A DNA stretch of 64,000 nucleotides from Desulfatiglandales bacterium (GTDB taxonomy: Bacteria; Desulfobacterota; DSM-4660; Desulfatiglandales; Desulfatiglandaceae): the NCBI GenBank assembly GCA_963662465.1, contig OY759599.1, positions 2,144,001 to 2,208,000 of the forward strand, in the 5' to 3' direction. The notes below the pieces were generated by a model. It did not search any database. It was not told the DNA's origin and saw only the letters and a list, made by a program, of their open reading frames with translations. The number at the start of each line of letters is the position of its first letter. Positions within the stretch are counted from its first letter, which is position 1. This document shows, in pieces, positions 1-64,000 of this stretch. Position numbers and translations under genes: made by a program.

Positions 1-789
1 GACTCCTGGTTCGGGAGCGGTCCATTTGTAAAAGGCCTTAAAGGCTTGAAGTTGAGTTATGTTATTGAAATAAAGTCAACTTTAACCGTAAGAATCCCAT
101 GCAAAGAGCCTAAACTCACCCCCAAGGGTAAGATATCTAAGAAGCAGCATGACCTTATCAAATTGCCCAATGTTTTTCAGTCTACATCATCCTTCAGCAC
201 ATGCGGTTTTGCCGCCAATATGGGCATTGGCAAAAAGGAAAAAGTCCTGTATCATACCAAAGTTATCACGGGGAACCTGAACTCTATTGCCGGAAAACAT
301 AGGATTGTTCAAAGTGTTGACCCAACCAAACAAACCACCAAATATCTTCTCACCAATGAACTCACCTGGGAGGCCACCAAGATTATTTCCGCTTATAGCA
401 ACAGATGGGTTATCGAGGAATTTTTCAGGAATGCGAAGCAGTTAACCGATATGGAGGGAGCCACTATTAGGAGCGAGCAAGGCGTGACATTAGCGTTATG
501 CCTGGTGTCCTGGATTGACTCCCTCCTCCATCTGGAAAACTATAAGCAAAGCACTGCTGGAAAATTGCCAAAGGAGCCATTAACGGTTCCTTCGATAGTC
601 CGTTTGGCTCAATACGATAATCTTGAAACTTTTCTGGATCGACTTCAAAAGGAAGATGGGCTTCTCAAAAAGTGGTGTGATGTTGAACAAAAAGGTTTGG
701 TCAGAAAGCGGAAGAAATCTAAAGAGTTGATAAAGCTACAAGATTTCTCTGAAGACCGTTCCCGGAAACAATTATCAAAGGCTGCATAA
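1..789 (+). CDS. DDE transposase, IS701/IS4-like, 5' end outside the window
   Basis: Frame is open from base 1 (DSWFGSGPF..., a DSWF/Y motif). It has YLLTNEL and RWVIEEFFRNAKQ (RWxIExxFR signature). A possible element end ...AAAACTCAAG lies at about 846. Confidence 0.75.
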   Translation, partial: DSWFGSGPFVKGLKGLKLSYVIEIKSTLTVRIPCKEPKLTPKGKISKKQHDLIKLPNVFQSTSSFSTCGFAANMGIGKKEKVLYHTKVITGNLNSIAGKHRIVQSVDPTKQTTKYLLTNELTWEATKIISAYSNRWVIEEFFRNAKQLTDMEGATIRSEQGVTLALCLVSWIDSLLHLENYKQSTAGKLPKEPLTVPSIVRLAQYDNLETFLDRLQKEDGLLKKWCDVEQKGLVRKRKKSKELIKLQDFSEDRSRKQLSKAA

Positions 790-989
790 AGCAAATATTG
801 CGCCAAAAGATCAAATTGTCAAAGAACTATTTTTCGAAAACTCAAGAATATACGCTCGAAAACACTCCGTCAACGTTTTTCAATGGACGGGGCCGTTGTG
901 CCGGCGCTGGTTGTGATGTTCTGGTACTTCCTTCGACACGCCGGAGAGGCAAAAGAAAAAGAACACCGCTACTGCAAAACAACGTAACC

Positions 990-1160
990 TGAACATGCCT
1001 TATTTTTTTCAGAAGGTCTCCCTTTCTTATGGGCTTGGACAGGCGTATCGGGCAGCACACGGCAGAGGAGTTCGAGACCGCCACCTCTCTGTTTTCGAAG
1101 AGGTGCTACCCTTACCCAGCACAGGTTCATGATCAATCCGGAGCCGGACGGTAAAATATG
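990..1160 (-). pseudogene. Remnant of a hybrid histidine kinase C-terminus (end of HATPase plus end of receiver)
   Basis: Minus strand reads YFTVRL... and later LSKPIRKGDLLKKI, matching FTVHL and [14 protein letters not shown] of the 5000..11110 kinase. The middle of the receiver is missing. Confidence 0.5.
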
Positions 1161-1350
1161 ATATAAGATCTTATAAGAAATCGCTTTTTTAAAAACGAGA
1201 TGTAACGAAAACGGACTTGGGCGTCACGTCCCCCATGGTCCACCTATGCAAGATGTGACACCAGATTTTTTCCAATGCTTATTGACAATATATTATTCAT
1301 TATGATAAAAAAATTCCTATATTGACAACATATGATCTCTTAGATGGGAT

Positions 1351-1650
1351 ATGGATTTCGAGTTAAAAACAACCGGAGAAATTGCACAACTACTGGCAAA
1401 GCAGGTTAAAGAGCTGCGCCTCCTGAACAAATGGAAACGTTCCACCATGGCCGAAAGATCCGGTGTTTCCGAGTCATCCCTGCGGCGGTTTGAGCAAACC
1501 GCCAGGATTTCGCTGGAAAATTTTTTGAAATTATTGTCAGCACTTGGGCGACTTGATGAAATGGACGATTTGTTGCTCCCCCCCTCCCCTAAATCAATTG
1601 ACGAACTTGAAACGCGAAAGCATAAACTTTCCAAAAGAGGTTCAATTTGA
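1351..1650 (+). CDS. hipB: XRE-family HTH antitoxin/regulator (HipB-like)
   Basis: HTH motif KRSTMAERSGVSESSLRRFEQ; stop codon overlaps the TTG start of hipA. Confidence 0.85.
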   Translation: MDFELKTTGEIAQLLAKQVKELRLLNKWKRSTMAERSGVSESSLRRFEQTARISLENFLKLLSALGRLDEMDDLLLPPSPKSIDELETRKHKLSKRGSI

Positions 1651-3012
1651 TCCGGCTAAATGTCCTTTTGCGCTTTAATGAAAATACGATGATCCCCGTG
1701 GGTCAGCTTGCCGAGGACCAGCACCGGCTCTATTTTCAATATGATAAGGATTTTTTAACTAAAGAACTGTGGCTGTCTCCCTACAAGCTTCCCTTAAAGT
1801 CAGAGCTCTTTGAACACAAAGACAGAGATTTCAGCCCTGTCTTCGGCTTGTTTGACGATTCATTGCCTGACGGGTGGGGCCTTTTGTTTATATGAAAGTT
1901 TCCGGTTTCCAGTTGACGGTTTCCGGTTCATTCCGTGCTTTTGTGCTATCGCTTGGTACAAATGGACACCAAAAATTTTCATCATTCGTTGTGGCCCGCG
2001 GCCATGGGGGTTAATGGATCGATACCTTAGGAAACAGGGATATGACATTGAGGCCCTGTCTATTTTGGATCGACTGGCATTTCTTGGCAAGAACACCATG
2101 GGCGCTCTGATCTATGAACCTGCCCTGGATATTATTCCCGGCGATAACAGCCCGTTTGATTTGCATGATTTATCAATACATTCACATGACATCCTGTCCG
2201 GCAGGAGCGACGACGTGTTACCACAGCTTATAGCCGCAGGCGGCAGTCCCTGCGGGGCCCGGCCAAAAGTACTTGTTGGCATTTATAATGACAATATGGT
2301 TTCCGGAGAAACAGATCTTGCGGAACATTTCGAACACTGGATTATCAAGTTCCTCTCTGGAAATGACTTCCCTGATGCCGGTCCCCTGGAGTATGCCTAT
2401 TCTTTGATGGCGCGGGATGCCGGTATAAATATGACCGAAACACGCCTATTTAACACAAACCAGGGTGATATTTTTTTCGGCATTAAACGATTTGACCGCA
2501 GTGGCAATAAACGCTTTCATGCCCATACTTTCGGCAACCTCATACATTCAAATTTCAGGATACCTTCTCAAGACTATGATCACTTTTTCAAGGTGGTCAT
2601 AAACCTGACTAAAAACCATCAGGATTTACTCCGGGCTTTCAGGCAAATGGTTTTTAACATACTTGCGAATAACCGGGACGATCATGTGAAAAATTTCGGA
2701 TTCCTGATGGATCATGAGGGCAAATGGTCGCTGTCACCGGCATACGACCTTGTTTATTCAGCCGGCCCCGGGGGGGAACACTCCATGACTGTTTCAGGTG
2801 AAGGGAAGGCTCCGGCTGAAAGAGATATTTACAAATTGTCCGAAAAGCACGGCATAAAAAAAAAGGATGCAGTCCTGATAGTTGAGCAGGTTTCTGATGC
2901 TGTAAATCGCTTTCAAACCCATGCGCTAACTGCCGGTGTCTCCAGATCCACCCGGAATAAAATTAATGCCGGCATCAAAAATAATCTTGATGGATTGGGC
3001 CGGTCTAAATAA
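1647..3012 (+). pseudogene. hipA: HipA-family Ser/Thr kinase toxin interrupted by a 124-bp insert
   Basis: N-part ends DSLPDGWGLL (1886) and C-part starts LMDR (2011). It has GGSPCGARPK, NRDDHVKNF and SPAYDL motifs. Removing 1887-2010 restores a 413-aa ORF. Confidence 0.9.
1887..2010. mobile_element. 124-bp non-coding insertion bounded by GTT
   Basis: GTT at 1886-1888 and 2010-2012. Internal ATGAAA...TTTCAT inverted pair encloses TTTCCGG-type heptamers. Subterminal TGGCC-cgc-GGCCA hairpin. Confidence 0.75.
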
Positions 3013-3035
3013 ACCGGAAGAGTTTGAATGAAATG

Positions 3036-3710
3036 TTAAAGGAACAGATTAAATACCGCCATGGCAATTAAGATGCCGTAATTGACGCTGCACCAGCCCT
3101 TTATCCGCAGGGACCGACTGAGGTAGGCGTTGTTCCTGTAGAGCATCAAAGGCAATATGATGCCCCCCTCCCCTTCTACGCGCAAATAGACGGTTACGGG
3201 CTCTTCGGATTCCAACGGCAAAGTAAAAAATGGGAGTTTTTGACCGGAGGAGCCTGCAACCAAATCGACAGGGGTACCGCCCTCCTCGGTAACCCATCCA
3301 CCCAAATCGCTCCCCGGTGCGCCAACGGATGTGCGGACAAAAAACCTTGTAAAAAGGGTCAACGGCCAATTGACGTCAAGGAGCCATTCGCCAGGAGGCG
3401 AATTGTCACCCGGTACGGTTTCGGCTTGAATCGTAAGCCGTATCCAAAAGGCGGAATCGTTTAACCCCAGGTTCAGGGTCTTTGAGCCAACCGGTTTGAA
3501 TGCTTCAGCCAAGGGGGGAGTAGCGACGTCATCAATACACCACTTACGATCCTTATCCTCCAGGATTTCCGCGTAGGGAGAGACGTCATAGCGGTTCCGG
3601 TCAGACCTGAGCTGAAGCGCGGGAACAGTCCCGGCCCCGCATACCGGCGCCACGAGCAGGCACAGGATCACTACCAGGAGGAGTTGTGGATATGCTGATA
3701 TTTTTTTCAA
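3036..3710 (-). pseudogene. 7TM-DISM sensor N-terminus (signal peptide plus extracellular domain), truncated in the first TM helix
   Basis: LNLGLNDSAFWIRL, TVYLRVEG, then YGILIAMAVFNLFL followed by a stop just beyond the hipA end. Confidence 0.75.
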
Positions 3711-3848
3711 AAGAATGCCTTAAAATAACAGGGGTAAAAATAACAGGGTGATCAAAAATTTAAGGGTTACACGTTTCACTTTTTTTTCCTTGAACTGTTT
3801 AGGACGAGCGTACTACAGATCCAATGTCTCTTTTTATTACCCACCGCC

Positions 3849-4961
3849 TCAATCTTTCGGCAATAGCCAGTTTAAAATATAACTGGTACTCCTTCCTCCG
3901 GCATTTGCTTTTGTTAATATTTTCCGTTCAACCAGATTGTTGATATCGCGTAACGCTGTATCCTGTGAACATTTTCCGATTTTGGCCCATTTTGATGAAG
4001 TCAGTTTGCCTTCAAATCCATTAAGCAGTCGATTTAGGATACCATACTGTCTCTCATTGAAGGATTGTCCGGCGTGACTTTCCCAGAAACGTGCTTTGGC
4101 TAAGATGGCTTGCAGTGTCTCTTCCGATTTTTCAATAGCGTGTTTCAGACAGCCCAAAAACCATTTCACCCACAAAGTAACATCAAGTGTCCCTTTTTGA
4201 CACTTTTCCAGGATATGATAATAAGCGCCTCGTTCACGCTGAATCTGGGAAGACATACTGTAAAATCGTTGTGTGCTTTTTTCGGATTTTGCCAGCAACA
4301 TATCCGAAATGGCACGGGCAATGCGGCCGTTGCCATCATCAAAGGGATGAATGGTAACAAACCAGAAATGTGCCAGGGATGATTTCAGCACCGGATCCAT
4401 CCCGGAACTGCCATTAAACCAATGAATAAAACGGTCCATTTCCGCATCTAATCTGTTATAAACGGGTGCTTCAAAGTGTATTTTTTCGCGACCCAGAGGG
4501 CCGGAAACAACTTGCATGACATCGCTTGAAACACCGCGCCAACCCCCAACCGTGATACGGTGCATTCCACTGCGTCCGGTTGGAAAAAGGGCTGCGTGCC
4601 AATCAAAGAGCCGTTGGGCCGTCAAGGGTGTATCGTAATTGCGAGTTACATCCATCATGACTTCCACAATGCCTTCCACATTGCGGGCAACAGCGGAAAA
4701 ATGCGCGATATCAATGCCAAGCCTGCGAGCGATCGAAGATCTCACCTGTTTGGCATCCAGTACCAGCCCCTCAATTTCGCAGGTCTTGACAACGTCTTCC
4801 GTCAGAGATAGAAGTGTGGCATCTTCACACCAGTTAAAACCCAATGCTTCCATGCGCCCAAGCAGCCGGCCCTGCAAATGGCGTGTGTCAGCAAGCAAAG
4901 CAGACACTTCTGCTTCATTCCAGGTAAAATTGGGCCATTCTTTTCGTTCATGAATATACAT
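3849..4961 (-). CDS. Fic family protein (DUF4172-type N-terminus, C-terminal HTH)
   Basis: Canonical HPFDDGNGRIAR motif; MYIHERKEWPNFTW start; SQDTALRDI HTH. Confidence 0.95.
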   Translation of the reverse strand: MYIHERKEWPNFTWNEAEVSALLADTRHLQGRLLGRMEALGFNWCEDATLLSLTEDVVKTCEIEGLVLDAKQVRSSIARRLGIDIAHFSAVARNVEGIVEVMMDVTRNYDTPLTAQRLFDWHAALFPTGRSGMHRITVGGWRGVSSDVMQVVSGPLGREKIHFEAPVYNRLDAEMDRFIHWFNGSSGMDPVLKSSLAHFWFVTIHPFDDGNGRIARAISDMLLAKSEKSTQRFYSMSSQIQRERGAYYHILEKCQKGTLDVTLWVKWFLGCLKHAIEKSEETLQAILAKARFWESHAGQSFNERQYGILNRLLNGFEGKLTSSKWAKIGKCSQDTALRDINNLVERKILTKANAGGRSTSYILNWLLPKD

Positions 4962-4964
4962 GCA

Positions 4965-5008
4965 ATCTCCTCAAATAATGCGAAGATTATAGCCTCTATT
5001 CACCGCAA
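4965..5008 (-). promoter_or_regulatory. Putative promoter/operator of the Fic gene
   Basis: Minus strand TTGCGGTGAAT...TATAAT with an overlapping imperfect inverted repeat (TGCGGTGAAT / AATCTTCGCA), then a GAGGAG RBS. Confidence 0.35.
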
Positions 5009-8000
5009 ACGCAAGACACGTACATTTCCATTGCCCCGGTTCATTGTCATGACAGCGGCGTATTCCGATATCTTCTTCAGAAGGTGTGCCTTTTTCAACG
5101 GTTTGGACAGGTAATCGGTACACCCGGCATCCAGACATTTCTGTTTGTCCTCCACGAGGGCATGGGCGGTGAGGGCAATAATTGGAGTCGCATCTTTACC
5201 GTTCTCCCTTTCCCACTTCCGGATCTCCCTGGTTGCGGTGTAGCCGTCCATCACCGGCATCCGCATATCCATCAACACTAGATCCCAAGCCCCGTCAATG
5301 AAGGCATCATAACCCTCCTTACCGTTTTGGACAACCGTTACGGTGTGGGGCGTTCTCTTTAAGTAAGCCTGGACGACGATTTGATTTTCCCTGGCATCTT
5401 CCACCAGGAGAATATTCATGGGAGATGCAAAGGCCGAGTCAGTCTCTTTATCAGGTTCGGCTTCAGCGGAAGGAACTGGGGCTCTGTCCGGTTCCAGATG
5501 CACGGTAAACGAAAAAGTGCTTCCCCTGCCCGGCTCGCTTTCCACCCGGATACGCCCGCCCATCAGTTCGGTAAGACGAGCACTGATGGTGAGTCCCAGG
5601 CCCGTGCCGCCGTAATGGCGTGTTGTGGAGGCATCGGCTTGAGTGAAACTCTCGAATATGGCCTGTTGCTTTTCCTCAGGGATGCCAATGCCCGTATCCC
5701 GAACGGAGAACTGAAGCTCAACTTCTTCCATTTTGGATTTTGGATCTCGTTTTTGAGATGTTTCATGTTCGATGCCACATTCCGCGTTCCGCATGCCGCA
5801 TTCAAGTGTGATTTCCCCTTTTTCGGTAAACTTGAGGGCATTCCCCAAGAGGTTCATCAGGATCTGTCGCAACCGCACCGGATCTCCTACAAAATGTACG
5901 GGTGTTTCCGGGGCGACATGTGAACTGAGTTGGAGTCCCTTTTCATGGGCCGTGACAGCGATCAAATCGCAGGTCTCCTTGATCAGGGTATGCAGATTGA
6001 AACACGTTTTTTCCAGATTCATGCGACCGGCCTCTACTTTCGACAGGTCGAGGATGTCGTTGATGACGTTCAAAAGGGTTTCGCCGGCATGCTGAAAAAC
6101 CCGAACATATTTTCGCTGCTCATCGTTCAGCGGGGATTCCATCAAGAGATCGGCCATGCCTAAAATAGCGTTCATGGGAGTGCGAATCTCATGGCTCATC
6201 GAGGCCAGAAATTCACTCTTGGCTCGGCTGGCGGCCTCCGCGACCCTTCTGTCCCGCAACGCCTGCTCCTTTTCCCATGTTTCCGTGATGTCTACAACGG
6301 AGCCCTCATAACAGGTTACCCGGTCTTCGGCCTCATGAAAGACGGCCCTGGCACTGACAGACACCCAGAGGCTGGTGTTGTCCCGTCTTTGAACCCGTGT
6401 TTCGAACCCCGACACCTGCCCTCTCGAACTGAGTGCGGAAAAAAGGGTTTTCAATGCCTCAGGCTCAACAAAGCAGCGCTGAACAACATCCGGCATTTCC
6501 TCCAGAAGGGCGTCTGGGGAATCGTATCCCAGGATCCTTGCAAAAGACGGATTCGCATTCAGCAGCCGTCCTTTGGGATCAATTCTAAAAATCCCCTCCA
6601 CCGCGTCTTCATACAGTGAGCGGTATCGGGATTCCGATACCTTGAGCCTCGCATAAAACTCCGAATTGGCAAGGGAGATGGCAGCCTGGGAGGAAAGAAG
6701 CCGCAACACCTGTATCCGTTTTGGTGTGAACACGCCGCCGACCTGGTTGTTTTCAAGATAGAGTATCCCAATCAGCCGGTTGCCGTGCATCATCGGGATG
6801 CACAAGAGGGACTTGGGCAGGTGTTCCCGAATATAGTCATCATTTGAAAACAGGTTCTCAGCGGTGGCGTCATCGAGCACCAGGTCTTCCAGGGTCCGGG
6901 CGACGTAGCGCACAACCGCGGGCGACAGGTCCGGGCAGGTTTCCACGGCAACCGGCTCCGTCAGGATATTCAGGCCTGAGTCCGGGACAGACCGGGCTGA
7001 AATGATGAGTTCCTCCCCCTTATTGAGGATCAGAAACCCTTTTTCCGCGCCTGCATTTTCGATGACCAGCACCATAATCTGGCGGAGCAGATTTTTCGTT
7101 TCCATTTCCTTGGAAATGGCTTGCGAACCTTTCATGAGCGTTTCAATATCAATTTGTCGAGACCGGCTTTCCATTGTGGCGGGCAAGGTGGCGCCGGCAG
7201 TGGCTCCCGGCGTCATCTCATCCAGAATTGGGGAGAATGAATCTTCAAGGTCCTGAGCCTTTCGGACTGCACCCCACTCCCGATACAGGGACACGGCCCT
7301 TTTCATATACGGCGCGGCAAACGCATCCCTCCCCCGGTTCGTCCAGAACCTTGCAGCCAGTTCACAACCCAGGGCTTCCTCCTGGAGGTAGCGGTTCTGC
7401 CCGGCCAGGGCAATGGCCTGATCGTAAAAATCCATGGCCTCTTGATCCCTTGATAAGGCCTTCATGCGCTCCGCCTCCACCAGACAATACCGATGGCGGG
7501 TATTCATGGGTCCGTATTCAGACCATTTTTTCATTTTCTTCTGGTTGTTACGGACCTGCTTCAGTGCCTTCCTGTTGGAAACAGGACCCGGGTGTTCCAG
7601 TATGGCCAGGTGCAGCAGAGAATCATAGAAATGGAATATGACAAAAATAAAGGAGCCCCTGGTCGAATAGAGAAACTGAGCGGCAAGCTGTCTGTTTACC
7701 AGGGCCTCTTCATAACGTCCGAACCAGTAGCATAGAAGAAATTTATGGAAAAAGACGTTGAACATCTCTTCAGGATTACCTGTTAAGGGGTCCTCGGGAA
7801 GGAATGCCGCTTCATCAAAATGGGCGCCCGTAAGCACACAGGGGTCAGGGGACTCACCTCTCAGATTCAACACCGTTTGAAGCAGAATATTCTGGGCCGT
7901 CAGGCTCTGTTGCTGTCCGAACCGAACCAGCACCTCCTGGTATGTGAGGAGTTCCTTCATCAGATCTTCCAAGGGCCGGCCGACACTGAAGGCGCATTTG

Positions 8001-11000
8001 CAGAAGAGGTGGGCGGAATGGGCAATAAATTCACCATCCCCGGTTTCAAGACTGTTCTGATAGCTTTCCAGAAACCCTTTCAAGGATTCATCGACGTGTC
8101 TTTTCCAGTGGTGAACAAAACAATGATAGACCACAAGGGTTCTGCTTTTGTATTCCGTGTGGTCCGCCGTGCTCAGAAGCCGCATCGCCACTTGCCCGTA
8201 CTGATACCCCACATCAATTTTCCCTAAAACGCAGCAGTGCGCCAATGCATAGCTGGCATACGAATAAACAGATCCGGGGGCATTCCCGTGCTTTACGGAC
8301 AGGATCAGGGCTTCAAATACAAAGAGGGGGAGCATGTCCGGATCGGACCTGTAGGCGGCAGACCCCGCGGTCAAAAGAATCCGAAGCGCGGCCCTTTTTT
8401 CCGGGTCTGTCATTTCGGGAAGGGCATGGAGATTCTCCGGTCGCTTTCCCATCAATGCCAGTTTGGCCCTCATCAAGCTCAAGATGATCCGAAGCTTATT
8501 GGATCGTTTGGGCAGCCGGATACCCAGGCGCTTTAGAACCGGCAGAGAGGCCCTCACCACGTCATGGTTCTTTTTCCGGGCCTTCAAGGCCTGGAATTCG
8601 GCTTCATAGACCCTTATCCGGTCCAGGAACACCCCGGCATGTTCATGCACCGTTGATCCCAGGTCATCCATGAGCGGGTATTGCCCGCAGACACATGCGG
8701 CTTCAACGGCATTGACATAAAGCCCCAATGCCAGGTCGTATTGGGTCTGCCACGCATCCGATTCCAGGAGTCCCAGGCCTGTGTTGAAAAATCCCAGGGC
8801 TGCATCAAAAGCGCCGGACCGCCTGGCTTTTATGCCGGCTTCCAAATTCAAGCCGGCCGCTTCAAGTCTTTCTTCACTTGAAAGGCTGTCGGACAGGCCT
8901 AGATCCAAGTGATTCACCAGTTCGAAGAGATTCTGCTTCAGGACACCCGATTTTCTTTTCTTCAGCATGAGGGCGCCGATCTGCCAATGCACGGCTTGTT
9001 TTTCAGTATCCGGAATGAGGTCACATGCGGCCTTTTGAATCCGGTCGTGGCAAAAAGCGAATTCAATCGGCAGGGTCTGGTCCGGCATGTGGATATCCAG
9101 TTCCACTGACTTGTAGATATCGCTTATGGGAAAGAGAAGACCCTGGGAAATAGGAGGCGCCAGTATTTCAAGACAGGCCTTGACGGATATTTCACAGAGT
9201 GGCGCCAAAATCCTGAGATCGAACCGGTTCCCGATACAGGCCGCAAATATCAGGGCCTTCCGGGCATTGGATGGAAGACTGCTGATCTTGCCTGCCATCA
9301 ATTCCGCCACATTGTCAGTGGTCCCCATTTTCCGAATTCGGCCAATATCCCAGCGCCAGCAAGCGTTCCGGTCATCAAACCGGAACAATCCTTCCGAATG
9401 GACTGTTTTTAGCAACTCACCGATAAAAAACGGGTTGCCCAGGGTCTTTTCGAGGACAAGACCGGCAAGGTCCCCGGCATCCTTCTCTCCGCAATCCAGA
9501 GTGTTCCTGACAAACCGGCTGACCTGTTTCAATGAAAGGGGCCCAAGCGGTATCCGGGAGATCCCGGCGGACGTATCTTCAATATCCTTCAGGAAAAACC
9601 ACAGGGGATGGCCCTCATGGACTTCATTGTCTCGAAAGGCCCCGATCAGAAGCAAACAGGTTGTTTTGGGGACCAGCATGTGGCGAATCAGGTTCAGGGA
9701 CGCCGGGTCGGCCCATTGCAGGTCGTCTAAGAGGATCACCAGGGGGCGTTCCGGGCGGTTGAAAATCTGTACAAAGCTTTCAAAGACTCGGCTGAAGCGG
9801 CTTCTGGTCTCAGTTGGGTTGATCTCGGGCATCTTCTCCCGAGGACCGATGATCATTTCAATTTCAGGCATCACCTCAGACATAAGCCCGGCATTGGGTC
9901 CCAGGCTGATCCTCAGTCTTTCTTTCCAATGATCCAGATCTTTCTCGCTTTCAGACAAAATCTGCCGGAACAACCCCCTGAATGCCTCAATAATGGCATC
10001 GTAGGGTTTACCCTTCTGAACCTGATCAAACTTGCCGGAAATAAAGTAGGCATTGATGCTGCTCACGTCTTGAGCCAATTCCCGAACCAGCGATGTCTTG
10101 CCGATTCCCGCACCCCCTGTCACCAGCACCACCTGGGGACGACCCTGGGCGGCCTGTTTCAGACTTTCCCGTAACCGGTCAAGTTCCCTGTCTCTGCCGT
10201 AGAGCAGTTCTGAAATCCGGAACCGGTCCGAGATATCCCGTCTTCCTAAAACGAAGGAGGAAACTTTACCCGTTTCTCCCAGTTGCTGAGCGCAGGTCTT
10301 CAGGTCCAGGGCCAGGCCTGTTGCGCTCTGGTAGCGTGCCTTCATATCCTTGGACATCAGTTTCATGACAATGTCGGAAAGAGGAACCGGTATGGCCGGA
10401 TTGAGGTCATGGGGAGGGATGGGTTGGACCGCCAGGTGGCAGTGCAGCAGCGCCATGGGATCTACTCGCTCAAAGGGCAGGCTCCCGGTCAGAAGCTCGT
10501 AGAAGACCACTCCGAGAGAGTAAAAATCGGTACGATAGTCCAAACATTGATTCATGCGGCCGGTCTGCTCAGGGGAGATGTAGGCCAGGGTGTCTGCCAT
10601 GGAACCCGGGGTGTCCGATGTGACGGTTTCAATGGATTTGAGGGTGGAAATTCCGAAACCCGTGATTTTTACCCGACCTGATTCCGGGTGATGGAGAATA
10701 TGGGTCGCGTTGATGCCCTTATGGGTAACTCCCGCGGCGTGAATCGCTCCCAAATATTCTGAAATCATGACGGCAATCGGCAGAAAAACCTTCGGGTCAT
10801 TATACCTGCCGGAAGCCTTCAGCCGGTCCAGGGATTGACCTCCGAAATCCTCCAATATAAGCACATGGCGATTTTTCAGGGTCAGGGTTCCATGGCGTTT
10901 GATGATGCCGGGAACATTTAACCGATTCAGCGTCGAGAGGATTTTGCATTCCTGTTTATACCGGGTCATCTCTATAATGGAGGGATAAGCGTTTCTCATC

Positions 11001-11110
11001 ACCTTGAGGACCACCGGCAGAGCATCCTCGATCCGACCGGCACGCAGGATCAGGGACGTGTCGCTCTCACATATGGTTTCCTTTACGTCATATCCGGGAA
11101 TTGAGATCAT
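5000..11110 (-). CDS. Multidomain sensor: Ser/Thr kinase-like, AAA ATPase, helical region, GAF, PAS, HisKA, HATPase, REC
   Basis: [10 protein letters not shown], Walker [24 protein letters not shown] (GAF), [28 protein letters not shown]. Confidence 0.95.
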
Positions 11111-11154
11111 CGGGATAACTCAGACAGTTTATAATGAAATGTTAAATTAAATAT

Positions 11155-13362
11155 TTAGGAATGCCTTGACTTCAGAAGTCGTTTGATCCGTGCCAGCAGC
11201 CTGGCCTTGTGAATCGGTTTCTGAATCCAGTCATCGGCTCCCACATTAAGCGCCTTGATCTCCGTCGCCTCGGTATCCGTTGAAGTCAGCATGATAATGG
11301 GGATGACGCTCAGATGAGAATGGTTTTTGAGCTTCTCGATGAATTCAAGGCCGTTCATTTCAGGCATGTTGTAATCCACCACAATCAAATCCGGGGGATT
11401 TTCAAATATCTTGTTTAGAGCATCTTTCCCATTCACAGCGGAAATCACTTCATAGTATTCGGATTTCAGTATCCTCCCCGCATACCGCCTGATGGCTTCA
11501 TCATCATCCACAATCATGATTTTGTCGCGCCTGATGGCTGAGACATCGGACCGGCGCTCTGATGCCGCACTTCCGTCCTGCTCGGAAGAGACGTTTTGGG
11601 GACCGGGCGTTTGTTTAAGCTCGGTTTTGTTCTCATGCCTGGACGGCAGTGAACCTATGGGAGAGGTATCCGAGGGAGGCGCTGTTCTCATGAGTTCTTC
11701 AAGGGTCGTGATGCCTTGACAGGCCTTTTCGAATCCATCTTCCGTCATGGATGTCATGCCGGCCCGGCGGGCCGCCTGAAGAATCTCCCTGTCAGCGGCC
11801 CCTTCGCTGATCAGAGCGCTGATTTCATCCTTGACCACCAGCAATTCATAGATGCCGAGCCTCCCCTTGTATCCGGTCCCCTGACACCCCACGCACCCTT
11901 TCCCCTTCTTGAACTCATGAAAAGGGCTGCCCCCAAACCGGGAAATCAATGTGGAGTTTACCTCCGTGACGGCGCAGCAGGCGTCATGTATTTTGCGCAC
12001 CAGCCGTTGCGCAACCACACCTTTGAGACTGGCAGCGATCACATAGGGCTCAATGCCGATGTCTTTAAGGCGGATAACGGCCCCCACCGCGTCATTGGTA
12101 TGCAGGGTGCTTAACACCAGGTGCCCCGTCTGGGCGGCCTGAAGGGCGATGGCGGCGGTTTCCAGATCCCGGATCTCTCCGATCATGACCACATTGGGGT
12201 CCTGGCGAAGCAAGGATCGCAGACCTTTTGCAAAGGTCAGCCCTCTCGCCGGGTTCACCTGGACCTGGTTGATCCCGTGAATGGCATATTCGATGGGGTC
12301 TTCAATGGTGACAATATTGATTTCCGGCGATAAAAGACGCTTTAACACCGCATAAAGGGTGGTGGTCTTCCCGCTTCCCGTGGGACCCGTCACGAGAATC
12401 AACCCCTGGGGAATGGACAACAACCGCTCAAATTCCGCCAGATCTCTCTCCCGCATGCCAAGTCCTGAAAGCGCCATGGCGTCCTGGCTTTCGAGTATCC
12501 GTATGACGATCTTTTCCCCATAGAATGTGGGCAGAAGTGATATGCGAAGATCGTAAACATTTTCGCCGATCCTCACCCGTGAACTGCCGTCCTGGGGTTT
12601 TGCCCGAATGGTGATGTCCAGGTTGGCCATGATCTTGATCCGTGAGATCACCGCGGCCTGGGCACTTTTGTCGAACGTCATAATATCCCGCAGCATGCCG
12701 TCGATGCGATACCGCACCGCCACATCCTCTTCCTGCGGCTCGATGTGGATATCGCTGGCCCTTTTCCTGACGGCATTTAAAATAATCCCGTTGGTCAACT
12801 GACGGATGACCCCGCCCTTGGCGGCCTTTTCCAGCTTTTCAGGATTGATATCTCCGGGATCCCGGATCTCCTCGATAACATTGATGAGATCGACCTGGTA
12901 TTCCCCCGTTTCAATTTCATCCATATAATCTTCATCGGGAGGGTAGGAACGGACCAGAACATCCAGGATATCCTGTTCCAAAGCTACGGCCACGCGAATG
13001 CGATGCCCGGAAACAAAGCCCACCTCGTCCATGGCTTCGTAGTCGATGGGGTTGTTCATGGCAACGACAAGCCGGCGGTCTTTCAGCAGAAGGGGAACTA
13101 ATCGTCTTTTATAACAGAGTTTTGCCGGGAGGAGACTGAGTGCCTTCGGATCGGCTTTCTTATTTTTCAGGGTGATCATGGGGATGCCGAGCTGTTTGGA
13201 GAGGGTCTGACAGATATCCAGCTCCGATGCCCACCCCATTTCAATAAAAACTTTCCCGATGCGTTTCCCCGTCCGGTGCGCGATCTTCAAGGCCTTCTGA
13301 ATCTGGTCCTCACTGATCAATCCGGCTTCTTGAAGTATCTCGCCAAGCTTTTTGCGTTTCAT
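11155..13362 (-). CDS. PilB/GspE-family secretion ATPase with N-terminal MshEN-like domain and C-terminal receiver domain
   Basis: KLGEILQEAGLI...RIGKVF, ASDIHIEP, GPTGSGKTTT, LRQDPNVVMIGEIRD, STLHTNDA; C-terminal IMIVDDD...VDYNMPEMNG...KP. Confidence 0.92.
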   Translation of the reverse strand: MKRKKLGEILQEAGLISEDQIQKALKIAHRTGKRIGKVFIEMGWASELDICQTLSKQLGIPMITLKNKKADPKALSLLPAKLCYKRRLVPLLLKDRRLVVAMNNPIDYEAMDEVGFVSGHRIRVAVALEQDILDVLVRSYPPDEDYMDEIETGEYQVDLINVIEEIRDPGDINPEKLEKAAKGGVIRQLTNGIILNAVRKRASDIHIEPQEEDVAVRYRIDGMLRDIMTFDKSAQAAVISRIKIMANLDITIRAKPQDGSSRVRIGENVYDLRISLLPTFYGEKIVIRILESQDAMALSGLGMRERDLAEFERLLSIPQGLILVTGPTGSGKTTTLYAVLKRLLSPEINIVTIEDPIEYAIHGINQVQVNPARGLTFAKGLRSLLRQDPNVVMIGEIRDLETAAIALQAAQTGHLVLSTLHTNDAVGAVIRLKDIGIEPYVIAASLKGVVAQRLVRKIHDACCAVTEVNSTLISRFGGSPFHEFKKGKGCVGCQGTGYKGRLGIYELLVVKDEISALISEGAADREILQAARRAGMTSMTEDGFEKACQGITTLEELMRTAPPSDTSPIGSLPSRHENKTELKQTPGPQNVSSEQDGSAASERRSDVSAIRRDKIMIVDDDEAIRRYAGRILKSEYYEVISAVNGKDALNKIFENPPDLIVVDYNMPEMNGLEFIEKLKNHSHLSVIPIIMLTSTDTEATEIKALNVGADDWIQKPIHKARLLARIKRLLKSRHS

Positions 13363-13382
13363 AATAAACTCGTAGACGGCAG

Positions 13383-13688
13383 CTAATCGTAAACCACCTC
13401 TACAGCCCCAATATATTTTAGAAGATCCTTTAATGTTTTTCCGATTTCATCCAGATCCCTTTCTTTCGCCGCCTGTTCAAGGGATTTTCCCATTTCCGAA
13501 ACCGCATCGAACCCGAAGGCCTCTCCGCTTCCTTTCATGCGGTGCCCTGCATCCTCTATGGTTTCAAAGTCTTTATCTCCCATGGCCTTTTCGATGGCTT
13601 CCGTATATTCCTTTACCTGTCCCAAATACCAGGGAATTTCATCAGCAATATCGGGGTCTGCATAGACCACGAGTCTTTCTTCTTCCAT
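13383..13688 (-). CDS. Stand-alone Hpt phosphotransfer protein
   Basis: GHRMKGSGEAFGF Hpt motif; GGAGG RBS. Confidence 0.9.
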   Translation of the reverse strand: MEEERLVVYADPDIADEIPWYLGQVKEYTEAIEKAMGDKDFETIEDAGHRMKGSGEAFGFDAVSEMGKSLEQAAKERDLDEIGKTLKDLLKYIGAVEVVYD

Positions 13689-13714
13689 CGAATTTACCTC
13701 CTATCGGTTACAGA

Positions 13715-13800
13715 ATCCCCGGACATCCCGAATAACCGTCCATCACCGGCATCCGCAGTCCATCAATATGAGGTCATATTTCCCCAACACAAATTTGTCA
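13715..13800 (-). pseudogene. Frameshifted receiver-domain fragment
   Basis: Minus strand reads KFVLGKYDLILMD then, after a frameshift, RMPVMDGYS. Confidence 0.6.
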
Positions 13801-14223
13801 ACGCCGATTCTTTCATAGATCTCTTTTCGCTGACGCCGAACCTCCCTACCCATAAGTTGACCTTATTGATATCATAAATATTTTCACTTTGACATATAGC
13901 CTTTGACCGGCATATACCCTTATTCAATTGGCCGGTTCAACGTCAGCATGTTCCGGTATTTATAAATAGAGATTATTTTCATTACAACATAACTTCCCAA
14001 GCACTTCTTTTTCAAGATTTGATGGGTAAAAAATACATTCATGAACAATAATGATAACGAAAAAGACGTCTTTTCCCGGTTATTTCCGTTTCCCATTTTT
14101 TAAGTTTAATATCCCGCTTCTCTTCATCGGGATTCATAAAGTGTTTTGAATATTTTTTCAACTGCTGCCGACGGTGCTTGCCGTCTATTGTCAACAATCT
14201 CACAAAACAAGGAGGGATAGGGA

Positions 14224-14871
14224 ATGTCACTGCTTTTTACACAACATTGGGACATGATCAGGGGTAAGGAAGCTGCCTATGAGGAGTACGTCGCTAAAAA
14301 ATTTATTCCGGGATGCGAAGCTCTCGGCCTGAAAGCGGTCGGAGGTTATTACGTACAGGTGGGCCAGGGCCCCAGGATCATTTCCGTCAAGGCGGTTGAA
14401 ACCCTGGAGGAATTCTGCGCCGTACTGGGGAACCCGGAATTCAAGGCGCTGGCCGATGGGTTGAAGGAAGTGGTGAAAAATTATCACAGGACCCTTCTTT
14501 CTCCCACGGGAAGGGTAAAGTCGGAAGATTATAAAATCCAAAAGGGGGTCTGGAAATTCAACCAGTACTATGATCTTCTTCCCGGCGTGCGACAGGGATA
14601 CGCCGATTTCGTGATCAACGAATACATTCCCAACCTGAGCCAACTGGATTATGTGGAAATTACCGGCGGCTGGAACGTTCTGATGGGAGGTATCTGCGAA
14701 ATCATTTCGGAATTTACCTTCAAACATCCCGTGGATATCGGTCAACTGCTGGACAGCGAACAGTTCAGGGAACTCACCTTCAAACTGCGCAGGGATTTCG
14801 CCACCAATTACAAGAGTCGCATTATGCGGACGACGGAACATTTTGATGAACCCAGGTGGTTCAGGCTTTAG
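14224..14871 (+). CDS. Hypothetical protein with two tandem NIPSNAP-like (dimeric alpha/beta barrel) repeats
   Basis: Internal duplication: FTQHWDMIRGKEAAY..FIP..GGYYV versus FNQYYDLLPGVRQGY..YIP..GGWNV. Has an RBS and leads the dikinase operon. Confidence 0.65.
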   Translation: MSLLFTQHWDMIRGKEAAYEEYVAKKFIPGCEALGLKAVGGYYVQVGQGPRIISVKAVETLEEFCAVLGNPEFKALADGLKEVVKNYHRTLLSPTGRVKSEDYKIQKGVWKFNQYYDLLPGVRQGYADFVINEYIPNLSQLDYVEITGGWNVLMGGICEIISEFTFKHPVDIGQLLDSEQFRELTFKLRRDFATNYKSRIMRTTEHFDEPRWFRL

Positions 14872-14945
14872 AGCACTTTCTTATATGTGATGGTTTAATG
14901 AGGTCAACGCGGAAGCACAATAACCATTTAATCAAGGAGGCAGCA

Positions 14946-16784
14946 ATGGCAAAATTTTTAGATCCCCATGATGTTCCTGAAATTCCCGGTACCGAAGGCT
15001 GGGAAAGGATGTATCCCTACCACTATCAGTTTACCACCGATGATCCGGCACGCGCTGAAATGGAAAGCAAACAACTCTGGTATTATGATGGTCTTCACTA
15101 TCCCGAACCCCACTATCCCTTTGACCTCATCTGGGATGAAGCCTGGTTTCTGGCCCTTTCCCAGAATAACACGAGAACCTTCCTGGTGCCGCCGGCCAAC
15201 GGCATCGATCACCGCATCGTCAATGGACGGGTGTACATCACCCCCATCGGAATCGAGAACCCGGAAGAAATCGGAGCGCGCATCCCCGTCTTTTCAAAAC
15301 GGGCCGGTTATTATTATGAAAACTGGGACAGCCTTTATGAAAACTGGAAAGTCAAGGTCAACCAGCTCATCAAAGAACTGGAGGCCGTGGAATTCAAACC
15401 CCTCCCCGAAGTGGAGGACGAGTCCGTTGTTTTCGGGAACACGGGCATCGGCAGCGGCTACCATCTCCTGACCCAGTATGACGAACTGATCCACATGGGC
15501 CTCAAGGTCTGGCAATACCATTTCGAATTCCTGAACCTGGGCTATGCGGCTTACGTCACCTTTATCAACACCGCCAATGCCATCTTTCCCGGAATCCCCA
15601 TTTCCACCCTCACCAAAATGGTATCGGGCATCGATGTGGTCATGTACCGACCCGACGCGGAACTGATTCGGCTGGCGAAGCTGGCCATTGAAAATAAAGT
15701 TCAAGACATCATTTTGAAACCGGGATCAGCCGCACAAGTCATGGCGGAACTTGACAACGGCCCCGAAGGCAAACATTGGCTGGCGGAACTGGAAAAAGCC
15801 CGCTACCCCTGGTTCAATGTCTCCACGGGCACCGGCTGGTATCACCATCACATCTCCTGGAACGACGACCTGGACATCCCCTTTGAAGCACTGCGGATGC
15901 ACATCCAATCCATCCAGGCGGGCAAAAAGGTGGGTCGACCCACGGAAAAACTCATTGAAGAACGGGAAAGAATCATCGCGGAATACAGGGATCTCATCGA
16001 AACCGATGAGGATCGGGAATCCTTCGACCAGACCCTGGCCATCTCCCAGCGAGTATTTCCTTACGTGGAAGATCACCTGTTTTACGTAGAACACTGGTTT
16101 CACACCGTGTTCTGGAACAAGATGCGACAGGTGGGCAATATCCTGACGGAAGCCAAATTTATTGAGGACATCGAGGATATCTGGTACCTGAAACGCGGCG
16201 AGATCCGGGATGCCCTTTGGGATTACGTCACCGCCTGGGCCACCGGCACCATTGCACGAGGACCTTCCTACTGGCCCAAGGAGATCGAGTGGCGGAAAGG
16301 CGTCATGAAAAAATTCCAGGAATGGACTCCGCCGCCAGCCCTGGGCACGCCGCCCGATGTGGTGACGGAACCCTTCAGCATCGTCTTGTGGGGCGTTACC
16401 ACGGATGTGTTGAAAAACTGGCTCAAAGGCGTGGAATCGGCTTCCGGCGCAGGCTCGGATGAACTGATGGGGGCGCCGGGATCCTCGGGCATCGTGGAAG
16501 GAAAAGCCCGCGTCATCAAGGACGTGAAAGAACTGGGTCTCCTTCAGGAAGGGGAAATTCTGGTGGCCACCACCACCTCGCCCAGCTGGGCGCCGGCCTT
16601 TACCAAGATCGGGGGTGCTGTCACGGACGTGGGCGGCGCCATGTGCCATGCCGCCATCGTCTGTCGTGAATACGGTCTACCCACGGTAGTGGGAACCGGC
16701 AGCGGCACCGCTGTTATCAAGACGGGTGATCTCATTCGAATTGACGGGGATGAGGGAAGCGTTCGGATTTTGAAACGGGCCTAA
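14946..16784 (+). CDS. Phenylphosphate synthase subunit A-like protein (substrate domain plus His swivel domain)
   Basis: AAGGAGG RBS before ATG 14946; GTEGWERMYPY, WYYDGLHYPEP, HFEFLNLGYAAY; C-terminal GGAMCHAAIVCREYGLP phospho-His motif; no ATP-grasp domain. Confidence 0.8.
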   Translation: MAKFLDPHDVPEIPGTEGWERMYPYHYQFTTDDPARAEMESKQLWYYDGLHYPEPHYPFDLIWDEAWFLALSQNNTRTFLVPPANGIDHRIVNGRVYITPIGIENPEEIGARIPVFSKRAGYYYENWDSLYENWKVKVNQLIKELEAVEFKPLPEVEDESVVFGNTGIGSGYHLLTQYDELIHMGLKVWQYHFEFLNLGYAAYVTFINTANAIFPGIPISTLTKMVSGIDVVMYRPDAELIRLAKLAIENKVQDIILKPGSAAQVMAELDNGPEGKHWLAELEKARYPWFNVSTGTGWYHHHISWNDDLDIPFEALRMHIQSIQAGKKVGRPTEKLIEERERIIAEYRDLIETDEDRESFDQTLAISQRVFPYVEDHLFYVEHWFHTVFWNKMRQVGNILTEAKFIEDIEDIWYLKRGEIRDALWDYVTAWATGTIARGPSYWPKEIEWRKGVMKKFQEWTPPPALGTPPDVVTEPFSIVLWGVTTDVLKNWLKGVESASGAGSDELMGAPGSSGIVEGKARVIKDVKELGLLQEGEILVATTTSPSWAPAFTKIGGAVTDVGGAMCHAAIVCREYGLPTVVGTGSGTAVIKTGDLIRIDGDEGSVRILKRA

Positions 16785-16793
16785 TGACGGCAA

Positions 16794-16837
16794 GGAAGGA
16801 TGCCCCCCGGGAAATGAATTTCAGGCGGCATCCTTCC
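16794..16837. terminator. Intergenic stem-loop
   Basis: GGAAGGATGCC...GGCATCCTTCC perfect 11-bp arms; no clear U-tract. Confidence 0.5.
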
Positions 16838-16872
16838 CGACTCATGCTGCAACCATCCATGAATATTTTGGA

Positions 16873-17952
16873 GTGATTATGGGAGACATAGAAAAAAGTA
16901 AACGACTGACCCTGTGGTACGAAGAGTTAGTGGGAAAGGATTTTGAACTCGTCGGCAAGAAAAATGCCAATCTCGGCGAGATGATGAAAGGAGACATCCG
17001 GGTCAGTCCCGGATTTGCCTTGACCCTTTACGCCAATGACCTTTTCATCACGGAAACGGGCATCAAAAATGAACTGGAAAAGTATATTAACGCCTTAGGT
17101 GAAGTGACCTATGACAAATGCGTGGCCGCCGGCGAATTTTCGGTAAACCTGATTGAGGAAGCCGCGGTTCCAGCCATTATCGTCGATGAAGTGGGCAGTG
17201 AGTATCAAAAACTCTGTGAGATGGCGAACGTCAAAAACGTCCCTGTGGCGGTGCGATCCAGCGGCGCCGTATCCATGCCCGGCCAAATGGAAACCTACCT
17301 GAATATCCGGGGCGAAGAAGACCTCATCAAATACATCAAGAAAACCTGGTCCAGCGCCTATTTTATAGAAGCCATCACCTATCGCATGAACAAGGGAATG
17401 GGGTTTTTGTTGAACATCGGCGTCGGCATTCCGAAGATGGTCAATTCAAGGGCTTCCGGCGTCATTTTCACCCTGAATCCTCTCAACGGCGACCGTTCCA
17501 AAATTTCCGTTGACGTGAGCTATGGCCTGGGAGAGGCCGTGGTAAGCGGCCTGGTGACCCCGGACAGTTATCTGGTGGACAAGATCACCTTTACCGTGGT
17601 CAAACAGAACAAAGGCAGCAAGGAAATCCAATGCGTCTACAACGAAGACGGCAGCGATATTAAAACCACCGAGGTCCCTGAAGAAGACCGCAAAAAATTC
17701 TGTATCCCCAACGAAGAGCTGATGGAAATCTGCAAAATCGCCAAAGCCATCGATAGATACTACGGCAAACCCTACGATATTGAATTCGGCATCGACGCGG
17801 ACCTGCCCTTCCCCGAAAATGTCATTATTCTGCAGGTGCGGCCCGAATCTGTTTGGAACAAGAAAAAAGAGGTAGCCGCCAAAACCGAAGTCAAGAAAAC
17901 CGCCATGGATCGGATCATCAGTCAGTTGGTGACCGGTGTGAAAGTCAGGTAG
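16873..17952 (+). CDS. PEP synthase/PPDK N-terminal ATP-grasp subunit (phenylphosphate synthase subunit B-like)
   Basis: VGKKNANLGEM, VAVRSS, SMPGQMETYLN, GLGEAVVSG, DIEF, LQVRPE. Confidence 0.85.
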   Translation: MIMGDIEKSKRLTLWYEELVGKDFELVGKKNANLGEMMKGDIRVSPGFALTLYANDLFITETGIKNELEKYINALGEVTYDKCVAAGEFSVNLIEEAAVPAIIVDEVGSEYQKLCEMANVKNVPVAVRSSGAVSMPGQMETYLNIRGEEDLIKYIKKTWSSAYFIEAITYRMNKGMGFLLNIGVGIPKMVNSRASGVIFTLNPLNGDRSKISVDVSYGLGEAVVSGLVTPDSYLVDKITFTVVKQNKGSKEIQCVYNEDGSDIKTTEVPEEDRKKFCIPNEELMEICKIAKAIDRYYGKPYDIEFGIDADLPFPENVIILQVRPESVWNKKKEVAAKTEVKKTAMDRIISQLVTGVKVR

Positions 17953-17968
17953 GTAGAACACCCTAATC

Positions 17969-18010
17969 GGTCGGCCGGGCATCCCGCATCCCAGGCGGGC
18001 GCCCGACCCC
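17969..18010 (+). terminator. GC-rich hairpin after the dikinase operon
   Basis: GGTCGG...CCGACC imperfect stem between convergent genes. Confidence 0.4.
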
Positions 18011-18062
18011 CGAACCTTCTGAAGGCCATCAATCTGAAGCTACATTTCTATTCATAAAATCG

Positions 18063-18350
18063 TTAAAATAGTCTTCGTTTTAGTTTATCATAAAAAGTTT
18101 CACGGGTGCCAGTCATGACGACAACAATTAATTCGTCCTTTTCAAAAACTTCATAAATGATTCTGTAAGATGAGCCTTTTAGCGAAAAATGATAGGAACG
18201 CAGTCCCTTAAAACCATAACCCAACTCTTGAGATTGAAAAGGGTTTTCACGGATATTTTTAAAATGAACCGTCTCGATCTCTTTTACAACTTCATGAGAA
18301 AGTTTTTGCATATCTTTTCTGACGGCCCTAACTGTTTTGATTTCAAACAT
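18063..18350 (-). CDS. relE: RelE/ParE-family toxin
   Basis: 95 aa, basic, SYRIIYEV...VVVMTGTRETFY; overlaps the upstream small acidic ORF. Confidence 0.85.
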   Translation of the reverse strand: MFEIKTVRAVRKDMQKLSHEVVKEIETVHFKNIRENPFQSQELGYGFKGLRSYHFSLKGSSYRIIYEVFEKDELIVVVMTGTRETFYDKLKRRLF

Positions 18351-18552
18351 TTAAAATATCTCCGAAAAGTTCATCTTCTGAAATAAGTTTCCCCTTTTTC
18401 ATTTCAAAAATTGCCTGTTTTCTCCTTTTCATTAGTTCATCCGCAAGCTTTTCATCCGCCATTATAGCAAGCGTTTCTTTCTCAGCATCACTGAGATTTC
18501 CAATTGCTTTAAGGATTTGAAATGGTGTTATTATGGAATTTGATATTTGCAT
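18343..18552 (-). CDS. Putative antitoxin of the RelE toxin
   Basis: 69 aa, C-terminal GKLISEDELF typical of RelB-like partners; overlaps the toxin start. Confidence 0.75.
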   Translation of the reverse strand: MQISNSIITPFQILKAIGNLSDAEKETLAIMADEKLADELMKRRKQAIFEMKKGKLISEDELFGDILNV

Positions 18553-18641
18553 TTTAGTTAACCTCGCTTTTAAAGGTTCTTAAGATTTTGTTATTATGAT
18601 GCCATGCACACTGCAAAATAATCAGCGTAATCTAAATGAGG

Positions 18642-18668
18642 GATATCACCCCGTTTAGGTGAGCTCAT
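18642..18668 (-). pseudogene. MazF/PemK toxin stub (first 9 codons)
   Basis: ATG overlaps the antitoxin stop (ATGA) and reads MSSPKRGDI, a typical MazF start, then loses similarity. Confidence 0.55.
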
Positions 18669-18925
18669 TCCCAACCCTCCAAAGCAATTGGCTCCCATTC
18701 TTCATTGACAGAGCAGTCTTCAGGTTCTGCCTCAGAGCATGCTTCGGCTAATTTTATATCTATTGCTATTCGTTTTAGCTCTTTTATGTAAATCTTACAA
18801 GCTCGATCTAAAAAGTCTTCCCTGGTTTTGAAAGGGTTAACCTCGTCTATCTCTTCAAGTAAGCTCTTTTCAAATAATACGGTGGTTTTTACTTTAGGGC
18901 TTCCCGTGCTATAGTGCGGCTTCAT
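18665..18925 (-). CDS. RHH/CopG-type antitoxin, now orphan
   Basis: KTTVLFEKSLLEEID RHH-like start, acidic C-terminus ...EEWEPIALEGWE; AGGAGG RBS. Confidence 0.7.
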   Translation of the reverse strand: MKPHYSTGSPKVKTTVLFEKSLLEEIDEVNPFKTREDFLDRACKIYIKELKRIAIDIKLAEACSEAEPEDCSVNEEWEPIALEGWE

Positions 18926-18962
18926 GGATTAGCCTCCTACCATCCATCTGAAAATGAGTACT

Positions 18963-18990
18963 ATTATACTTCTCATTGACCACCCGTCAA
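18963..18990 (-). promoter_or_regulatory. Sigma70 promoter of the antitoxin/MazF module
   Basis: TTGACG-16 bp-TATAAT on the minus strand, overlapped by an ATGAG...CTCAT inverted repeat. Confidence 0.65.
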
Positions 18991-19048
18991 TATTATTTCC
19001 AACGGGGTTCAATGACCCAAGGGATTTAATCGAAAGGAAACTAATAAT

Positions 19049-21457
19049 TTGAGATATCTGATCCATTTCGAAGATGAGGTTGCCCTGGATCCCAGTGTGG
19101 TAGGGCATAAATTTGCGTCCCTGGCACGGGCGAAGCGTTCGGGATTTGATATTCCTTCAGCCGTTGCCATCAGGGTTGAAGCAAACGAATTTTACCGCCG
19201 GAAGAAATTCCGGCCCAAAGACCTTCAGCGCGAAATCAAGGACGTGGTCAGAGAAATCGGTCTTTCCAAAGGCGTTTCGGTACGGTCATCATCCACACAA
19301 GAGGATCTTGAGGGAAAAAGCTTTGCCGGCCAATACGAAACCTTTCTTGATATACGGGATGAAGATAATTTATGGGATAAGATTGAAAAATGCTGGAAAA
19401 GCGCTGAATCGCAACTTGTTTTTGACTATATTGATGATCCGGCGGACAGAAATGAAACCCCGCCCATGTCTGTCATGATTCAAAGGATGGTTCATGCCAA
19501 AGCGGCCGGGGTTGCGTTCAGCCGGAATCCCATGTACCCACTGAGAGACGAGGTGGTCGTCGAAGGCGTCCTCGGTTTGGGCGATAAGCTGGTCAGCGGC
19601 CATGTCACCCCGTATCGAGTCTTTGTTAAAAGCGGCAGCATCGTGAAAGATAAAACCACATCCCAAATTGACAAATCAGACGGTATGATCCTGGAAAATA
19701 TAAAGTGGCGGGAAATCGCGGCATTGGCCAAAAAGGCCGAGGCGCATGCGGGCGGGAAACCGCAGGACATCGAATGGGCCATTGACGGCAACAGCATGCT
19801 GTGGCTTCTCCAGTCTCGCCCCATTACGACCATTACTAAGACGAATACCAAGGCCCCTATCGGCGCCTGGACGCGAAAGATTGCCGAGGATCTTTGGGCG
19901 GACCGGCTCACGCCCTTACTGGCCGATGCCATGCTTAGAAATGCACCCCGGTTCGATCTCTCAAAGAACTCGGAATTCCTAAAGGTTCCAGTCATTAAGC
20001 CGGCCATGTCCGTCATCAACGGATTCCTTTACGTCAACTGTGAAAGCCTTAAACAGGTTCTGAGCCTGGTTCCGAATAAACTCCGCATCAATGAACTTCG
20101 AAGCCTGTTTCCGCCGGGATTCGAAATCGATGCCGTACCGCCGCCCTCCATCAAAAAGCTGCTTCTATTTGCGGTCCGGGCAATATGCCTCGGTGTTCTG
20201 CAGCCCCAGGGGAACCCGCTATTTTGCCGACATCTCTCCCGCTTGCACCTGAAAAAGCTGAAAGAGAATCTAAACAGAATTGAGCGCTTACCCGATGCCA
20301 CGGCCGCGCAGGCACTCAAAAAAACCAAGGAGTCTATCGAATGCCTCGCGCTTCTTCAGGAAAAAAACCAGTGGCCCTATCTTTACGCCACGGTTTTCAC
20401 CTGGGCGTTGAGATGGGTGGTTATGGACCTGGGAGGGCTGTCGTACTCAGATTTCCTTTGCCTTCTGAGTGCAAACACCGACAATATTACCACCAATATC
20501 GAACTTGAGATGAGGAAACTGACGGAATCGGTTAAAAATAACGAGACGGTTCTTGAAAGGTTTTTAAACCGAAGCCCTGAACAACTTGTGGGGTCTCTCC
20601 CTCGCCCACTCCAGGAAAAATTCGACATTTTCCTTTCGAAATACGGGTGTCGCGCCCGCCATAGAACCCTTTACCTGAAACGATGGGCGGAAGCGCCGGA
20701 GGAGGTTCTCGGGATGATGGCAGCCCTTCTCGGAAATCCGGTGAAAGGGGGTAAGGCGGAAAACGCCAGGCCTGACGACCCCGTGATGATCATACGGCGG
20801 AAATTGCCATGGCGCCTCCGTTTCGTACTCCGACCTCTTTTAAAATTTACCTGCAATTTTTTAAATCTGCGGGAAGATCTAAGATTTTTGCTCGACAAGA
20901 TTCTCTACCTTGTCAGGCAATCCGTGATAACCCTTGGAAAACATACGGGCCTCGGTGAAGGCGTCCTGTTTCTGACCCAATCCGAATTGGACCAGGTGGT
21001 TGACGGCAGTATCGATTTTAAAGATGCAAGGCTGTTGGCCGATGCCGGGCGCGATGCATTCCTGAAGCAATCCGATGTTTACACGTTTTATATTGACGGC
21101 AGGCCAATGGATGAACTCCCGTCAAACGCAAAAATCATGCGGGGCATTGGAACCAGTCCCGGCAGGGCAACGGGAAGGGCCAGAATCGTGGATGATCCAA
21201 CAAAACACCCTATTCAAAAAGGGGATATCCTGGTTGCCAAAAATACCGATCCCGGCTGGACGCCCATCTTACGGATCGTCAGCGGGATCGTTGTCGAAGA
21301 AGGGGGGATACTGAACCACTGCTCTATCGTGGCCCGGGAACTGGGAATCCCGGCGGTTGTCGGCGTCCGACAGGCCACCCGAAAAATACCGGAAAACGCC
21401 CTTATTACCATCGACGGGGGCTTTGGCGCCGTTCAAATGGCACAGGATGCCTCGTAA
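19049..21457 (+). CDS. PEP-utilising dikinase with rifampin-phosphotransferase/PigC-like domain order (ATP-grasp, substrate domain, His swivel)
   Basis: VRSSSTQEDLEGKSFAGQYETFL, DIEWA, LLQSRPIT, TDPGWTP, GGILNHCSIVARELGIP. Confidence 0.85.
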   Translation: MRYLIHFEDEVALDPSVVGHKFASLARAKRSGFDIPSAVAIRVEANEFYRRKKFRPKDLQREIKDVVREIGLSKGVSVRSSSTQEDLEGKSFAGQYETFLDIRDEDNLWDKIEKCWKSAESQLVFDYIDDPADRNETPPMSVMIQRMVHAKAAGVAFSRNPMYPLRDEVVVEGVLGLGDKLVSGHVTPYRVFVKSGSIVKDKTTSQIDKSDGMILENIKWREIAALAKKAEAHAGGKPQDIEWAIDGNSMLWLLQSRPITTITKTNTKAPIGAWTRKIAEDLWADRLTPLLADAMLRNAPRFDLSKNSEFLKVPVIKPAMSVINGFLYVNCESLKQVLSLVPNKLRINELRSLFPPGFEIDAVPPPSIKKLLLFAVRAICLGVLQPQGNPLFCRHLSRLHLKKLKENLNRIERLPDATAAQALKKTKESIECLALLQEKNQWPYLYATVFTWALRWVVMDLGGLSYSDFLCLLSANTDNITTNIELEMRKLTESVKNNETVLERFLNRSPEQLVGSLPRPLQEKFDIFLSKYGCRARHRTLYLKRWAEAPEEVLGMMAALLGNPVKGGKAENARPDDPVMIIRRKLPWRLRFVLRPLLKFTCNFLNLREDLRFLLDKILYLVRQSVITLGKHTGLGEGVLFLTQSELDQVVDGSIDFKDARLLADAGRDAFLKQSDVYTFYIDGRPMDELPSNAKIMRGIGTSPGRATGRARIVDDPTKHPIQKGDILVAKNTDPGWTPILRIVSGIVVEEGGILNHCSIVARELGIPAVVGVRQATRKIPENALITIDGGFGAVQMAQDAS

Positions 21458-21642
21458 CATTTTATGGGAACAACGATGATCTGGTCGGAAAATTGATATT
21501 TTTCCCTTCCGCCTCTGGTTTATACCGGCATACGCCTTAAAAAGAGCCGCCCCCAGTGGGCGAACAGGTTCGTTGACAGGCCCCGCCCCTTCGACATATA
21601 GTCTTGGAACACGCCGACAACACGATACGGGGGCTGTGCGCC

Positions 21643-21759
21643 ATGATCAAATTTCCTTACGGAATGGCGGATTTTAGAAAAATCATCACCCAGAGATATT
21701 TTTATGCCGATCTCACCCGGACCATTCCTTTGGCGGATGCTTTGGAAGATAAGAGTTGA
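21643..21759 (+). pseudogene. N-terminal stub of an AAA-ATPase-like/PD-(D/E)XK protein
   Basis: MIKFPYGMADFRKIITQRYFYADLT resembles the start of this family and of 50667..52388. Confidence 0.6.
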
Positions 21760-21765
21760 AAGTAC

Positions 21766-22724
21766 ATGGCAACGGATAAACGCAATTTGGAATTAGACAG
21801 GCTGGTAACTTTTTTTGAGCAGACGCAGAGCGCCATGCAGCGGCAGGCTGCCAGGTCGGTGGATGTTGCTCTGGTGGTGCGAAACTGGCTTTTCGGCCGG
21901 CATATTGTTGAGTTTGAAAATGGAGGGGCTGAACGTGCTGAATTGTATGGAAAAAAGCTGATAAAGAAGCTTTCCGACAAACTTACTCGACAATTAGGGA
22001 AAGGGTTTTCTAAACGGTCTCTTGAGCAATACCGTAAATTCTATTTGAGCTACAAAGAGATTGTGCAGGCACTGCCTGCGCAATCTCTAGAGACGAAGTA
22101 AAGAAATTATCCGCCAAAGGGCAAATTGTCGACAAACCCGCGGATGTAATCAAAAATCCATACATCCTTGAGTTCACAGGGCTGGAGGAACGAACATCCT
22201 ACAGCGAGCATGATCTGGAAACGGCCATTATCGACAAAATTGAGCATTTCCTCCTGGAGCTGGGCAAAGGGTTCTTGTTCGAATCCCGTCAAAAAAGGTT
22301 CTCGTTCGATAACCGGCACTTCTTTGTGGATCTGGTTTTTTACAATCGTCTTTTGCGAGCCTATGTGTTCATTGACCTCAAAATTGGTGATCTAAAACAC
22401 CAGGATTTGGGCCAGATGCAGATGTATGTGAATTATTTTGATCGATTCGTAAAACTTGAAGATGAAAAACCTACAGTTGGAATCCTCCTCTGCCTCAGTA
22501 GGAGTAATGAACTGGTTGAATTAACCCTCCCAAAAAACTCAAATATCTACGCCTCAGAATACCAGCTTTATCTCCCCTCAAAAGAGGACCTTCGTAAACA
22601 ATTGGAAGAAGCACAGAAAGATTGGGTCATGGCTGCAGGGAAGCCGCACAGGAAAAATCACGAAAGGCATCACCATGAATCAACTCACCACCAACCACCT
22701 ACTCAAACACTTGACCCAACTTGA
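21766..22724 (+). pseudogene. yhcG: YhcG/DUF1016 PD-(D/E)XK nuclease, internally deleted and frameshifted at about 22090
   Basis: N-part RNWLFGRHIVE..YG..GKGFS..YRKFYL; C-part in another frame IKNPYILEF, FLLELGKGF, DLVFYNRLL, DLGQMQMY. Confidence 0.85.
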
Positions 22725-22959
22725 AGCGATTTCCTCTCTCGAAGTAAGGGAGGTAAAAAAAACATCCCGAAACGGACAAAACACAATTCCCAAAAAAATG
22801 AGGAAGTCTTTGATCCATCAGAGTTCCTGGTAAATGACCTTTACGCAACTTAACTGTTTGAAATCGTTATACTGGAGCTTCTCATAATTTCGTGTGCATT
22901 TCAGATTTTAGTGCAGCGTAACTAGCTGAAAATATTAGGTGGGGCAAAATATTTTTTTA

Positions 22960-22988
22960 TTGACAAATGAAAACTGAAAAATTATCTT
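22960..22988 (+). promoter_or_regulatory. Sigma70 promoter directly before the transposase ATG
   Basis: TTGACA (22960-65), 17 bp, TATCTT (22983-88); ATG 6 nt later with no Shine-Dalgarno sequence. Confidence 0.55.
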
Positions 22989-22994
22989 CAGACC

Positions 22995-25262
22995 ATGATT
23001 GTCAAAACAGAAAAAATTAGCGACCTATCCATATGGACCGAGCGGGATTGGAAGGAAAAAATCACTGTTACGGTTTATCATGAGTATCGTCCTGTCGTCA
23101 GTTTCGATCCTGGGAAGATAAATGATAGGAGACTCGCTGCCGTACAACTTGTCGAGCTTGGTTATTGTAAAAACCGGGTTGCCGGTAAAATCTGTGGGTT
23201 TCACCGCAATACGGTTGGCAAACTGCTTCGCACCAAAAGACTTTTAGGTGTTGAGGCCATATTTGAGGACAACCGTGGTCCCAAGGCTCCCTGGAAATAT
23301 ATTGGCAGCATTCGCAAAACCATCAAAAAACTTATCCGCGAGAATCCTGACTGGACTGACCAGCAGATTGCAAATGCCGCGGAAAAGCAAACTGAAACGA
23401 CTATTTCGAGAAGTGCTGTAGCTCGTATCAGAACCGCGGACCAAGATGCAGAAACTGAAAAGCCTACAAAGCATGACTTGGAGCAACTGGCTAAAATTGC
23501 GGATAGTATTGATTTGAAGCAACACGACGAGCGACAGCTTTCTTTCAACTTTGAGGCTGATTCTGAGTTCAAAAAGAAGGTAGATGAATTTGCTGATGAG
23601 GATACACCCAAGCCACAAACCGATACAGATAAAGTATTCCTGGATTATCTTCAACAGGGACAACGCAATGTCTTTGCCGGCATGCTTCTTCACCATCTGT
23701 TTTTAGATCATATCAACTTCCCAAATGCCTTTGATTTGCCTTCTTATTCCAATAATATGTATGATAATTATGAAGTGATGGAAACTGTCCTTTTCGGGTT
23801 GAACATCGGGTTGCCATCTATCGAATCCCATAAGCTGGTCAACAGTAGGGACATGGGGCTTTTGCTGGGACGAACCAGTTCCCCCGATGAGACCACTATT
23901 CGGTTGCGTTTAAAACAGATGGCCGAGTTCAAGCCCTCAGAGAGCCTGATAGATTATTTCGCAAACCTGTTTCTATCGTTGGGGTTCATCAACCCAGAGG
24001 TGTTTTTTATCGATGGGCACTTCCTTCCCTATTATGGACTGAAAGTTCTATCCAAAGGCTACCATACCGTGAGACGAATTGTCATGAAAGGAAACGAGAT
24101 TTATGTTGTCAGCGACCTTGACGGGAAGCCTTTCTTTTCAATTACCGAAGGGTGTGATATCGATTTCAGGCCGATCATCATAAGAGCGGCCGACAAGATA
24201 ATCAGCCTGGGTGTCGACCGCCCCATTGTGGTTTTTGATCGCGGTGGTTATGGTGTTCACTTTTTCAGTCAATTATCGACAAGGGCTGACTTTATTACGT
24301 GGGCCAGGTATGTGAAAAAAGATGAATTGAAAGACTTGGAATATACGAGCTGCTTGATGTTTAATGGGAAAAGATATCTCATTGCCGAGAAAACAAAACT
24401 GATTCGTGAATCGATTTCTACAGCTGCCAAAGAAGGCCGAACAGAGGCAACTTCGACAGAAGTACGTATGGTTGTTTTCAAGGAATTGGACAAGGATAGA
24501 CCTGTAGCAATATATACCAGCAATCATCAAAAGCCTGCTCCTGATATTGCTGCATATATGCTTTCACGATGGGGAGAGTCTGAAAACTTTTTCAAAGAGA
24601 TGATGTCCCTGTACAACTTCAATTATCATCCCGGCTATGATCTTAAAGAACTTGAAGAACAGCCCCTCGTAGATAATCCTGAGGTAAAAACAATCAAAAA
24701 GACGATCAAGGGAATTAAACAAAAGATGGGGCAATTGGCGCTTGCAAAACAACAAACAGAGTCCAAAATAGAAGCACGAAAAGATCTTCGTCTTGAAAAA
24801 AAGCTAAACACGTTCCAGGAAGAGATAGAGAAATACGACAAAGAGCTTGACGGCTTTCAGGCAGCCTTAAAAGAAATGCCTGACAAAGTATCGATAATTG
24901 AAGTGCTGAAAGGCAGACCAATGAACAAGGCAGATCTGGAGAAAAAGAAGCTCTACGACCTGATACAAATGATTGCCTTTCACTCACGCGAGCATCTGGT
25001 TGGCCTGTTCCGTTCATGTTATGATGATCCGCGGGATGTGAAACAGATCCTGACAAAGGTCACAAAACTCCCTGGTTATGTGAAATTAGTCGGGAAAACA
25101 CTTGTTGTGCTTTTAGATTGGATAGAGGACAAAAAGCATCGGAAGGCAGCAACAAGATTTTGCCATCTGATAAACACTATGTCGCCCAAATTGAGAGGTC
25201 GCATGGAGTTCGACCTTTATTTTCGCATCTCCTCAATCCCTCAAGTGGGTTATTGCTGTTAA
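22995..25262 (+). CDS. Large (755 aa) DDE-type transposase with N-terminal HTH domains and a coiled-coil insertion; family not assigned
   Basis: FFIDGH, VFDRGGYG and RWGESENFFK fit a D-D-E triad; N-terminal HTH ending NRGPK; lower GC than the flanks. Confidence 0.8.
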   Translation: MIVKTEKISDLSIWTERDWKEKITVTVYHEYRPVVSFDPGKINDRRLAAVQLVELGYCKNRVAGKICGFHRNTVGKLLRTKRLLGVEAIFEDNRGPKAPWKYIGSIRKTIKKLIRENPDWTDQQIANAAEKQTETTISRSAVARIRTADQDAETEKPTKHDLEQLAKIADSIDLKQHDERQLSFNFEADSEFKKKVDEFADEDTPKPQTDTDKVFLDYLQQGQRNVFAGMLLHHLFLDHINFPNAFDLPSYSNNMYDNYEVMETVLFGLNIGLPSIESHKLVNSRDMGLLLGRTSSPDETTIRLRLKQMAEFKPSESLIDYFANLFLSLGFINPEVFFIDGHFLPYYGLKVLSKGYHTVRRIVMKGNEIYVVSDLDGKPFFSITEGCDIDFRPIIIRAADKIISLGVDRPIVVFDRGGYGVHFFSQLSTRADFITWARYVKKDELKDLEYTSCLMFNGKRYLIAEKTKLIRESISTAAKEGRTEATSTEVRMVVFKELDKDRPVAIYTSNHQKPAPDIAAYMLSRWGESENFFKEMMSLYNFNYHPGYDLKELEEQPLVDNPEVKTIKKTIKGIKQKMGQLALAKQQTESKIEARKDLRLEKKLNTFQEEIEKYDKELDGFQAALKEMPDKVSIIEVLKGRPMNKADLEKKKLYDLIQMIAFHSREHLVGLFRSCYDDPRDVKQILTKVTKLPGYVKLVGKTLVVLLDWIEDKKHRKAATRFCHLINTMSPKLRGRMEFDLYFRISSIPQVGYCC

Positions 25263-25379
25263 AGCCTTGCTCATCGTTTCAGCCATCCTACGCAGGGTAT
25301 CGTGTTTCGACCACATGTAGGGGCGCCCAGTTTAAAAAAAGGGTCTTTCGCCCTAATGGCCGAAACAATGATCAAGGCC

Positions 25380-25544
25380 GCTGTTGAACTAAGTGCACAA
25401 TTTGAATTGAGAAAAAACGTCATTTACTATGATGTCTGTAGTGTGATAAGACATCTAACCCCGCTTTCTCAATTGCAACGTGAAATTCTAAAACACTTTG
25501 GACTTAGCGCTTCTATATACGATAATTTAGAAGTTATGCAATAG
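25380..25544 (+). pseudogene. C-terminal remnant of an IS1634-like transposase
   Basis: RHLTPLSQLQREILKHFGLSASIYDNL resembles IS1634 C-termini. Confidence 0.5.
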
Positions 25545-25893
25545 TAGAATGTTATCGTCATAGCCCTTATAGGTTGTCACAATTGAAATACAGATTTTAC
25601 GACAATTCATATCATTGTTGGAGATATGGAACGATGGTGTTTTACGCACAATCCATTCCATTTTCTGCCCTATTGTGTTGTTCCAATATTCGACGTGTGT
25701 TATTTTTCAGGCTTTACTAACCCATGGATGCATGTTGCTCAAAAAGACTCCTGGTAGGCTTTCCGGAAATAGCTTTTCCCCCTGCCAAGAGAGGTACCCG
25801 CTACCAGATTTCGAAATTAATCGAAGTGCAAATTTAAAACGCGAACGATAAGCTATCACTGTCACTTAGAAAACTGGGGCTGCAGGTCGCCCC

Positions 25894-26270
25894 TTAAAAC
25901 TCCCCCGAATCCATCGCCCTCCTCACGGCCCCGGCCAGGTCGCTTCCGATCAAAGGCTTCATGATGTAAGCCTTTATGCCCAGATCCCCGGCCCTTTTCC
26001 CGCTCATCTTATGACTGAACCCGCTGCACAGGATCACGGGGATATCCGATCGAATTTTCATGAGTTCCCGTGCCAATTGTTCGCCGGTCATGCCGGGCAT
26101 GTTCATGTCCGTAATCACCAGATCGAATTAATCCGGCGTGTCCTTGAAAAGTTCAAAGGCCTCCACGGGGTTCGTCCTTGCCTCGACACGGTAACCCAGT
26201 GGTTCCAATATCCGCTTTCCCAGTTTCGCAATGGTCAACTCATCATCCACAAAGAGAATCCGCAAGCGGT
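25894..26270 (-). pseudogene. Receiver domain remnant of a hybrid kinase with an in-frame stop
   Basis: RILFVDDELTIAKLGKRILEPLGY...DTPD*FDLVITDMNMPGMTG...MKPL. Confidence 0.8.
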
Positions 26271-26368
26271 AAGCCTTTCGGTAAGCAGAGGACTTCGGAT
26301 TGCATTAGAAAATCACTATGAGATTGGGAACTTATAAACTGACGAACGTGCCCGTGCCCCAACCCTTT

Positions 26369-26405
26369 TTTTCATAGCAAAACCATGTGAGACATGCTAT
26401 GAAAA
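26369..26405. repeat. Palindrome upstream of a TA module
   Basis: TTTTCATAGCA...TGCTATGAAAA perfect 11-bp arms. Confidence 0.7.
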
Positions 26406-26453
26406 CTTATGGCTGTCGAGTTAATGACTTAATAAGCATAAGGAAGGTGTAAA

Positions 26454-26660
26454 ATGGAATCAATAGAGTTCACTGCGGATATTCAAAACGGGATTATCAA
26501 ACTCCCTGATGAATACAAAAATCTACCGAAAAAAGCAAAAATTAAAATTATGTTTATTCCTTATGAAGTTCAAAAAAGAAAATTAGATAGTCTTTTCGAT
26601 AGCGCCGTCCGGGTTAATAAAATAGATAAATTTGACAGGGATTCCTTACATGAAAGATAG
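26454..26660 (+). CDS. Putative antitoxin
   Basis: 68 aa, EFTADIQNGIIKLP, ends FDRDSLHER (common in PIN partners); overlaps the toxin. Confidence 0.75.
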   Translation: MESIEFTADIQNGIIKLPDEYKNLPKKAKIKIMFIPYEVQKRKLDSLFDSAVRVNKIDKFDRDSLHER

Positions 26661-27078
26661 GATTTTTATAGATACCAATGTGTTGGTGTATATCCATTTA
26701 TTTGACAAAGAGAGTCAAGACAAAAGAAAAGCATTGCAGAATCTTATGCACAGGAGGATTGATGCTGAATTAATTATTAATGTGCAGGTAATAAATGAAT
26801 TTTATAATGTCCTTTTAAGAAAAAATATTGAAGATAATGTAATACAGAAAAAGATACATTCACAATTGGAAATATGCTTAACTTCCGAGTTAAGTTTAAA
26901 AACTGTTTTCAGCGCATGGGAATTAAGAGAAAAATACAAATATTCTTATTGGGACAGCTTGATATTAGCATCAGCTTTGGAAAACAGTTGTTCAATTATC
27001 TATTCAGAAGATATGCAACACGGCCAGGTCATAGAGGATAATTTGAAGATTATAAATCCCTTTGAAATAAGTTTATAA
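26650..27078 (+). CDS. vapC: PIN-domain (VapC) toxin
   Basis: IFIDTNVLVY, QVINEF, SYWDSLILASAL, YSEDMQHG; very AT-rich. Confidence 0.92.
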   Translation: MKDRIFIDTNVLVYIHLFDKESQDKRKALQNLMHRRIDAELIINVQVINEFYNVLLRKNIEDNVIQKKIHSQLEICLTSELSLKTVFSAWELREKYKYSYWDSLILASALENSCSIIYSEDMQHGQVIEDNLKIINPFEISL

Positions 27079-28565
27079 GTTTACAACGTCCCCATGCACA
27101 CTGGATCCGAGTGTGGTGGGGCATAAATTTGCGTCCCTGGCACGGGCGAAACATTTGGGGTTAGCGGTTCCTTCAGCCATCGCCATCAGGGTTGAAGCCA
27201 ACGAATTTTACCGCCGGAAGAAATTCTGGCCCAAAGACCTTCAGCGCGAAATCCAGGACTTGGCTAGGGAAATCGGCCTTTCCAAAGGTGTTTCGGTACG
27301 GTCCTCATCCACCCAAGAGGACCTCGAGGGAAAAAGCTTTGCCGGCCAGTATGAGACCTATCTGGATATACGGGACGAAGTTGATTTAAAGGACAAGATT
27401 CAAAAATGCTGGAAAAGCGCTGAATCGCAACTTGTTTTTGATTATCTTAACGATCGATCGGGTCTAAATGAAGCGCCGCCCATGTCTGTCGTGATTCAAA
27501 GGATGGTCCATGCCAAAGCGGCCGGGGTTGCGTTCAGCCGAAATCCCATGTACCCATTAAGGGACGAGGTGGTCGTCGAAGGCGTCCCCGGTTTGGGCGA
27601 TAAGCTGGTTAGCGGCCATGTCACCCCTTATCGTGTCTTTGTCAAAAGCGGTCGCATCGTAAAAGATAAAACCACTTTCAAAATGAACCCATCAAACGAT
27701 GTGGTCATAGCGAATATAAAGTGGCGCGAAATCGCGGCATTGGCCAAAAAGGCCGAGGCGAATGCGGGCAGGAAACCCCAGGACATCGAATGGGCCATTG
27801 ACGGCAACGACATGCTGTGGCTTCTCCAGTCTCGCCCCATTACGACCATTACTGAAACAGACCTCAAGGCGCCTCCCGGAACCTGGACGCGAAAGATCGC
27901 GGAGGATCTCTGGGCAGACCGCCTCACGCCCTTACTGGCTGATGCCATGCTTAAAAATGCACCCCGGTTTGATCTGTCAAGAAACTCGGAATTCTTGAAA
28001 GTTCCCGTCATTAAACCGGCCATGTCCGTCATCAACGGATTCCTTTATGTCAACTGTGAAAGCCTGAAGCAGGTTCTGACCCTGGTTCCGGACAAACTCC
28101 GCATCAATGAACTTCGAAGCCTGTTCCCGCCGGGGTTCGAAATCGATTCCGTACCGTCGCCCTCCGCAAAAAAGCTGCTTTCATTTGCTGTTCGGGCAAT
28201 ATGCCTGAGCTTCCCGCAGCCCCAGGGGAACCCTCTCTTTTGCCGACATCTCTCCCGCCGGCACCTGAAAAAGCTGAAAGAAAATCTGAACAGAATTGAG
28301 CGCTTACCCGATGCCACGGCCGCACAGGCGCTAAGCAAAACCAAGGAGTCCATCGAATGCCTCGCGCTTCTTCAGGAAAAAAACCAGTGGCCCTATCTTT
28401 ACGCCACGGTTTTCACCTGGGCGTTGAGATGGGTGGTTATGGACCTGGGAGAGCTGTCCTACTCAGATTTTCTTTACCTTCTGAGTGCAAACACCGACAA
28501 TATTACCACCCATATCGAAGTTGAGATGAGGAAGCTGACGGCATCGGTTAGAAATGACGAGACGG

Positions 28566-28617
28566 TCTTGGGCGCTAACCAAAATGGAACCAGTTTTGCT
28601 ACTCCAAACGGAACCAG
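28566..28617. repeat. Terminal repeat, istB side
   Basis: TCTTGGGCGCTAACCAAAATGGAACCAG followed by a second unit GCTACTCCAAACGGAACCAG. Confidence 0.85.
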
Positions 28618-28827
28618 ATATTGCGCACTGGTCTTTTCCTTTTAGAAGGGTTTTCTTGTAAATTTGTTAGAGGTTGCATGAAAGAGTATATCAGATGGTA
28701 TTTTAAAAATGCTGGTGAGACACGTAGCGTTCTGGTTGAAGAATCAGTGATGAGGATACCATCAATATGGTGATGGCAGAGAAGAGGGGATTAGATTTTT
28801 CGGTTAAGGGCAATGCTTATTGAGGAA

Positions 28828-29037
28828 CTATTTGTCTATGTCATAGTCGTCCGGTAAATTCAGGAGGCCTCCCTTCGCCAATTGATCCTCAATCAAATAT
28901 CCAATTTCCCCGTTTTTTTTCAGCTGTAGAATCATCCATTTGGGGAGACGAATGGTGAGCAGTTCACGTCTCAAATGTTCCGGTTTCTTTCTTCGGCCGG
29001 CGCCTACCCGTTTTCCACCTCTCATTTCAAGCTCCAA
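28828..29037 (-). CDS. Small basic DNA-binding-like passenger protein
   Basis: RGGKRVGAGRRKK motif followed by LLTIRLPKWMI (RHH-like strand). Confidence 0.6.
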   Translation of the reverse strand: MELEMRGGKRVGAGRRKKPEHLRRELLTIRLPKWMILQLKKNGEIGYLIEDQLAKGGLLNLPDDYDIDK

Positions 29038-29123
29038 GACAAGGTAATTTCTGATATTCGTGTAACGAGATTCAAACAGACCGGTGATATTCAGACCTCA
29101 AAACCGGCCCTTTGGCGAACATC

Positions 29124-29843
29124 TCATTTTCTGAGGGAAGGACCATCAATATGAATGTTGATGCAGCGATGGTTGAGACGATCCAGCAAGGCATCGACCA
29201 TGTCCTTTGGTTCAAGCAGCGAATACCATTGTTCAGGTTGAAGATTGGTCGTAATAATTGTGGACCGACCGGCTTCATAGCGATCTTTCATGAGTTTAAA
29301 AAAGGCGTTCATCTGCTCTTTTTTGAGGGTCAGGTATCCCAGTTCATCGAGCAGAAGCAGGTCATATCTGCAAAGGGCATTGAGGAGTTTCGGGGTGGAC
29401 CGATCTGCCAAAGACGCATAGAGCTGATCCAGCAAATCCTGAACATTATAAAAACGCCCCCGGTACCCGGCAATAATGGCTTGACGAAGGATCCCCACGG
29501 CCAATCCCGTTTTGCCGACGCCGGTTTTTCCATGGAACACGATGTTTTCTCTTCGGCTGATAAAGTCAAGGCCGGACAACGTCATGATCCGGCTCTTCTG
29601 TATTCCCGGCTGAAGATCAAACGGAAAGGAGTTGAGGGTCCATTCCCATGGAAGCTTTGCAATCTGGACCCGATAGATCATGCTGCGCTCCTGCCGGAAA
29701 CGTAATTCCTCAGCCAGGAGATTGTAGATGACCTCGTGAATGGAAAAACCGTTCTTTTCAGCCGAAGCCAACTGTTCTTCGAGAGCCTTCAGCATGCCTT
29801 TAAACTTCAAATCAATGAGTAACTGTTCAATTTTCTTTTTCAT
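29124..29843 (-). CDS. istB: IS21 helper AAA+ ATPase
   Basis: GKTGVGKT, LLLLDELGY, IITTN, ALLDRLNHR. Confidence 0.95.
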   Translation of the reverse strand: MKKKIEQLLIDLKFKGMLKALEEQLASAEKNGFSIHEVIYNLLAEELRFRQERSMIYRVQIAKLPWEWTLNSFPFDLQPGIQKSRIMTLSGLDFISRRENIVFHGKTGVGKTGLAVGILRQAIIAGYRGRFYNVQDLLDQLYASLADRSTPKLLNALCRYDLLLLDELGYLTLKKEQMNAFFKLMKDRYEAGRSTIITTNLQPEQWYSLLEPKDMVDALLDRLNHRCINIHIDGPSLRK

Positions 29844-31222
29844 AGATCAAAAAAGTCTCCCGCGATATAATCGAGAATAATGTTTTCCAGACGCGACAAA
29901 TCAAAAAGTCCATATTTAAGCGCCTGTGTTATGGCTTTCAAAAAAGGTTCCCCGGGATAAGTGCGTTTCAGATGAAGCAACCGACGTAACTTGACCACAC
30001 CGCGACCGTGACTTCTTTTCTTCAGTTCAGCCACATACTCATCCAGGATGGCATCCTCTCCCGTCAACAGCTGTTCTTCTTTTGAAGGGATTCGGGGATC
30101 TTTTTTTCTTCGAATGGGAACATGGTGACCGGGCAGGGTTGTTCGGGTGTTGCGTTTATCCAGTATGCGGTCATGTTCCGCCACTTTTGTGTTTTTGTCG
30201 TAAACGATGACCTTGAGCCAATGTTTCTGTACTTCCAGGGAGTTCCCAATCAGCGCTTCAGGGACTGAATAGCGGTTGGTGTCCAAGTGCACATATCCCT
30301 GAACATCGGCTACCCTGTGTTCTGCCACATAGACTGGCGGCTGGTATGCCGGTAAATCAATGAGATATGGCTTTTCAATGACATAGGCCTCATCCGGCGT
30401 CATCCCTAAAGCCCGTTTAAACTTTTTATCGCTTGTATTCCGGCACCAGTCGATTGCCTGCCGGTTCAAATCCTGCCAGCTAACAAATGTTCTACCGGGA
30501 AGAAAATTGTTTTCCACAAAATGAAAAGGCCTTTCCACACGAGCACTTCGATTGGCGTCTCCTACAGCATGGGCCTCAAACCGGGTTCCATACATATCGC
30601 CGAAGTATTTCATTTCAGGCGCAATCAATGCATCAGGCCCGGTGCCGCCGGCCACAATAACATTGGTGTTGTCAACCATGCACCGGGAACACACCCCGTC
30701 CATAAACTCGAATGCTTTTTTTAGGAAAACCTTGCACTCAAACCGGGTAAAACAGGGGTAATACTGAATAAAAATCCTTCGGCAAAAGGCCAGGGTCAGG
30801 GACGCGCACTGGGTCGACATTTTTTTCCCATTAATGACAACCAGATGGGGTGACGTATCATGCTGCATCTCCTGACCGGGTTTAAAATGGTATTGGCCCG
30901 CCCGTCTTTTTTTACGTTCCCGGATCTCGTACTTTCTCATAATCCAGGTCAGACTCTGATAAGGGATTTTGATCTGTTGGCGGCTTTCCAGTTCCTCGGC
31001 TACTCGCACGGCATTTCCTTTACATTCCTTGAAAAGCTCGCGGATCAACGGGACATGTTCTTCATACCGGGAGTTCCTTTGGGGTACCGCCTCTTCGTCA
31101 TGATCATCTAAAACCTTCGTGACGGTATTGCGACCGGCCTTCAGGGTTTTGGCGATGTCGCGCAAACTCATGCCGGTTTTTTTCAATTCCACAATGGCAT
31201 CTTTTTTGGATTGTCGGATCAT
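29840..31222 (-). CDS. istA: IS21 DDE transposase
   Basis: N-terminal HTH; PGQEMQHD, VDNT, RVERPFHFVENNF; LDTNRYSVP. Confidence 0.95.
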   Translation of the reverse strand: MIRQSKKDAIVELKKTGMSLRDIAKTLKAGRNTVTKVLDDHDEEAVPQRNSRYEEHVPLIRELFKECKGNAVRVAEELESRQQIKIPYQSLTWIMRKYEIRERKKRRAGQYHFKPGQEMQHDTSPHLVVINGKKMSTQCASLTLAFCRRIFIQYYPCFTRFECKVFLKKAFEFMDGVCSRCMVDNTNVIVAGGTGPDALIAPEMKYFGDMYGTRFEAHAVGDANRSARVERPFHFVENNFLPGRTFVSWQDLNRQAIDWCRNTSDKKFKRALGMTPDEAYVIEKPYLIDLPAYQPPVYVAEHRVADVQGYVHLDTNRYSVPEALIGNSLEVQKHWLKVIVYDKNTKVAEHDRILDKRNTRTTLPGHHVPIRRKKDPRIPSKEEQLLTGEDAILDEYVAELKKRSHGRGVVKLRRLLHLKRTYPGEPFLKAITQALKYGLFDLSRLENIILDYIAGDFFDL

Positions 31223-32103
31223 AATTGGGTCGCTTTCTTGAGTTCCAGTGCTTGTTTTTCTATCTTTTTCACCCAGGTTTTGAGCGTTTGTTTCTTCAAC
31301 TGATCGCTTTTTGGGTAATGGACATGCGAAACGGTTTTCACCAGACGTTTGAGAACCGCATATACCATTTCAATATCCTTGAACCATTTGCCTTCCGGTC
31401 CATCATGAACTTCTTTGGCTTGTTTAGACTGGGTTCTTTGTTCGAGAACTTTTATGAAAAGGGATGGATTTTCCAGCATGTGGTCTCGAACAGACCGGTT
31501 GCTTTTCTGGTAATGTGCGTAGAAACGGGCCAGTTCCCTTGTGGATAGAGGTTCTTTTTCCAGGTGGGCCAACAGTTTTTGTGCGTCTTCACCGTTGGCG
31601 CGCGCCAACGGCGCCATGACATGGCTGGCAGCCCAGGTTGAAAGTGAGCCTGCAATCACGGTTCTCAAAATATTTTCCGGCAGGGCTTCAACCAGGTCCA
31701 GCCGCCGTTTTACAAAACTCTTGTCGCGCCCTATTCGGGTTGCAATATGGGAGAGGCTGCACCCAAAACGCCGATGTAATTCCTGAAGTAAAACAGACTG
31801 CTCAATGACTTCCCATTGCCGTTCATTGGCCTTGGTTAAAAGCGAAAACATGGCATTTTGTTCGTTTTCTTTTGAGAATTGGACACATATCCGGTCCTTT
31901 CCACAAGCACAAAGCGCTCGAACACGCAGGTAGCCATCAATCAGAATCAGTTTGTCTTTTTCTTCAATAGCCAGGGCCGGAACGATCTGCCCGTAAGTTT
32001 CGATGGAATCCCTCAATCGCTTTAAAGCCTGGTGATTCATTATCCGGCAATGAGCGTAACGCAACTCCAGCAAATGAATATCAACGGTTCGGATGGATTC
32101 CAT
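31219..32103 (-). CDS. ParB/Srx-domain protein with HTH
   Basis: LRDSIETYGQIVP...LIDGYLRVRAL (ParB-like, non-canonical GxxR), SLSHIATRIGRDKSFVKRRL; overlaps the istA start. Confidence 0.85.
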   Translation of the reverse strand: MESIRTVDIHLLELRYAHCRIMNHQALKRLRDSIETYGQIVPALAIEEKDKLILIDGYLRVRALCACGKDRICVQFSKENEQNAMFSLLTKANERQWEVIEQSVLLQELHRRFGCSLSHIATRIGRDKSFVKRRLDLVEALPENILRTVIAGSLSTWAASHVMAPLARANGEDAQKLLAHLEKEPLSTRELARFYAHYQKSNRSVRDHMLENPSLFIKVLEQRTQSKQAKEVHDGPEGKWFKDIEMVYAVLKRLVKTVSHVHYPKSDQLKKQTLKTWVKKIEKQALELKKATQL

Positions 32104-32500
32104 ACCCAGTCTCCCGAAAGATTTCCTCTATGGTTTCTCCAAGACTGACCCAATTTCCTTGCCGGATCTCCTTTACCTGTTTCACAATCACAGGACGTCT
32201 GGGAAGCGAAAGAACCTGAAACAGACGGCCATCAAACCCAATCAGATCCTTGTCCAACAAGCCATCGCGGGCATCGATATATTGATCCAAATGCACCTTT
32301 AAAATCCGGCAGATTCTGTCGTAACCATAATAAGAGAGCCCGTTTTTGTCAGATACCAACACCAGAAAAATGTAGAGCAGCAGCTCATGATGATTCAGGC
32401 TCTCCCAAAAGCCGTTTCTCAAAAAACGATGCTCCAGAAAGCCGAAGCTTCCATTGATGACACGCACTCTTTCGGGAAAAAGGACTCTTTTTTTGATCAT
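32081..32500 (-). CDS. Winged-helix-like protein (replication-initiator-type HTH)
   Basis: ELLLYIFLVLVSDKNGLSYYGYDRICRIL...ARDGLLDKDLI; AGGAG RBS; overlaps the ParB-like gene. Confidence 0.7.
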   Translation of the reverse strand: MIKKRVLFPERVRVINGSFGFLEHRFLRNGFWESLNHHELLLYIFLVLVSDKNGLSYYGYDRICRILKVHLDQYIDARDGLLDKDLIGFDGRLFQVLSLPRRPVIVKQVKEIRQGNWVSLGETIEEIFRETGYGIHPNR

Positions 32501-32512
32501 TTTTTTCTCCTG

Positions 32513-32956
32513 TCATGGATATGGGGTTTTCTCAAAGCCTGTTACATCTGAAAAAACCCTCCCTGCATAAGCACGGCGAGGAAAATGGTCCACAACAACC
32601 CCGATCGACCCGCAAAAAAGACAGCTGGGTCGGTTCCCCGACCGCTTTTTGGGTTCAATATCACAGTCTTTTTGAGGTGTTGAACTATCATCACCAGGGT
32701 TCAGTCCATTTTTTTTGGATTTTTTTGTTTTTTCGTACAAACGACGGCGCTCTTTCCCTTTTTTCGAATTGCGGTATTTCCCCTGAGCTTTCCGGTGCAG
32801 CTGTCTTTGGCGTATCCTGCGACATCGTTCCCCACAATAGGCCTGGCCACGCCAACACGACCGACAGACGTGAAAAAAGCAACCACAACATCGGCATTGA
32901 ACCACTCTTAAAAGGACATCTCCCATCATTCCGGCCTTGCAATTGGCCGGAAACAC
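32513..32956 (-). CDS. Cys-rich zinc-finger protein (start more likely the ATG near 32929)
   Basis: CRCCG..F..CRSCWRGQAYCGERC, a basic helix, and C-terminal CLFCG. Confidence 0.7.
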   Translation of the reverse strand: MFPANCKAGMMGDVLLRVVQCRCCGCFFHVCRSCWRGQAYCGERCRRIRQRQLHRKAQGKYRNSKKGKERRRLYEKTKKSKKNGLNPGDDSSTPQKDCDIEPKKRSGNRPSCLFCGSIGVVVDHFPRRAYAGRVFSDVTGFEKTPYP

Positions 32957-33005
32957 ACTTATATAAAATTGGCGTGTGTGTGGCTTCCGGCTCTATCCGG
33001 TGGTC

Positions 33006-33041
33006 AAAAAAGAAGGCCCGAAGCGGCTACTTCGGGCCTTC
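33006..33041 (-). terminator. Intrinsic terminator in the leader of the element operon
   Basis: Perfect 12-bp stem GAAGGCCCGAAG/CTTCGGGCCTTC followed by T6 on the minus strand. Confidence 0.8.
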
Positions 33042-33242
33042 ACCATCCATTCTACAAAGTAAATCGCATTTCCACTTAACCAAGCCTCTGTCTTGGAAGA
33101 AGAAAACCAAATCCAAAGAAAATAGATTTTATAAAAATTTATTGAAAAGTAAATCTACATCAACGACTCCTTTGCCGCCACTTATGGATCCCTCATCGTC
33201 CGCTATACCTGAGGGCCGTACTCACCGGCGGTGACAGCCAAT

Positions 33243-33292
33243 GGTTCAATTTCCATTAGCAAACTTGGTTCAGTTTTGATTAGCGTTGAAGA
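33243..33292. repeat. Terminal repeat, leader side
   Basis: Reverse complement reads TCTTCAACGCTAATCAAAACTGAACCAA then GCTAATGGAAATTGAACCAT. Confidence 0.85.
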
Positions 33293-34427
33293 CGGTTCTT
33301 GAAAGGTTTTTGAACCGAAGCCCTGAACAACTTGTGGGGTCTCTCCCTCGCCCACTCCAGGAAAAGCTCGATATTTTCCTCTCCAAATACGGGTGTCGCG
33401 CCCGCCATAGAACCCTTTACCTGAAACGATGGGCGGAAGCGCCGGAGGAGGTTCTCGGGATGATGGCAGCCCTTCTCGGAAATCCGGTGAACGGGGGTAA
33501 AGCGGAAAGCGCCGGGCCTGATGACCCTGTGATAGTCATACGGCGGAAATTGCCATGGCGCCTCCGTGTCGTACTCCGACCCCTTTTAAAATTTACCTGC
33601 AATTTTTTAAACCTGCGGGAAGATCTAAGATTTTTGCTCGACAAAATCCTCTATCTTGTCAGGCAATCCGTGATAACCCTTGGAAAACACACGGGCCTGG
33701 GTGAAGGCGTCCTGTTTCTGACCCAATCCGAATTGGACCAGGTGGTTGACGGCAGTATCGATTTTGAAGATGCAAGGCTGTTGGCCGATGCCGGGCGAGA
33801 TGCATTCCTGAAGCAATCCGATGTTTACACGTTTTATATTGACGGCAGGCCAATGGATGAACTCCCGTCAAACGCAAAAATCATGCGGGGCATTGGAACC
33901 AGTCCCGGCAGGGCAACGGGAAGGGCCAGAATCGTGGATGATCCAACAAAACACCCTATTCAAAAAGGGGATATCCTGGTTGCCAAAAATACCGATCCCG
34001 GCTGGACGCCCATCTTACGGATCGTCAGCGGGATCGTTGTCGAAGAAGGGGGAATACTGAACCACTGCTCTATCGTGGCCCGGGAACTGGGAATCCCGGC
34101 GGTTGTCGGCGTCCGACAGGCCACCCGAAAAATACCGGAAAACGCCCTCATTACCATCGACGGGGGCTTTGGCGCCGTTCAAATGGCGGATTCAGGGCTG
34201 CGCACCAAAACCCATTATTGACATTTTGGGCTTGGTCCTAACTTTTCCCACTGTTAAGCGCCTGTTTAAAAGAGAACCGCGGAATGCTTTTCTTTTCTTT
34301 GACAGCGCTCAAAAAATAAAGCAGAATAAACATCCCTCAATTCCATGAAATCCGTTGAAGTTCACCCAGCGTTTGTCAGGAGCGATTCAGCGCTTTTGCC
34401 AACCGTTGAAAATCCCGGAGGCCCATT

Positions 34428-36287
34428 ATGCCGGAAACCAATCCCCCTCCCCCCTTTCGGATTCTGCTGGTGGAGCAGGCGCCCCTGGACCGGCAGGCAT
34501 TTTGCCGGGCCATGAAAGAGGGCGGAATTCCCTGTGACTTCACCGAGTGTTCCCGGGCAGACGAAGCCCTGGAACGGATTGCGGCGACCCCCTCGCCTTT
34601 CGATCTGGTGGTGGTGGACCATCTGCTGCCCGACATGTCCGGGCTTGAGTTGTGCCGGCAGGCGGCCATGCGAAAAACCCCTTCGCCGCTTCTGTTTCTC
34701 ATCCCCGCCGGTTCGGAAACCCTGGCGGCGGCAGCGATCAAGACCGGGGCTACCGCCTATATCATAAAAGATCCCTCCAATGGATATCTCAACCTGTTGC
34801 CGGTGGCGGCGCCGGAGGCGATAAAACGATACCGGGATCGACTTGCCCACACTGAAACCGAAGCGGTTTTGAGAGAAAGCGAGGCGAAATACCGGTTTAT
34901 CACCGATACCATGCTGGATATGGTGTGGATCGTGGGGCTCGACTTACAGACCACCTACGTGAGCCCTTCCATTGAGCGGGTGCTCGGGTTTACGCCGGAA
35001 GAGCGAAAACAACAATCGTTTAAGGGGAATGTTACGCCTGAATCCTATCAGAGAGTCCTGGAAAGGCTGGCGGAAGAACTTCGGCGCGATCATGAAAACG
35101 CTCCTGACCCGAATCGATCCATCGTCATCGAGGTGGAATACTACCGCAAGGACGGGACCACCCTCTGGATGGAGAACAGGGTCCAGGCCATCCGCGATTC
35201 GAAAAACGCCATTGTGGGCATTATGGGGGTGTCCCGCGATATTACCGAACGTCGAGAGGCGGAAGCGGCTTTGCGGGAGAGTGAAAAAAAGTATAGAACC
35301 CTTTTTGAAAACGCGCCCATAGGGATCGGGATCACCGACGGGGCCGGCAATATTCTGGATTTCAACGAGGCCATGCTCAGGCTTCACGGGTATAAACCAG
35401 GGGACACGCTTCCCAGTGGACGTACGGTCAACTATTACCACAACCCCGAGGAGAGGGAGAGGACTGTGGCCCTCCTTTTGAGGGACGGCTTTGTTGACCG
35501 GGAGGAAGTTTATCTGAAACGCAAGGACGGCACGCCGTACCACGGACTTCTCAGCATGCGGCCCATGGAGATGGAAGGCAAATCCTGCTGGCTCTCCATG
35601 ATTCAGGATATCAGTGAGCAATTGAAAAAAGATGAGGCCCTGCGAAAATCCGCCCAGGTCCAGGAGGTGCTGGTTCGAGAGGTCAACCACCGGGTCAAAA
35701 ACAATCTCTCCGCCATTATCAGCATGATCCACAAGGAGGAAGATCACGCCATGGCAACGGAGAACCGGGAACGGATCCCCCTCTTGCGTGATCTCTCTTC
35801 ACGGATTCAAGGGCTCTTGACGGTCCACAGCATGCTCTCCCAAAGCGGGTGGCGTCCCCTTAACCTTCAGACCCTTTGTGAGGGGATCATTCAGGGGACC
35901 CTCAAGGGCGCTCCTTTCTCAAAAAAGATGGCGATCCATGTGGCGCCCAGCCCGGTTGCGGTCAACAGCAACATTGCCCACCACCTGGCCCTGGTGTTGA
36001 ATGAACTGGCCACCAACAGCATGAAACATGCCGTAAATGACCGCCATGTCTGCCATATCGCCGTTAATATTCATGAGGACGGCGAACAAGTATCCATTTG
36101 TTACAGGGATGACGGACCGGGCTATCCGGAAGCCATGATTCGAGAAAGCGCATCCGGGGAAAATATCGGCTTTCAACTGATACAGGGCATCGTTACCCGG
36201 AGCCTTGGGGGCAAAGTCCGAATCGAAAATAAAAATGGCGCCGTGACGAGGATTACTTTCAGGAACAGCGAGAATTCAAAAAGATAG
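34428..36287 (+). CDS. REC-PAS-PAS histidine kinase (HisKA_2 type)
   Basis: REVNHRVKNNL, NELATNSMKHA, DDGPG. Confidence 0.92.
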   Translation: MPETNPPPPFRILLVEQAPLDRQAFCRAMKEGGIPCDFTECSRADEALERIAATPSPFDLVVVDHLLPDMSGLELCRQAAMRKTPSPLLFLIPAGSETLAAAAIKTGATAYIIKDPSNGYLNLLPVAAPEAIKRYRDRLAHTETEAVLRESEAKYRFITDTMLDMVWIVGLDLQTTYVSPSIERVLGFTPEERKQQSFKGNVTPESYQRVLERLAEELRRDHENAPDPNRSIVIEVEYYRKDGTTLWMENRVQAIRDSKNAIVGIMGVSRDITERREAEAALRESEKKYRTLFENAPIGIGITDGAGNILDFNEAMLRLHGYKPGDTLPSGRTVNYYHNPEERERTVALLLRDGFVDREEVYLKRKDGTPYHGLLSMRPMEMEGKSCWLSMIQDISEQLKKDEALRKSAQVQEVLVREVNHRVKNNLSAIISMIHKEEDHAMATENRERIPLLRDLSSRIQGLLTVHSMLSQSGWRPLNLQTLCEGIIQGTLKGAPFSKKMAIHVAPSPVAVNSNIAHHLALVLNELATNSMKHAVNDRHVCHIAVNIHEDGEQVSICYRDDGPGYPEAMIRESASGENIGFQLIQGIVTRSLGGKVRIENKNGAVTRITFRNSENSKR

Positions 36288-36298
36288 GAGGCCCAATC

Positions 36299-38281
36299 AT
36301 GAACGATCCAAAACCCATTCGCGTCCTTGTGGCTGAAGACGACTTTCTCATCGGTGAAGAAATCGTCCGGGTCTTGAAAAAGCTGGGGTATGATGCCGTC
36401 GGCACAGCCGCCAATGGCCGGAAGGCGGTTGAGATGACCGGCGCCCTCCATCCCGATGTGGTACTCATGGATCTGAAGATGCCGGTGCTGGACGGGATTA
36501 GCGCCACCCGGCAAATTCAAGCCGCCTGTCCCACGCCGGTGGTCATCCTTACGGCCCACGAGTCCCGGGATCTCGTGAAAGAGGCCGGGGAGGCAGGGGC
36601 ACTGGCATACCTCACCAAACCGCCCAGGGAAGATGAAATCGGACGAGCCATTGCCATCGCCATGGCCCGGCATGAAGATTTCATGGCCCTGCACCGTCTC
36701 AACCGGGACCTCAACCACCAGAAAGAAGCCCTTCACAAGTCCGAAACCTGGCTCCAGAGCATCTTCAATTCCCTGGAAGAAGGGGTCTTTGTGGTTACCC
36801 CCGACCGGAAGATAGCGAACATGAATAATGCGGCCCAAAGGATGTTCGGATATGCACGGGAGGAGCTTTTGAACCGCGCCCCTGATTTCCTTCATATGGA
36901 TCAGGCGCATTATGAGGAATTCGGCCGACGGATCAACGAGGCTTTCGATAAGGGGAGGGTAGCTAACTTCCAATTTGAAATCAGGCGAAAAAACGGTGAA
37001 ATATTTCCCTCCGAACACACCGTCACCCCCCTGAAAAGTCCAACGGGCGAGCCCATGGGCATTGTCAGCGTGGTTCGAGACATCACAGAGCGGAAAAAGA
37101 CGGAGGAAGCACTTCTAAAAGCCCGAAAGCTCGAATCCATGGGCATCCTTGCGGGCGGCATTGCCCACGACTATAACAATCTGCTCTCCATGATTATGGG
37201 CAACCTATCCCTGGCCAGGGAAGATGCAAAGCCGGAATACGGGATTTCAGAATTCCTGGAATCGGCTGAGGACGCGGCCGGGAGAGCCGCTGAGTTAACC
37301 CGTCAAATGCTGCACCTTTCCAAGGGGGGCGGCTTCCTGGCCAAAAGAACGGCCGCCATCGGAGGGGTCATTGAGAAAACCGCCGCGAAGGCTTCGGCGG
37401 GTTCCGGGGTTACCTGCGATTTTTCCATTCCGAACGATCTGTGGCAGGTTGAATTCGATGAAGATCAAATGAAACAGGTCATCGGCAATGTGGTAACAAA
37501 CGGGGTGGAAGCCATGCCCAAGGAGGAAACCATCGCCATAAAGGCGGAGAATGTTATCCTGCGTGAAGACAGCCAAAATCCCGACCTTCCGCTCGCAGCG
37601 GGAAAATATATAAAGATCTCCATTCAAGATCAGGGAATGGGCATTCCCCCGGAGCACCTCCCCAAGATCTTTGACCCCTACTTTTCAACCAAGAAGATGG
37701 GGGTCCAAAAAGGAATGGGGCTGGGCCTTGCAACGGCCCTTGCCATCGTCAAGCGGCACGGGGGGCACATTGGCGTAACATCGCGGGTGGGGGTCGGAAC
37801 CACCCTCCGCATTTTTCTGCCGGCTTCCGAAGAAAAAGTCCGGCAACCCATATCCGCCGCGGGTACGCCCCCAATGGACCCGCAACCCTCCGAAACAAAG
37901 AGAATTCTCATCATGGACGATGAAGAAATGTTGCGAAACCTCGGCAAAGAGATGCTCACTCGCCTGGGCTATGCGGTTGAAACGGCCGGGGACGGGGCTG
38001 AAGCCATCCGGTTGTACAGGACGGCACGGGAATCGGGGGAACCTTTTGACGCGGTCATTCTGGATCTGACCATCAAGGGCGGCATGGGCGGGAAAGAAGC
38101 CATTCGGGAATTGCAAACCATAAACCCTGAAGTGAAAGCCATCCTGTACAGCGGCTATTCCGAAGATCCCATCATGACCCACTTCCGGGAATATGGGTTT
38201 TGCGCCGCCATGGCCAAGCCTTATCAGTTGAAGGATTTGGCGGATAATTTGACGAAGATCCTGGGGAAAGAAAGGAAGTAG
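36299..38281 (+). CDS. REC-PAS hybrid histidine kinase with C-terminal REC
   Basis: LMDLKMP, GGIAHDYNN, GMGLGL, ILDLTIKGGMGG. Confidence 0.95.
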   Translation: MNDPKPIRVLVAEDDFLIGEEIVRVLKKLGYDAVGTAANGRKAVEMTGALHPDVVLMDLKMPVLDGISATRQIQAACPTPVVILTAHESRDLVKEAGEAGALAYLTKPPREDEIGRAIAIAMARHEDFMALHRLNRDLNHQKEALHKSETWLQSIFNSLEEGVFVVTPDRKIANMNNAAQRMFGYAREELLNRAPDFLHMDQAHYEEFGRRINEAFDKGRVANFQFEIRRKNGEIFPSEHTVTPLKSPTGEPMGIVSVVRDITERKKTEEALLKARKLESMGILAGGIAHDYNNLLSMIMGNLSLAREDAKPEYGISEFLESAEDAAGRAAELTRQMLHLSKGGGFLAKRTAAIGGVIEKTAAKASAGSGVTCDFSIPNDLWQVEFDEDQMKQVIGNVVTNGVEAMPKEETIAIKAENVILREDSQNPDLPLAAGKYIKISIQDQGMGIPPEHLPKIFDPYFSTKKMGVQKGMGLGLATALAIVKRHGGHIGVTSRVGVGTTLRIFLPASEEKVRQPISAAGTPPMDPQPSETKRILIMDDEEMLRNLGKEMLTRLGYAVETAGDGAEAIRLYRTARESGEPFDAVILDLTIKGGMGGKEAIRELQTINPEVKAILYSGYSEDPIMTHFREYGFCAAMAKPYQLKDLADNLTKILGKERK

Positions 38282-38549
38282 GTCAGGGTGCGGCGCGTCC
38301 CATTCTTTCCTCTGATGCTGTTGAATCCCAAATGGGTTGAAATCCATCAAACGACCGAAAAAACCCCAACGCGCCGTTCCCTGACATTCTTACAACCACC
38401 CCAACGTCGCCAATGGGATTATCGGTTTATGCCGAATCAATGTCAGGTAATCCCGCGTGTGGACATGTGGGATTTTGTACGTTCATGGGGGTTGGCATGA
38501 AAATCGAAATTTCGAGGTAAAAATGTGAACGCGGGACAACCTGACCTAC
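38278..38549. repeat. GTAG-type REP doublet with expanded loops
   Basis: 38278-98 pairs with 38369-85 and 38442-58 pairs with 38529-49; outer ends GTAGGTCAGG / CCTGACCTAC. Confidence 0.7.
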
Positions 38550-38604
38550 GGACTACGGGCTATACGGCTTTTCCCCTCCGGGAAAGATAATGCTTCATTC
38601 TTCA

Positions 38605-41061
38605 TTAAACGGTTTCCGTAATGACATCATGGACCGTTTTGGCCAGGGCTTGCCTGTCAAACGGTTTCGGCACCACCCCCTGAAAACCGTATTCCCTGAA
38701 ATTTGACATGACCGGATCATTGGAGTAACCGCTGCTGACGATAGTCTTCACACCAGGATCGATTTCCCGCAGTTTCCCAATGGCCTCCTTTCCTCCCATG
38801 CCGCCGGGGATGGTCAAATCCAGAATCACCAGATCATAGGGGGTCCCGGATTCCCGGGCCGCCTTAAACAGGGCAATGGCTTCGGCCCCGTCCGCGGCAA
38901 ACCCCATCTCATATCCCAGTCGCTCCAGCATCCTGCCGGCAACTTTTCTCAAGCCTTCCTCATCGTCCATGATCAGGATCTTTCCATGGGCCTCAAGGTG
39001 TCCCTCCGCCTTCACAGTCTCCATCGGAGGCTGTTTCGCCAGGGCGGGCAGGTAAATATGGAAGGTCGTTCCCACGTTCAATCGAGATTCAACGGTGAGG
39101 TGCCCGCCGTGCCTTTTGATGATAGAATAGGCCGTGGCAAGCCCAAGCCCCCGCCCTTTCTCCTTGCTGCTGAAATATGGATCGAATATTTTGATCAGGT
39201 GTTTTTCCGGGATGCCGATCCCCTGATCCTGAAAGGATATCCTGACGTACTTCCCCGGCTGAAGGGGCAAACCATGGCCCGACGCGATGACCGAATTCTC
39301 CGCGTCAATTCGAATGACCCCGCCCTCGGGCATGGCCTGGTCCGCGTTGAGTACCAGGTTCTGCACGACCTGGCTGATTTGTCCGCTGTCCACTTCCGTT
39401 GCCCAGAGATCATCCGGGGTATGGAAATCACATCCGGTTTTCGAGCCCCGGAGCACAAACAAAGACGTTTCCCGGACGATGTCGAAGACACTGGCCAGGG
39501 CCTTGATGGGCGCCCCACCTCTGGCAAAGGTCAGCAACTGTTTCGTAATATCCTGGGCCCGGGCCGCGGCCCGTTCCGCTTCGGCCAGCATTTCAAATGC
39601 GTCTTCTTCGGGTTTCAGATCCATCTTCGCCAGGGAAACATTTCCCATGATAATGGACAGGATGTTGTTGAAATCGTGGGCCAAACCGCCCGCCAGAATC
39701 CCGATGGATTCGAGCTTCTCCATTTTCAGAAGCTCTTCCTCCATTTTCCTGCGCTCGGTGATATCCCTGACAACGGCCACCATCCCATGGACTTTTCCAT
39801 CCTCTAAAATGGCCGTTCCGTTGACTTCACCGAACTTTTTCCGTCCATCCTTGGCCGTAAATTCCCGCGTTGCCGAAAGGATGTTTCCCCCCGTAAAAAC
39901 GCTTTGCACAAGGGAGATGGCTTCATCCAACTGGTCGGGGGGCACAATATCCAAATCCGGAAAGGGCCTGCCCACAAGCTCCTCCGGTTTGTACCCCAGA
40001 AATTTTTCGATGGATGGCGACACGCTGAGGACTTCAAGTTCAGGACCGATGGCGTAGATCACATCGGATACATTCTCAAAATGCAACCGATACCGCTCCT
40101 CGCTTTCCCTCAACATCTTCTCCGTCTTTTTGCGCTCGATGATTTCTCTTTCCAGATCCAGCATTTTCTTTTCCAGCTTCTTCACCAGCCGTTCGCTGTA
40201 AAGCCTGAGATCTTCCCCGTTTTCTTCCGGCGCCGTTATTTTAGGCACGATCCTGCCCCATTGAATATCCGTGATCATATCATCTATGATCTTTAGAAAG
40301 TGATCAGGCTCAACGGGCTTTCGAATGAATCTATCCGCTCCTATGTGAGAAGCGAATTCCTCATCCTTTTGATCGGTGTAGGTGGCGGTGTAAAAAACAA
40401 ACGGAATCTTTTTGAGCCTTTCATCTCCTCTGACCCGCCGGCAGAGCTGAAAGCCATCCATCACCGGCATGAGGATATCGGAAATGATCACATCAACAGT
40501 TTCGGAGCGAAGCCTCTCCAGTGCCTCGGCGCCGTTTCGCGCCGACACCACCTGATGCCCATGGGTCTTGAGCAGGGTTTCCAGCATATAGAGGCTCTCT
40601 TTGTTATCGTCCACGATCAGCAGATTCATCTTCCGGTCCTCCCGCAGATATTTTTTGACCTCTTTGCCGAAACCGTAGGGGTCAATGGGTTTTGGGATAT
40701 ACCCGGAGCAGCCCGCTTCCAGGGTCTTTTCCCGGTCTCCCCGCATGGCATGGGCCGTCAAGGCCACCACCGGAATGCCGGCCAGCCGTTTATCCGCCTT
40801 GATCCGGCGGGTGGCCTCATAACCGTCCATAAGGGGAAGCTGCATGTCCATGAGGATCAGATCGGGAACATGTTGGGAGGCCATTTCCAGGGCCTCCAGG
40901 CCATCTTTGGCCTCGATCACCTGAAACCCTTCCTTCTCCATCAGCACGCGCGCTATGTAAAGGCTCTTTTGATCATCTTCCACAATTAGGATTGTTGATT
41001 GTTGATTGTTGATTGTTGATTGTGGAGTGGCAATTGTGGATTGTTGATTTGATGGTGCCAT
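38605..41061 (-). CDS. REC-REC-PAS hybrid histidine kinase with C-terminal REC
   Basis: GGAGG RBS before ATG 41061; two N-terminal receivers, GGLAHDFNN, GRGLGL. Confidence 0.95.
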   Translation of the reverse strand: MAPSNQQSTIATPQSTINNQQSTILIVEDDQKSLYIARVLMEKEGFQVIEAKDGLEALEMASQHVPDLILMDMQLPLMDGYEATRRIKADKRLAGIPVVALTAHAMRGDREKTLEAGCSGYIPKPIDPYGFGKEVKKYLREDRKMNLLIVDDNKESLYMLETLLKTHGHQVVSARNGAEALERLRSETVDVIISDILMPVMDGFQLCRRVRGDERLKKIPFVFYTATYTDQKDEEFASHIGADRFIRKPVEPDHFLKIIDDMITDIQWGRIVPKITAPEENGEDLRLYSERLVKKLEKKMLDLEREIIERKKTEKMLRESEERYRLHFENVSDVIYAIGPELEVLSVSPSIEKFLGYKPEELVGRPFPDLDIVPPDQLDEAISLVQSVFTGGNILSATREFTAKDGRKKFGEVNGTAILEDGKVHGMVAVVRDITERRKMEEELLKMEKLESIGILAGGLAHDFNNILSIIMGNVSLAKMDLKPEEDAFEMLAEAERAAARAQDITKQLLTFARGGAPIKALASVFDIVRETSLFVLRGSKTGCDFHTPDDLWATEVDSGQISQVVQNLVLNADQAMPEGGVIRIDAENSVIASGHGLPLQPGKYVRISFQDQGIGIPEKHLIKIFDPYFSSKEKGRGLGLATAYSIIKRHGGHLTVESRLNVGTTFHIYLPALAKQPPMETVKAEGHLEAHGKILIMDDEEGLRKVAGRMLERLGYEMGFAADGAEAIALFKAARESGTPYDLVILDLTIPGGMGGKEAIGKLREIDPGVKTIVSSGYSNDPVMSNFREYGFQGVVPKPFDRQALAKTVHDVITETV

Positions 41062-41211
41062 TGGTTGTCTTTCCTCCAGAAAATGCCGGGTTATTTGGTG
41101 CATCGCGGATTTACGTGTTACTCAGGTTTGCTCTCAGAAAAACCTTGTTCAGGTGCCTCCCCCCATTACTTATCCTCCCAATCAACAATCAACAATCGCC
41201 AATCAACAATC
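40990..41211. repeat. Inverted arrays of heptamer repeats (GATTGTT)n / (AACAATC)n around an orphan MITE end
   Basis: 40990-41050 and 41179-41211 are reverse-complementary arrays; GGTGCATCGCGGATTTACGTG at 41097-41117. Confidence 0.8.
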
Positions 41212-41212
41212 C

Positions 41213-43609
41213 TCAAAGGTTCTCCAGCGCCTGCTTGATATCCCGCAGGAGATCCTCTTTCCTGAAGTCCCCTTTTTGGATAATCTTCTCGATGTTGCCG
41301 TTGAGATACCCCACCTCTTCCCGGGTCAACTCCTTGGCCGAGACGATCATAATCGGGATGCCCTTGGTCCTCTCGGACTTTTTCAGATGGCGGATCACCT
41401 CAAAGCCGTCGATTTCCGGCATCATCAGGTCCAGGATGATCAGATCAGGGCTTTTCTCCTCTATGCCGGCCAGTCCTTCCTTTCCGCCGTAAGCCTTTCT
41501 GATGGTATAGCCATCTTCCTCACCGATGTACCGGGCTACGAGTTCCACGGCCTTGGGGTCATCGTCAATCACCAGGATATCGCGGATATCAAACCGCTTC
41601 TCCAATCGGCGGAGTTCATCGATCAACCGGGTTTTATCCACGGGCTTGACCAGATATTCAACGGCCCCCAGGGACAGGCCCAGTTCGCGGTTATCGACCA
41701 TGGAGATACAGATGACCGGGATGGTTTGCGTGAGGGGATCGTCCTTGAGCATATGCAGGATGTCCCAGCCGTCCTTGCCCGGCATAATCACATCCAGGGT
41801 GATGGCAAAGGGCCGGTATTTCCGGACCAGTTCCATGGCCTCCAGGCCGCTGTAGGCCTGCATGACCTCATACCCTTCGCTTTTCAGATAGGTCCTGAGG
41901 ATCTCCTGAGCCTCATATTCATCGTCAATGGTGAGGACCAGTTTCCTGGAGGGATCCAACTGTCCCGATGACATTAACGACCGGCCTTTTGATGACGGCA
42001 TCTCATTCAGGGGGAGGGTAAAGCGGAATCGGGAACCCTTTCCGTACTCGCTTTCGGCCCAGATCCTTCCTTCCATCATCTCCACCATCTTTTTGGAAAT
42101 GGCAAGCCCCAGGCCGGTGCCGGCCGGTTTTTCCTTTAAGGGACCCTCAAGCTGCTTGAATTCATCAAATATGTCCGCCAGATGCTCGGGTTTGATCCCG
42201 ATCCCGGTATCGGTTACGCTGAACTGGATTGTTGATGGTTGATTGGTGATTGTCGATTGCCCTTCGGTTGCCGATTGAAGGTCCTTGATTTCGCTATTCA
42301 CTTCCAGCAGGACACGTCCGGACTCCGTGAACTTAATGGCGTTTGAAAGAAGATTGATGAGGACCTGTTTGATGCGATTTTTGTCATGAAACAGGGTCGC
42401 GGGCAGACCCTCGGAGAGGGCCACCTGAAGGGTCAGCCCCTTTTCTTCCGCCAGAGGCGAGATCATTTTCTCTACCATTTGGATCAGGTCTTCCAGCTCG
42501 AAAACGGCGGGGACAATCTCGATCTTCCCCGCCTCAATCTTGGAGAGATCCAGAATATCGTTGATCAGCCCCAGGAGGTGTTTGGCGCTGTCATAAACCA
42601 TGGTGAGTTCTTTTCGCTGCTCATCATTGAGTTCCCCCACGATCCCCTGAAGGATGATGCCCGTAAACCCGATGATGGAATTGAGGGGGGTCCGCAGTTC
42701 ATGGCTCATGTTGGCCAGGAACTGGCTTTTCAGACGGGTGGCCTCTTGAAGTTTCCGGTTCGCCTCCTCCAACGCCCGGGCCTTCAGTTCCAGTTCATGA
42801 CGGCTTTTCTTCAGGCCTTCCTCGCTCTGTTTGAGATCCCTGAAAAGAAGATCGTAAGGTCTCACAAGGCCTGTTTCGATGATGGCCTTGTAAATGAGGT
42901 AAAATGAAATGAGCTTCAAAAAATGCCCTATGAGATTGGAAAGGCCATAGACGCTCACATAGAACGTGAAGGCCAGTTCGGCGCCGATGGTGAGGATGAT
43001 GGATGCTGCCAGCAACCGGAATACGGCCCTGTCGAAATCCTTGCGTTTCTGATAAAGGGATGCCATGGCGCACAGGAGAAGCATGGAAATGACATACTCG
43101 CTTATCTTTTTAAAAGGCGTCAGGCCCACTCCCTCCACAAAACATTCGGGGAACAGGCGCCCGTGGAAAACAACCCCCAGCAAGACGGCCGTCGCCAGGG
43201 CATAAACGCTGAACATCAGCGCGGGTTTGATCTTTCGATGAACAAACCAGGGCGCCAGAAGAAGGGAAACGCTTTCCATGTATCGGGCGATGATCCACAG
43301 CTGGGTCGGCAGATTGGGGCCATATCCGCTGAACACGCCCATGCCTTTGTACGCCAGGGTATGAACCAGATCGATGCCGCCGATGAACAGGTAGGCAATG
43401 CCGATGAACAAAAAATAGTTGTTTTGCAGCAGTCGACGGACATTCCATGTCACAATGAAGATGGCGCAGGCCACCACAATGCTGAATATCTCAACGAGAC
43501 TGTGAAAGAGCAGATAGCTGTACAGGCCGGCAAGATACAGCCCGAATAGAACCATAACCCCCGAGAGGATGCCCGGGAGCCCGAAACGCACGCCGGATTG
43601 ATTTTCCAT
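41213..43609 (-). CDS. MASE3 membrane sensor histidine kinase with two receivers
   Basis: YLLFHSLVEIFSIVVA, HTLAYKGMGVF (MASE3), MSHELRTPLNS, GTGLGL, two REC domains. Confidence 0.93.
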   Translation of the reverse strand: MENQSGVRFGLPGILSGVMVLFGLYLAGLYSYLLFHSLVEIFSIVVACAIFIVTWNVRRLLQNNYFLFIGIAYLFIGGIDLVHTLAYKGMGVFSGYGPNLPTQLWIIARYMESVSLLLAPWFVHRKIKPALMFSVYALATAVLLGVVFHGRLFPECFVEGVGLTPFKKISEYVISMLLLCAMASLYQKRKDFDRAVFRLLAASIILTIGAELAFTFYVSVYGLSNLIGHFLKLISFYLIYKAIIETGLVRPYDLLFRDLKQSEEGLKKSRHELELKARALEEANRKLQEATRLKSQFLANMSHELRTPLNSIIGFTGIILQGIVGELNDEQRKELTMVYDSAKHLLGLINDILDLSKIEAGKIEIVPAVFELEDLIQMVEKMISPLAEEKGLTLQVALSEGLPATLFHDKNRIKQVLINLLSNAIKFTESGRVLLEVNSEIKDLQSATEGQSTITNQPSTIQFSVTDTGIGIKPEHLADIFDEFKQLEGPLKEKPAGTGLGLAISKKMVEMMEGRIWAESEYGKGSRFRFTLPLNEMPSSKGRSLMSSGQLDPSRKLVLTIDDEYEAQEILRTYLKSEGYEVMQAYSGLEAMELVRKYRPFAITLDVIMPGKDGWDILHMLKDDPLTQTIPVICISMVDNRELGLSLGAVEYLVKPVDKTRLIDELRRLEKRFDIRDILVIDDDPKAVELVARYIGEEDGYTIRKAYGGKEGLAGIEEKSPDLIILDLMMPEIDGFEVIRHLKKSERTKGIPIMIVSAKELTREEVGYLNGNIEKIIQKGDFRKEDLLRDIKQALENL

Positions 43610-43726
43610 CTGCTTTTCCCCAATTGGAGATTGATGTTCAAGCATACGCTGTTTTGTTCCTGGATGGCAAGATTCTTTCTTTTCGTGACAGGATTTCAGG
43701 AATAAGGTAATTAAAAGATATTGCTT

Positions 43727-43784
43727 GTAGGGGAAGACCGGTGTATCTGCCCAGTAAAGGGCGAACACACAGGTTCGCCCCTAC
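43727..43784. repeat. GTAG-type REP doublet
   Basis: GTAGGGGAAGACCGGTGTATCTGCCC, then an inverted copy GGGCGAACACACAGGTTCGCCCCTAC. Confidence 0.8.
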
Positions 43785-43824
43785 GTCTCCGGCAATCGGA
43801 TCGAGGAAAGGAGCCCTTAAAATC

Positions 43825-45207
43825 ATGGATATCTATGATGTAATCGTAATCGGCGGCGGGCCGGGAGGTTATGTGGCGGCGGCGCGTGCCGCTCAACTGG
43901 GAATGAAAACGGCCCTGGTGGAAAAAGAAGCCCTCGGCGGCACATGCCTGAACTGGGGCTGCATTCCCACAAAATCCCTGCTTCAAAATGCCGAAGTCAT
44001 TCACCTCTTGAGCCGGGGCCGGGTTTTTGGTTTTTCCTTTGACAACCTGGTGGTGGACTACGCCGAGGCTCACAAGCGAAGTCGCCAGGTGGTACTGCGG
44101 CAGAATCGCCGTATAGCAGCCCTCATGAAGAACAGCGGCGTCACCCTCTACGAGGGGACAGCACGCTTTGTCGACCCCGACACCCTCATGGCAGCGCCTT
44201 CCGGCACCGGCCTTCAGGCCGGGCATATGGTCATTGCCACGGGCGCCGCAAGTAGAGAACTCCCCGGCTTTGCCTGTAACGGAGAAAGCATCATCAACTT
44301 CCGACATGCGTTGGAGCTGACCGAAGCACCGAAATCCGCGATCATTGTGGGCGCCGGTCCCATCGGCATGGAGTTTGCCACCCTCTGGAACCGCTACGGT
44401 TGCCGTGTAACGGTGGTGGAGGCCATGGCCCACGCCCTGCCCTTTGAGGATGTCGAGATCAGCATGGCGGCTGAAAAGCAGTTTAAACGAAACGGCATCA
44501 CCCTGAAAACACAAACCCTTGTGGAAACCGTTACCCCCATGGACCGGGGGGTGGCAGTCACCGTAAAAACCGGAGATCAGCATGAAAGGTTAACCGTCGA
44601 TACGGTATTGGCGGCCATTGGTTTTACGCCCAACTGCGAATCTCTGGACCTGGACAAAGCCGGTGTGCTTCTCTCAAAAGGCGCCATCCAGGTAGATGAA
44701 TCCATGCGAACCAATGTGCCGCACATTTATGCCATCGGCGATGTGACTGCCAAGATGGGCCTGGCGCACGTGGCTTCGGCCCAGGGCATGATTGCGGCGG
44801 AGACCATCGCAGGCAACGCCGCTGCCCCGCTTAATTATACCGATATCCCTCGATGCATTTATGCCCACCCGGAGGTGGCTTCCGTGGGACTGACTGAGGC
44901 CCGTGCCCGAGAACTGGGCCATGAGGTGATCACCGTTCGTTCTCCATTCGCGGGAAACGGCAAGGCGGCAGCCATGGATGACAACGGCGGTTTTGCCAAA
45001 ATCGTGGCCGACGCTGAAAGCCATAAAATCCTCGGCGTACACCTGGTGGGCGGGCATGTCACGGAGCTGGTGGCGGGCGCCGCGGGAATGATGGCCCTGG
45101 ATGCGACCACCGAGCAAATGGCCGATACGGTGTATCCACACCCAACCCTGAGCGAAGCGCTCATGGAGGCGGCTCATGCACTTTGCGGCCATGCCATCCA
45201 TATTTAG
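43825..45207 (+). CDS. lpdA: Dihydrolipoyl dehydrogenase
   Basis: GGGPGGYVAA, GGTCLNWGCIP, HPTLSE; AAGGAG RBS before ATG 43825. Confidence 0.95.
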   Translation: MDIYDVIVIGGGPGGYVAAARAAQLGMKTALVEKEALGGTCLNWGCIPTKSLLQNAEVIHLLSRGRVFGFSFDNLVVDYAEAHKRSRQVVLRQNRRIAALMKNSGVTLYEGTARFVDPDTLMAAPSGTGLQAGHMVIATGAASRELPGFACNGESIINFRHALELTEAPKSAIIVGAGPIGMEFATLWNRYGCRVTVVEAMAHALPFEDVEISMAAEKQFKRNGITLKTQTLVETVTPMDRGVAVTVKTGDQHERLTVDTVLAAIGFTPNCESLDLDKAGVLLSKGAIQVDESMRTNVPHIYAIGDVTAKMGLAHVASAQGMIAAETIAGNAAAPLNYTDIPRCIYAHPEVASVGLTEARARELGHEVITVRSPFAGNGKAAAMDDNGGFAKIVADAESHKILGVHLVGGHVTELVAGAAGMMALDATTEQMADTVYPHPTLSEALMEAAHALCGHAIHI

Positions 45208-45254
45208 CAACGATGATCAAGGCCAAAATGCGTCATAGATAGGTCAAACACAGT

Positions 45255-48239
45255 TCAAGGCGTTATGGTTACCATTTGCAGTATGAGTGACCCCTGCGGT
45301 GCAGCTGGGGCTGTGCGCAGGATGGTGTCGCGGTTTTGTGTTTCGAAAGAGGAATCCCACCCCCCTTGGAGCGTGAGTACCTTGGACTGATTCAGGGTAA
45401 TCGTTTCCGTATAAGTTCCTTCGGCAATTCGTATGACCGATCCGCTTGTTGTTGCCGAAGCGTTGATAGCTTCCTGAATTAAAGAGAAACATGGGAGGTT
45501 ATCACCGCAAGTTCCCGTGGTGCTGACGAACACCAGTGGGGAAGACCCGCTGAAGTTAGCCGTGGCCGTTGCAGCGGCGCTCATGAGCAGGGTTGTTACG
45601 GGAGACTGGACGTTATAAACCAGGGCATTCGCTGAAACGGTCCAGTTTACGAATGTAAAGCCGGCGGACGCGCTTGCGGAAACAACAAGGGGTGTATAGG
45701 TGTTGTTTGTACCGGCGACCGGGCTGGTCACTCCTCCGGAGGCGGGACTGGCGGCCATGGTGAGGGCATATTGCCCGGCGGTACCAGCGCAGCGTGCCCA
45801 GACCAGGTCCATAAAATTCGGCGCCCCCGAAGCATATATAACGGTCGAGGCGGCGTTCGCCGTGCTGTTGGGATGAGAGTCGCCCGAGTCGCCGCCGTAA
45901 GCGGCCTTCAGCATGTTCGAGTATGTGGCGCCTGCATCGGCATTGGCCAGGATGTCGAACCAGTCGAAAATCTCGACATTGTTGAGACCGGTCCTGGTTT
46001 TGTAGCCTGGCAGCCAGGTTTGCTTGAGCCAGTCGTTGAAGGTCCTGGCATTGTCGCCGGTGGCGGCCGTCGCGTCGGCATAGCATTCAGGCGGGGCCGT
46101 GACCGGGATAAAGAGCGTATCGGGGTTGGCGGCAAAAATGTCTTCAAGGGCATAATAGCTGTGACCGTTGTGGGGGTAGACCGTTCCGGCGCCGGATGCG
46201 TTCCTGAACACCGCCTGGTAATTGACAATGGTGTGGGCCGAGTCGAACGGGTCCCCGGGAAGGGTTCCCGTCTCCTCGATATGGCTGTTCGGGAAGCAGC
46301 TCTTGAACATAATGATCTTGTTGGTTCCGGCGGCACATTGAAAGGTCTTTACGGAAGCGAGATAGTCGTTGAACCAGTAGAGCCAATCCGACATGTCTGT
46401 GAGATCCCCAGGAGTTGCTCCAAGGGAGACGGGGCGCCCCGCATCCGGCGCCACCACATCGCCGTATGTGACCTCATTGACCTCATCGATATAAGACTTG
46501 GCTTCCAGAGCGACCCTGAGACTGTTGTCAAGCCAGTTCTGCCCGCAGGAATGATGGATGAACATCAGATTGCAGGTTGCAGGGCTCACTCCTACCACGC
46601 CCTCATAGGCGCCCATGTCCACGGTGCCCCCCTGGATTCGAGTCTGCCCCGCAATATCGGTGGTGAGTGTTCCAGGAACAGCCTCATTGGACCCGGTATT
46701 CATCGAGGGACTGCCCACGGTCAAATGGAGGCCGTCGTCGAGGGTTCCATAAACACCGTCCGCTCCCGGAGGATTTGAGGCATTGAAAAACAAGGGATTT
46801 TCATTGATGCAGTCGGTCCCGAAATAGGTTTCTCCGGTTCCCCCCTCAATGTTCGAGTAGGTGGCCTGCGCAGGACCGGCCGCAAAGACGCTGATGGCGT
46901 TCGGGGTGTTGCCCCTGTACACTTCATTGTACAGCGATGCCACATGGGCCGCGGCTTCCGCGTAATAGGTCATGCCGCCGCCATCCGATGCCCTGTTGTT
47001 GTAGAAGGTGTTGTTGATGAGGTTCGCACCGCCGGCGTTGGCGCTCAAGGAAAGTCCGCCGCCCGACCCTTCGGTAAGCCCCGCCTGGTTGTTCACGAAG
47101 AGGTTTTGAACAATGTTCGCGCGGGTGATACCGGTTTCGAGAAAAACGAACGCTCCGCCGCCCATTCCGGAGTTCTGATTTCCGGCAAAGATATTGCCGA
47201 TCATTTCAAGCGTCCCGCCCAGTGCATCAAGGCTTAAACCGCCGCCGATGCCGTTGGGATCGAGGTTTTTGTTGTTTAGAAATTGATTGCCGTTGATGGT
47301 GAAGTTTCCACCTGCACAATAGACATGCGCTCCTCCTCCGTAGATCTGAATTGGGACCCCTTCCGGTAGCGGCCCGGCGGTATTTCCAGAAAAGGTGTTT
47401 CCCCGGATGATGATGGTGTTGTTTTGATGGAGTAGGTGGAGCGACATCCCGCCGGCGCCTTCGTAGGAGAGATTGTTGTTGATGGTGTTGTTCTCGATGG
47501 TGAAGCTGTGTCCCGACCCTGATGTGCCAAGGTGGTAAATCATCAAACCTGCGCCGTCGCAATTCCCGATGGGGCTTAGGTTGTGATTCAACGTATTGTA
47601 GCTGATATCGTTGTTTCGCACGATGGCGTTTCCGGCTGCCGTTTCCGAGTCGAAATAAAGATAGAGGCCGCATCCGTCGTCAGCTGTTCCCTCATCGCAG
47701 GAATTGTGGGTGAACGAAGAATTTGTCACGGTAAGATCGCCGTTCTCCCCCCCAATCCATGCACCTCCGGTATTCTTGACGGACGTGCTGCCTGTCACGA
47801 CACACCGGTCGATTGTAATTGCGCCATCCGCGCTGTTGTTGGCGAACAACGCGCCCCCCAGACCGCCCACGGCGCCGTTTCTGCCATTTTGCAGGGTCAA
47901 ACCGCTTATGGATATATCACCGCTTCCAGTTCCTGTCAGGTTCATGATCTGGACTGAACTCCCACCGTCGAGAATGGTGGCGGAAGCGGCTGCGCCCACA
48001 AGGGTAAGATCAAAATTCTGGGTTGTGTCATAAGTCAGGGTCAAGCCGATGTTGTAGGTCCCGGCCGAGACATTGATGGTGTCGTTCTGGCCGTTCGCCT
48101 GAGCAGTGGTGAGTGCGGTCTGAAATTGGAGGGGTGTGGCGACATTGAAGGTTGCGGCCTGAAGCCCTGTTGAAAAATAAAATAAGGATGCCGGTATTAC
48201 ACTCCAGATCAGTATCTTAAACATTTCACCCTCCTTCAT
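45255..48239 (-). CDS. Secreted multidomain protein: beta-helix repeats, VDMGAYE motif, SGNH-like domain, beta-sandwich repeat, C-terminal domain
   Basis: Signal peptide, GGA/FxxN repeats, MFIHHSCG...MFKSCFP...DSHPN, AGFTFVNWT, CGDNLPCFSLIQEAI...GTYTE. Confidence 0.75.
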   Translation of the reverse strand: MKEGEMFKILIWSVIPASLFYFSTGLQAATFNVATPLQFQTALTTAQANGQNDTINVSAGTYNIGLTLTYDTTQNFDLTLVGAAASATILDGGSSVQIMNLTGTGSGDISISGLTLQNGRNGAVGGLGGALFANNSADGAITIDRCVVTGSTSVKNTGGAWIGGENGDLTVTNSSFTHNSCDEGTADDGCGLYLYFDSETAAGNAIVRNNDISYNTLNHNLSPIGNCDGAGLMIYHLGTSGSGHSFTIENNTINNNLSYEGAGGMSLHLLHQNNTIIIRGNTFSGNTAGPLPEGVPIQIYGGGAHVYCAGGNFTINGNQFLNNKNLDPNGIGGGLSLDALGGTLEMIGNIFAGNQNSGMGGGAFVFLETGITRANIVQNLFVNNQAGLTEGSGGGLSLSANAGGANLINNTFYNNRASDGGGMTYYAEAAAHVASLYNEVYRGNTPNAISVFAAGPAQATYSNIEGGTGETYFGTDCINENPLFFNASNPPGADGVYGTLDDGLHLTVGSPSMNTGSNEAVPGTLTTDIAGQTRIQGGTVDMGAYEGVVGVSPATCNLMFIHHSCGQNWLDNSLRVALEAKSYIDEVNEVTYGDVVAPDAGRPVSLGATPGDLTDMSDWLYWFNDYLASVKTFQCAAGTNKIIMFKSCFPNSHIEETGTLPGDPFDSAHTIVNYQAVFRNASGAGTVYPHNGHSYYALEDIFAANPDTLFIPVTAPPECYADATAATGDNARTFNDWLKQTWLPGYKTRTGLNNVEIFDWFDILANADAGATYSNMLKAAYGGDSGDSHPNSTANAASTVIYASGAPNFMDLVWARCAGTAGQYALTMAASPASGGVTSPVAGTNNTYTPLVVSASASAGFTFVNWTVSANALVYNVQSPVTTLLMSAAATATANFSGSSPLVFVSTTGTCGDNLPCFSLIQEAINASATTSGSVIRIAEGTYTETITLNQSKVLTLQGGWDSSFETQNRDTILRTAPAAPQGSLILQMVTITP

Positions 48240-48349
48240 AAATCTTGAGTATCACTTCATCCAATGAATACCGATTTTTAACCATTTGTAAAGCAAAAAA
48301 ATCAAAATATGGTGGACCCGATGGTCAAGACAGTTTTTTTTGAAATCAT

Positions 48350-48425
48350 AAGATACGAGGGCTGGCTGGATACCACGAAACTCTTAATCCTGGATGAATT
48401 ATACAAAATGCCGGGGTGGAAATTC
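48350..48425 (+). pseudogene. Fragment of an AAA_14-type ATPase (Walker B region)
   Basis: WLDTTKLLILDELYKMPGWK. Confidence 0.5.
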
Positions 48426-48444
48426 GCAGGGGGTTCGACTATTT

Positions 48445-48689
48445 GGGTCTTCGCGGATTAACGTGAAAAAGAGAATTTTGTTGTTCTCTCGGGCTGGTTC
48501 CCATGCTCTGCGTGGGAACCTACCTTGGACGCTCCCGCGTCCGACAATTCGTCTTTTGAACCGCTACAGGCCCATTTCTTAGGGGTCCAACCGAGACGCA
48601 GAGCGTCCGAAAACCGTTCCCACGCAGAGAATGGGAACGAGTGCGAAAGCGAAGTCAGTAGCGATTTTCACGTTAATCCGCGATGAGCC
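48445..48689. mobile_element. MITE with ISL3-like ends carrying a GTTCCCA-type palindromic repeat
   Basis: TIR GGGTCTTCGCGGATTAACGTGAAAA / TTTTCACGTTAATCCGCGATGAGCC; inner inverted units at 48494-520 and 48616-641; no matching TSD. Confidence 0.8.
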
Positions 48690-48744
48690 AAATTACTTAA
48701 CCCTGCCGGCCTCAATGGGTTATTGAGAACTTTGGGCTCTCAAA

Positions 48745-49122
48745 TCATGAATAAAGATTAACGATTTTGAGCCCTTTTTTCCGATACAACTCAAAATGCG
48801 AATCGGTGGTATAGATTTCGGTACAGCCAGGCACTAAAAGTGAACTCAGGATTAATGCATCAAGCCCCGGTATGCCGGTACCGTGACCGATATGGCTTGC
48901 CTTTAGAGCAGTTTCCTTATTAACGGGCATAACATCCACGGCTTCGCTGATATCCGAAATAATCGTTGGCCATCCCTTAAATCCCCCTTTTAGAAGCTTT
49001 TTTTGGAGTTCGTACAAAACGATGACCGACGTTATTGTTTCACGTTCCCGCCAGATACGGAGCGTTACCGGGTTTTGATCCTGTAGTGCAAAGAAAAACC
49101 CGGCATCAAGACCTGTCAGCAT
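48745..49122 (-). CDS. vapC: PIN-domain toxin
   Basis: MLTGLDAGFF, VLYEL, LDALILSSL, IYTTDSHF. Confidence 0.85.
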   Translation of the reverse strand: MLTGLDAGFFFALQDQNPVTLRIWRERETITSVIVLYELQKKLLKGGFKGWPTIISDISEAVDVMPVNKETALKASHIGHGTGIPGLDALILSSLLVPGCTEIYTTDSHFELYRKKGLKIVNLYS

Positions 49123-49375
49123 CTGCTCCCGTCCTTTCCCCGTGAATATCTTCCCAGTTCCCAAGAGGTTTTTCCTTTACAAGAATGTTTAGCACACGTT
49201 TTTTGGCTGCATTCCTTTGGTTGTCCTCCATATCCTTTTTCAGGGATTCAATAAACTTGTCCATGCCGATGACGGCCGCCTGCTGGATACTGGAAATTTT
49301 TCCCGCAGTTTGGAGTTCCCTGAGAGCTTTCCATATTTCGAATGGTATTCGGATGGTTACTCGTTTATCTTGCAT
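49106..49375 (-). CDS. RHH-like antitoxin
   Basis: KRVTIRIPFEIWKAL; overlaps the PIN gene; AAGGAG RBS. Confidence 0.75.
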   Translation of the reverse strand: MQDKRVTIRIPFEIWKALRELQTAGKISSIQQAAVIGMDKFIESLKKDMEDNQRNAAKKRVLNILVKEKPLGNWEDIHGERTGADADRS

Positions 49376-49730
49376 TCTTTCTCCTTTCCATCAGATGTAA
49401 ATACACCCTAACACCATAACACGGAAACACTAATATGATCAATTTTTTTCCAGCAATTCTCATTAAGTTGAAGATAAGGTTTTAGGTGTCCGATCCGGAG
49501 AATCAAGACGCTGACTCCCTGGACAGAAGAAAGGAGTGGAAATTCGCAGGGGGTTCGACTATTTAAAATCGCTGCTGATTTGATTCCCGGCATCGGAGAT
49601 ATCAGGAAATCGGTTTCTATAAGATGCCCTCTTTTTTGATTTGACAGAGGCATTCTCTCAGGGTATAAAATCATTATCTAAGTTTAGGCAACATTCATTA
49701 TATAAAAATAGGCACTTCGGAGAAAAACCA

Positions 49731-50281
49731 ATGGATATCCGCTTTCTCCCCCATAATACACATCTTGAAGATCCTGATTCGTTCGCGGTGCGAGACCCCC
49801 ATTTGAGACAGCTGCGGATGCAGCCACTGGTTCACCGGTCCCACCTTCTCGCGGAACTCCCATTTCATAACCCCGGAATTTACACAATCGGGGGCGGGGG
49901 TCAGATCGGCAAGAGACCTTAATGAAGCAATGGATGGCGCTTCTCCTCGAGGACGGTGTAGCGCCGGAAAGGATCGCATATTTCACCGGCGAACTGATTG
50001 ATGATCATCATTCCCTGGTACGTCTGGTCGGGGACACCTTGAATGCCATGTAAGGAGAGGTTGACCTTGCCTACATCGCCCAAAATTACTTCCGGCCTGT
50101 GGAGGTAAAATGGGCAGGACAGCTCCGACCAAAGGATCTCAAGCAGATCGCCAAATATAACAATGCCCGGATATTGACCAAATCAAAGCAGTTCGGTCAG
50201 ATACTGGGCATCCCCACGGAACCTTTGCCTTTAATGCTTTTCCGCCTCGACGCACGAAAAACGCCACCCGCTAATTGCTAA
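49731..50281 (+). pseudogene. AAA_14/DUF4143-type ATPase-nuclease, frameshifted and internally deleted
   Basis: GIYTIGGG.QIGK (broken Walker A), LMKQWMALL, then a jump to GEVDL...VEVKW. Confidence 0.75.
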
Positions 50282-50666
50282 ATTGCTATTGGAAAATTTG
50301 GGAAGGAAAGCTACATATCACTTTTGGCGATCAAACCTTTTCGGAGGGCATACTGGAGGGTGTAAATTACGGCTGTTGGAGAATTAGGCTGTCAACTGCT
50401 TCAGAGTGTCGGCGGTTTGGCCGTAAGTGGCCACAAAGGTCATAGGTTATAGGATTCTGCCGCCATTTTCAATCGCTTTTAAGCTAATGGCTAATAGCTA
50501 ACTGCTAACGGCTGTATTTCCATGGTCAACAAGAGCCTCATGAAAGCTACCCCGGCACATAGCATTTGCCATTTTATGAAGCCATCTGGTATGATACATA
50601 CTATAAATGGGTTAGACTGCTACATTCAATCCAACAAATCAAAAACCGTTCAGAGAGGTGCCGGAA

Positions 50667-52388
50667 ATGAAAAAGCGCATCTTATACGCCGAGGCCAACT
50701 ATCCGGCCATTGTCCGCAAAAACGGCTATTTCGTGGACAAAACAGGCTATATTGAAAAGCTGGAGGAAATAGACAATCCTGTGTTCCTCCGCCCGAGGCG
50801 GTTCGGCAAGTCGCTTCTGTGTACCATGCTGGAGAGCTATTACAGCGTTATCTTCAAGGACCGGTTTGATGAACTCTTCGGCCACACCTGGATCGGTCGG
50901 AACCCGACGCCCCCGCACAATGCCTTTTTCGTGCTGCACCTGGATTTTTCCATTGTTGAAACCGGGGAAATGCCGGTCATGAAGGCCAGTTTTGACAGTA
51001 CCGTGAATCGGGAACTGGAGAACCTCATATTCCTCAACAGAAACCTGTTTCACGGTACGACCGCCATCAACCGGGAAAAGAGCGCAACCGATAATCTCAG
51101 TAATGTACTGAGAAGCATTGCACGTCAAGATTTGCCGAAACTTTACGTCATCATCGACGAATACGACAACTTCGCCAACCAACTCATCACCGGCCACAAG
51201 GATCGGCTCTACAAGCAGCTCATGGCCGATGAGGGGTTTTTGAAAACCTTCTTCAAGCTCTTAAAAGAAGGCCGCAAGACCGGGGCCATTCACAATGTGT
51301 TCATCACCGGCGTACTTCCAATAACAATTGATGAACTGGCATCCGGCTTCAATATCGCCAATTTTATCACTCTGGAGCCGGACTTTGAAAACATGCTGGG
51401 GTTTACCCAGACCGAGGTGGACCACCTGCTGGATGAAATTTATAAGGATTATGAGTTTGATCCAGCCACCCGATCTGAAACAGACGCTTTGATCAAGAGC
51501 AACTACAACGGGTATCACTTTGTGACTCCGGACGACGAACCAGTGTACAACGCCACCATACTAATCTATTTTCTCAACTATTTCACGCGATATGGCGAGT
51601 ATCCGGAGTATCTGACGGACCTGAACCTCAAAACCGATCTCATGTGGGTACGCCGCATCACCGGATCGAATCCGGAAAACACCAAAGAGTTTGTAAACCA
51701 GCTTCTCCTGCACGGTAACATTGCATTCGACAAAACCTTTTTGATCTCCAAATTCAATATGAGTCAGTTCTTTGAAAAGGGGTTTTTTCCCATTTCCTTT
51801 TTTTATCTGGGTATGCTCACGAGGCAGGATGACTTCAGCCTTACCCTTCCCAATCTGAACATGCACCGGATCTTCGTGGAATATTTCAATGAACTGCACC
51901 GGATTGACGTGTCCACCCGATACCGGGAGATCATGCAGGGCTTTCTAAATAACCTGGATTTGCACGCGCTGTTTGGGGGATACTGGAAGGAATACGTCTC
52001 CCAGCTCCCGGAGGCGGTTTTCCAGCAGGTCAATGAAAATTTCTACCGCACCACCTTTTATGAGCTGTGCAGCCGCTACCTTTCCAGGTGGTTTGTATGG
52101 AATGTGGAAAGGTCCTACCCCAAGGGCCGCACGGACCTGGAATTTGTGGGCAAGTACAGTGAGTGCTTTGCCGGAGTGCGCATGGTGATCGAGTTCAAAT
52201 ACTATTCCAATGCAAAATTTGAAAAGCTCAAAACCCCTATCGACGATTTTGAACCGCTGGAAGCGGATACAGAACAGATTGCGGGGTATGTGGAAGGATT
52301 AAAACAGGAATATCCCGAGGCAAAGGTTTCGCGGCATGTGATCTACTGCTTCGGGAATCAGGGGTATCGGGTGTTTGATGTTTTGTGA
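50667..52388 (+). CDS. AAA-ATPase-like protein with C-terminal PD-(D/E)XK nuclease
   Basis: YFVDKT, RPRRFGKSL, IIDEYDNFAN, FITGV, GRTDL...IEFKY. Confidence 0.92.
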   Translation: MKKRILYAEANYPAIVRKNGYFVDKTGYIEKLEEIDNPVFLRPRRFGKSLLCTMLESYYSVIFKDRFDELFGHTWIGRNPTPPHNAFFVLHLDFSIVETGEMPVMKASFDSTVNRELENLIFLNRNLFHGTTAINREKSATDNLSNVLRSIARQDLPKLYVIIDEYDNFANQLITGHKDRLYKQLMADEGFLKTFFKLLKEGRKTGAIHNVFITGVLPITIDELASGFNIANFITLEPDFENMLGFTQTEVDHLLDEIYKDYEFDPATRSETDALIKSNYNGYHFVTPDDEPVYNATILIYFLNYFTRYGEYPEYLTDLNLKTDLMWVRRITGSNPENTKEFVNQLLLHGNIAFDKTFLISKFNMSQFFEKGFFPISFFYLGMLTRQDDFSLTLPNLNMHRIFVEYFNELHRIDVSTRYREIMQGFLNNLDLHALFGGYWKEYVSQLPEAVFQQVNENFYRTTFYELCSRYLSRWFVWNVERSYPKGRTDLEFVGKYSECFAGVRMVIEFKYYSNAKFEKLKTPIDDFEPLEADTEQIAGYVEGLKQEYPEAKVSRHVIYCFGNQGYRVFDVL

Positions 52389-52400
52389 AGGAAGCTCTCC

Positions 52401-54485
52401 TTACGCCGCATCTGAAAAACGGGGCGGCGTCCAGGTTTTGCGGGCTTTTATGGCCAGCCTTCGGACGCGCGAGATGTCATCATCGGTAAAGATCCCGTTG
52501 ACCCCTGAAATGGCCGCCAGCTTCATACCGTGTTTCAGACCCATCTTGTAGATTTCCCGCACCTTTTCCCATTCAATCTCGCGGCCGATGGTGAAGATCT
52601 CAAATCGCCCTTCCAGTGCCAGCACAATGGTTTCAGCAAGACAGGCATAGGCCACCTTTGGGGGGAGACCGATATCCTTCATTTCCGGGTTGCCGGGCAG
52701 CTCGATTTCACCGGATTCGATGACCAGCACGTCCGGGCGTTTGGCCACATCTTCCGGAGACAGGTCCAGGGGACGGGCCACGTCGGTAATGACACACCCG
52801 GGCTTGACCCGCATAATGTCCAAAACAGCCTTGCCGGCGCCGGATGTGGCCGTGACAATCACATCCATGTCCGGCAGATAGCGGTCAGGACGGGTTGAGA
52901 TGTGAAGTGTCACGTGGGGTGTTTCTTCCAGGATGGCTTCCCGCAGGGCCAGCAGCTTGGCCGTATTCCGGCCCACCATGTAGACTTCTTCAAAGGCTTT
53001 TGCCAGTAGACGGCAACACACGGAACCAATGGCTCCGGTAGCCCCGAAAACCATGGCTTTTCCTTTAATAATTTCCCCTTTTTCCACCTGGATCAAGCCC
53101 ATGCGACGCACGGCATCGGCTCCCGCCCACAACGCCCCCGAAGCGCTATAGCTGTTCCCCGTGGTAATGGGGATATCCGCTTTTTTGGCTACGGTCACCC
53201 CGGCATCCCCCACCACCTTGGTAAAGGCCCCCAGCCCCATGATCTGCGCCCCCAGCCGTTTGGCCATTTTGGCCGCCTGCAAAAGACGATCATAGGTAAA
53301 CTCCGCCTTGTGGGCCAGCATCTGCTTAGGCGTTCCCCCCACTGAAATTAACCATCCTTCCGCTTCCACGCCGGTGGGGCTCTTAATGCCGGTCACCTTT
53401 GAATAAAGAAAGGGCGGCGCATAGGCAAACACCTTTTCAACAGCGTCCATGAAAAGCGGGGGCGCAAACCGGCTGACCATATCCAGGGTCTTTTCTTTTT
53501 TGAGAAACTCCTGGGAAAGGGGATGGATCACAAAGGCGAAACGATTCACCCGCTTGGGCGTACCGGACGGGTACACCACCCTGGGGGCCATATTCTGTTC
53601 ACAGATAAGCTCCAGAATGTCATCATCCGTGATCTGATCCTGCTTCTTGCCAAGCGCCGACAACATGAGGGCTTCCAGCACATTGAGGCCCACGACTTTT
53701 TCGAGGACCTTGGGAGCGGTATCGATGACGACATCCACACCGCGTTCCCGCAGAAACGTCACCCGATCATCATAAGCGCAGGAGGTGATAATGATCTTCC
53801 CCCCCAACTCATCCAGGGTGGCATGTTCCAGATATCGATAAAAATCATAATGGGGCGCCACAATGACCTGGGCCTGTTGCATGGCTTTTTTTATCAGATG
53901 GATATTCCACAGACGCGCGGGCATAAAATTGGCGGAGAATTTCTTGCTGGGCACCCACTTCAAAATTTCATGAACGCCGCTGGCGTAGAGTTCCAGATCC
54001 TTTACGGACGTTATGAATTTGCTGATCCCGTTTTCAAGAACGGGGTCCGCAAAGATCAAGTTTTCGGTAAATTCGCTCATCACCCGTGCGATCTTGTGGT
54101 TGGCCAGGCCTGAAAAAAACAGGACCCTGGCGTTGTCAAAGTATTTGCCGAATACAAACTCCACATGCCGGATAGACCATTCGTGGACGACGTTTCGAAG
54201 GGCGCTGCCCATGGTGACAGGCGTGTTGACCCGATCACTCAACAACCGAATCTTCTCGGCCCGCCTCTCCAGAACATATTTCGGACCAATGGCATTGGGA
54301 AATCTCATGCTGCCCAGACCGATGGCATCGGCTTTCCCGTCCCATTGCAACAGCAATTCCATCATGCGCTCCAGATCCCCATCCGTTCCAAAACGGCGAA
54401 TGGAGAAGTCATGACCCAGAAATTCCGTTTCCAATTCATAATCGGCTGTTTTCGGACCAAGGCTGATGCTGACGACCTGTTTCAC
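52401..54485 (-). CDS. Two-domain NAD(P)-dependent oxidoreductase; C-half resembles acyl-ACP/CoA reductase (AAR-like)
   Basis: FAFVIHP, ITGIKSPTG-like KVTGIKSPTG, GLGAFTKVVG, TTGNSY, GATGAIG, DVARP, ACLAET..LALE. Confidence 0.7.
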   Translation of the reverse strand: MKQVVSISLGPKTADYELETEFLGHDFSIRRFGTDGDLERMMELLLQWDGKADAIGLGSMRFPNAIGPKYVLERRAEKIRLLSDRVNTPVTMGSALRNVVHEWSIRHVEFVFGKYFDNARVLFFSGLANHKIARVMSEFTENLIFADPVLENGISKFITSVKDLELYASGVHEILKWVPSKKFSANFMPARLWNIHLIKKAMQQAQVIVAPHYDFYRYLEHATLDELGGKIIITSCAYDDRVTFLRERGVDVVIDTAPKVLEKVVGLNVLEALMLSALGKKQDQITDDDILELICEQNMAPRVVYPSGTPKRVNRFAFVIHPLSQEFLKKEKTLDMVSRFAPPLFMDAVEKVFAYAPPFLYSKVTGIKSPTGVEAEGWLISVGGTPKQMLAHKAEFTYDRLLQAAKMAKRLGAQIMGLGAFTKVVGDAGVTVAKKADIPITTGNSYSASGALWAGADAVRRMGLIQVEKGEIIKGKAMVFGATGAIGSVCCRLLAKAFEEVYMVGRNTAKLLALREAILEETPHVTLHISTRPDRYLPDMDVIVTATSGAGKAVLDIMRVKPGCVITDVARPLDLSPEDVAKRPDVLVIESGEIELPGNPEMKDIGLPPKVAYACLAETIVLALEGRFEIFTIGREIEWEKVREIYKMGLKHGMKLAAISGVNGIFTDDDISRVRRLAIKARKTWTPPRFSDAA

Positions 54486-54515
54486 CTTATCTCCTCCCCT
54501 GTTTGGAACCCGCCA

Positions 54516-56303
54516 TTATTGGCCGCTCAACTCTTTTAAAATCTCCGCCAGTTCACGGGTATCCCGCTCCGGCGGTTCCGGTTGATGGGTACTGCAATAC
54601 CGAGAATCCGCCATTGCGTGTTTCCTGCACTGTTTTCCCCTCCGAGTGAATGCCTGGCATCTGGCGGGGTCCGTATCCAGCGCCACATGGGTCTCAAACA
54701 ACCTCTCCCCGTGATCTTCCAACCCTTCCAGCAAATGCACATCCGTTTCCGAGAATGCTCCGTGCATACCGCAGTATTCAGATCCCGGGACCGCCCGCTT
54801 CTTGCACCGCCCACCCTCTCGGGTCACGCCTTTACAGCGCATCTCCTGGTATGTATCGTGCAAAACCAGGGGCGCCTCCTCAATGGCGCCTGAATCCACC
54901 AGTTCCACAAGATGCGCCAATTCATCTTCGAACCCTTCCAGAAGCGCTTCCCCATCGGGCATCAATCCCTCATCAACGGCAATGCCGACGCTCACCCGAC
55001 CATTATAACTCATGATACTGACGCCCAACCCCACATCTCCGGCCCTCGGCACCCAGAACATAAGATTTTTAATTTCACTGCCCGCAAAATAGAGGGGTTC
55101 CGTCGGGCCCGGCACATTGGTCAGAATCCCGGAGGCCTTATTGCTGAAGTAATGGGCCAGGCTTTTTGCGATCCCGGGCGGCATGATGCCCACCGTGCTG
55201 AGGAGGCCAAAATTCACCATGGTATCGGGCGCTTTTTTGAGATCGTCCATCCGACGCTTGACCTCTTTTAATCGCAGAACCACGTCCTCAATATAAACAG
55301 GGAGGGTCAGAAAAATAAGACTGAACTTATTTCCCAATTCAACTTCAGTGCCCGGCTTCCGGATATTGACCGGGACCAGCACATTCAGGTCAAGCTTATT
55401 TACCGGATAGTTCCTGCTTTTCAAATAACGACGCATGGCGCCGGTAACCGTTGAAATCAGCACATCGTTGATGGTGGCCCCGTGAATGGCGCCTCCGACC
55501 TTCTTAACGGATTCCAGGGGTATGGGGTCGGTCCAGACCGCATTTTTCCGCGTTCCGAGTTTCCCTTTAAATGCGGTGGACGGATCCGGGGGCATGAGCG
55601 CCAATTTTGCCAGCACCCCTCCCGCATCCGCTGAAATATGGGTGCTTTTCTTTGCCAGATCCATCAGGCGATCCAGGTCAAAAACCGCATCTTTGAGTTC
55701 CTCCACCACCTTGAGCCCGAATTTCTGCGTCGTATCCCTGACTTTCTGAACGCCCCGAATTAACCCGGCAACAGGCCACTGGAAGTCAAAGGAAGATATT
55801 TTTCGCTCCTTTTCCGGCAGTTCCTCAGGCCATGGCGCGCCGGGTTCATGGTCCGCCGCCGCAAGCAGTACGTGAACCAGAGCAATGCCGTCGGCAATGC
55901 AGTGATGAATCCGAAACAGGACCACACAGCCTTCGCCATAATTCTCAATCAAATGAACTTGCCAGAGGGGTTTATGAGGATCCAGGGGGGCAGCCATCAT
56001 ATCACTCACCATTTCCTGAAGTTCCGCCTTGCTCCCCGGCGACGGCAGCGCCACCCTGTGAATATGGCTTCGGATATCAAAATGCCGATCCATCTCCCAG
56101 GTGGGGGTCCCCATCCCCGAAACCGGCTTCACCACTTTTTTCCTGAACCGCGGAAAAGATGAAATACGGGATTCAATGGTGGCCCGCAGACGTTTGAAAT
56201 TGATGCACTCTTCAAACGCCATAAACGCGGTGATCATCATCAGATTGGTGGGATCATCCATACAGAGCCAGAAATTATCGGCATTGCTCATGGATTGACT
56301 CAT
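54516..56303 (-). CDS. Wax ester synthase/DGAT acyltransferase with two C-terminal Cys/His zinc-ribbon repeats
   Basis: PLWQVHLIE, HHCIADG, TINDV, LGNKFS, TNVPGP; C-x-x-x-T-x-x-G-x-x-C...YCxxH twice. Confidence 0.92.
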   Translation of the reverse strand: MSQSMSNADNFWLCMDDPTNLMMITAFMAFEECINFKRLRATIESRISSFPRFRKKVVKPVSGMGTPTWEMDRHFDIRSHIHRVALPSPGSKAELQEMVSDMMAAPLDPHKPLWQVHLIENYGEGCVVLFRIHHCIADGIALVHVLLAAADHEPGAPWPEELPEKERKISSFDFQWPVAGLIRGVQKVRDTTQKFGLKVVEELKDAVFDLDRLMDLAKKSTHISADAGGVLAKLALMPPDPSTAFKGKLGTRKNAVWTDPIPLESVKKVGGAIHGATINDVLISTVTGAMRRYLKSRNYPVNKLDLNVLVPVNIRKPGTEVELGNKFSLIFLTLPVYIEDVVLRLKEVKRRMDDLKKAPDTMVNFGLLSTVGIMPPGIAKSLAHYFSNKASGILTNVPGPTEPLYFAGSEIKNLMFWVPRAGDVGLGVSIMSYNGRVSVGIAVDEGLMPDGEALLEGFEDELAHLVELVDSGAIEEAPLVLHDTYQEMRCKGVTREGGRCKKRAVPGSEYCGMHGAFSETDVHLLEGLEDHGERLFETHVALDTDPARCQAFTRRGKQCRKHAMADSRYCSTHQPEPPERDTRELAEILKELSGQ

Positions 56304-56328
56304 AATTTACCCCTTTGGCGGTTTACAG

Positions 56329-56589
56329 TTACTCATTTAAAAGACGTGATGCCAAATCAACATAGGACTGCATGGCCGCATTTTTGCCTGTGCCCTTCTG
56401 TTTTGCCCATGCATCATATTTGGCCCGACCCACCATATTGGTAAAACCGGGTCGTTTTCCGGACACATCGCCATTTTTTGCCTGTTTGTGGTAAGCATAC
56501 AACGCCAGGAGCGTGTTGTTGTCAGGTTTTTTTGACAATTTCTGCACATCCTGTGCAGCGGTCTCAAATCTGGAACTTAAATCGGCCAT
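56329..56589 (-). CDS. Acyl-CoA-binding protein
   Basis: LYAYHKQAKNGD, GRAKYDAW, AMQSYVD; AAGGAG RBS before ATG 56589. Confidence 0.92.
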   Translation of the reverse strand: MADLSSRFETAAQDVQKLSKKPDNNTLLALYAYHKQAKNGDVSGKRPGFTNMVGRAKYDAWAKQKGTGKNAAMQSYVDLASRLLNE

Positions 56590-56723
56590 TAATAATTCCT
56601 CCTTGCAAATGATGATGTCAAAAGGACAAAAACCGATAAAAAGAAACTCACACATCTTCATATCAATCAATTTCACCTAACATCAAACCCTGTTGTTGTC
56701 AACTTATTCGGTGTACGGATCAG

Positions 56724-56999
56724 TCATGAAGTCTCCCGGTCGAGTCTATTCACAAAAAATATTGAATAGTCCCGCCTGACCGGCGGCTCGCATGGGTTGA
56801 AATGTACATATTCCAACCGATCCCCCCCTTTGAGGATATGATGGGAAGAAGCGGTATCGCCATTTACCAATACCTGTCCACAGTGAATCAGATCTTCCCA
56901 GGCATTGCGCTCATGATAGGTGAACCGCCGGCACAGGAAATCCAGCAATTGCACCCCTGTATTTTCGGAAGGAATGCGAATGGAATCGCGTCTTTTCAT
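56724..56999 (-). pseudogene. RluA-family pseudouridine synthase, internally deleted and truncated
   Basis: S4-like start and EPPV...IFF joined directly to VNRLDRETS, then a stop. Confidence 0.75.
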
Positions 57000-57009
57000 G
57001 GGTGTTTCT

Positions 57010-57516
57010 TCAGATACGAAACCGCCATTTGCAGAACATATCCCGTGGATGAGGGTCGGGCGGTGCAAAAAGGCATTCAACCCGAATGCGCTCATCTATC
57101 CCTCGGGCAAACCCTTCAAATTCTCCGCGATGCATCTCTTTGCAAACAAACTCATCCAGGCCCCGTTTCAGTCTGGCCTCCTGGGTCGGACAGGACGGCA
57201 CGGAAATGGTCACTTCATCTTCGGTTTCTTCGATGTGGTAATCCACCAGAATACACCAGGGGAAAAGCTTCAGGGCTTTCACAAAACCCTTGAGCCCCTT
57301 TTCTTGAATGGCAAAGCGCGGCGCCAAATCTTTCGCCGCCATTCCCGCAACCCTGCCCCAGACCTTTTCATTGAGCCGCTCAGCAGTGGGTTGGTCGAAA
57401 CGCTCGGCCACATTGATAAACCAGAACGCATCCATCACCCGATAGTGCCACAATAAAAATTCAATATACTGTTTAAGCTCCGATTTATCCATTTTGTCAA
57501 AGATGTCGAGATTCAT
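57010..57516 (-). CDS. DUF6125-like hypothetical protein
   Basis: [44 protein letters not shown]. Confidence 0.75.
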
Positions 57517-57590
57517 TGTCAGCTCCTTTCGGGTTTAATTCCGGATGCCGATCCTTCCGGCATCGTGAAAACATCATGTCAAATCTTTTT

Positions 57591-57745
57591 GGCTCATCGT
57601 GGATTCGCGTGAGATTTGGCTTCTGAGCCGATTGTAGGTGCGACTTCAGTCGCACATTAAGCCGACCCTGTGCGACTGAAGTCGCACCTACAGCCCGAAC
57701 CGAAACAATCTCAAAGCGCGATTTCACGTTAATCCGCGATGAACC
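57591..57745. mobile_element. MITE with ISL3-like ends and 8-bp TSD carrying a GTAG REP doublet
   Basis: GGCTCATCGTGGATT... / ...AATCCGCGATGAACC; ATCTTTTT at 57583-90 and 57746-53; perfect 24-bp inverted REPs at 57633-56 and 57669-92. Confidence 0.88.
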
Positions 57746-58066
57746 ATCTTTTTAATTCGCAACATACATACCTTGCTCACCCCACCCTCGTTTTTTTTAT
57801 GACGCATTAAAGGATTCAGCAAGCAAAAAAGCACAATTTGCTACGAATTCCTGAGTATAATCAAAGCTCGCAGAAAGCCGGGCTCACGGCATGTATCATA
57901 ATTTGACGGATAGTGGTAATTTTGACGATTTACCCATACAAGAGGTTTAAATAAAATAACATTCAACTGCATGTTATCATTGCTTTTATAAGATAGTTGC
58001 TTAATTGATGCGAATTATGCACGTTTCTTGCATTACATTCTATCAAATCACTAAGGAGGGAACTTC

Positions 58067-58363
58067 ATGGAAACAAACAGCATTTCACAAGCAGGAATAG
58101 ATTCCAATCTGATCAATCAAAAGATGAATGAACTAAGTCAGCAAACCCAATCCAAATCGGATAAGGAAAAAGTTGGCCCCATTGGCAGCACGGACACTGT
58201 CAAGATAACAGCGAACATTTCAGAAAAACCGGCAATAGCGTTTGAACCCATTGATGAAGAACAAGCGAATATCCTGGCACAATTGGCAGCGAATGATTTG
58301 AGTAAACAATCTTTCGGCATGTCTACCCAAACAGGAGTAGATGCTTTGAGGGCTTTTATTTGA
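58067..58363 (+). CDS. Small hypothetical protein
   Basis: Strong AAGGAGG RBS; 98 aa polar protein with a DTVKI motif. Confidence 0.7.
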   Translation: METNSISQAGIDSNLINQKMNELSQQTQSKSDKEKVGPIGSTDTVKITANISEKPAIAFEPIDEEQANILAQLAANDLSKQSFGMSTQTGVDALRAFI

Positions 58364-58458
58364 ATGAAAGATTAGTTTTTCTTAAGTGCCGGCGGTCAAC
58401 TTTAATGGGATGCTCATGTGAGCCAGGTGAGGTTATGAAAAAAGGCGGCAGCGCCAAC

Positions 58459-59553
58459 TCACCCCTTATCGGAGACAACCCTGTTTCCCCCGGCATTTCT
58501 TGCGGACTCAAGAGCCTCAAGCGTACGCCGTGTAACCGTTCCCGCGGTATCCCCATTTTTAAACCGGGTTACACCCATGGAAATCGTGAAAGAAAGGACA
58601 TGCTCACTTCGCATATCATCCAGCGTATACTTGCTCTTCGCAATGGTTTTGCAAAACTGTTTTGATCTTTTGACGGCCTTTTTGAGGGATTCACCGGGAA
58701 AGACCATAACAAAAAGCCCCGCCTGATAACGTGCCGAAAAATCGCCCGTTTTTAGAAATTCTCTGCATTTCTCCGCGATGGCCAATACAACCCGATCACC
58801 CAGTTTGCGTCCGTAGGTTTCTTTAATCTTGTCGAATTCATCAATATCCAGGGCCACCATTGAAAAAGAGGTACGATCAATGGCATTTCCTTCCACGGCC
58901 TTTCGGATATACCTTTCAAAGGCATCCATGTTGTAAATACCGGTTAAGCCATCCCTCAGGGTCCCCTTCTCCGCCTTTTCCAGCTCCTCGGAAAGCGCTT
59001 TGATCTTTTCCGTAAGCATCGCTTTCTGTTTATCATCTCGGGACTGCTTTTCCCTGACCTTTTCCCGCACCTCTTCAATCACCATTTTCAAGGCGCTTTT
59101 CATTTCCTTAATATCGCTCAGGGTTGTGGCTTGCTCTATTCTGCTGGTTTGGGCCAGCATTTTCTCGGAGAAATCGTCATTGTCTACGCTGACTTTCGCC
59201 ATGGCACGGGTTAAAAAATCAATCATTTCCTTAAATTCAGTTTCCCTGGCTGCCAGATAAAGATTCTGTTCCTTAATAAAGAGGTGCATCATTTTTTTAT
59301 TTTTTTCAAAAAATGATCCGACCTCCTTAATTTTTTTCCCGGTCTTTATTTTCTGAGCCAATGCCGCAATCACACTTCTGAATTCCTTGGTATTCAGTTC
59401 CTTTGCATTCAAGGAAAAAGCCTTAAGAAAAAGAAGCAGCACCCCTATGAAATCAGAAATGAACCGTTGAACCTCTTCGTTCTCCTTAGAAGTTTTTGAG
59501 GATTGGATAGTTCCTTCGGAAGCTCTTTTTTTTCTTCTGAAAAGGTTTCTCAT
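58459..59553 (-). CDS. Coiled-coil plus degenerate GGDEF-domain protein
   Basis: DGLTGIYN, DIDEF, ARYQAGLF in place of RYGGEEF, TISMGV, GGNRV. Confidence 0.85.
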   Translation of the reverse strand: MRNLFRRKKRASEGTIQSSKTSKENEEVQRFISDFIGVLLLFLKAFSLNAKELNTKEFRSVIAALAQKIKTGKKIKEVGSFFEKNKKMMHLFIKEQNLYLAARETEFKEMIDFLTRAMAKVSVDNDDFSEKMLAQTSRIEQATTLSDIKEMKSALKMVIEEVREKVREKQSRDDKQKAMLTEKIKALSEELEKAEKGTLRDGLTGIYNMDAFERYIRKAVEGNAIDRTSFSMVALDIDEFDKIKETYGRKLGDRVVLAIAEKCREFLKTGDFSARYQAGLFVMVFPGESLKKAVKRSKQFCKTIAKSKYTLDDMRSEHVLSFTISMGVTRFKNGDTAGTVTRRTLEALESARNAGGNRVVSDKG

Positions 59554-59582
59554 TTTTTTCACCCCGTCGTCAAAACATAGTT

Positions 59583-60749
59583 CTAATGGGCCATTACCCG
59601 CGACAACAGATGCCCGACTCTTTTGAGACTCTGAAGGCTGTCCGCCGCCATAAAGTGATCCACGTATGGAAGGGCAATATTCATCCCCCGGCAAAGGGGT
59701 TCATAATCCGGGTCCCCTGCCAGGGGGTTCAACCAGATCACGCAATGGCACTTGCGACTCAAATGATCCATTTCCCTTCTCAAAAGATCTTTGACCCCCA
59801 GATCCCATCCATCGCTCAACACCACCACCACGGTCCTTTGATTGAGAAGCCGTTGGCCATGAATTTCATTGAATTGATGCAGGGAAAAGCCGATGCGGGT
59901 GCCCCCTGACCAATCCGGAACTTCCCGTGCAATACGGGAAACGACTTTTTCAAAACTCATATGGCGAACGCTGAACGTAATGGAGGTCAATGAAGTGGAA
60001 AACACAAACACTTCAGACCTGGAGCCCACCCCCCGAAGGCCTAGAAGAAAGGGCATAACAAATTGAGCATACCGATCCATGGAACCGCTCACATCCGCCA
60101 GAATCACCAGGCGCTTGAGCCTCTTTTTTTTCTGTTTGTAAAATAGTTCCAGAGGCGTTCCGCCGGTTTTGAGGCTTTTCCGGATGACGCGTTGAAAATC
60201 CATTCCCCCGGATTTTCGCGTTCTCCTGGAACGTCTTGATTTATCGATCTTAAAAGGCGCCATCATCTTCTTGAGTGCCAGGTTGGCCACCTGAACATCG
60301 GCTTTGTTAAAACGACCCAGATCTTTTTTCTCAACCGTTGATACGATAGGGCTGTACGCCACGCCTTCAAGCCACTCTCTGTCCTCGGAATCCTTTTCTT
60401 TCTCCGATTGTTCGCTTTTGGCTTCCAATTGACACGCATCCCCATCTCCGATATTTTCGGCATCCGGGTTAGGCGTTTTCGGATCATCTTCCGCTTTTTT
60501 GACGGGTTCATCCATCCGGGTCCAGAATTCGTCAAAAAGGGGTTCAAACTGCTGCCACTCAAGATCGGAGGCCACCAGATTGGAACGGAGACAGCAAAAG
60601 AAGTCCGCTTTGTTCTCAAGAGAGATGGCCTCAAGTCCCCGTAACGCATCCTGAATACTGCTCTGAAAAACCTTAAAACCGCGATCCTTGAGAAACGCCG
60701 CAAACTGGATAATTTTCCTTACAAGACCTTCATTTTCGAATGTCATCAC
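59583..60749 (-). CDS. CoxE-like VWA-domain protein
   Basis: DVSGSM, WSGGTRIG, SDGWD, WLNP. Confidence 0.92.
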   Translation of the reverse strand: MMTFENEGLVRKIIQFAAFLKDRGFKVFQSSIQDALRGLEAISLENKADFFCCLRSNLVASDLEWQQFEPLFDEFWTRMDEPVKKAEDDPKTPNPDAENIGDGDACQLEAKSEQSEKEKDSEDREWLEGVAYSPIVSTVEKKDLGRFNKADVQVANLALKKMMAPFKIDKSRRSRRTRKSGGMDFQRVIRKSLKTGGTPLELFYKQKKKRLKRLVILADVSGSMDRYAQFVMPFLLGLRGVGSRSEVFVFSTSLTSITFSVRHMSFEKVVSRIAREVPDWSGGTRIGFSLHQFNEIHGQRLLNQRTVVVVLSDGWDLGVKDLLRREMDHLSRKCHCVIWLNPLAGDPDYEPLCRGMNIALPYVDHFMAADSLQSLKRVGHLLSRVMAH

Positions 60750-60774
60750 TTCACCGCTAAAATGGCCTGGTCGT

Positions 60775-61713
60775 TCATTCGTCCCTTAACCGGCGCCCCA
60801 AATATTCTTCCCGGATATTGGGATCGAACCAGATCTCCTGAATAAAGCGCCCGATATCCTCCTGGTACTTGAGGAAACATCCCAGGGTTTCCTGGACCAC
60901 GGCTTCATCCAGATACTTTTTTTCCATGACCATCAGGGCTTTCGCCCAGTCAAGGGTTTCGGAAATCCCGGGCTTTTTCAAAAAATCAAAGGACCTGATC
61001 TTCTGCATAAAATGGGTAACCTGCCCGGCAAACCGCGATTCAATTCCCGGCAGGCGGGTCATGATGATCTCGTACTCCTTTTCAAAGGTGGGATAATCAA
61101 TCCAGTGATACAGGCAACGCCGCTTCAGGGCGTCATGAACATCACGGGTGCGGTTGGAGGTTACCACCACCATGGGTTTCTTTTTGGCTTTCAGGGTGCC
61201 GATCTCGGGGATGGTGATTTGAAAATCGCTCAGCACTTCCAAAAGAAAGGCTTCAAACTCCTCATCGGATCGGTCAATTTCATCAATGAGAAGAACGGGG
61301 GCTTTTTCATCGGACTTCCGAATGGCCTCCAGCAGGGGGCGTTCCACCAAAAATTCGGGACTGTAAATGAGCGCCTCAATCTCATCTTGTTTCTTTTCTC
61401 CCCGTTCTTCAAGCCTGATGTGTAAAAGCTGTTTGGGATAATTCCATTCATAAAGGGCTGTTGAAGCGTCCAGACCCTCATAGCACTGAAGACGGATCAG
61501 ATCCGTTTGAAAAAGCCGGCTCATGACAATGGCCACTTCCGTCTTACCCACACCCGGTTCGCCTTCCAGAAAAATAGGTTTTTCGAGTTTGTGGGCTAAA
61601 AAAAGTACGGTTGCCAGAGCACGATCCGCCACATAATGCCCCTCGGCCAACTCGCTAACCACCTGTTCTATTGATTCGAAATGGGAAAACAAAAGTTCCT
61701 CCTTCCACGCCAA
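60775..61713 (-). CDS. MoxR-family AAA+ ATPase (CoxD-like)
   Basis: GEPGVGKT, RLQCYEGLD, LLIDEIDR, TSNRTR, ALKRRC. Confidence 0.93.
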   Translation of the reverse strand: MAWKEELLFSHFESIEQVVSELAEGHYVADRALATVLFLAHKLEKPIFLEGEPGVGKTEVAIVMSRLFQTDLIRLQCYEGLDASTALYEWNYPKQLLHIRLEERGEKKQDEIEALIYSPEFLVERPLLEAIRKSDEKAPVLLIDEIDRSDEEFEAFLLEVLSDFQITIPEIGTLKAKKKPMVVVTSNRTRDVHDALKRRCLYHWIDYPTFEKEYEIIMTRLPGIESRFAGQVTHFMQKIRSFDFLKKPGISETLDWAKALMVMEKKYLDEAVVQETLGCFLKYQEDIGRFIQEIWFDPNIREEYLGRRLRDE

Positions 61714-61817
61714 GCCGGGTCAGAAAAAAACACATCCTTGATTTGAAAACTGCTATACTTTATGATTGGGATTGAGGTCAAGACATTACCCCTTATCAAG
61801 GATAACCATCCTCGGCC

Positions 61818-62054
61818 ATGAGAAAAAAAAAGAAAAAGGAAAAAACCCCCTCCCCTGAATTATTGAGCAAACTGGTAATTCTGGAAAATACAGCGGCGGA
61901 AAAGGGAATACAAGTTCATTATGACCGACTTGAGGCTGCGGGCCTGAGGCTCAACGGCGGTCTATGCGCCCTCAATGGAGAATCTCACCTTTTTATTGAA
62001 AAGCGCAAATCCATTGCGGACAAGATCGATTTTCTCAAGCATTATCTTGATTGA
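61818..62054 (+). CDS. Hypothetical protein
   Basis: 78 aa, LENTAAEKGIQVHYDR...GGLCAL...LFIEK; plausible composition. Confidence 0.65.
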   Translation: MRKKKKKEKTPSPELLSKLVILENTAAEKGIQVHYDRLEAAGLRLNGGLCALNGESHLFIEKRKSIADKIDFLKHYLD

Positions 62055-62057
62055 CAC

Positions 62058-63440
62058 ATGTCAGTCATGAAAATTTCGGTCGGAAGGGATAAACAAAAAT
62101 TCATGGAAGACCTGATACCTCAGCGAAACCGACAGAAAAAAGCCATTCATGGAAAACGGATGATCTTCTTGTATGCCACAGTGTTCCTTCAGCTTTTTTT
62201 TCTGTTCCACCCCCCTGATTCGGACGCCAAAAAATGCATTTCATGCGAACGTCAAATCAAAAGCAGCGACTCCTTCCTGGTGGCAACATCCTCGGGAAAA
62301 ATACTCTTTGAAAAAAATGCCGGAAAACAGCGCATTCCAGCATCGACCCTCAAGGTATTGACAGCCCTGGCGGCACTCAACCATTTTGGACCTTCCTATC
62401 GCTTTCAGACGGAATTCTACATGGATCCCCATCAAAATTTGAAAATCAAGGGATATGGCGACCCGCTGCTCATCTCTGAAGTCCTGCATCAGATAGCGGA
62501 CATCGTGTCAAAACGGACGGGGTCTTTCCGAAACATTATTTTGGACAACACCTATTTTTCATCCCGAATCAGCGTACCCGGATGCGAAAACACAACGAAC
62601 CCCTATGATGCGCCCATTGGCGCCCTGTGCGCAAATTTTAATACCATCGCCTTTAAATTCAGAAAAAACAGACCTTGTTCCACCGAAAGCCAAACGCCCA
62701 TGGTCCCTTTCATGGCGCATCAAATTCGAGCCCTGGGCCTCCAAAGCGGCAGGAGAACCTTCACCCACAATTCAAAAGAGGCGGCCCTTTATGTGGGAGA
62801 ATTACTTCGACATCTTTTGAAAGAAAGAGGCGTCAAAACCCGGGGGACCATCCGTTTCGGCACGGTTCTCCCCTCGGACACCCTCATCTTCACCTACAAA
62901 TCCATATTTCCCCTGGAAACAGTTGTGGAAAAAATGCTTCATTCTTCCAGCAACTTTATGGCCAATCAGATTTTTGTTGCACTTGGGGCTTCGGTTTACG
63001 GCCCGCCGGGCACCCTGGCCAAAGGCATCCGGGCAACCCAGGCGTATATCAAAAAAGAACTGGGTCTAAAACATATTAAACTGGTTGAGGGGTCCGGCTT
63101 ATCGCGGCAAAATCATCTCTCCGCATACGATATGCTGGCCATTCTGGAAAAATTCAAACCCTATAGAAATCTTCTTAAAAGACAGGATCAAGTTCTTTAC
63201 AAAACGGGCTCTCTTAAGGGCATCAGCGCACGGACCGGATACATCGAGGACCCACCCTTTGCACCATACTACTTTGCCGTCTTTTTTAACCGAACAGGAT
63301 CAAACATGGCAACCATGGTCAGCTGCCTTAAAAAGGCAATTGAAAAGGCGGCCGGCAGCCAAACGGGATTGATTAAAGTACACCCCCGGCAGGACGCTCC
63401 CACTTTTTCAAACATCACGCAGTCCTTCCCTAAACCCTGA
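62058..63440 (+). CDS. dacB: D-alanyl-D-alanine carboxypeptidase/endopeptidase (peptidase S13); true start probably further downstream
   Basis: PASTLK (SxxK), SSN (SxN), EGSGLSRQN, KTGSL. Confidence 0.9.
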   Translation: MSVMKISVGRDKQKFMEDLIPQRNRQKKAIHGKRMIFLYATVFLQLFFLFHPPDSDAKKCISCERQIKSSDSFLVATSSGKILFEKNAGKQRIPASTLKVLTALAALNHFGPSYRFQTEFYMDPHQNLKIKGYGDPLLISEVLHQIADIVSKRTGSFRNIILDNTYFSSRISVPGCENTTNPYDAPIGALCANFNTIAFKFRKNRPCSTESQTPMVPFMAHQIRALGLQSGRRTFTHNSKEAALYVGELLRHLLKERGVKTRGTIRFGTVLPSDTLIFTYKSIFPLETVVEKMLHSSSNFMANQIFVALGASVYGPPGTLAKGIRATQAYIKKELGLKHIKLVEGSGLSRQNHLSAYDMLAILEKFKPYRNLLKRQDQVLYKTGSLKGISARTGYIEDPPFAPYYFAVFFNRTGSNMATMVSCLKKAIEKAAGSQTGLIKVHPRQDAPTFSNITQSFPKP

Positions 63441-63456
63441 ACCTAGACGCCGCTGC

Positions 63457-63735
63457 TTATTTTTTGAAAAGCGCCTCAAGGGCTGCTTTCGCATCGTCGG
63501 TCCTGCCGTTCCTTTTCACGGGCGTCCCTCTCGGACTGTAATATCCACAAAAATTGGCCCGTTCTTTGTCCGTAATGCGCTCCGCCATCACTTCTTTGCA
63601 TTCATTATAGGCATGATGGTCAAAAAACTGACACTGCTTGCAGCATCTCAAATCCATTGAACAGTGAGGACACGTGTCATTTCGCATCACCTTATCTTCC
63701 AATATAATCTCCGCCCCACAAAAAGCACAATTCAT
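63457..63735 (-). CDS. Conserved Cys-rich small protein
   Basis: CAFCG, CPHC, CKQC, ERANFCGYY, ALEALFKK; GGAGG RBS. Confidence 0.8.
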   Translation of the reverse strand: MNCAFCGAEIILEDKVMRNDTCPHCSMDLRCCKQCQFFDHHAYNECKEVMAERITDKERANFCGYYSPRGTPVKRNGRTDDAKAALEALFKK

Positions 63736-63823
63736 CAGACTTCCTCCATAATTAACAATCACCATTATGTTCCCACCGGAACAAAAAATTGACAAACCAA
63801 ATTGAAACGCCTACTCTTTTTTT

Positions 63824-63907
63824 ATGGATTTAAACAGACCCGAATTTGGGACCTTCGACCATACCGCTGACCTGGGGCTCGTGGTAATTAGAAATTCAAA
63901 TGGTTGA
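63824..63907 (+). pseudogene. Archease N-terminal stub, apparently interrupted
   Basis: FDHTADLGLVV motif, then loss of similarity and a stop. Confidence 0.6.
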
Positions 63908-64000
63908 CCGGATTTACGATCATGAAACAGACTTTTGGCGCCTGTTGCCACGGCAAGGGCCGCGTCCTCAGCCGAACACAGGCGCTGAAAATAGCCAAGG

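Follow-up and report, generated by a model that had tools for sequence, protein, structure and literature searches.

A hipBA toxin-antitoxin locus lies near the start of the 64,000-nucleotide stretch of a Desulfatiglandales genome analyzed here (the window), and its toxin gene is interrupted by a short insert. What is this insert, where did it come from, and can it still move? The preliminary description of the locus took it for a member of an unnamed cassette system able to switch the toxin off and perhaps on again.

The Interrupted Toxin Gene

The locus has the layout of a type II hipBA pair: the gene for a helix-turn-helix antitoxin is followed by one for a kinase with the Pfam domains Couple_hipA and HipA_C. 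In the open reading frame list the kinase gene is split over two frames, 1647-1895 and one running through 2011-3012. The features of the locus are:

1351..1650, + strand: hipB-like antitoxin gene, intact (open reading frame list; Pfam HTH_3, E 1.5e-7)
1647..1895, + strand: hipA 5′ fragment of 80 native codons, to which the insert adds F-I-stop (Couple_hipA, E 2.8e-9)
1887..1888, no strand: left TT of the core, reading G-TT with 1886 and either shared or derived from the target (single G-TT-A at the empty site of paralog L213)
1889..2012, + strand: the 124-nt insert, a probable miniature IS110-family element (empty and filled sites; six near-identical copies with the same limits; termini as in the full-length insertion sequence, IS)
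1889..1898, + strand: left terminus TATATGAAAG, the probable transposase-distal end of the parental IS (conserved in the family; the same on the Desulfonema magnum IS)
1892..1898, + strand: left arm of the subterminal repeat, ATGAAAG, within the left terminus
1899..1933, + strand: heptamer-like direct repeats GTTTCCG GTTTCCA GTTGACG GTTTCCG GTTCATT, variable centre
1973..1982, + strand: …TTTTCAT, the right-hand arm of the subterminal inverted repeat, which pairs with 1892-1901 in predicted folds
1974..2015, + strand: right-end core motif TTTCATnnTTCGTTGTG-hairpin-CATGGnnGTT (model R1), the probable transposase-proximal end
1992..2004, + strand: hairpin 2, TGGCC-CGC-GGCCA, conserved in shape, not in sequence
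2011..2012, no strand: right copy of the TT core (G-T-T 93-94% conserved in 82 sequences)
2013..3012, + strand: hipA 3′ part (HipA_C), otherwise open, DNA 97.8% identical to the intact paralog

At a distance of 47 kb, at G000:C1:2098587-2099582, this genome has the intact paralog, with 98% identity and an open frame of 420 aa. The 5′ fragment is colinear with it up to 1888, and at the empty site the paralog reads ...GGGGCCTTTTGTTAATGGATCG..., with …TTTTG-TT-AATGG… at the site itself, encoding GWGLLLMDR. An ortholog in another genome (G016) is also uninterrupted there. Since both genes read straight through the site, the insert is exactly 124 nt long. Its borders are ambiguous over G-T-T (1886-1888 and 2010-2012) and can be slid by up to 3 nt, from 1886-2009 to 1889-2012. 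As had been calculated earlier, its removal restores a HipA of 413 aa (80 + 333). The insertion point is codon 80/81, where the frame is shifted, and a TGA within the element ends the N-terminal piece. This copy of the toxin is therefore inactivated, with hipB left intact, and a hipA pseudogene is thereby explained.

The insert has no terminal inverted repeat, as the preliminary description stated, and its sole long inverted repeat is subterminal (1892-1915 with 1959-1982). The marks of a strict MITE, terminal inverted repeats and a target duplication of fixed length, are thus absent; TT only is shared. The joined ends do form an imperfect palindrome, also as described. The base adjoining TTTCAT is T in 47, C in 25, G in 7 and A in 3 of 82 sequences, and the complementary left-arm bases A, G and C were noted, rather than counted, among the copies listed. 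Hairpin 2 covaries, with 94.6% of cells paired and 69 double-change cells, a level reached in none of 500 shuffles. The R1 covariance model scores 56.7 bits (E 6e-13) at 1974..2015, its only significant match in the window. On the + strand the insert is written from left end to right end, and the parental transposase would be on the − strand.

A Family of Miniature Elements

The insert belongs to a family of two-hairpin elements that begin with TATATGAAA…, have a variable centre and end with …TTTCATnnTTCGTTGTG-hairpin-CATGGnnGTT. This layout is present in 86 matches, and a pattern scan of public genomes gave at least 123 stretches. In 53 of the 63 matched cases the left end and the right core are 25-150 nt apart, so that a complete element measures roughly 70-190 nt. 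Spread within the class is patchy (10 of 123 genomes). The present genome has four copies, two full and two relics; a congener (G010) has six matches, and three other Desulfobacterota, D. magnum (G061), G062 and G063, have at least 149-150 copies each, often in head-to-tail arrays. Centres differ freely between subfamilies, and one 21-nt unit of the direct repeats is absent from one G010 copy.

Six copies from two genomes, 94-100% identical and in unrelated flanks, are all bounded N-TT|TATATG…GGRGGTT|A, which bears out the expectation that the element would be multicopy with a single breakpoint. The reported duplication of GTT holds at hipA but not as a rule of the family, in which the constant flanking bases are TT: before the left end, T was found at position −2 in 38 of 38 solo junctions and at −1 in 37 of 38, and the base before TT is unfixed (T 19, G 7, A 6, C 6). 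Targets look loose, T-rich and then TT|A-N-T. Fifty elements are intergenic and 21 lie in crude open reading frames. Whether copies flank small variable genes had been raised as a check; clustering of the neighbours at 80 loci (1639 crude open reading frames) revealed no recurrent gene, the best cluster occurring in 5 loci. A search of the genus, covering 11 genomes in each case, found no empty site for either the second copy in this genome or one of the G010 copies. Among 38 listed places in D. magnum there was no replication-orientation bias (7+/8− in the first half, 12+/11− in the second, with the origin assumed at coordinate 1). Relative to co-directional pairs of crude neighbouring reading frames, 19 elements were antisense and 7 sense, a count too rough to interpret.

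Two further sites in the window had been likened to the joined ends of the insert. The string CATGGGGGTTGGCATGAAA is indeed present at 38484-38502 (0 expected, 100 shuffles), but it is unrelated to the insert: it lies inside a different repeat of about 307 bp (window 38278-38584) with 10 full-length copies in the genome at 90-100% identity, and R1 scores it at 8.1 bits (E = 3). The palindrome reported at 26369 also exists, at about 26363-26405, but is single-copy, lacks a model match and has no relation to the insert; directly beside it is an 89-bp remnant from the 3′ end of a Y1-transposase-like gene that is itself multicopy. The junction motif itself, which had been thought to be multicopy, matched at 3 sites genome-wide.

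The Probable Parental Insertion Sequence

The same two termini bound an IS of about 1.76 kb that encodes an IS110-family DEDD transposase. A search for long intervals from a left end to a right end gave four candidates, of which three were due to chance and one (L099) was this IS, with a 419-aa open reading frame between the ends. Homologs of its product at 58-77% identity were found in G021 (one), D. magnum (11, identical) and G062 (one), and some of the D. magnum copies are 1763 bp apart, in tandem. The transposases have the Pfam domains DEDD_Tnp_IS110 and Transposase_20 and score 225-242 bits against the NCBIfam model NF033542, “IS110 family RNA-guided transposase” (cut-off 140).

In D. magnum and at L099 the IS is bounded by TATATGAAA… and …TTTCATnnTTYGTTGTG-hairpin-CATGGnnGTT. 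The identity of five D. magnum copies runs from TATATGAAAC… to …CATGGGAGTT and stops precisely at these points. R1 lies on the strand opposite to the transposase gene, 76-83 nt upstream of its start, at 12 of 12 genome loci, and all nine D. magnum IS loci that were scanned have this transposase-proximal R1, each at 45.1 bits. The 79 metagenome loci of relatives include 21 testable close relatives at ≥51% identity: R1 is 63-85 nt upstream in 19, at about 193 nt in one and absent from one. Downstream, …TTTCATATA|AA is found at 10 of 21 metagenome IS loci examined. In the congener G010 a transposase gene cut down to its first 84 codons (64% identity) persists, and R1 lies 73 nt upstream of it.

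The layout of the parental IS is IS1111-like, with a long non-coding region downstream of tnp, as in that subgroup, and short subterminal inverted repeats. In four IS the downstream region is 212-395 nt long and the upstream region roughly 87-118 nt; the subterminal repeat is 7-10 bp, with terminal extensions of 3 nt (TAT) and about 36 nt. A conserved block of about 100 nt in the downstream region repeats the end motifs ATATAAAA, AACATG and GCACAACGAA and contains a covarying hairpin (18 predicted pairs, 3 with compensatory change, 9 sequences). It is predicted from these sequence features to be a guide RNA; a search of Rfam with three full IS loci gave nothing above noise.

Because the miniatures share the termini of this IS, and because R1 has a fixed position upstream of the transposase start, we consider the 124-nt insert to be a non-autonomous miniature derivative of an IS110-family IS with a DEDD, RNA-guided transposase, with a probability of about 85%. 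It contains no transposase gene, is far smaller than the IS, and has multiple copies with the same limits in unrelated flanks and one empty site. The preliminary description was thus right to see a small mobile element without an enzyme of its own, and the IS110/IS1111 elements that it named as an analogy are supported as relatives, since the termini are IS110-family ends. Its unnamed new system has to be given up, the insert being the two ends of such an IS, an outcome of the kind that it had itself named as refuting.

Alternative Explanations

The shared termini could be read the other way round. The miniature would then be an independent REP-like repeat with its own mobilizer, and the IS110-family IS a parasite landing at one position inside it, so that the termini would be two halves of a host repeat, as for IS1111 in QMITE2 and IS621 or ISPpu9 in REP. 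IS110/IS1111 elements are known from published accounts to target REP-like palindromes (PMC10969869; PMC12288879). Moreover, no cognate IS was detected in four of seven copy-rich genomes (G063, G091, G043 and G060, all draft MAGs), G063 having no IS110-family match whatever; 0 of 8 other IS110-family loci carry R1, and D. magnum has at least 150 miniatures against 11 IS. This explanation is nevertheless improbable. The D. magnum IS copies lie in different flanks, and every one of the nine scanned has R1 at the same score; in the five identical copies the supposed halves agree letter for letter and diverge exactly at the miniature termini, whereas free D. magnum miniatures differ in centre and hairpin. 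The transposing unit therefore has the termini of the miniature. In addition, the spacing from the end to the ATG holds over transposases that share just 51-77% identity, with the hairpin sequence varying along with the transposase, and the downstream non-coding region of the IS repeats the end motifs.

Integron attC cassettes are small circle-derived units that can insert at GWT/GTT secondary sites. The insert might accordingly be an attC site almost by itself, which an integron integrase would have placed, folded and single-stranded, into a secondary GTT site, and the GTT duplicated at hipA, the palindromic joined ends and five TIGR02249 matches above cut-off in this genome agree with the parallel drawn earlier. 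It is, however, very hard to uphold. The junction would read GTTTATA and the element contains no TATAAAC, so there is no RYYYAAC partner and no RYYYAAC/GTTRRRY inverse-core pair; the GTT is in an unpaired stretch of the fold, and the unfixed base before TT in the 38 solo junctions leaves TT, not GTT, constant. G063, with at least 149 copies, has a best TIGR02249 match of 112.5 bits against a cut-off of 265, no protein recurs beside the elements (top neighbor cluster, 5 of 80 loci), and an IS110-family IS has these very termini. A crude scan for attC near four integrase genes found nothing. The k-mer repeats near integrase genes are IS91 tandem units, not cassettes of the insert's kind.

Movement as a single strand by an HUH enzyme is likewise very doubtful. 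The insert would then belong with IS200/IS605-type miniatures, REP/RAYT-type repeats or IS91-type rolling-circle derivatives and would have joined the 3′ side of a short target identical to its own 3′ end. The absence of terminal inverted repeats and of any duplication beyond 2-3 nt, the covarying hairpin 8 nt from one end, a target TT equal to the last bases of the element, the head-to-tail arrays, and the 30 Y1_Tnp matches and IS91-family genes of this genome are all in keeping with such a route. Against it, 17 Y1-transposase loci from three copy-rich genomes all lack the end motif within about 1.5 kb, and the 30 Y1 loci of this genome yielded no matching ends beyond 11-15-mers due to chance and a single relic next to a broken gene. 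The hairpin of the right end has no counterpart at the left, and the termini belong to an IS with a DEDD transposase. IS607 was rejected as a partner, being above cut-off in G062 only.

That the insert is a structured RNA or intron-like sequence removed from the transcript, leaving hipA functional, is barely credible, though its two hairpins fold on either strand and one reading frame passes through it without a stop into the hipA 3′ part. Rfam gave no match at E ≤ 10 to the insert or to the second copy in this genome, fold z-scores are just −1.2 to −1.7, and there is no excess of G-U among the non-Watson-Crick cells (TG+GT 6 vs. CA+AC 8). All four differences between the two copies in this genome change an amino acid in the open frame, and elsewhere the element is mostly outside genes.

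Proposed Mechanism

The miniature derivative of the IS110-family IS would keep just the two IS ends, the distal TATATGAAAG and the proximal segment of about 45 nt with TTTCATnnTTCGTTGTG, the small hairpin and CATGGnnGTT, with a variable centre between them. By analogy with characterized IS110-family elements, it would be excised as a double-stranded circle, whose junction should read …CATGGGGG-TT-TATATG…. Conservative recombination would then take place at a core of two bases (TT as read on this strand) common to the circle junction and the target, and integration would leave TT on both sides with no other duplication. The transposase and the guide RNA would be supplied in trans by a full-length IS.

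Comparison with Known Systems

The closest precedent is MITEPpu9, the satellite of the IS110-family element ISPpu9 of Pseudomonas putida KT2440. In the published account, ISPpu9 forms circles at an AG core, the MITE-like MITEPpu9 forms circles of its own, and a GCCC-N4-GGGC palindrome lies near the left end of ISPpu9 (PMC12288879). Like the MITEPpu9/ssr9 module described there, the present miniatures are small and gene-less, are bounded by copies of IS end boxes with an invariant core dinucleotide, and occur alone and beside the IS, sometimes in tandem. They differ in their core, TT instead of AG, and in having no known sRNA gene. Minicircles formed with the IS transposase are reported for MITEPpu9, whereas for the present element the circle is a proposed intermediate. 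Eight copies are given for MITEPpu9, against at least 149-150 per genome here, in long arrays and in several orders, and the targets there are host REP sequences, while here they are loose or the element's own end.

The parental IS resembles the IS110/IS1111 elements with a bridge RNA or seekRNA, such as IS621 and ISEc11, in its NF033542 match and both Pfam domains, and in the lack of terminal inverted repeats and of a real target duplication. Its conserved non-coding block with copies of the end motifs is a further likeness, the guide RNA being predicted only. Characterized IS110-family elements are highly site-specific, in contrast to the much less specific target choice suggested here. Like the IS1111 type as described, it has its longer non-coding stretch downstream of tnp. 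Its subterminal repeats are also short, but their measures do not match those given for IS1111, 11-13 bp with terminal extensions of 7 bp and 3 bp (PMC11187229), compared with 7-10 bp, one extension of about 36 nt with a hairpin and another of 3 nt.

REP, BIME and REPIN sequences, mobilized by RAYT (Y1 HUH) enzymes, also number hundreds of short, hairpin-forming, mostly intergenic copies in clusters. The present element, however, is asymmetric, with two different hairpins; none of the 17 Y1 loci is flanked by it, and its ends match an IS with a DEDD transposase. With attC cassettes it would share the derivation of small units from circles, and it has a GTT at the hipA crossover, but it lacks the R″/R′ inverse-core pair and a link to an integrase, and TT alone is constant. 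A literature search for the end-motif strings TTCGTTGTG, CACAACGAA, TTATATGAAAG and CTTTCATATAA found no relevant paper, and a word search on Desulfobacterota repeats found nothing useful.

Significance

It may be suggested, tentatively, that these miniatures are the first large, multi-order REP-like family whose ancestor is an RNA-guided IS110-family recombinase and not a RAYT or DDE transposase, with hundreds of copies per genome, units down to about 70 nt, and a head-to-tail pile-up owing to a preference for the element's own end as target. On that view an IS110-family element can give rise to a REP-like burden of hundreds of copies, and the family is a natural library of minimal donor substrates that shows which bases the recombinase-RNA complex needs. 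For work on bridge recombinases it would offer many very short natural donor units sharing TATATGAAA, the TTCGTTGTG segment, a hairpin conserved in shape only, and CATGGnnGTT; with the matching full-length IS in a cultured, fully assembled organism, minimal cis-requirements and loose or self-directed targeting would be directly testable. Since the reaction would be conservative, insertions like that in hipA would be precisely excisable where the enzyme is present and could serve as reversible gene switches. For annotation, a name is given to a repeat left unmarked by automatic pipelines and without a match in Rfam. Strict MITE finders require terminal inverted repeats.

Present Mobility of the hipA Copy

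The preliminary description saw no candidate recombinase in the window. This is confirmed, and a search of the whole genome for a cognate transposase gave 0 matches at E ≤ 1e-10 and, with three tblastn queries, 0 matches at E ≤ 0.01. The single full-length IS110-family gene of this genome has no R1 nearby; in the congener G010 the search for a cognate transposase found the 84-codon stump only. Mobilization in this genome is for these reasons unproven, and the hipA copy, with no cognate transposase, is probably frozen as an immobile relic. A reversible hipA switch, as first envisaged, is mechanistically conceivable for a conservative recombinase but, the enzyme being absent here, would be unlikely in this genome. 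Assembled contigs of three public runs, which cannot show rare forms, contained no joint, circle or empty allele. One contig of run X3 carries the second copy of this genome with its own flanks.

The interrupted hipA gene and its intact paralog

The insert that splits hipA in the window is a miniature of an IS110-family insertion sequence (IS) rather than a system of a new kind. The interrupted module consists of:

Window 1351-1650: hipB-like gene, HTH_3 (Pfam)
Window 1647-1895: first piece of hipA, ending at TGA, Couple_hipA (Pfam)
Window 1810-3012: open frame of the second piece of hipA, HipA from 2011 on, HipA_C (Pfam)

The entire hipBA module is doubled in this genome (G000) at a distance of 47 kb and with ~98% identity. 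The copy at window 1339-3066 is interrupted; that at G000:C1:2097087-2101082 (L213) is not. The intact hipA paralog, 47 kb upstream (G000:C1:2098587-2099582), is 98% identical with an open frame of 420 aa, and a related genome, G016, has an ortholog at 92%. The DNA alignment of window hipA with the paralog is interrupted exactly at window 1891/2010, and across the empty site the paralog has …GGGGCCTTTTGTTAATGGATCG… in DNA and …PDGWGLLLMDRYL… in protein. Since it reads through the site, the insert is 124 nt long, as the preliminary description had proposed; because G-T-T stands at both sides, the borders may be shifted by three bases. A transposase-like ORF (262 aa, 5′ end open) lies directly upstream of hipBA at window 1-789.

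A second copy in G000 (97%) is found at G000:C1:4198893-4199019, downstream of a BREX gene of Lon-like type. Three complete copies, and a fourth without a 21-nt internal repeat unit, are present in the congener G010. The block TTTATATGAAAG…CATGGRGGTTA is common to all six copies and the flanks are unrelated, which bears out the earlier claim of a multicopy element with a common breakpoint. The empty hipA site already had TT-A, and TATATGAAAG…CATGGnnGTT, placed after a target TT, is therefore the mobile unit.

A search of G000 with R1, a covariance model of the family right end, gave four places, namely the two copies and right-end relics at 2111463 (locus L052, G000:C1:2109500-2116500; 30.9 bits) and 1266839 (L053, G000:C1:1264800-1271800; 35.3 bits). 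In L052 a Y1_Tnp gene lies in three pieces, with the relic and a higB-higA pair between the middle and C-terminal pieces; these fragments are downstream of what are presumably BREX genes, PglZ-like and Lon-like. A long CRISPR-like array, inferred from a recurring translation motif in the ORF list, lies ~0.9 kb away from the L053 relic.

Architecture and spread of the miniature family

The right-end pattern TTTCATnnTTCGTTGTG-N9-12-CATGG was found in at least 123 stretches of public genomes. Among the matches listed, most were in Desulfobacterota of several orders, and a few were in MAGs labelled Omnitrophota, Victivallales, Solibacteraceae or Cyanobacteriota. One architecture was read from 86 matches in 80 loci with DNA: a left end TTTATATGAAA(R); a free centre with a strong hairpin or 7-8-mer tandem repeats; and a right end consisting of (Y)TTTCAT-nn-TTCGTTGTG, a hairpin with a 5-bp stem, and CATGG-nn-GTT. 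The right-end hairpin is well conserved as a structure. In an alignment of 82 right ends 94.6% of cells were paired, with 69 double changes and one position showing all four Watson-Crick pairs, a level of pairing reached by none of 500 shuffles. Its mispairs have no G-U excess (6 vs 8 A-C), and thus give no sign of a strand-specific RNA.

Of 38 solo left junctions, TATATG was preceded by T at position -2 in 38 and at position -1 in 37; at the next base out, T was seen in 19, G in 7, A in 6 and C in 6. To the right of GTT in 31 solos, position +1 was A in 19 and +3 was T in 23. Many copies are stacked head to tail and meet at …CATGGnnGTT|TATATGAAAG…, which is the "circle junction" deduced earlier by joining the ends of the insert. 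A mini-element of circle type lacking terminal inverted repeats had been correctly sensed: the insertion is real and well bounded, and its sole long inverted repeat is internal.

R1 matches numbered 6 in G010 and at least 149 in each of three copy-rich Desulfobacterota genomes (G061, which is Desulfonema magnum, G062 and G063); 10 of 123 sampled genomes of the window's class had a match, a patchy spread typical of a mobile element. No recurring protein was found among the neighbor genes of the elements. MITEPpu9 is the single described precedent in the literature found on IS110-family miniatures, and the available part of a MITE review goes no further than IS1111 visiting MITEs (PMC10969869). 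The scale and self-stacking of the family in other genomes are of more interest than the hipA insert itself.

The parental insertion sequence

Among the rare long left-to-right intervals, that of locus L099 contains, on the other strand, a 419-aa ORF with DEDD_Tnp_IS110 and Transposase_20 domains. It scores 242 bits (cut-off 140) against NF033542, "IS110 family RNA-guided transposase," and is an IS110-family transposase. Homologs with 58-77% identity occur in G021 (1), D. magnum (11, identical, some in tandem 1763 bp apart) and G062 (1). At 12 of 12 loci examined, R1 lies 76-83 nt upstream of the transposase start on the strand opposite to the gene. In G010 an IS stump of 84 codons (64% identity) persists, truncated by a different transposon; R1 is located 73 nt upstream of it.

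Metagenomes yielded 79 related loci, 23 of them at ≥51% identity and 21 of these with sufficient upstream DNA. R1 was 63-85 nt upstream on the opposite strand in 19 of the 21, ~193 nt upstream in one, and had no match at E≤0.01 in one. Of the 21 close-relative loci examined, 10 have the downstream end …TTTCATATA and then AA, which is complementary to the TT core. Among 56 distant relatives (L309-L364; 36-53% identity; soil and sediment metagenome contigs), 10 have a weaker R1 ~190-215 nt before the gene, which indicates that the end motif is older than the close clade.

Five D. magnum IS copies are identical from TATATGAAACTC… to …GTTTCATCCTTTGTTGTGTCCGCAGGACATGGGAGTT and diverge exactly at those limits. 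On the left, three have unrelated flanks ending in TT and two abut the GTT of a miniature; on the right of all five stands another miniature's TATATGAAAG. Since they diverge from their surroundings exactly there, the transposing unit has the termini of the miniatures. These are the results that tell against an IS parasitizing a pre-existing repeat, the miniature not being IS-derived. Precedents for such parasitism exist in the accessible text of PMC12288879 and PMC10969869, but the exact divergence at the miniature termini, and R1 upstream of the transposase in 12/12 and 19/21 loci, make it very improbable here. The insert, which had been taken for an unnamed system, has the termini of an IS110-family IS.

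Of the seven copy-rich genomes, four gave no cognate IS; these four are draft MAGs, and the IS may be truly lost from them or, being a repeat, have dropped out of the assembly. In D. magnum loci L132, L258 and L268, mini-elements form arrays of up to about ten units, repeating every 89-243 bp, with full IS copies at the array ends; IS tandems of the 1763-bp spacing also occur.

Candidate guide RNA and proposed movement

In the parental IS the gene is preceded by roughly 87-118 nt and followed by 212-395 nt. In this layout the IS resembles IS1111-type members, which, in the available portion of PMC11187229, have the longer non-coding DNA downstream, where the seekRNA is encoded; the subterminal repeat geometry is unlike the IS1111 norm given there. 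A ~100-nt block in the downstream region is common to nine relatives, with an invariant GGTCG/TGACC stem, and three compensatory pairs in its hairpin; the end motifs AACATG, GCACAACGAA and ATATAAAA are repeated within it. From its sequence this block is a candidate guide RNA; Rfam gave no match in the IS loci searched.

If they behave like IS621, ISEc11 and ISPpu9, the IS and its miniatures would leave their site as circles closed at a single TT and enter the target at a TT. Arrays are common, which suggests that the element's own end (…GTT|) is one favored target; the hipA site (…TTTTGTT|AATGG) would be a looser one. The target rule of this family is apparently looser than in characterized IS110 relatives. 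ISPpu9 and its satellite MITEPpu9 offer a close parallel: in the accessible text of PMC12288879, ISPpu9 circles are joined at an invariant AG, MITEPpu9 forms its own circles via the IS transposase, and a palindrome, GCCC-N4-GGGC, which also has its counterpart here, lies near the ISPpu9 left end.

State of the element in G000 and other sites in the window

The cognate transposase had no match in G000 at E≤1e-10, and none at E≤0.01 by tblastn with three queries. At this level the genome's only full-length IS110-family gene shows no relationship to it, and R1 is absent nearby. Because G000 is without a cognate transposase, the hipA insert is probably a frozen relic; the antitoxin gene and the intact hipBA paralog are kept.

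Two other window sites had been linked to the insert, and neither belongs with it. The string at 38484, read as a copy of its junction, is inside a separate ~307-bp repeat (window 38278-38584) and has an R1 score at noise level. This repeat, whose imperfect terminal inverted repeats read GGTCAGG…/…CCTGACC, has 10 full-length copies of 90-100% identity in G000 plus partial ones; it is a candidate classical MITE with no relation to the hipA insert. The palindrome at about 26363-26405 occurs only once in G000. Just before it and a small toxin-antitoxin-like gene pair is an 89-bp relic (window 26265-26353), the remains of the 3′ end of a multicopy gene of 337 aa (L067-L071) that combines a Y1_Tnp domain with a DnaA-C-like HTH tail; the relic reads …ENHYEIGNL, stop, then TAAACTGACGAACGT. 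G000 has 30 Y1_Tnp matches of several subfamilies. Y1 transposases were rejected as a partner, family elements flanking none of 17 Y1 loci in three copy-rich genomes.

The suggested integron parallel fails, as the insert is without integron features. G000 has integrase-like genes scoring over the TIGR02249 cut-off. One of these, a tyrosine recombinase (445 bits, cut-off 265), adjoins not cassettes of the insert's kind but eight identical tandem 1609-bp units (L365, G000:C1:4412355-4425229 and 4425408-4426355). Each unit encodes an IS91-family transposase (Y2_Tnp and Zn_Tnp_IS91), and the units may be rolling-circle multimers or the result of integron-like capture.

Follow-up and report, generated by a model that had tools for sequence, protein, structure and literature searches.

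The window analyzed here, a 64,000-nucleotide stretch from a Desulfatiglandales bacterium, contains a mobile unit of six genes that interrupts a PEP/pyruvate dikinase-like gene (Table 1). The genes lie on the minus strand in the order Zn-ribbon, winged-helix (wHTH), ParB-like, IstA, IstB and small RHH-like gene. All six frames are open, as the original prediction had stated, and the ORF coordinates confirm its claim of starts and stops overlapping from the wHTH gene through istB, with overlaps of 23 nt between wHTH and ParB, 4 nt between ParB and IstA and 4 nt between IstA and IstB; the Zn-ribbon and wHTH genes are separated by 12 nt. The true start of the Zn-ribbon gene is probably an internal ATG near 32929, and that of the small gene is probably its fifth codon (29025), giving a 65-aa product.

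Table 1. Features of the mobile unit and its insertion site (positions within the window)
Feature	Position	Strand	Description
Whole mobile unit	28567..33291	minus	IS21-family transposon, six genes; 4,725 bp; ends common to 25 two-ended copies
Dikinase-like gene, 5' part	27113..28566	plus	PEP/pyruvate dikinase-like, interrupted; PPDK_N
Target-site duplication, left copy	28562..28566	none	ACGGT; copy comparison, X1 contig
Distal terminal repeat (IRR)	28567..28622	minus	CTTGGGCGCTAAC..., two units (…GGAACCAG)
Small RHH-like gene	28828..29037	minus	Small basic protein, 69 aa as listed
IstB	29124..29843	minus	AAA+ helper ATPase, 239 aa; profile matches
IstA	29840..31222	minus	DDE transposase, 460 aa; profile, structure-chain and residue evidence
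ParB-like gene	31219..32103	minus	294 aa; ParB/Srx N-domain, HTH domain, family-specific three-helix C-terminus
Palindrome within parB	31594..31609	none	GTTGGCGCGCGCCAAC, perfect, 16 bp; candidate parS-like site; codons 165-170, PLARAN
Winged-helix gene	32081..32500	minus	139 aa; HTH_36, AF2 model
Zn-ribbon gene	32513..32956	minus	Zn-ribbon/basic protein, 147 aa as listed
Leader hairpin	33012..33041	minus	13 pairs, then T-run; terminator-like; between IRL and first gene
Gene-proximal terminal repeat (IRL)	33237..33291	minus	CTTCAACGCTAAT..., two ~23-bp units (GCTAAT-n-TGAACCA)
Target-site duplication, right copy	33292..33296	none	ACGGT; copy comparison, X1 contig
Dikinase-like gene, 3' part	33297..34221	plus	PEP/pyruvate dikinase-like, interrupted; PEP-utilizers mobile domain

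The IS21-style multi-unit ends predicted to enclose a coupled operon are present. They were read off the sequence and were not listed by the automated repeat search; each end holds two units of ~23 bp with the form GCTAAT-n-TGA(A/C)CCA, an arrangement kept across 11 relatives, and the first 12 nt of IRL persist in relatives with IstA at 53-60% identity. All 25 two-ended copies in the genome start with CTTGGGCGCTAAC and finish with GATTAGCGTTGAAG, terminating …GAAG-3' and …CAAG-3'. Because these ends are identical, the bounds in Table 1 are exact; the element first proposed at 28566..33292 stands, with its true bounds one base inward on each side. With the element and one ACGGT removed, the two parts of the dikinase gene form one continuous reading frame (1454 + 925 nt = 793 codons), and the exact empty site is present on a contig of public run X1, which carries the same organism label; this contig bridges 28559 to 33290 with 7 ambiguous letters. 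The insertion is therefore clean, as predicted. The leader hairpin sequence is kept in the NaphS2 relative and not in more distant relatives.

The two-ended copies share 99.4% identity or more, and the 19 plain copies have 15 differing sites in all. Read depth in run X1 (44.5 in the flank, 1143 in the element) fits about 25 copies, and the ~25 near-identical copies account for roughly 1.5% of the genome. Target duplications are 7 bp in nine copies, 8 bp in eight, 6 bp in one, 5 bp in one, and none or 1 bp in six. The element is best explained as an IS21-family transposon that is autonomous and was recently active; at 4.7 kb, it is about twice the size of IS21. Its impact on the host lies in copies that interrupt genes and flank an inversion. 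At least one inversion in the genome is flanked by element copies, and in one case a target duplication is divided between two inverted copies separated by 0.7 Mb.

IstA matched NF033546 at 129 bits (E 1.9e-37), which differs from IS21 in falling under the curated NCBIfam IS21 cutoff of 160; it also matched Mu-transpos_C_2 (E 9.6e-17) and aligned to the IS5376 IstA structure chains (8q4d, E 1.1e-15). Residues D122, D184 and E230 are invariant among 15 relatives and, by our reading of the IS5376 alignment, appear to be the DDE positions. IstB matched PF01695 (200.6 bits) and NF038214 (225 bits, cutoff 200), and its profile matches indicate a resemblance to DnaC-like helicase loaders. In PMC10122671, the IS21 family is characterized by overlapping istA-istB, multi-unit terminal repeats and short target duplications, with members composed of two ORFs. 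The present element resembles IS21 and IS5376 in its gene for an IstA DDE transposase with the overlapping IstB AAA+ gene downstream, its two-unit ends and its short duplications (5-8 bp in 19/25 copies). In contrast to the two ORFs given there for IS21 (PMC10122671), it has six, four of which (Zn-ribbon, ParB, IstA and IstB) are constant in the clade. IS5376 ends carry a terminal CA, a requirement given in the Fig. 1 legend of the same source (PMC10122671), whereas the ends here are 5'-CTT…AAG-3' in 25/25 copies.

The original prediction held that the extra genes are functional parts of transposition, and comparison with relatives bears this out in part, upholding them as stable, selected parts of the mobile unit. 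Two scans relied on patterns built from the proteins of this clade itself, and their locus counts overstate the support because kin are not independent: anchored on ParB, IstA lay directly 3' in 35 of 37 genome loci of at least 3 kb, one of the two exceptions terminating within ParB, and anchored on IstA (42-70% identical), ParB lay directly upstream at 76 of 80 metagenome loci, the other four having less than 700 nt upstream and all 65 loci with more having ParB. A 401-genome sample of the phylum gave ParB at 3/3 loci with IstA at least 50% identical. The contrary expectation, that close IstA homologues would usually lack the extra genes, failed: ParB always accompanies close IstA. The co-phylogeny check proposed with the prediction was likewise positive, as ParB, IstA and IstB trees from 14 elements agree in every well-supported clade and their pairwise identities correlate (r 0.94-0.97), indicating that ParB co-diversifies with IstA and IstB. 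On the evidence of codon comparisons with the NaphS2 relative, dN/dS ratios (Zn-ribbon 0.39, wHTH 0.31, ParB 0.23, IstA 0.15, IstB 0.06; all genes below 0.6) show purifying selection on all the element's genes. Wherever the ends of a relative could be placed, the terminal repeats enclose the extra genes, and overlap or adjacency of ParB with IstA recurs among relatives. Given this position inside the ends, linkage to IstA, co-diversification and purifying selection, the extra genes are not chance cargo.

The conserved core is formed by the Zn-ribbon, ParB-like, IstA and IstB genes, with the wHTH and small RHH-like genes as add-on modules. Searches of Pfam, NCBIfam, PHROGs and PADLOC assigned the Zn-ribbon protein to no family; it has a CxxC…Q-x-YC-x3-C-R signature that recurs in the ORF preceding ParB or wHTH in relatives, and a Zn-ribbon gene lies 5' of ParB at all loci inspected. 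The wHTH protein, for which 412 homologues were found, scored 23.3 bits against HTH_36, just under the cutoff of 25; its AF2 model (pLDDT 78.7) has a winged-helix core and no significant PDB match. The small gene has its own conserved upstream block (about 29040-29095) and matched no family in profile searches. Relatives of the wHTH and small genes also accompany tyrosine- and serine-recombinase elements, which marks these two as generic modules of mobile elements and not as cofactors specific to IstA/IstB. This distribution, not tied to IstA/IstB chemistry, would fit selfish or host-directed cargo that serves the host or fights other mobile elements with no role in the element's own transposition. 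However, we consider cargo very unlikely as an explanation of the extra genes: no PADLOC defence family was matched, ParB and the Zn-ribbon protein are confined to IS21-type contexts here (bar a relic locus, L075, without IstA), the trees are congruent, and a conserved cis-site lies within the element.

The ParB-like protein matched HTH_ParB (PF17762) at 27.9 bits (cutoff 22.6), Pfam ParB_N only at E 0.12, and TIGR00180 (parB_part) at 43.6 bits, below its cutoff of 58.45. Its profile matched solved ParB, Noc and KorB at E 7.6e-15 to 9e-3, and the top Foldseek matches of its AF2 model (pLDDT 83.8) were CDP/CTP-bound ParB (E 4e-10), Noc and KorB. With ParB/Spo0J, Noc and KorB it shares a ParB/Srx N-domain, an HTH fold and a 16-bp dyad-symmetric candidate site, and it stands without ParA, as Noc and KorB can. 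ParB proteins are CTP-dependent DNA clamps. When aligned to Myxococcus xanthus ParB, the GERR box reads DGYLR here, with the Gly and last Arg alone kept, and the box III Asn is replaced by Ala at a position variable across the family; because both motifs are altered, a CTP-driven clamp cycle is doubtful. This protein further differs from ParB/Spo0J, Noc and KorB in its TIGR00180 score, its family-specific C-terminal third with an invariant GPEG-W-K motif, the translational coupling of its gene to the transposase, and the presence of one site per 4.7-kb element. The ParB lineage comprises 451 clusters at 50% identity (E of 1e-30 or lower), and records of the ParB-IS21 lineage are mostly from sulfate-reducers and sediment.

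The palindrome within parB occurs 26 times in exact form in the genome, 25 of them within IS copies and one beside a lone element end, and no match at up to 2 mismatches arose in 100 shuffles of the window. Across 59 ParB genes, each less than 85% identical to the others, the palindrome codons occupy ranks 1, 2, 3, 4 and 6 when 95 columns are ordered from the lowest synonymous codon entropy upward, with Leu fixed as TTG in 35/36 and Arg as CGC in 56/59. Dyad pairs k0 to k7 are complementary in 59, 54, 58, 48, 54, 54, 48 and 42 of the 59 genes, respectively. Compensatory pair types occur at k4 (GC/TA/CG), k6 (TA/AT/GC/CG) and k7 (mainly GC/TA, of four complementary types in all), and part of the changes are non-synonymous. 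Complementarity holds for 438 of 531 cells in register, versus 90-249 when the partner is slid by 1-3 columns. A perfect palindrome of at least 14 bp is present in 40/59 genes; the palindrome is degenerate in a subclade with IstA ~42-45% identical, and the perfect dyad is 6 bp or shorter in 11/59 genes. At the same codon position, the very divergent type-B ParB genes (18-22% identical) have a 16-mer that is likewise a perfect palindrome but differs in sequence, GTT(C/T)ATACGTAT(G/A)AAC. As a signature in aligned codons, this pattern shows DNA-level selection on the palindrome.

A protein-DNA site is favored over an RNA hairpin loop because the central GCGCGC is invariant. The helix motif K-R-R-L is missing its first Arg in the single clade with T·A at k4, a hint, from one clade and one event, of a possible correlation with the recognition helix. 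The protein that binds the palindrome could instead be another element protein (Zn-ribbon, wHTH or IstA) or a host factor. We infer that the palindrome is a putative parS-like site for cis control of transposition. Its location inside parB favors a cis-acting regulatory or architectural role, and its mid-operon place counts against a repressor operator, which would be expected near a promoter.

A ParB fold and a palindrome of centromere-like length within parB also recall a classical ParB-parS centromere, and in Bacillus subtilis a parS lies inside spo0J. However, it is most improbable here that the system partitions or maintains an excised circle or a plasmid-borne form, upkeep of a circular form having been among the roles suggested for the extra genes. 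None of the six ORFs matched ParA or another partition ATPase in profile searches, nor do they include a replication initiator, and a tblastn search with the ParB-like protein returned no match in 72,556 plasmid records. The 25/25 copies are counted as chromosomal insertions with target duplications, and no circle or tandem junction was found in the contigs examined, which would rarely show one.

On balance we lean, if only slightly, toward a model in which the ParB-like protein binds the palindrome and builds a cis-acting complex governing the element's transposition machine. IstA would act as the DDE transposase on the two-unit terminal repeats and IstB as the AAA+ target-capture ATPase, with chemistry as in IS21/IS5376. 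A dimer of the ParB-like protein would occupy the single 16-bp palindrome in its own gene, mid-element, and from there may form a cis nucleoprotein complex by clamping, spreading or bridging, like ParB, Noc and KorB. The complex would most likely restrain or time IstA/IstB expression or access to the ends, with no choosing of targets, and the Zn-ribbon protein would be the product of the constant partner gene of the ParB-like protein.

Like Tn7-like elements and Mu, the element combines in one operon a DDE enzyme, an AAA+ target-handling ATPase and extra DNA-binding components. ParB, alone or with the Zn-ribbon protein, might steer insertions or clear IstB near an existing copy, as in TniQ/TnsD-TnsC or MuA-MuB; we judge such a target selector or immunity function to be unlikely. 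It would be consistent with the translational coupling of ParB to IstA/IstB by 4-nt overlaps, an adjacency that recurs in relatives, and with the finding that none of the 25 copies lies inside another self copy, though four host other elements. Stimulation of a DNA-bound ATPase by a ParB-type protein is established for ParA. The accessory proteins show no kinship with TnsA, TnsD, TniQ or Mu Ner/repressor, and no sign of site-specific targeting was seen: the 19 target duplications have no visible consensus, and the copies are dispersed, with 15/25 co-directional with replication, which is not significant. These observations argue against a sequence-specific form of the target choice originally proposed for the extra genes. 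The candidate binding site also lies within the element, not at targets. The nearest copies are ~20 kb apart, a spacing uninformative on short-range immunity.

A tentative and rather improbable reading, drawn by analogy with ParB-parS, is that the cis complex serves as a self-marking device: dimers loaded at the palindrome might spread or bridge over the 4.7 kb and, in the manner of ParB on ParA or MuA on MuB, act on IstB, or on IstA at the ends, giving self-recognition, pairing of distant ends, and protection of both the element and its neighbourhood against further insertion. If that holds, a large IS21 lineage would have arrived at transposon self-recognition by a third, independent route.

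The DnaC-like matches of IstB raise another explanation, that the accessory proteins recruit or organize replication at a transposition intermediate (replicative transposition or gap repair) together with IstB. In the distant type-B ParB-IS21 elements, IstB is followed by a DnaG-type CHC2 zinc ribbon (PF01807), and the weak top matches of the wHTH model include plasmid Rep initiator N-domains (E 0.1 or worse), a similarity that is not significant. The split duplication could also be read this way, but its reciprocal partner is missing and recombination accounts for it just as well. Profile searches detected no polymerase, primase catalytic domain or helicase in the element, and 19/25 copies have ordinary target duplications, as for simple insertion; we regard this replication-linked role as quite unlikely.

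Few transposition machines are structurally as well understood as IS21, which appears in PMC10122671 as a two-gene system. The large and diverse IS21 lineage described here always adds ParB-like and Zn-ribbon proteins, and no published description of this ParB-carrying system was found. parB and its co-evolving 16-bp palindrome provide a concrete candidate protein-site pair. Taken together, the four added DNA-binding genes, that of the ParB-like protein with its in-gene palindrome among them, point to an undescribed control of a textbook transposition machine. Should ParB govern IstA/IstB, control of transposition would become a new role for the ParB clamp family, and the element would offer a compact model for transposon self-sensing or self-restraint.

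Twenty-five two-ended copies of the IS21-family element are present in the 8.16-Mb genome, 19 of them 4,725 bp long, two 4,744 bp long and four carrying nested insertions, and fragments of the element occur besides these. Every copy starts with CTTGGGCGCTAAC and finishes with GATTAGCGTTGAAG, and each end holds two ~23-bp units, composed of GCTAAT, a spacer and TGA(A/C)CCA, that are kept in 11 relatives. Target duplications measure 7 bp in nine copies, 8 bp in eight, 6 bp in one and 5 bp in one, the last being the copy in the window; the other six copies have none or 1 bp. Only 15 positions vary among the 19 plain copies, and all six reading frames are open in each of them. An apparent surplus of variable sites in parB (5 of the 15, with ~2.8 expected) was not convincing. 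The window copy is flanked by the two halves of a single PEP/pyruvate-dikinase-like gene (PPDK_N and PEP-utilizers). Because this site is empty in a contig of X1, a public sequencing run that shares the organism label, where position 28559 is joined to 33290 at a depth of 44.5, the window insertion is polymorphic and recent. Depth of the element in the same run is ~1143, consistent with ~25 copies. The element is thus one mobile unit and is active.

A 7-bp duplication, CCCTTAT, is divided between two inverted copies, one at ~5.352 Mb and the other at ~6.067 Mb, which indicates an inversion of ~0.7 Mb between them, and for five other copies the matching duplication is found nowhere in the genome. 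Nested insertions comprise a 1.9-kb element at the start of the Zn-ribbon gene in two copies, one of which retains its own 7-bp duplication, a 1.8-kb element within parB of one copy and a miniature element of ~113 bp within istB of one copy. No circle or tandem junctions were seen in the contigs examined, though contigs would rarely reveal them. Metatranscriptome contigs (runs X7 and X9) match a 98-99% relative in 26 of its 30 bins; they were rejected as RNA evidence, as transcription cannot be demonstrated from contigs and a DNA run of the same study has the identical variant.

The element, at 28567-33291 of the window, encodes six proteins on the minus strand, with overlaps of 23 nt between the winged-helix (wHTH) and ParB-like genes and of 4 nt at both the ParB/IstA and IstA/IstB boundaries. 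In family scans, the assignment of IstB is secure (PF01695, 200.6 bits; NF038214, 225 bits against a cutoff of 200). IstA is a divergent IS21 transposase, scoring 129 bits for NF033546 where the cutoff is 160; it matches IS5376 IstA structures (E 1.1e-15) and has D122, D184 and E230 invariant in 15 relatives. The Zn-ribbon and small proteins had no family match in Pfam, NCBIfam, PHROGs or PADLOC, and their Atlas look-alikes are unnamed clusters. Comparison of the small protein with ribbon-helix-helix (RHH) families gave scores of only 0.83-0.88, so that an RHH identity is a lead only. Since a Foldseek search of the wHTH protein against the PDB returned nothing at E ≤ 0.001, with best matches to Crp (E 0.067) and to plasmid Rep N-domains (E 0.1 or worse), this protein can be described as a generic winged helix at most.

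Predicted features of the element in window coordinates
Feature	Position	Strand	Remark
Leader hairpin and T-run, 13 pairs	33041-33012	-	Downstream of weak promoter-like site
Cys-rich basic protein (Zn-ribbon)	32956-32513	-	Open frame
Winged-helix protein, 139 aa	32500-32081	-	Open frame
ParB-like protein, 294 aa	32103-31219	-	Open frame
IstA	31222-29840	-	Open frame
IstB	29843-29124	-	Open frame
Small basic protein, 69 aa	29037-28828	-	Open frame

The original prediction held the genes additional to istA and istB to be functional parts of transposition, and the relatives bear out the association on which this idea depends. When one genome per species was scanned with ParB as the anchor, 72 loci were obtained, 37 of at least 3 kb, and IstA lies directly downstream of ParB in 35 of these 37; one exception stops within ParB and the other, L075, is a relic. 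An IstA-anchored scan of metagenome contigs, the converse comparison by which the original prediction could have been refuted, retained 80 loci with IstA 42-70% identical, and ParB lies directly upstream of IstA in 76 of them, including all 65 with more than 700 nt upstream, while the remaining four have less than 700 nt upstream; as both scans used the peptide patterns of this clade, these results describe the clade rather than IS21 at large. Among 401 genomes sampled evenly from the phylum, ParB accompanies IstA in 3/3 loci at 50% IstA identity or more, a 31%-identical IstA lineage has a very divergent ParB, and IstA at 22-27% identity occurs without ParB. Co-phylogeny was also found: in a maximum-likelihood analysis of 14 elements, the ParB, IstA and IstB trees are congruent for every well-supported clade, and their pairwise identities correlate (r 0.94-0.97) as tightly as those of IstA with IstB. 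Values of dN/dS against the related element of NaphS2 are 0.39 for the Zn-ribbon gene, 0.31 for wHTH, 0.23 for ParB, 0.15 for IstA and 0.06 for IstB, and that of the small gene, compared with locus L046, is 0.12. In all relatives inspected, including the subclade with 42-45% IstA identity, ParB or wHTH-ParB is preceded by a Zn-ribbon/basic ORF that bears the signature CxxC…(Q/R)-x-YC-x2-3-C-R, and this ORF lies inside the terminal repeat wherever the latter can be placed. The extra genes belong to the element.

Two of these genes are also found with other kinds of element. The wHTH protein has 412 homologues, some encoded directly upstream of ParB-less IstA genes (22-27% identical), usually after a similar Zn-ribbon gene. 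Its paralogues in the same genome (58-63% identical) precede trios of tyrosine recombinases. At one such locus outside the window, L112 (874-4977), a Cys-rich ORF and a wHTH paralogue (58% identical, HTH_36 above cutoff) are followed by three tandem tyrosine-recombinase genes, all PF00589; this locus is a recombinase-trio element with the same accessory module. The small gene, which is accompanied by a conserved upstream block of its own, occurs in the genome in 15 additional copies. Some of these belong to a second ParB-IS21 type, in which identity is 77-79% for the small protein but only 22-35% for ParB, IstA and IstB, and others lie in a third IS21-like type or upstream of a 697-aa large serine recombinase. 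At locus L114 (180-2636; several copies in this genome), paralogues of the small gene (65-67% identical) lie just upstream of the serine recombinase and are themselves preceded by a similar DNA block. Because they are present with other recombinases and IstA types, the wHTH and small genes are generic accessories of mobile elements; the lineage's own genes are ParB and the Zn-ribbon gene. The second ParB-IS21 type, or type B, is represented outside the window by L113 (955-4800, two copies), whose ParB-like protein, IstA and IstB are 22%, 31% and 35% identical to those of the element and which also carries the small RHH-like gene (77-79% identical) and a gene for a zinc-ribbon protein of the DnaG CHC2 type (PF01807).

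The ParB-like protein has an HTH_ParB match above the family cutoff, and among solved structures its family profile hits ParB, Noc and KorB. An AF2 model (pLDDT 83.8) has a ParB/Srx N-domain and an HTH domain, and Foldseek ranks nucleotide-bound ParB (E 4e-10), Noc and KorB as its best matches. Three helices with an invariant GPEG-W-K motif make up the final 90 residues and were not seen in the solved relatives. The ParB fold is thus present, and the curated ParB score was not reached. In an alignment to M. xanthus ParB, read by eye, G-Y-L-R stands in place of the GERR box and Ala in place of the box III Asn, a position variable across the family; the box I Arg, the last box II Arg and the box III Arg are invariant. 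Because the GERR box is altered and the box III Asn is not kept, a canonical CTP hydrolysis cycle is doubtful. A word-indexed search gave 956 matches to the family, most of them on contigs no longer than 5 kb, as a repeat would be expected to give, and an exhaustive profile search gave 451 clusters at 50% identity (E ≤ 1e-30).

A candidate binding site for this protein lies within its own gene. When six complete elements were scanned for perfect palindromes, GTTGGCGCGCGCCAAC or TATGGCGCGCGCCATA was found at the same place in four, in the window at 31594-31609, corresponding to parB codons 165-170 (PLARAN). None of 100 shuffles of the window matched the palindrome at two or fewer mismatches. 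Exact matches to it number 26 across the genome: every one of the 25 element copies contains one, and the last lies next to a lone element end. Within the element there is no further copy or half-site. Two other candidates for ParB sites were set aside: 9-mer repeats in the leader and tail (ATTTACTTT, three times) make a weak array and are not kept in relatives, and the GCTAAT half of the end units has an equivalent half-site in ParB-less relatives.

From 92 ParB genes, 59 less than 85% identical to each other were compared. Synonymous entropies of the palindrome codons rank 1, 2, 3, 4 and 6 lowest among 95 conserved degenerate columns, with Leu encoded by TTG in 35 of 36 cases (elsewhere in parB mostly by CTG), Arg by CGC in 56/59 and Ala by GCG in 52/55. 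The dyad pairs k0 to k7 are complementary in 59, 54, 58, 48, 54, 54, 48 and 42 of the 59 genes, and compensatory pairs occur at k4 (GC/TA/CG), k6 (TA/AT/GC/CG) and k7 (four complementary types, mainly GC/TA). In register, 438 of 531 cells are complementary, against 90-249 when the partner is shifted by 1-3 columns. Site classes comprise TTGG…CCAA, ATTG…CAAT, ATGG…CCAT, GTGG…CCAC and CTGG…CCAG, some of which replace the encoded Leu by Ile, Met or Val, or the encoded Asn by Ile, Met, Thr or Ser. A perfect palindrome of at least 14 bp is present in 40 of the 59 genes, and the site is degenerate in the subclade with IstA ~42-45% identical (perfect dyad of 6 bp or less in 11/59). Type-B ParB genes (18-22% identical; L113, and L105 in another genome) have a different perfect 16-mer at the homologous codon position, GTTCATACGTATGAAC or GTTTATACGTATAAAC, which a compensatory pair distinguishes. 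Codon choice and pairing across these genes show that the dyad-symmetric site in parB is under selection at the DNA level. The central GCGCGC is its most conserved part, which fits a dimeric DNA-binding protein better than the loop of an RNA hairpin. The palindrome ATTGCGCGCGCAAT marks one clade of metagenome and genome relatives (L142, L073, L141, L178, L179, L145, L147, L121 and L174). In this clade, with T·A at k4, Gly, Ser or Thr replaces the first Arg of the ParB K-R-R-L motif, whose helix we took as the putative recognition helix; helix and palindrome possibly changed together, a hint from a single clade.

Counts in a promoter and terminator scan of the element were no higher than in shuffles. 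The sole standout was the leader hairpin, by its length and its near letter-for-letter conservation, with its T-run, in the NaphS2 element, where the surrounding leader has diverged; it is not kept further afield. Its effect would be to halt transcription reading in from the host gene. Rfam gave one sub-threshold match to the element, at chance level. At 26454-27078, immediately before the interrupted dikinase gene, an island of low GC content (29-36%) holds two small plus-strand ORFs of 68 and 148 aa, which overlap and could be a toxin-antitoxin-like pair.

Taken together, the mobile unit is 4.7 kb long, is moved by an IS21-type machine and invariably contains ParB and a Zn-ribbon gene. We propose that a dimer of the ParB-like protein binds the palindrome in parB and that, from the middle of the element, the bound protein would organise a complex in cis that governs IstA and IstB. 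A joint prediction of IstA, IstB and ParB scored 0.02 and is uninformative in either direction. The extra genes had also been proposed to act in target choice; since no consensus is visible across the 19 target duplications and, with origin and terminus placed by GC skew, the copies show no orientation bias relative to replication (15/25 co-directional), control of expression or of access to the ends, as restraint or timing, is favoured over target choice. A partition role for the ParB-like protein, and with it the suggested maintenance of a circular form, is unlikely, as the element has no ParA, plasmid records gave no match to ParB, and only chromosomal insertions were found. A replication-linked role for the accessory genes is kept as a rival to control of expression or end access, given that IstB is DnaC-like and that type-B elements encode a DnaG-type zinc ribbon.

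The element shares its chemistry and multi-unit ends with the IS21 family, the latter architecture being described for IS21 in PMC10122671, but its gene content departs from the two-ORF description of the family. Its termini, 5'-CTT…AAG-3', also differ from the terminal …CA-3' of IS5376. A full-text literature search, with ISfinder and TnPedia outside its scope, found no description of an IS21-type element with ParB or other accessory genes. The element offers a defined candidate pair of protein and site that can be examined on a transposition machine of solved structure.
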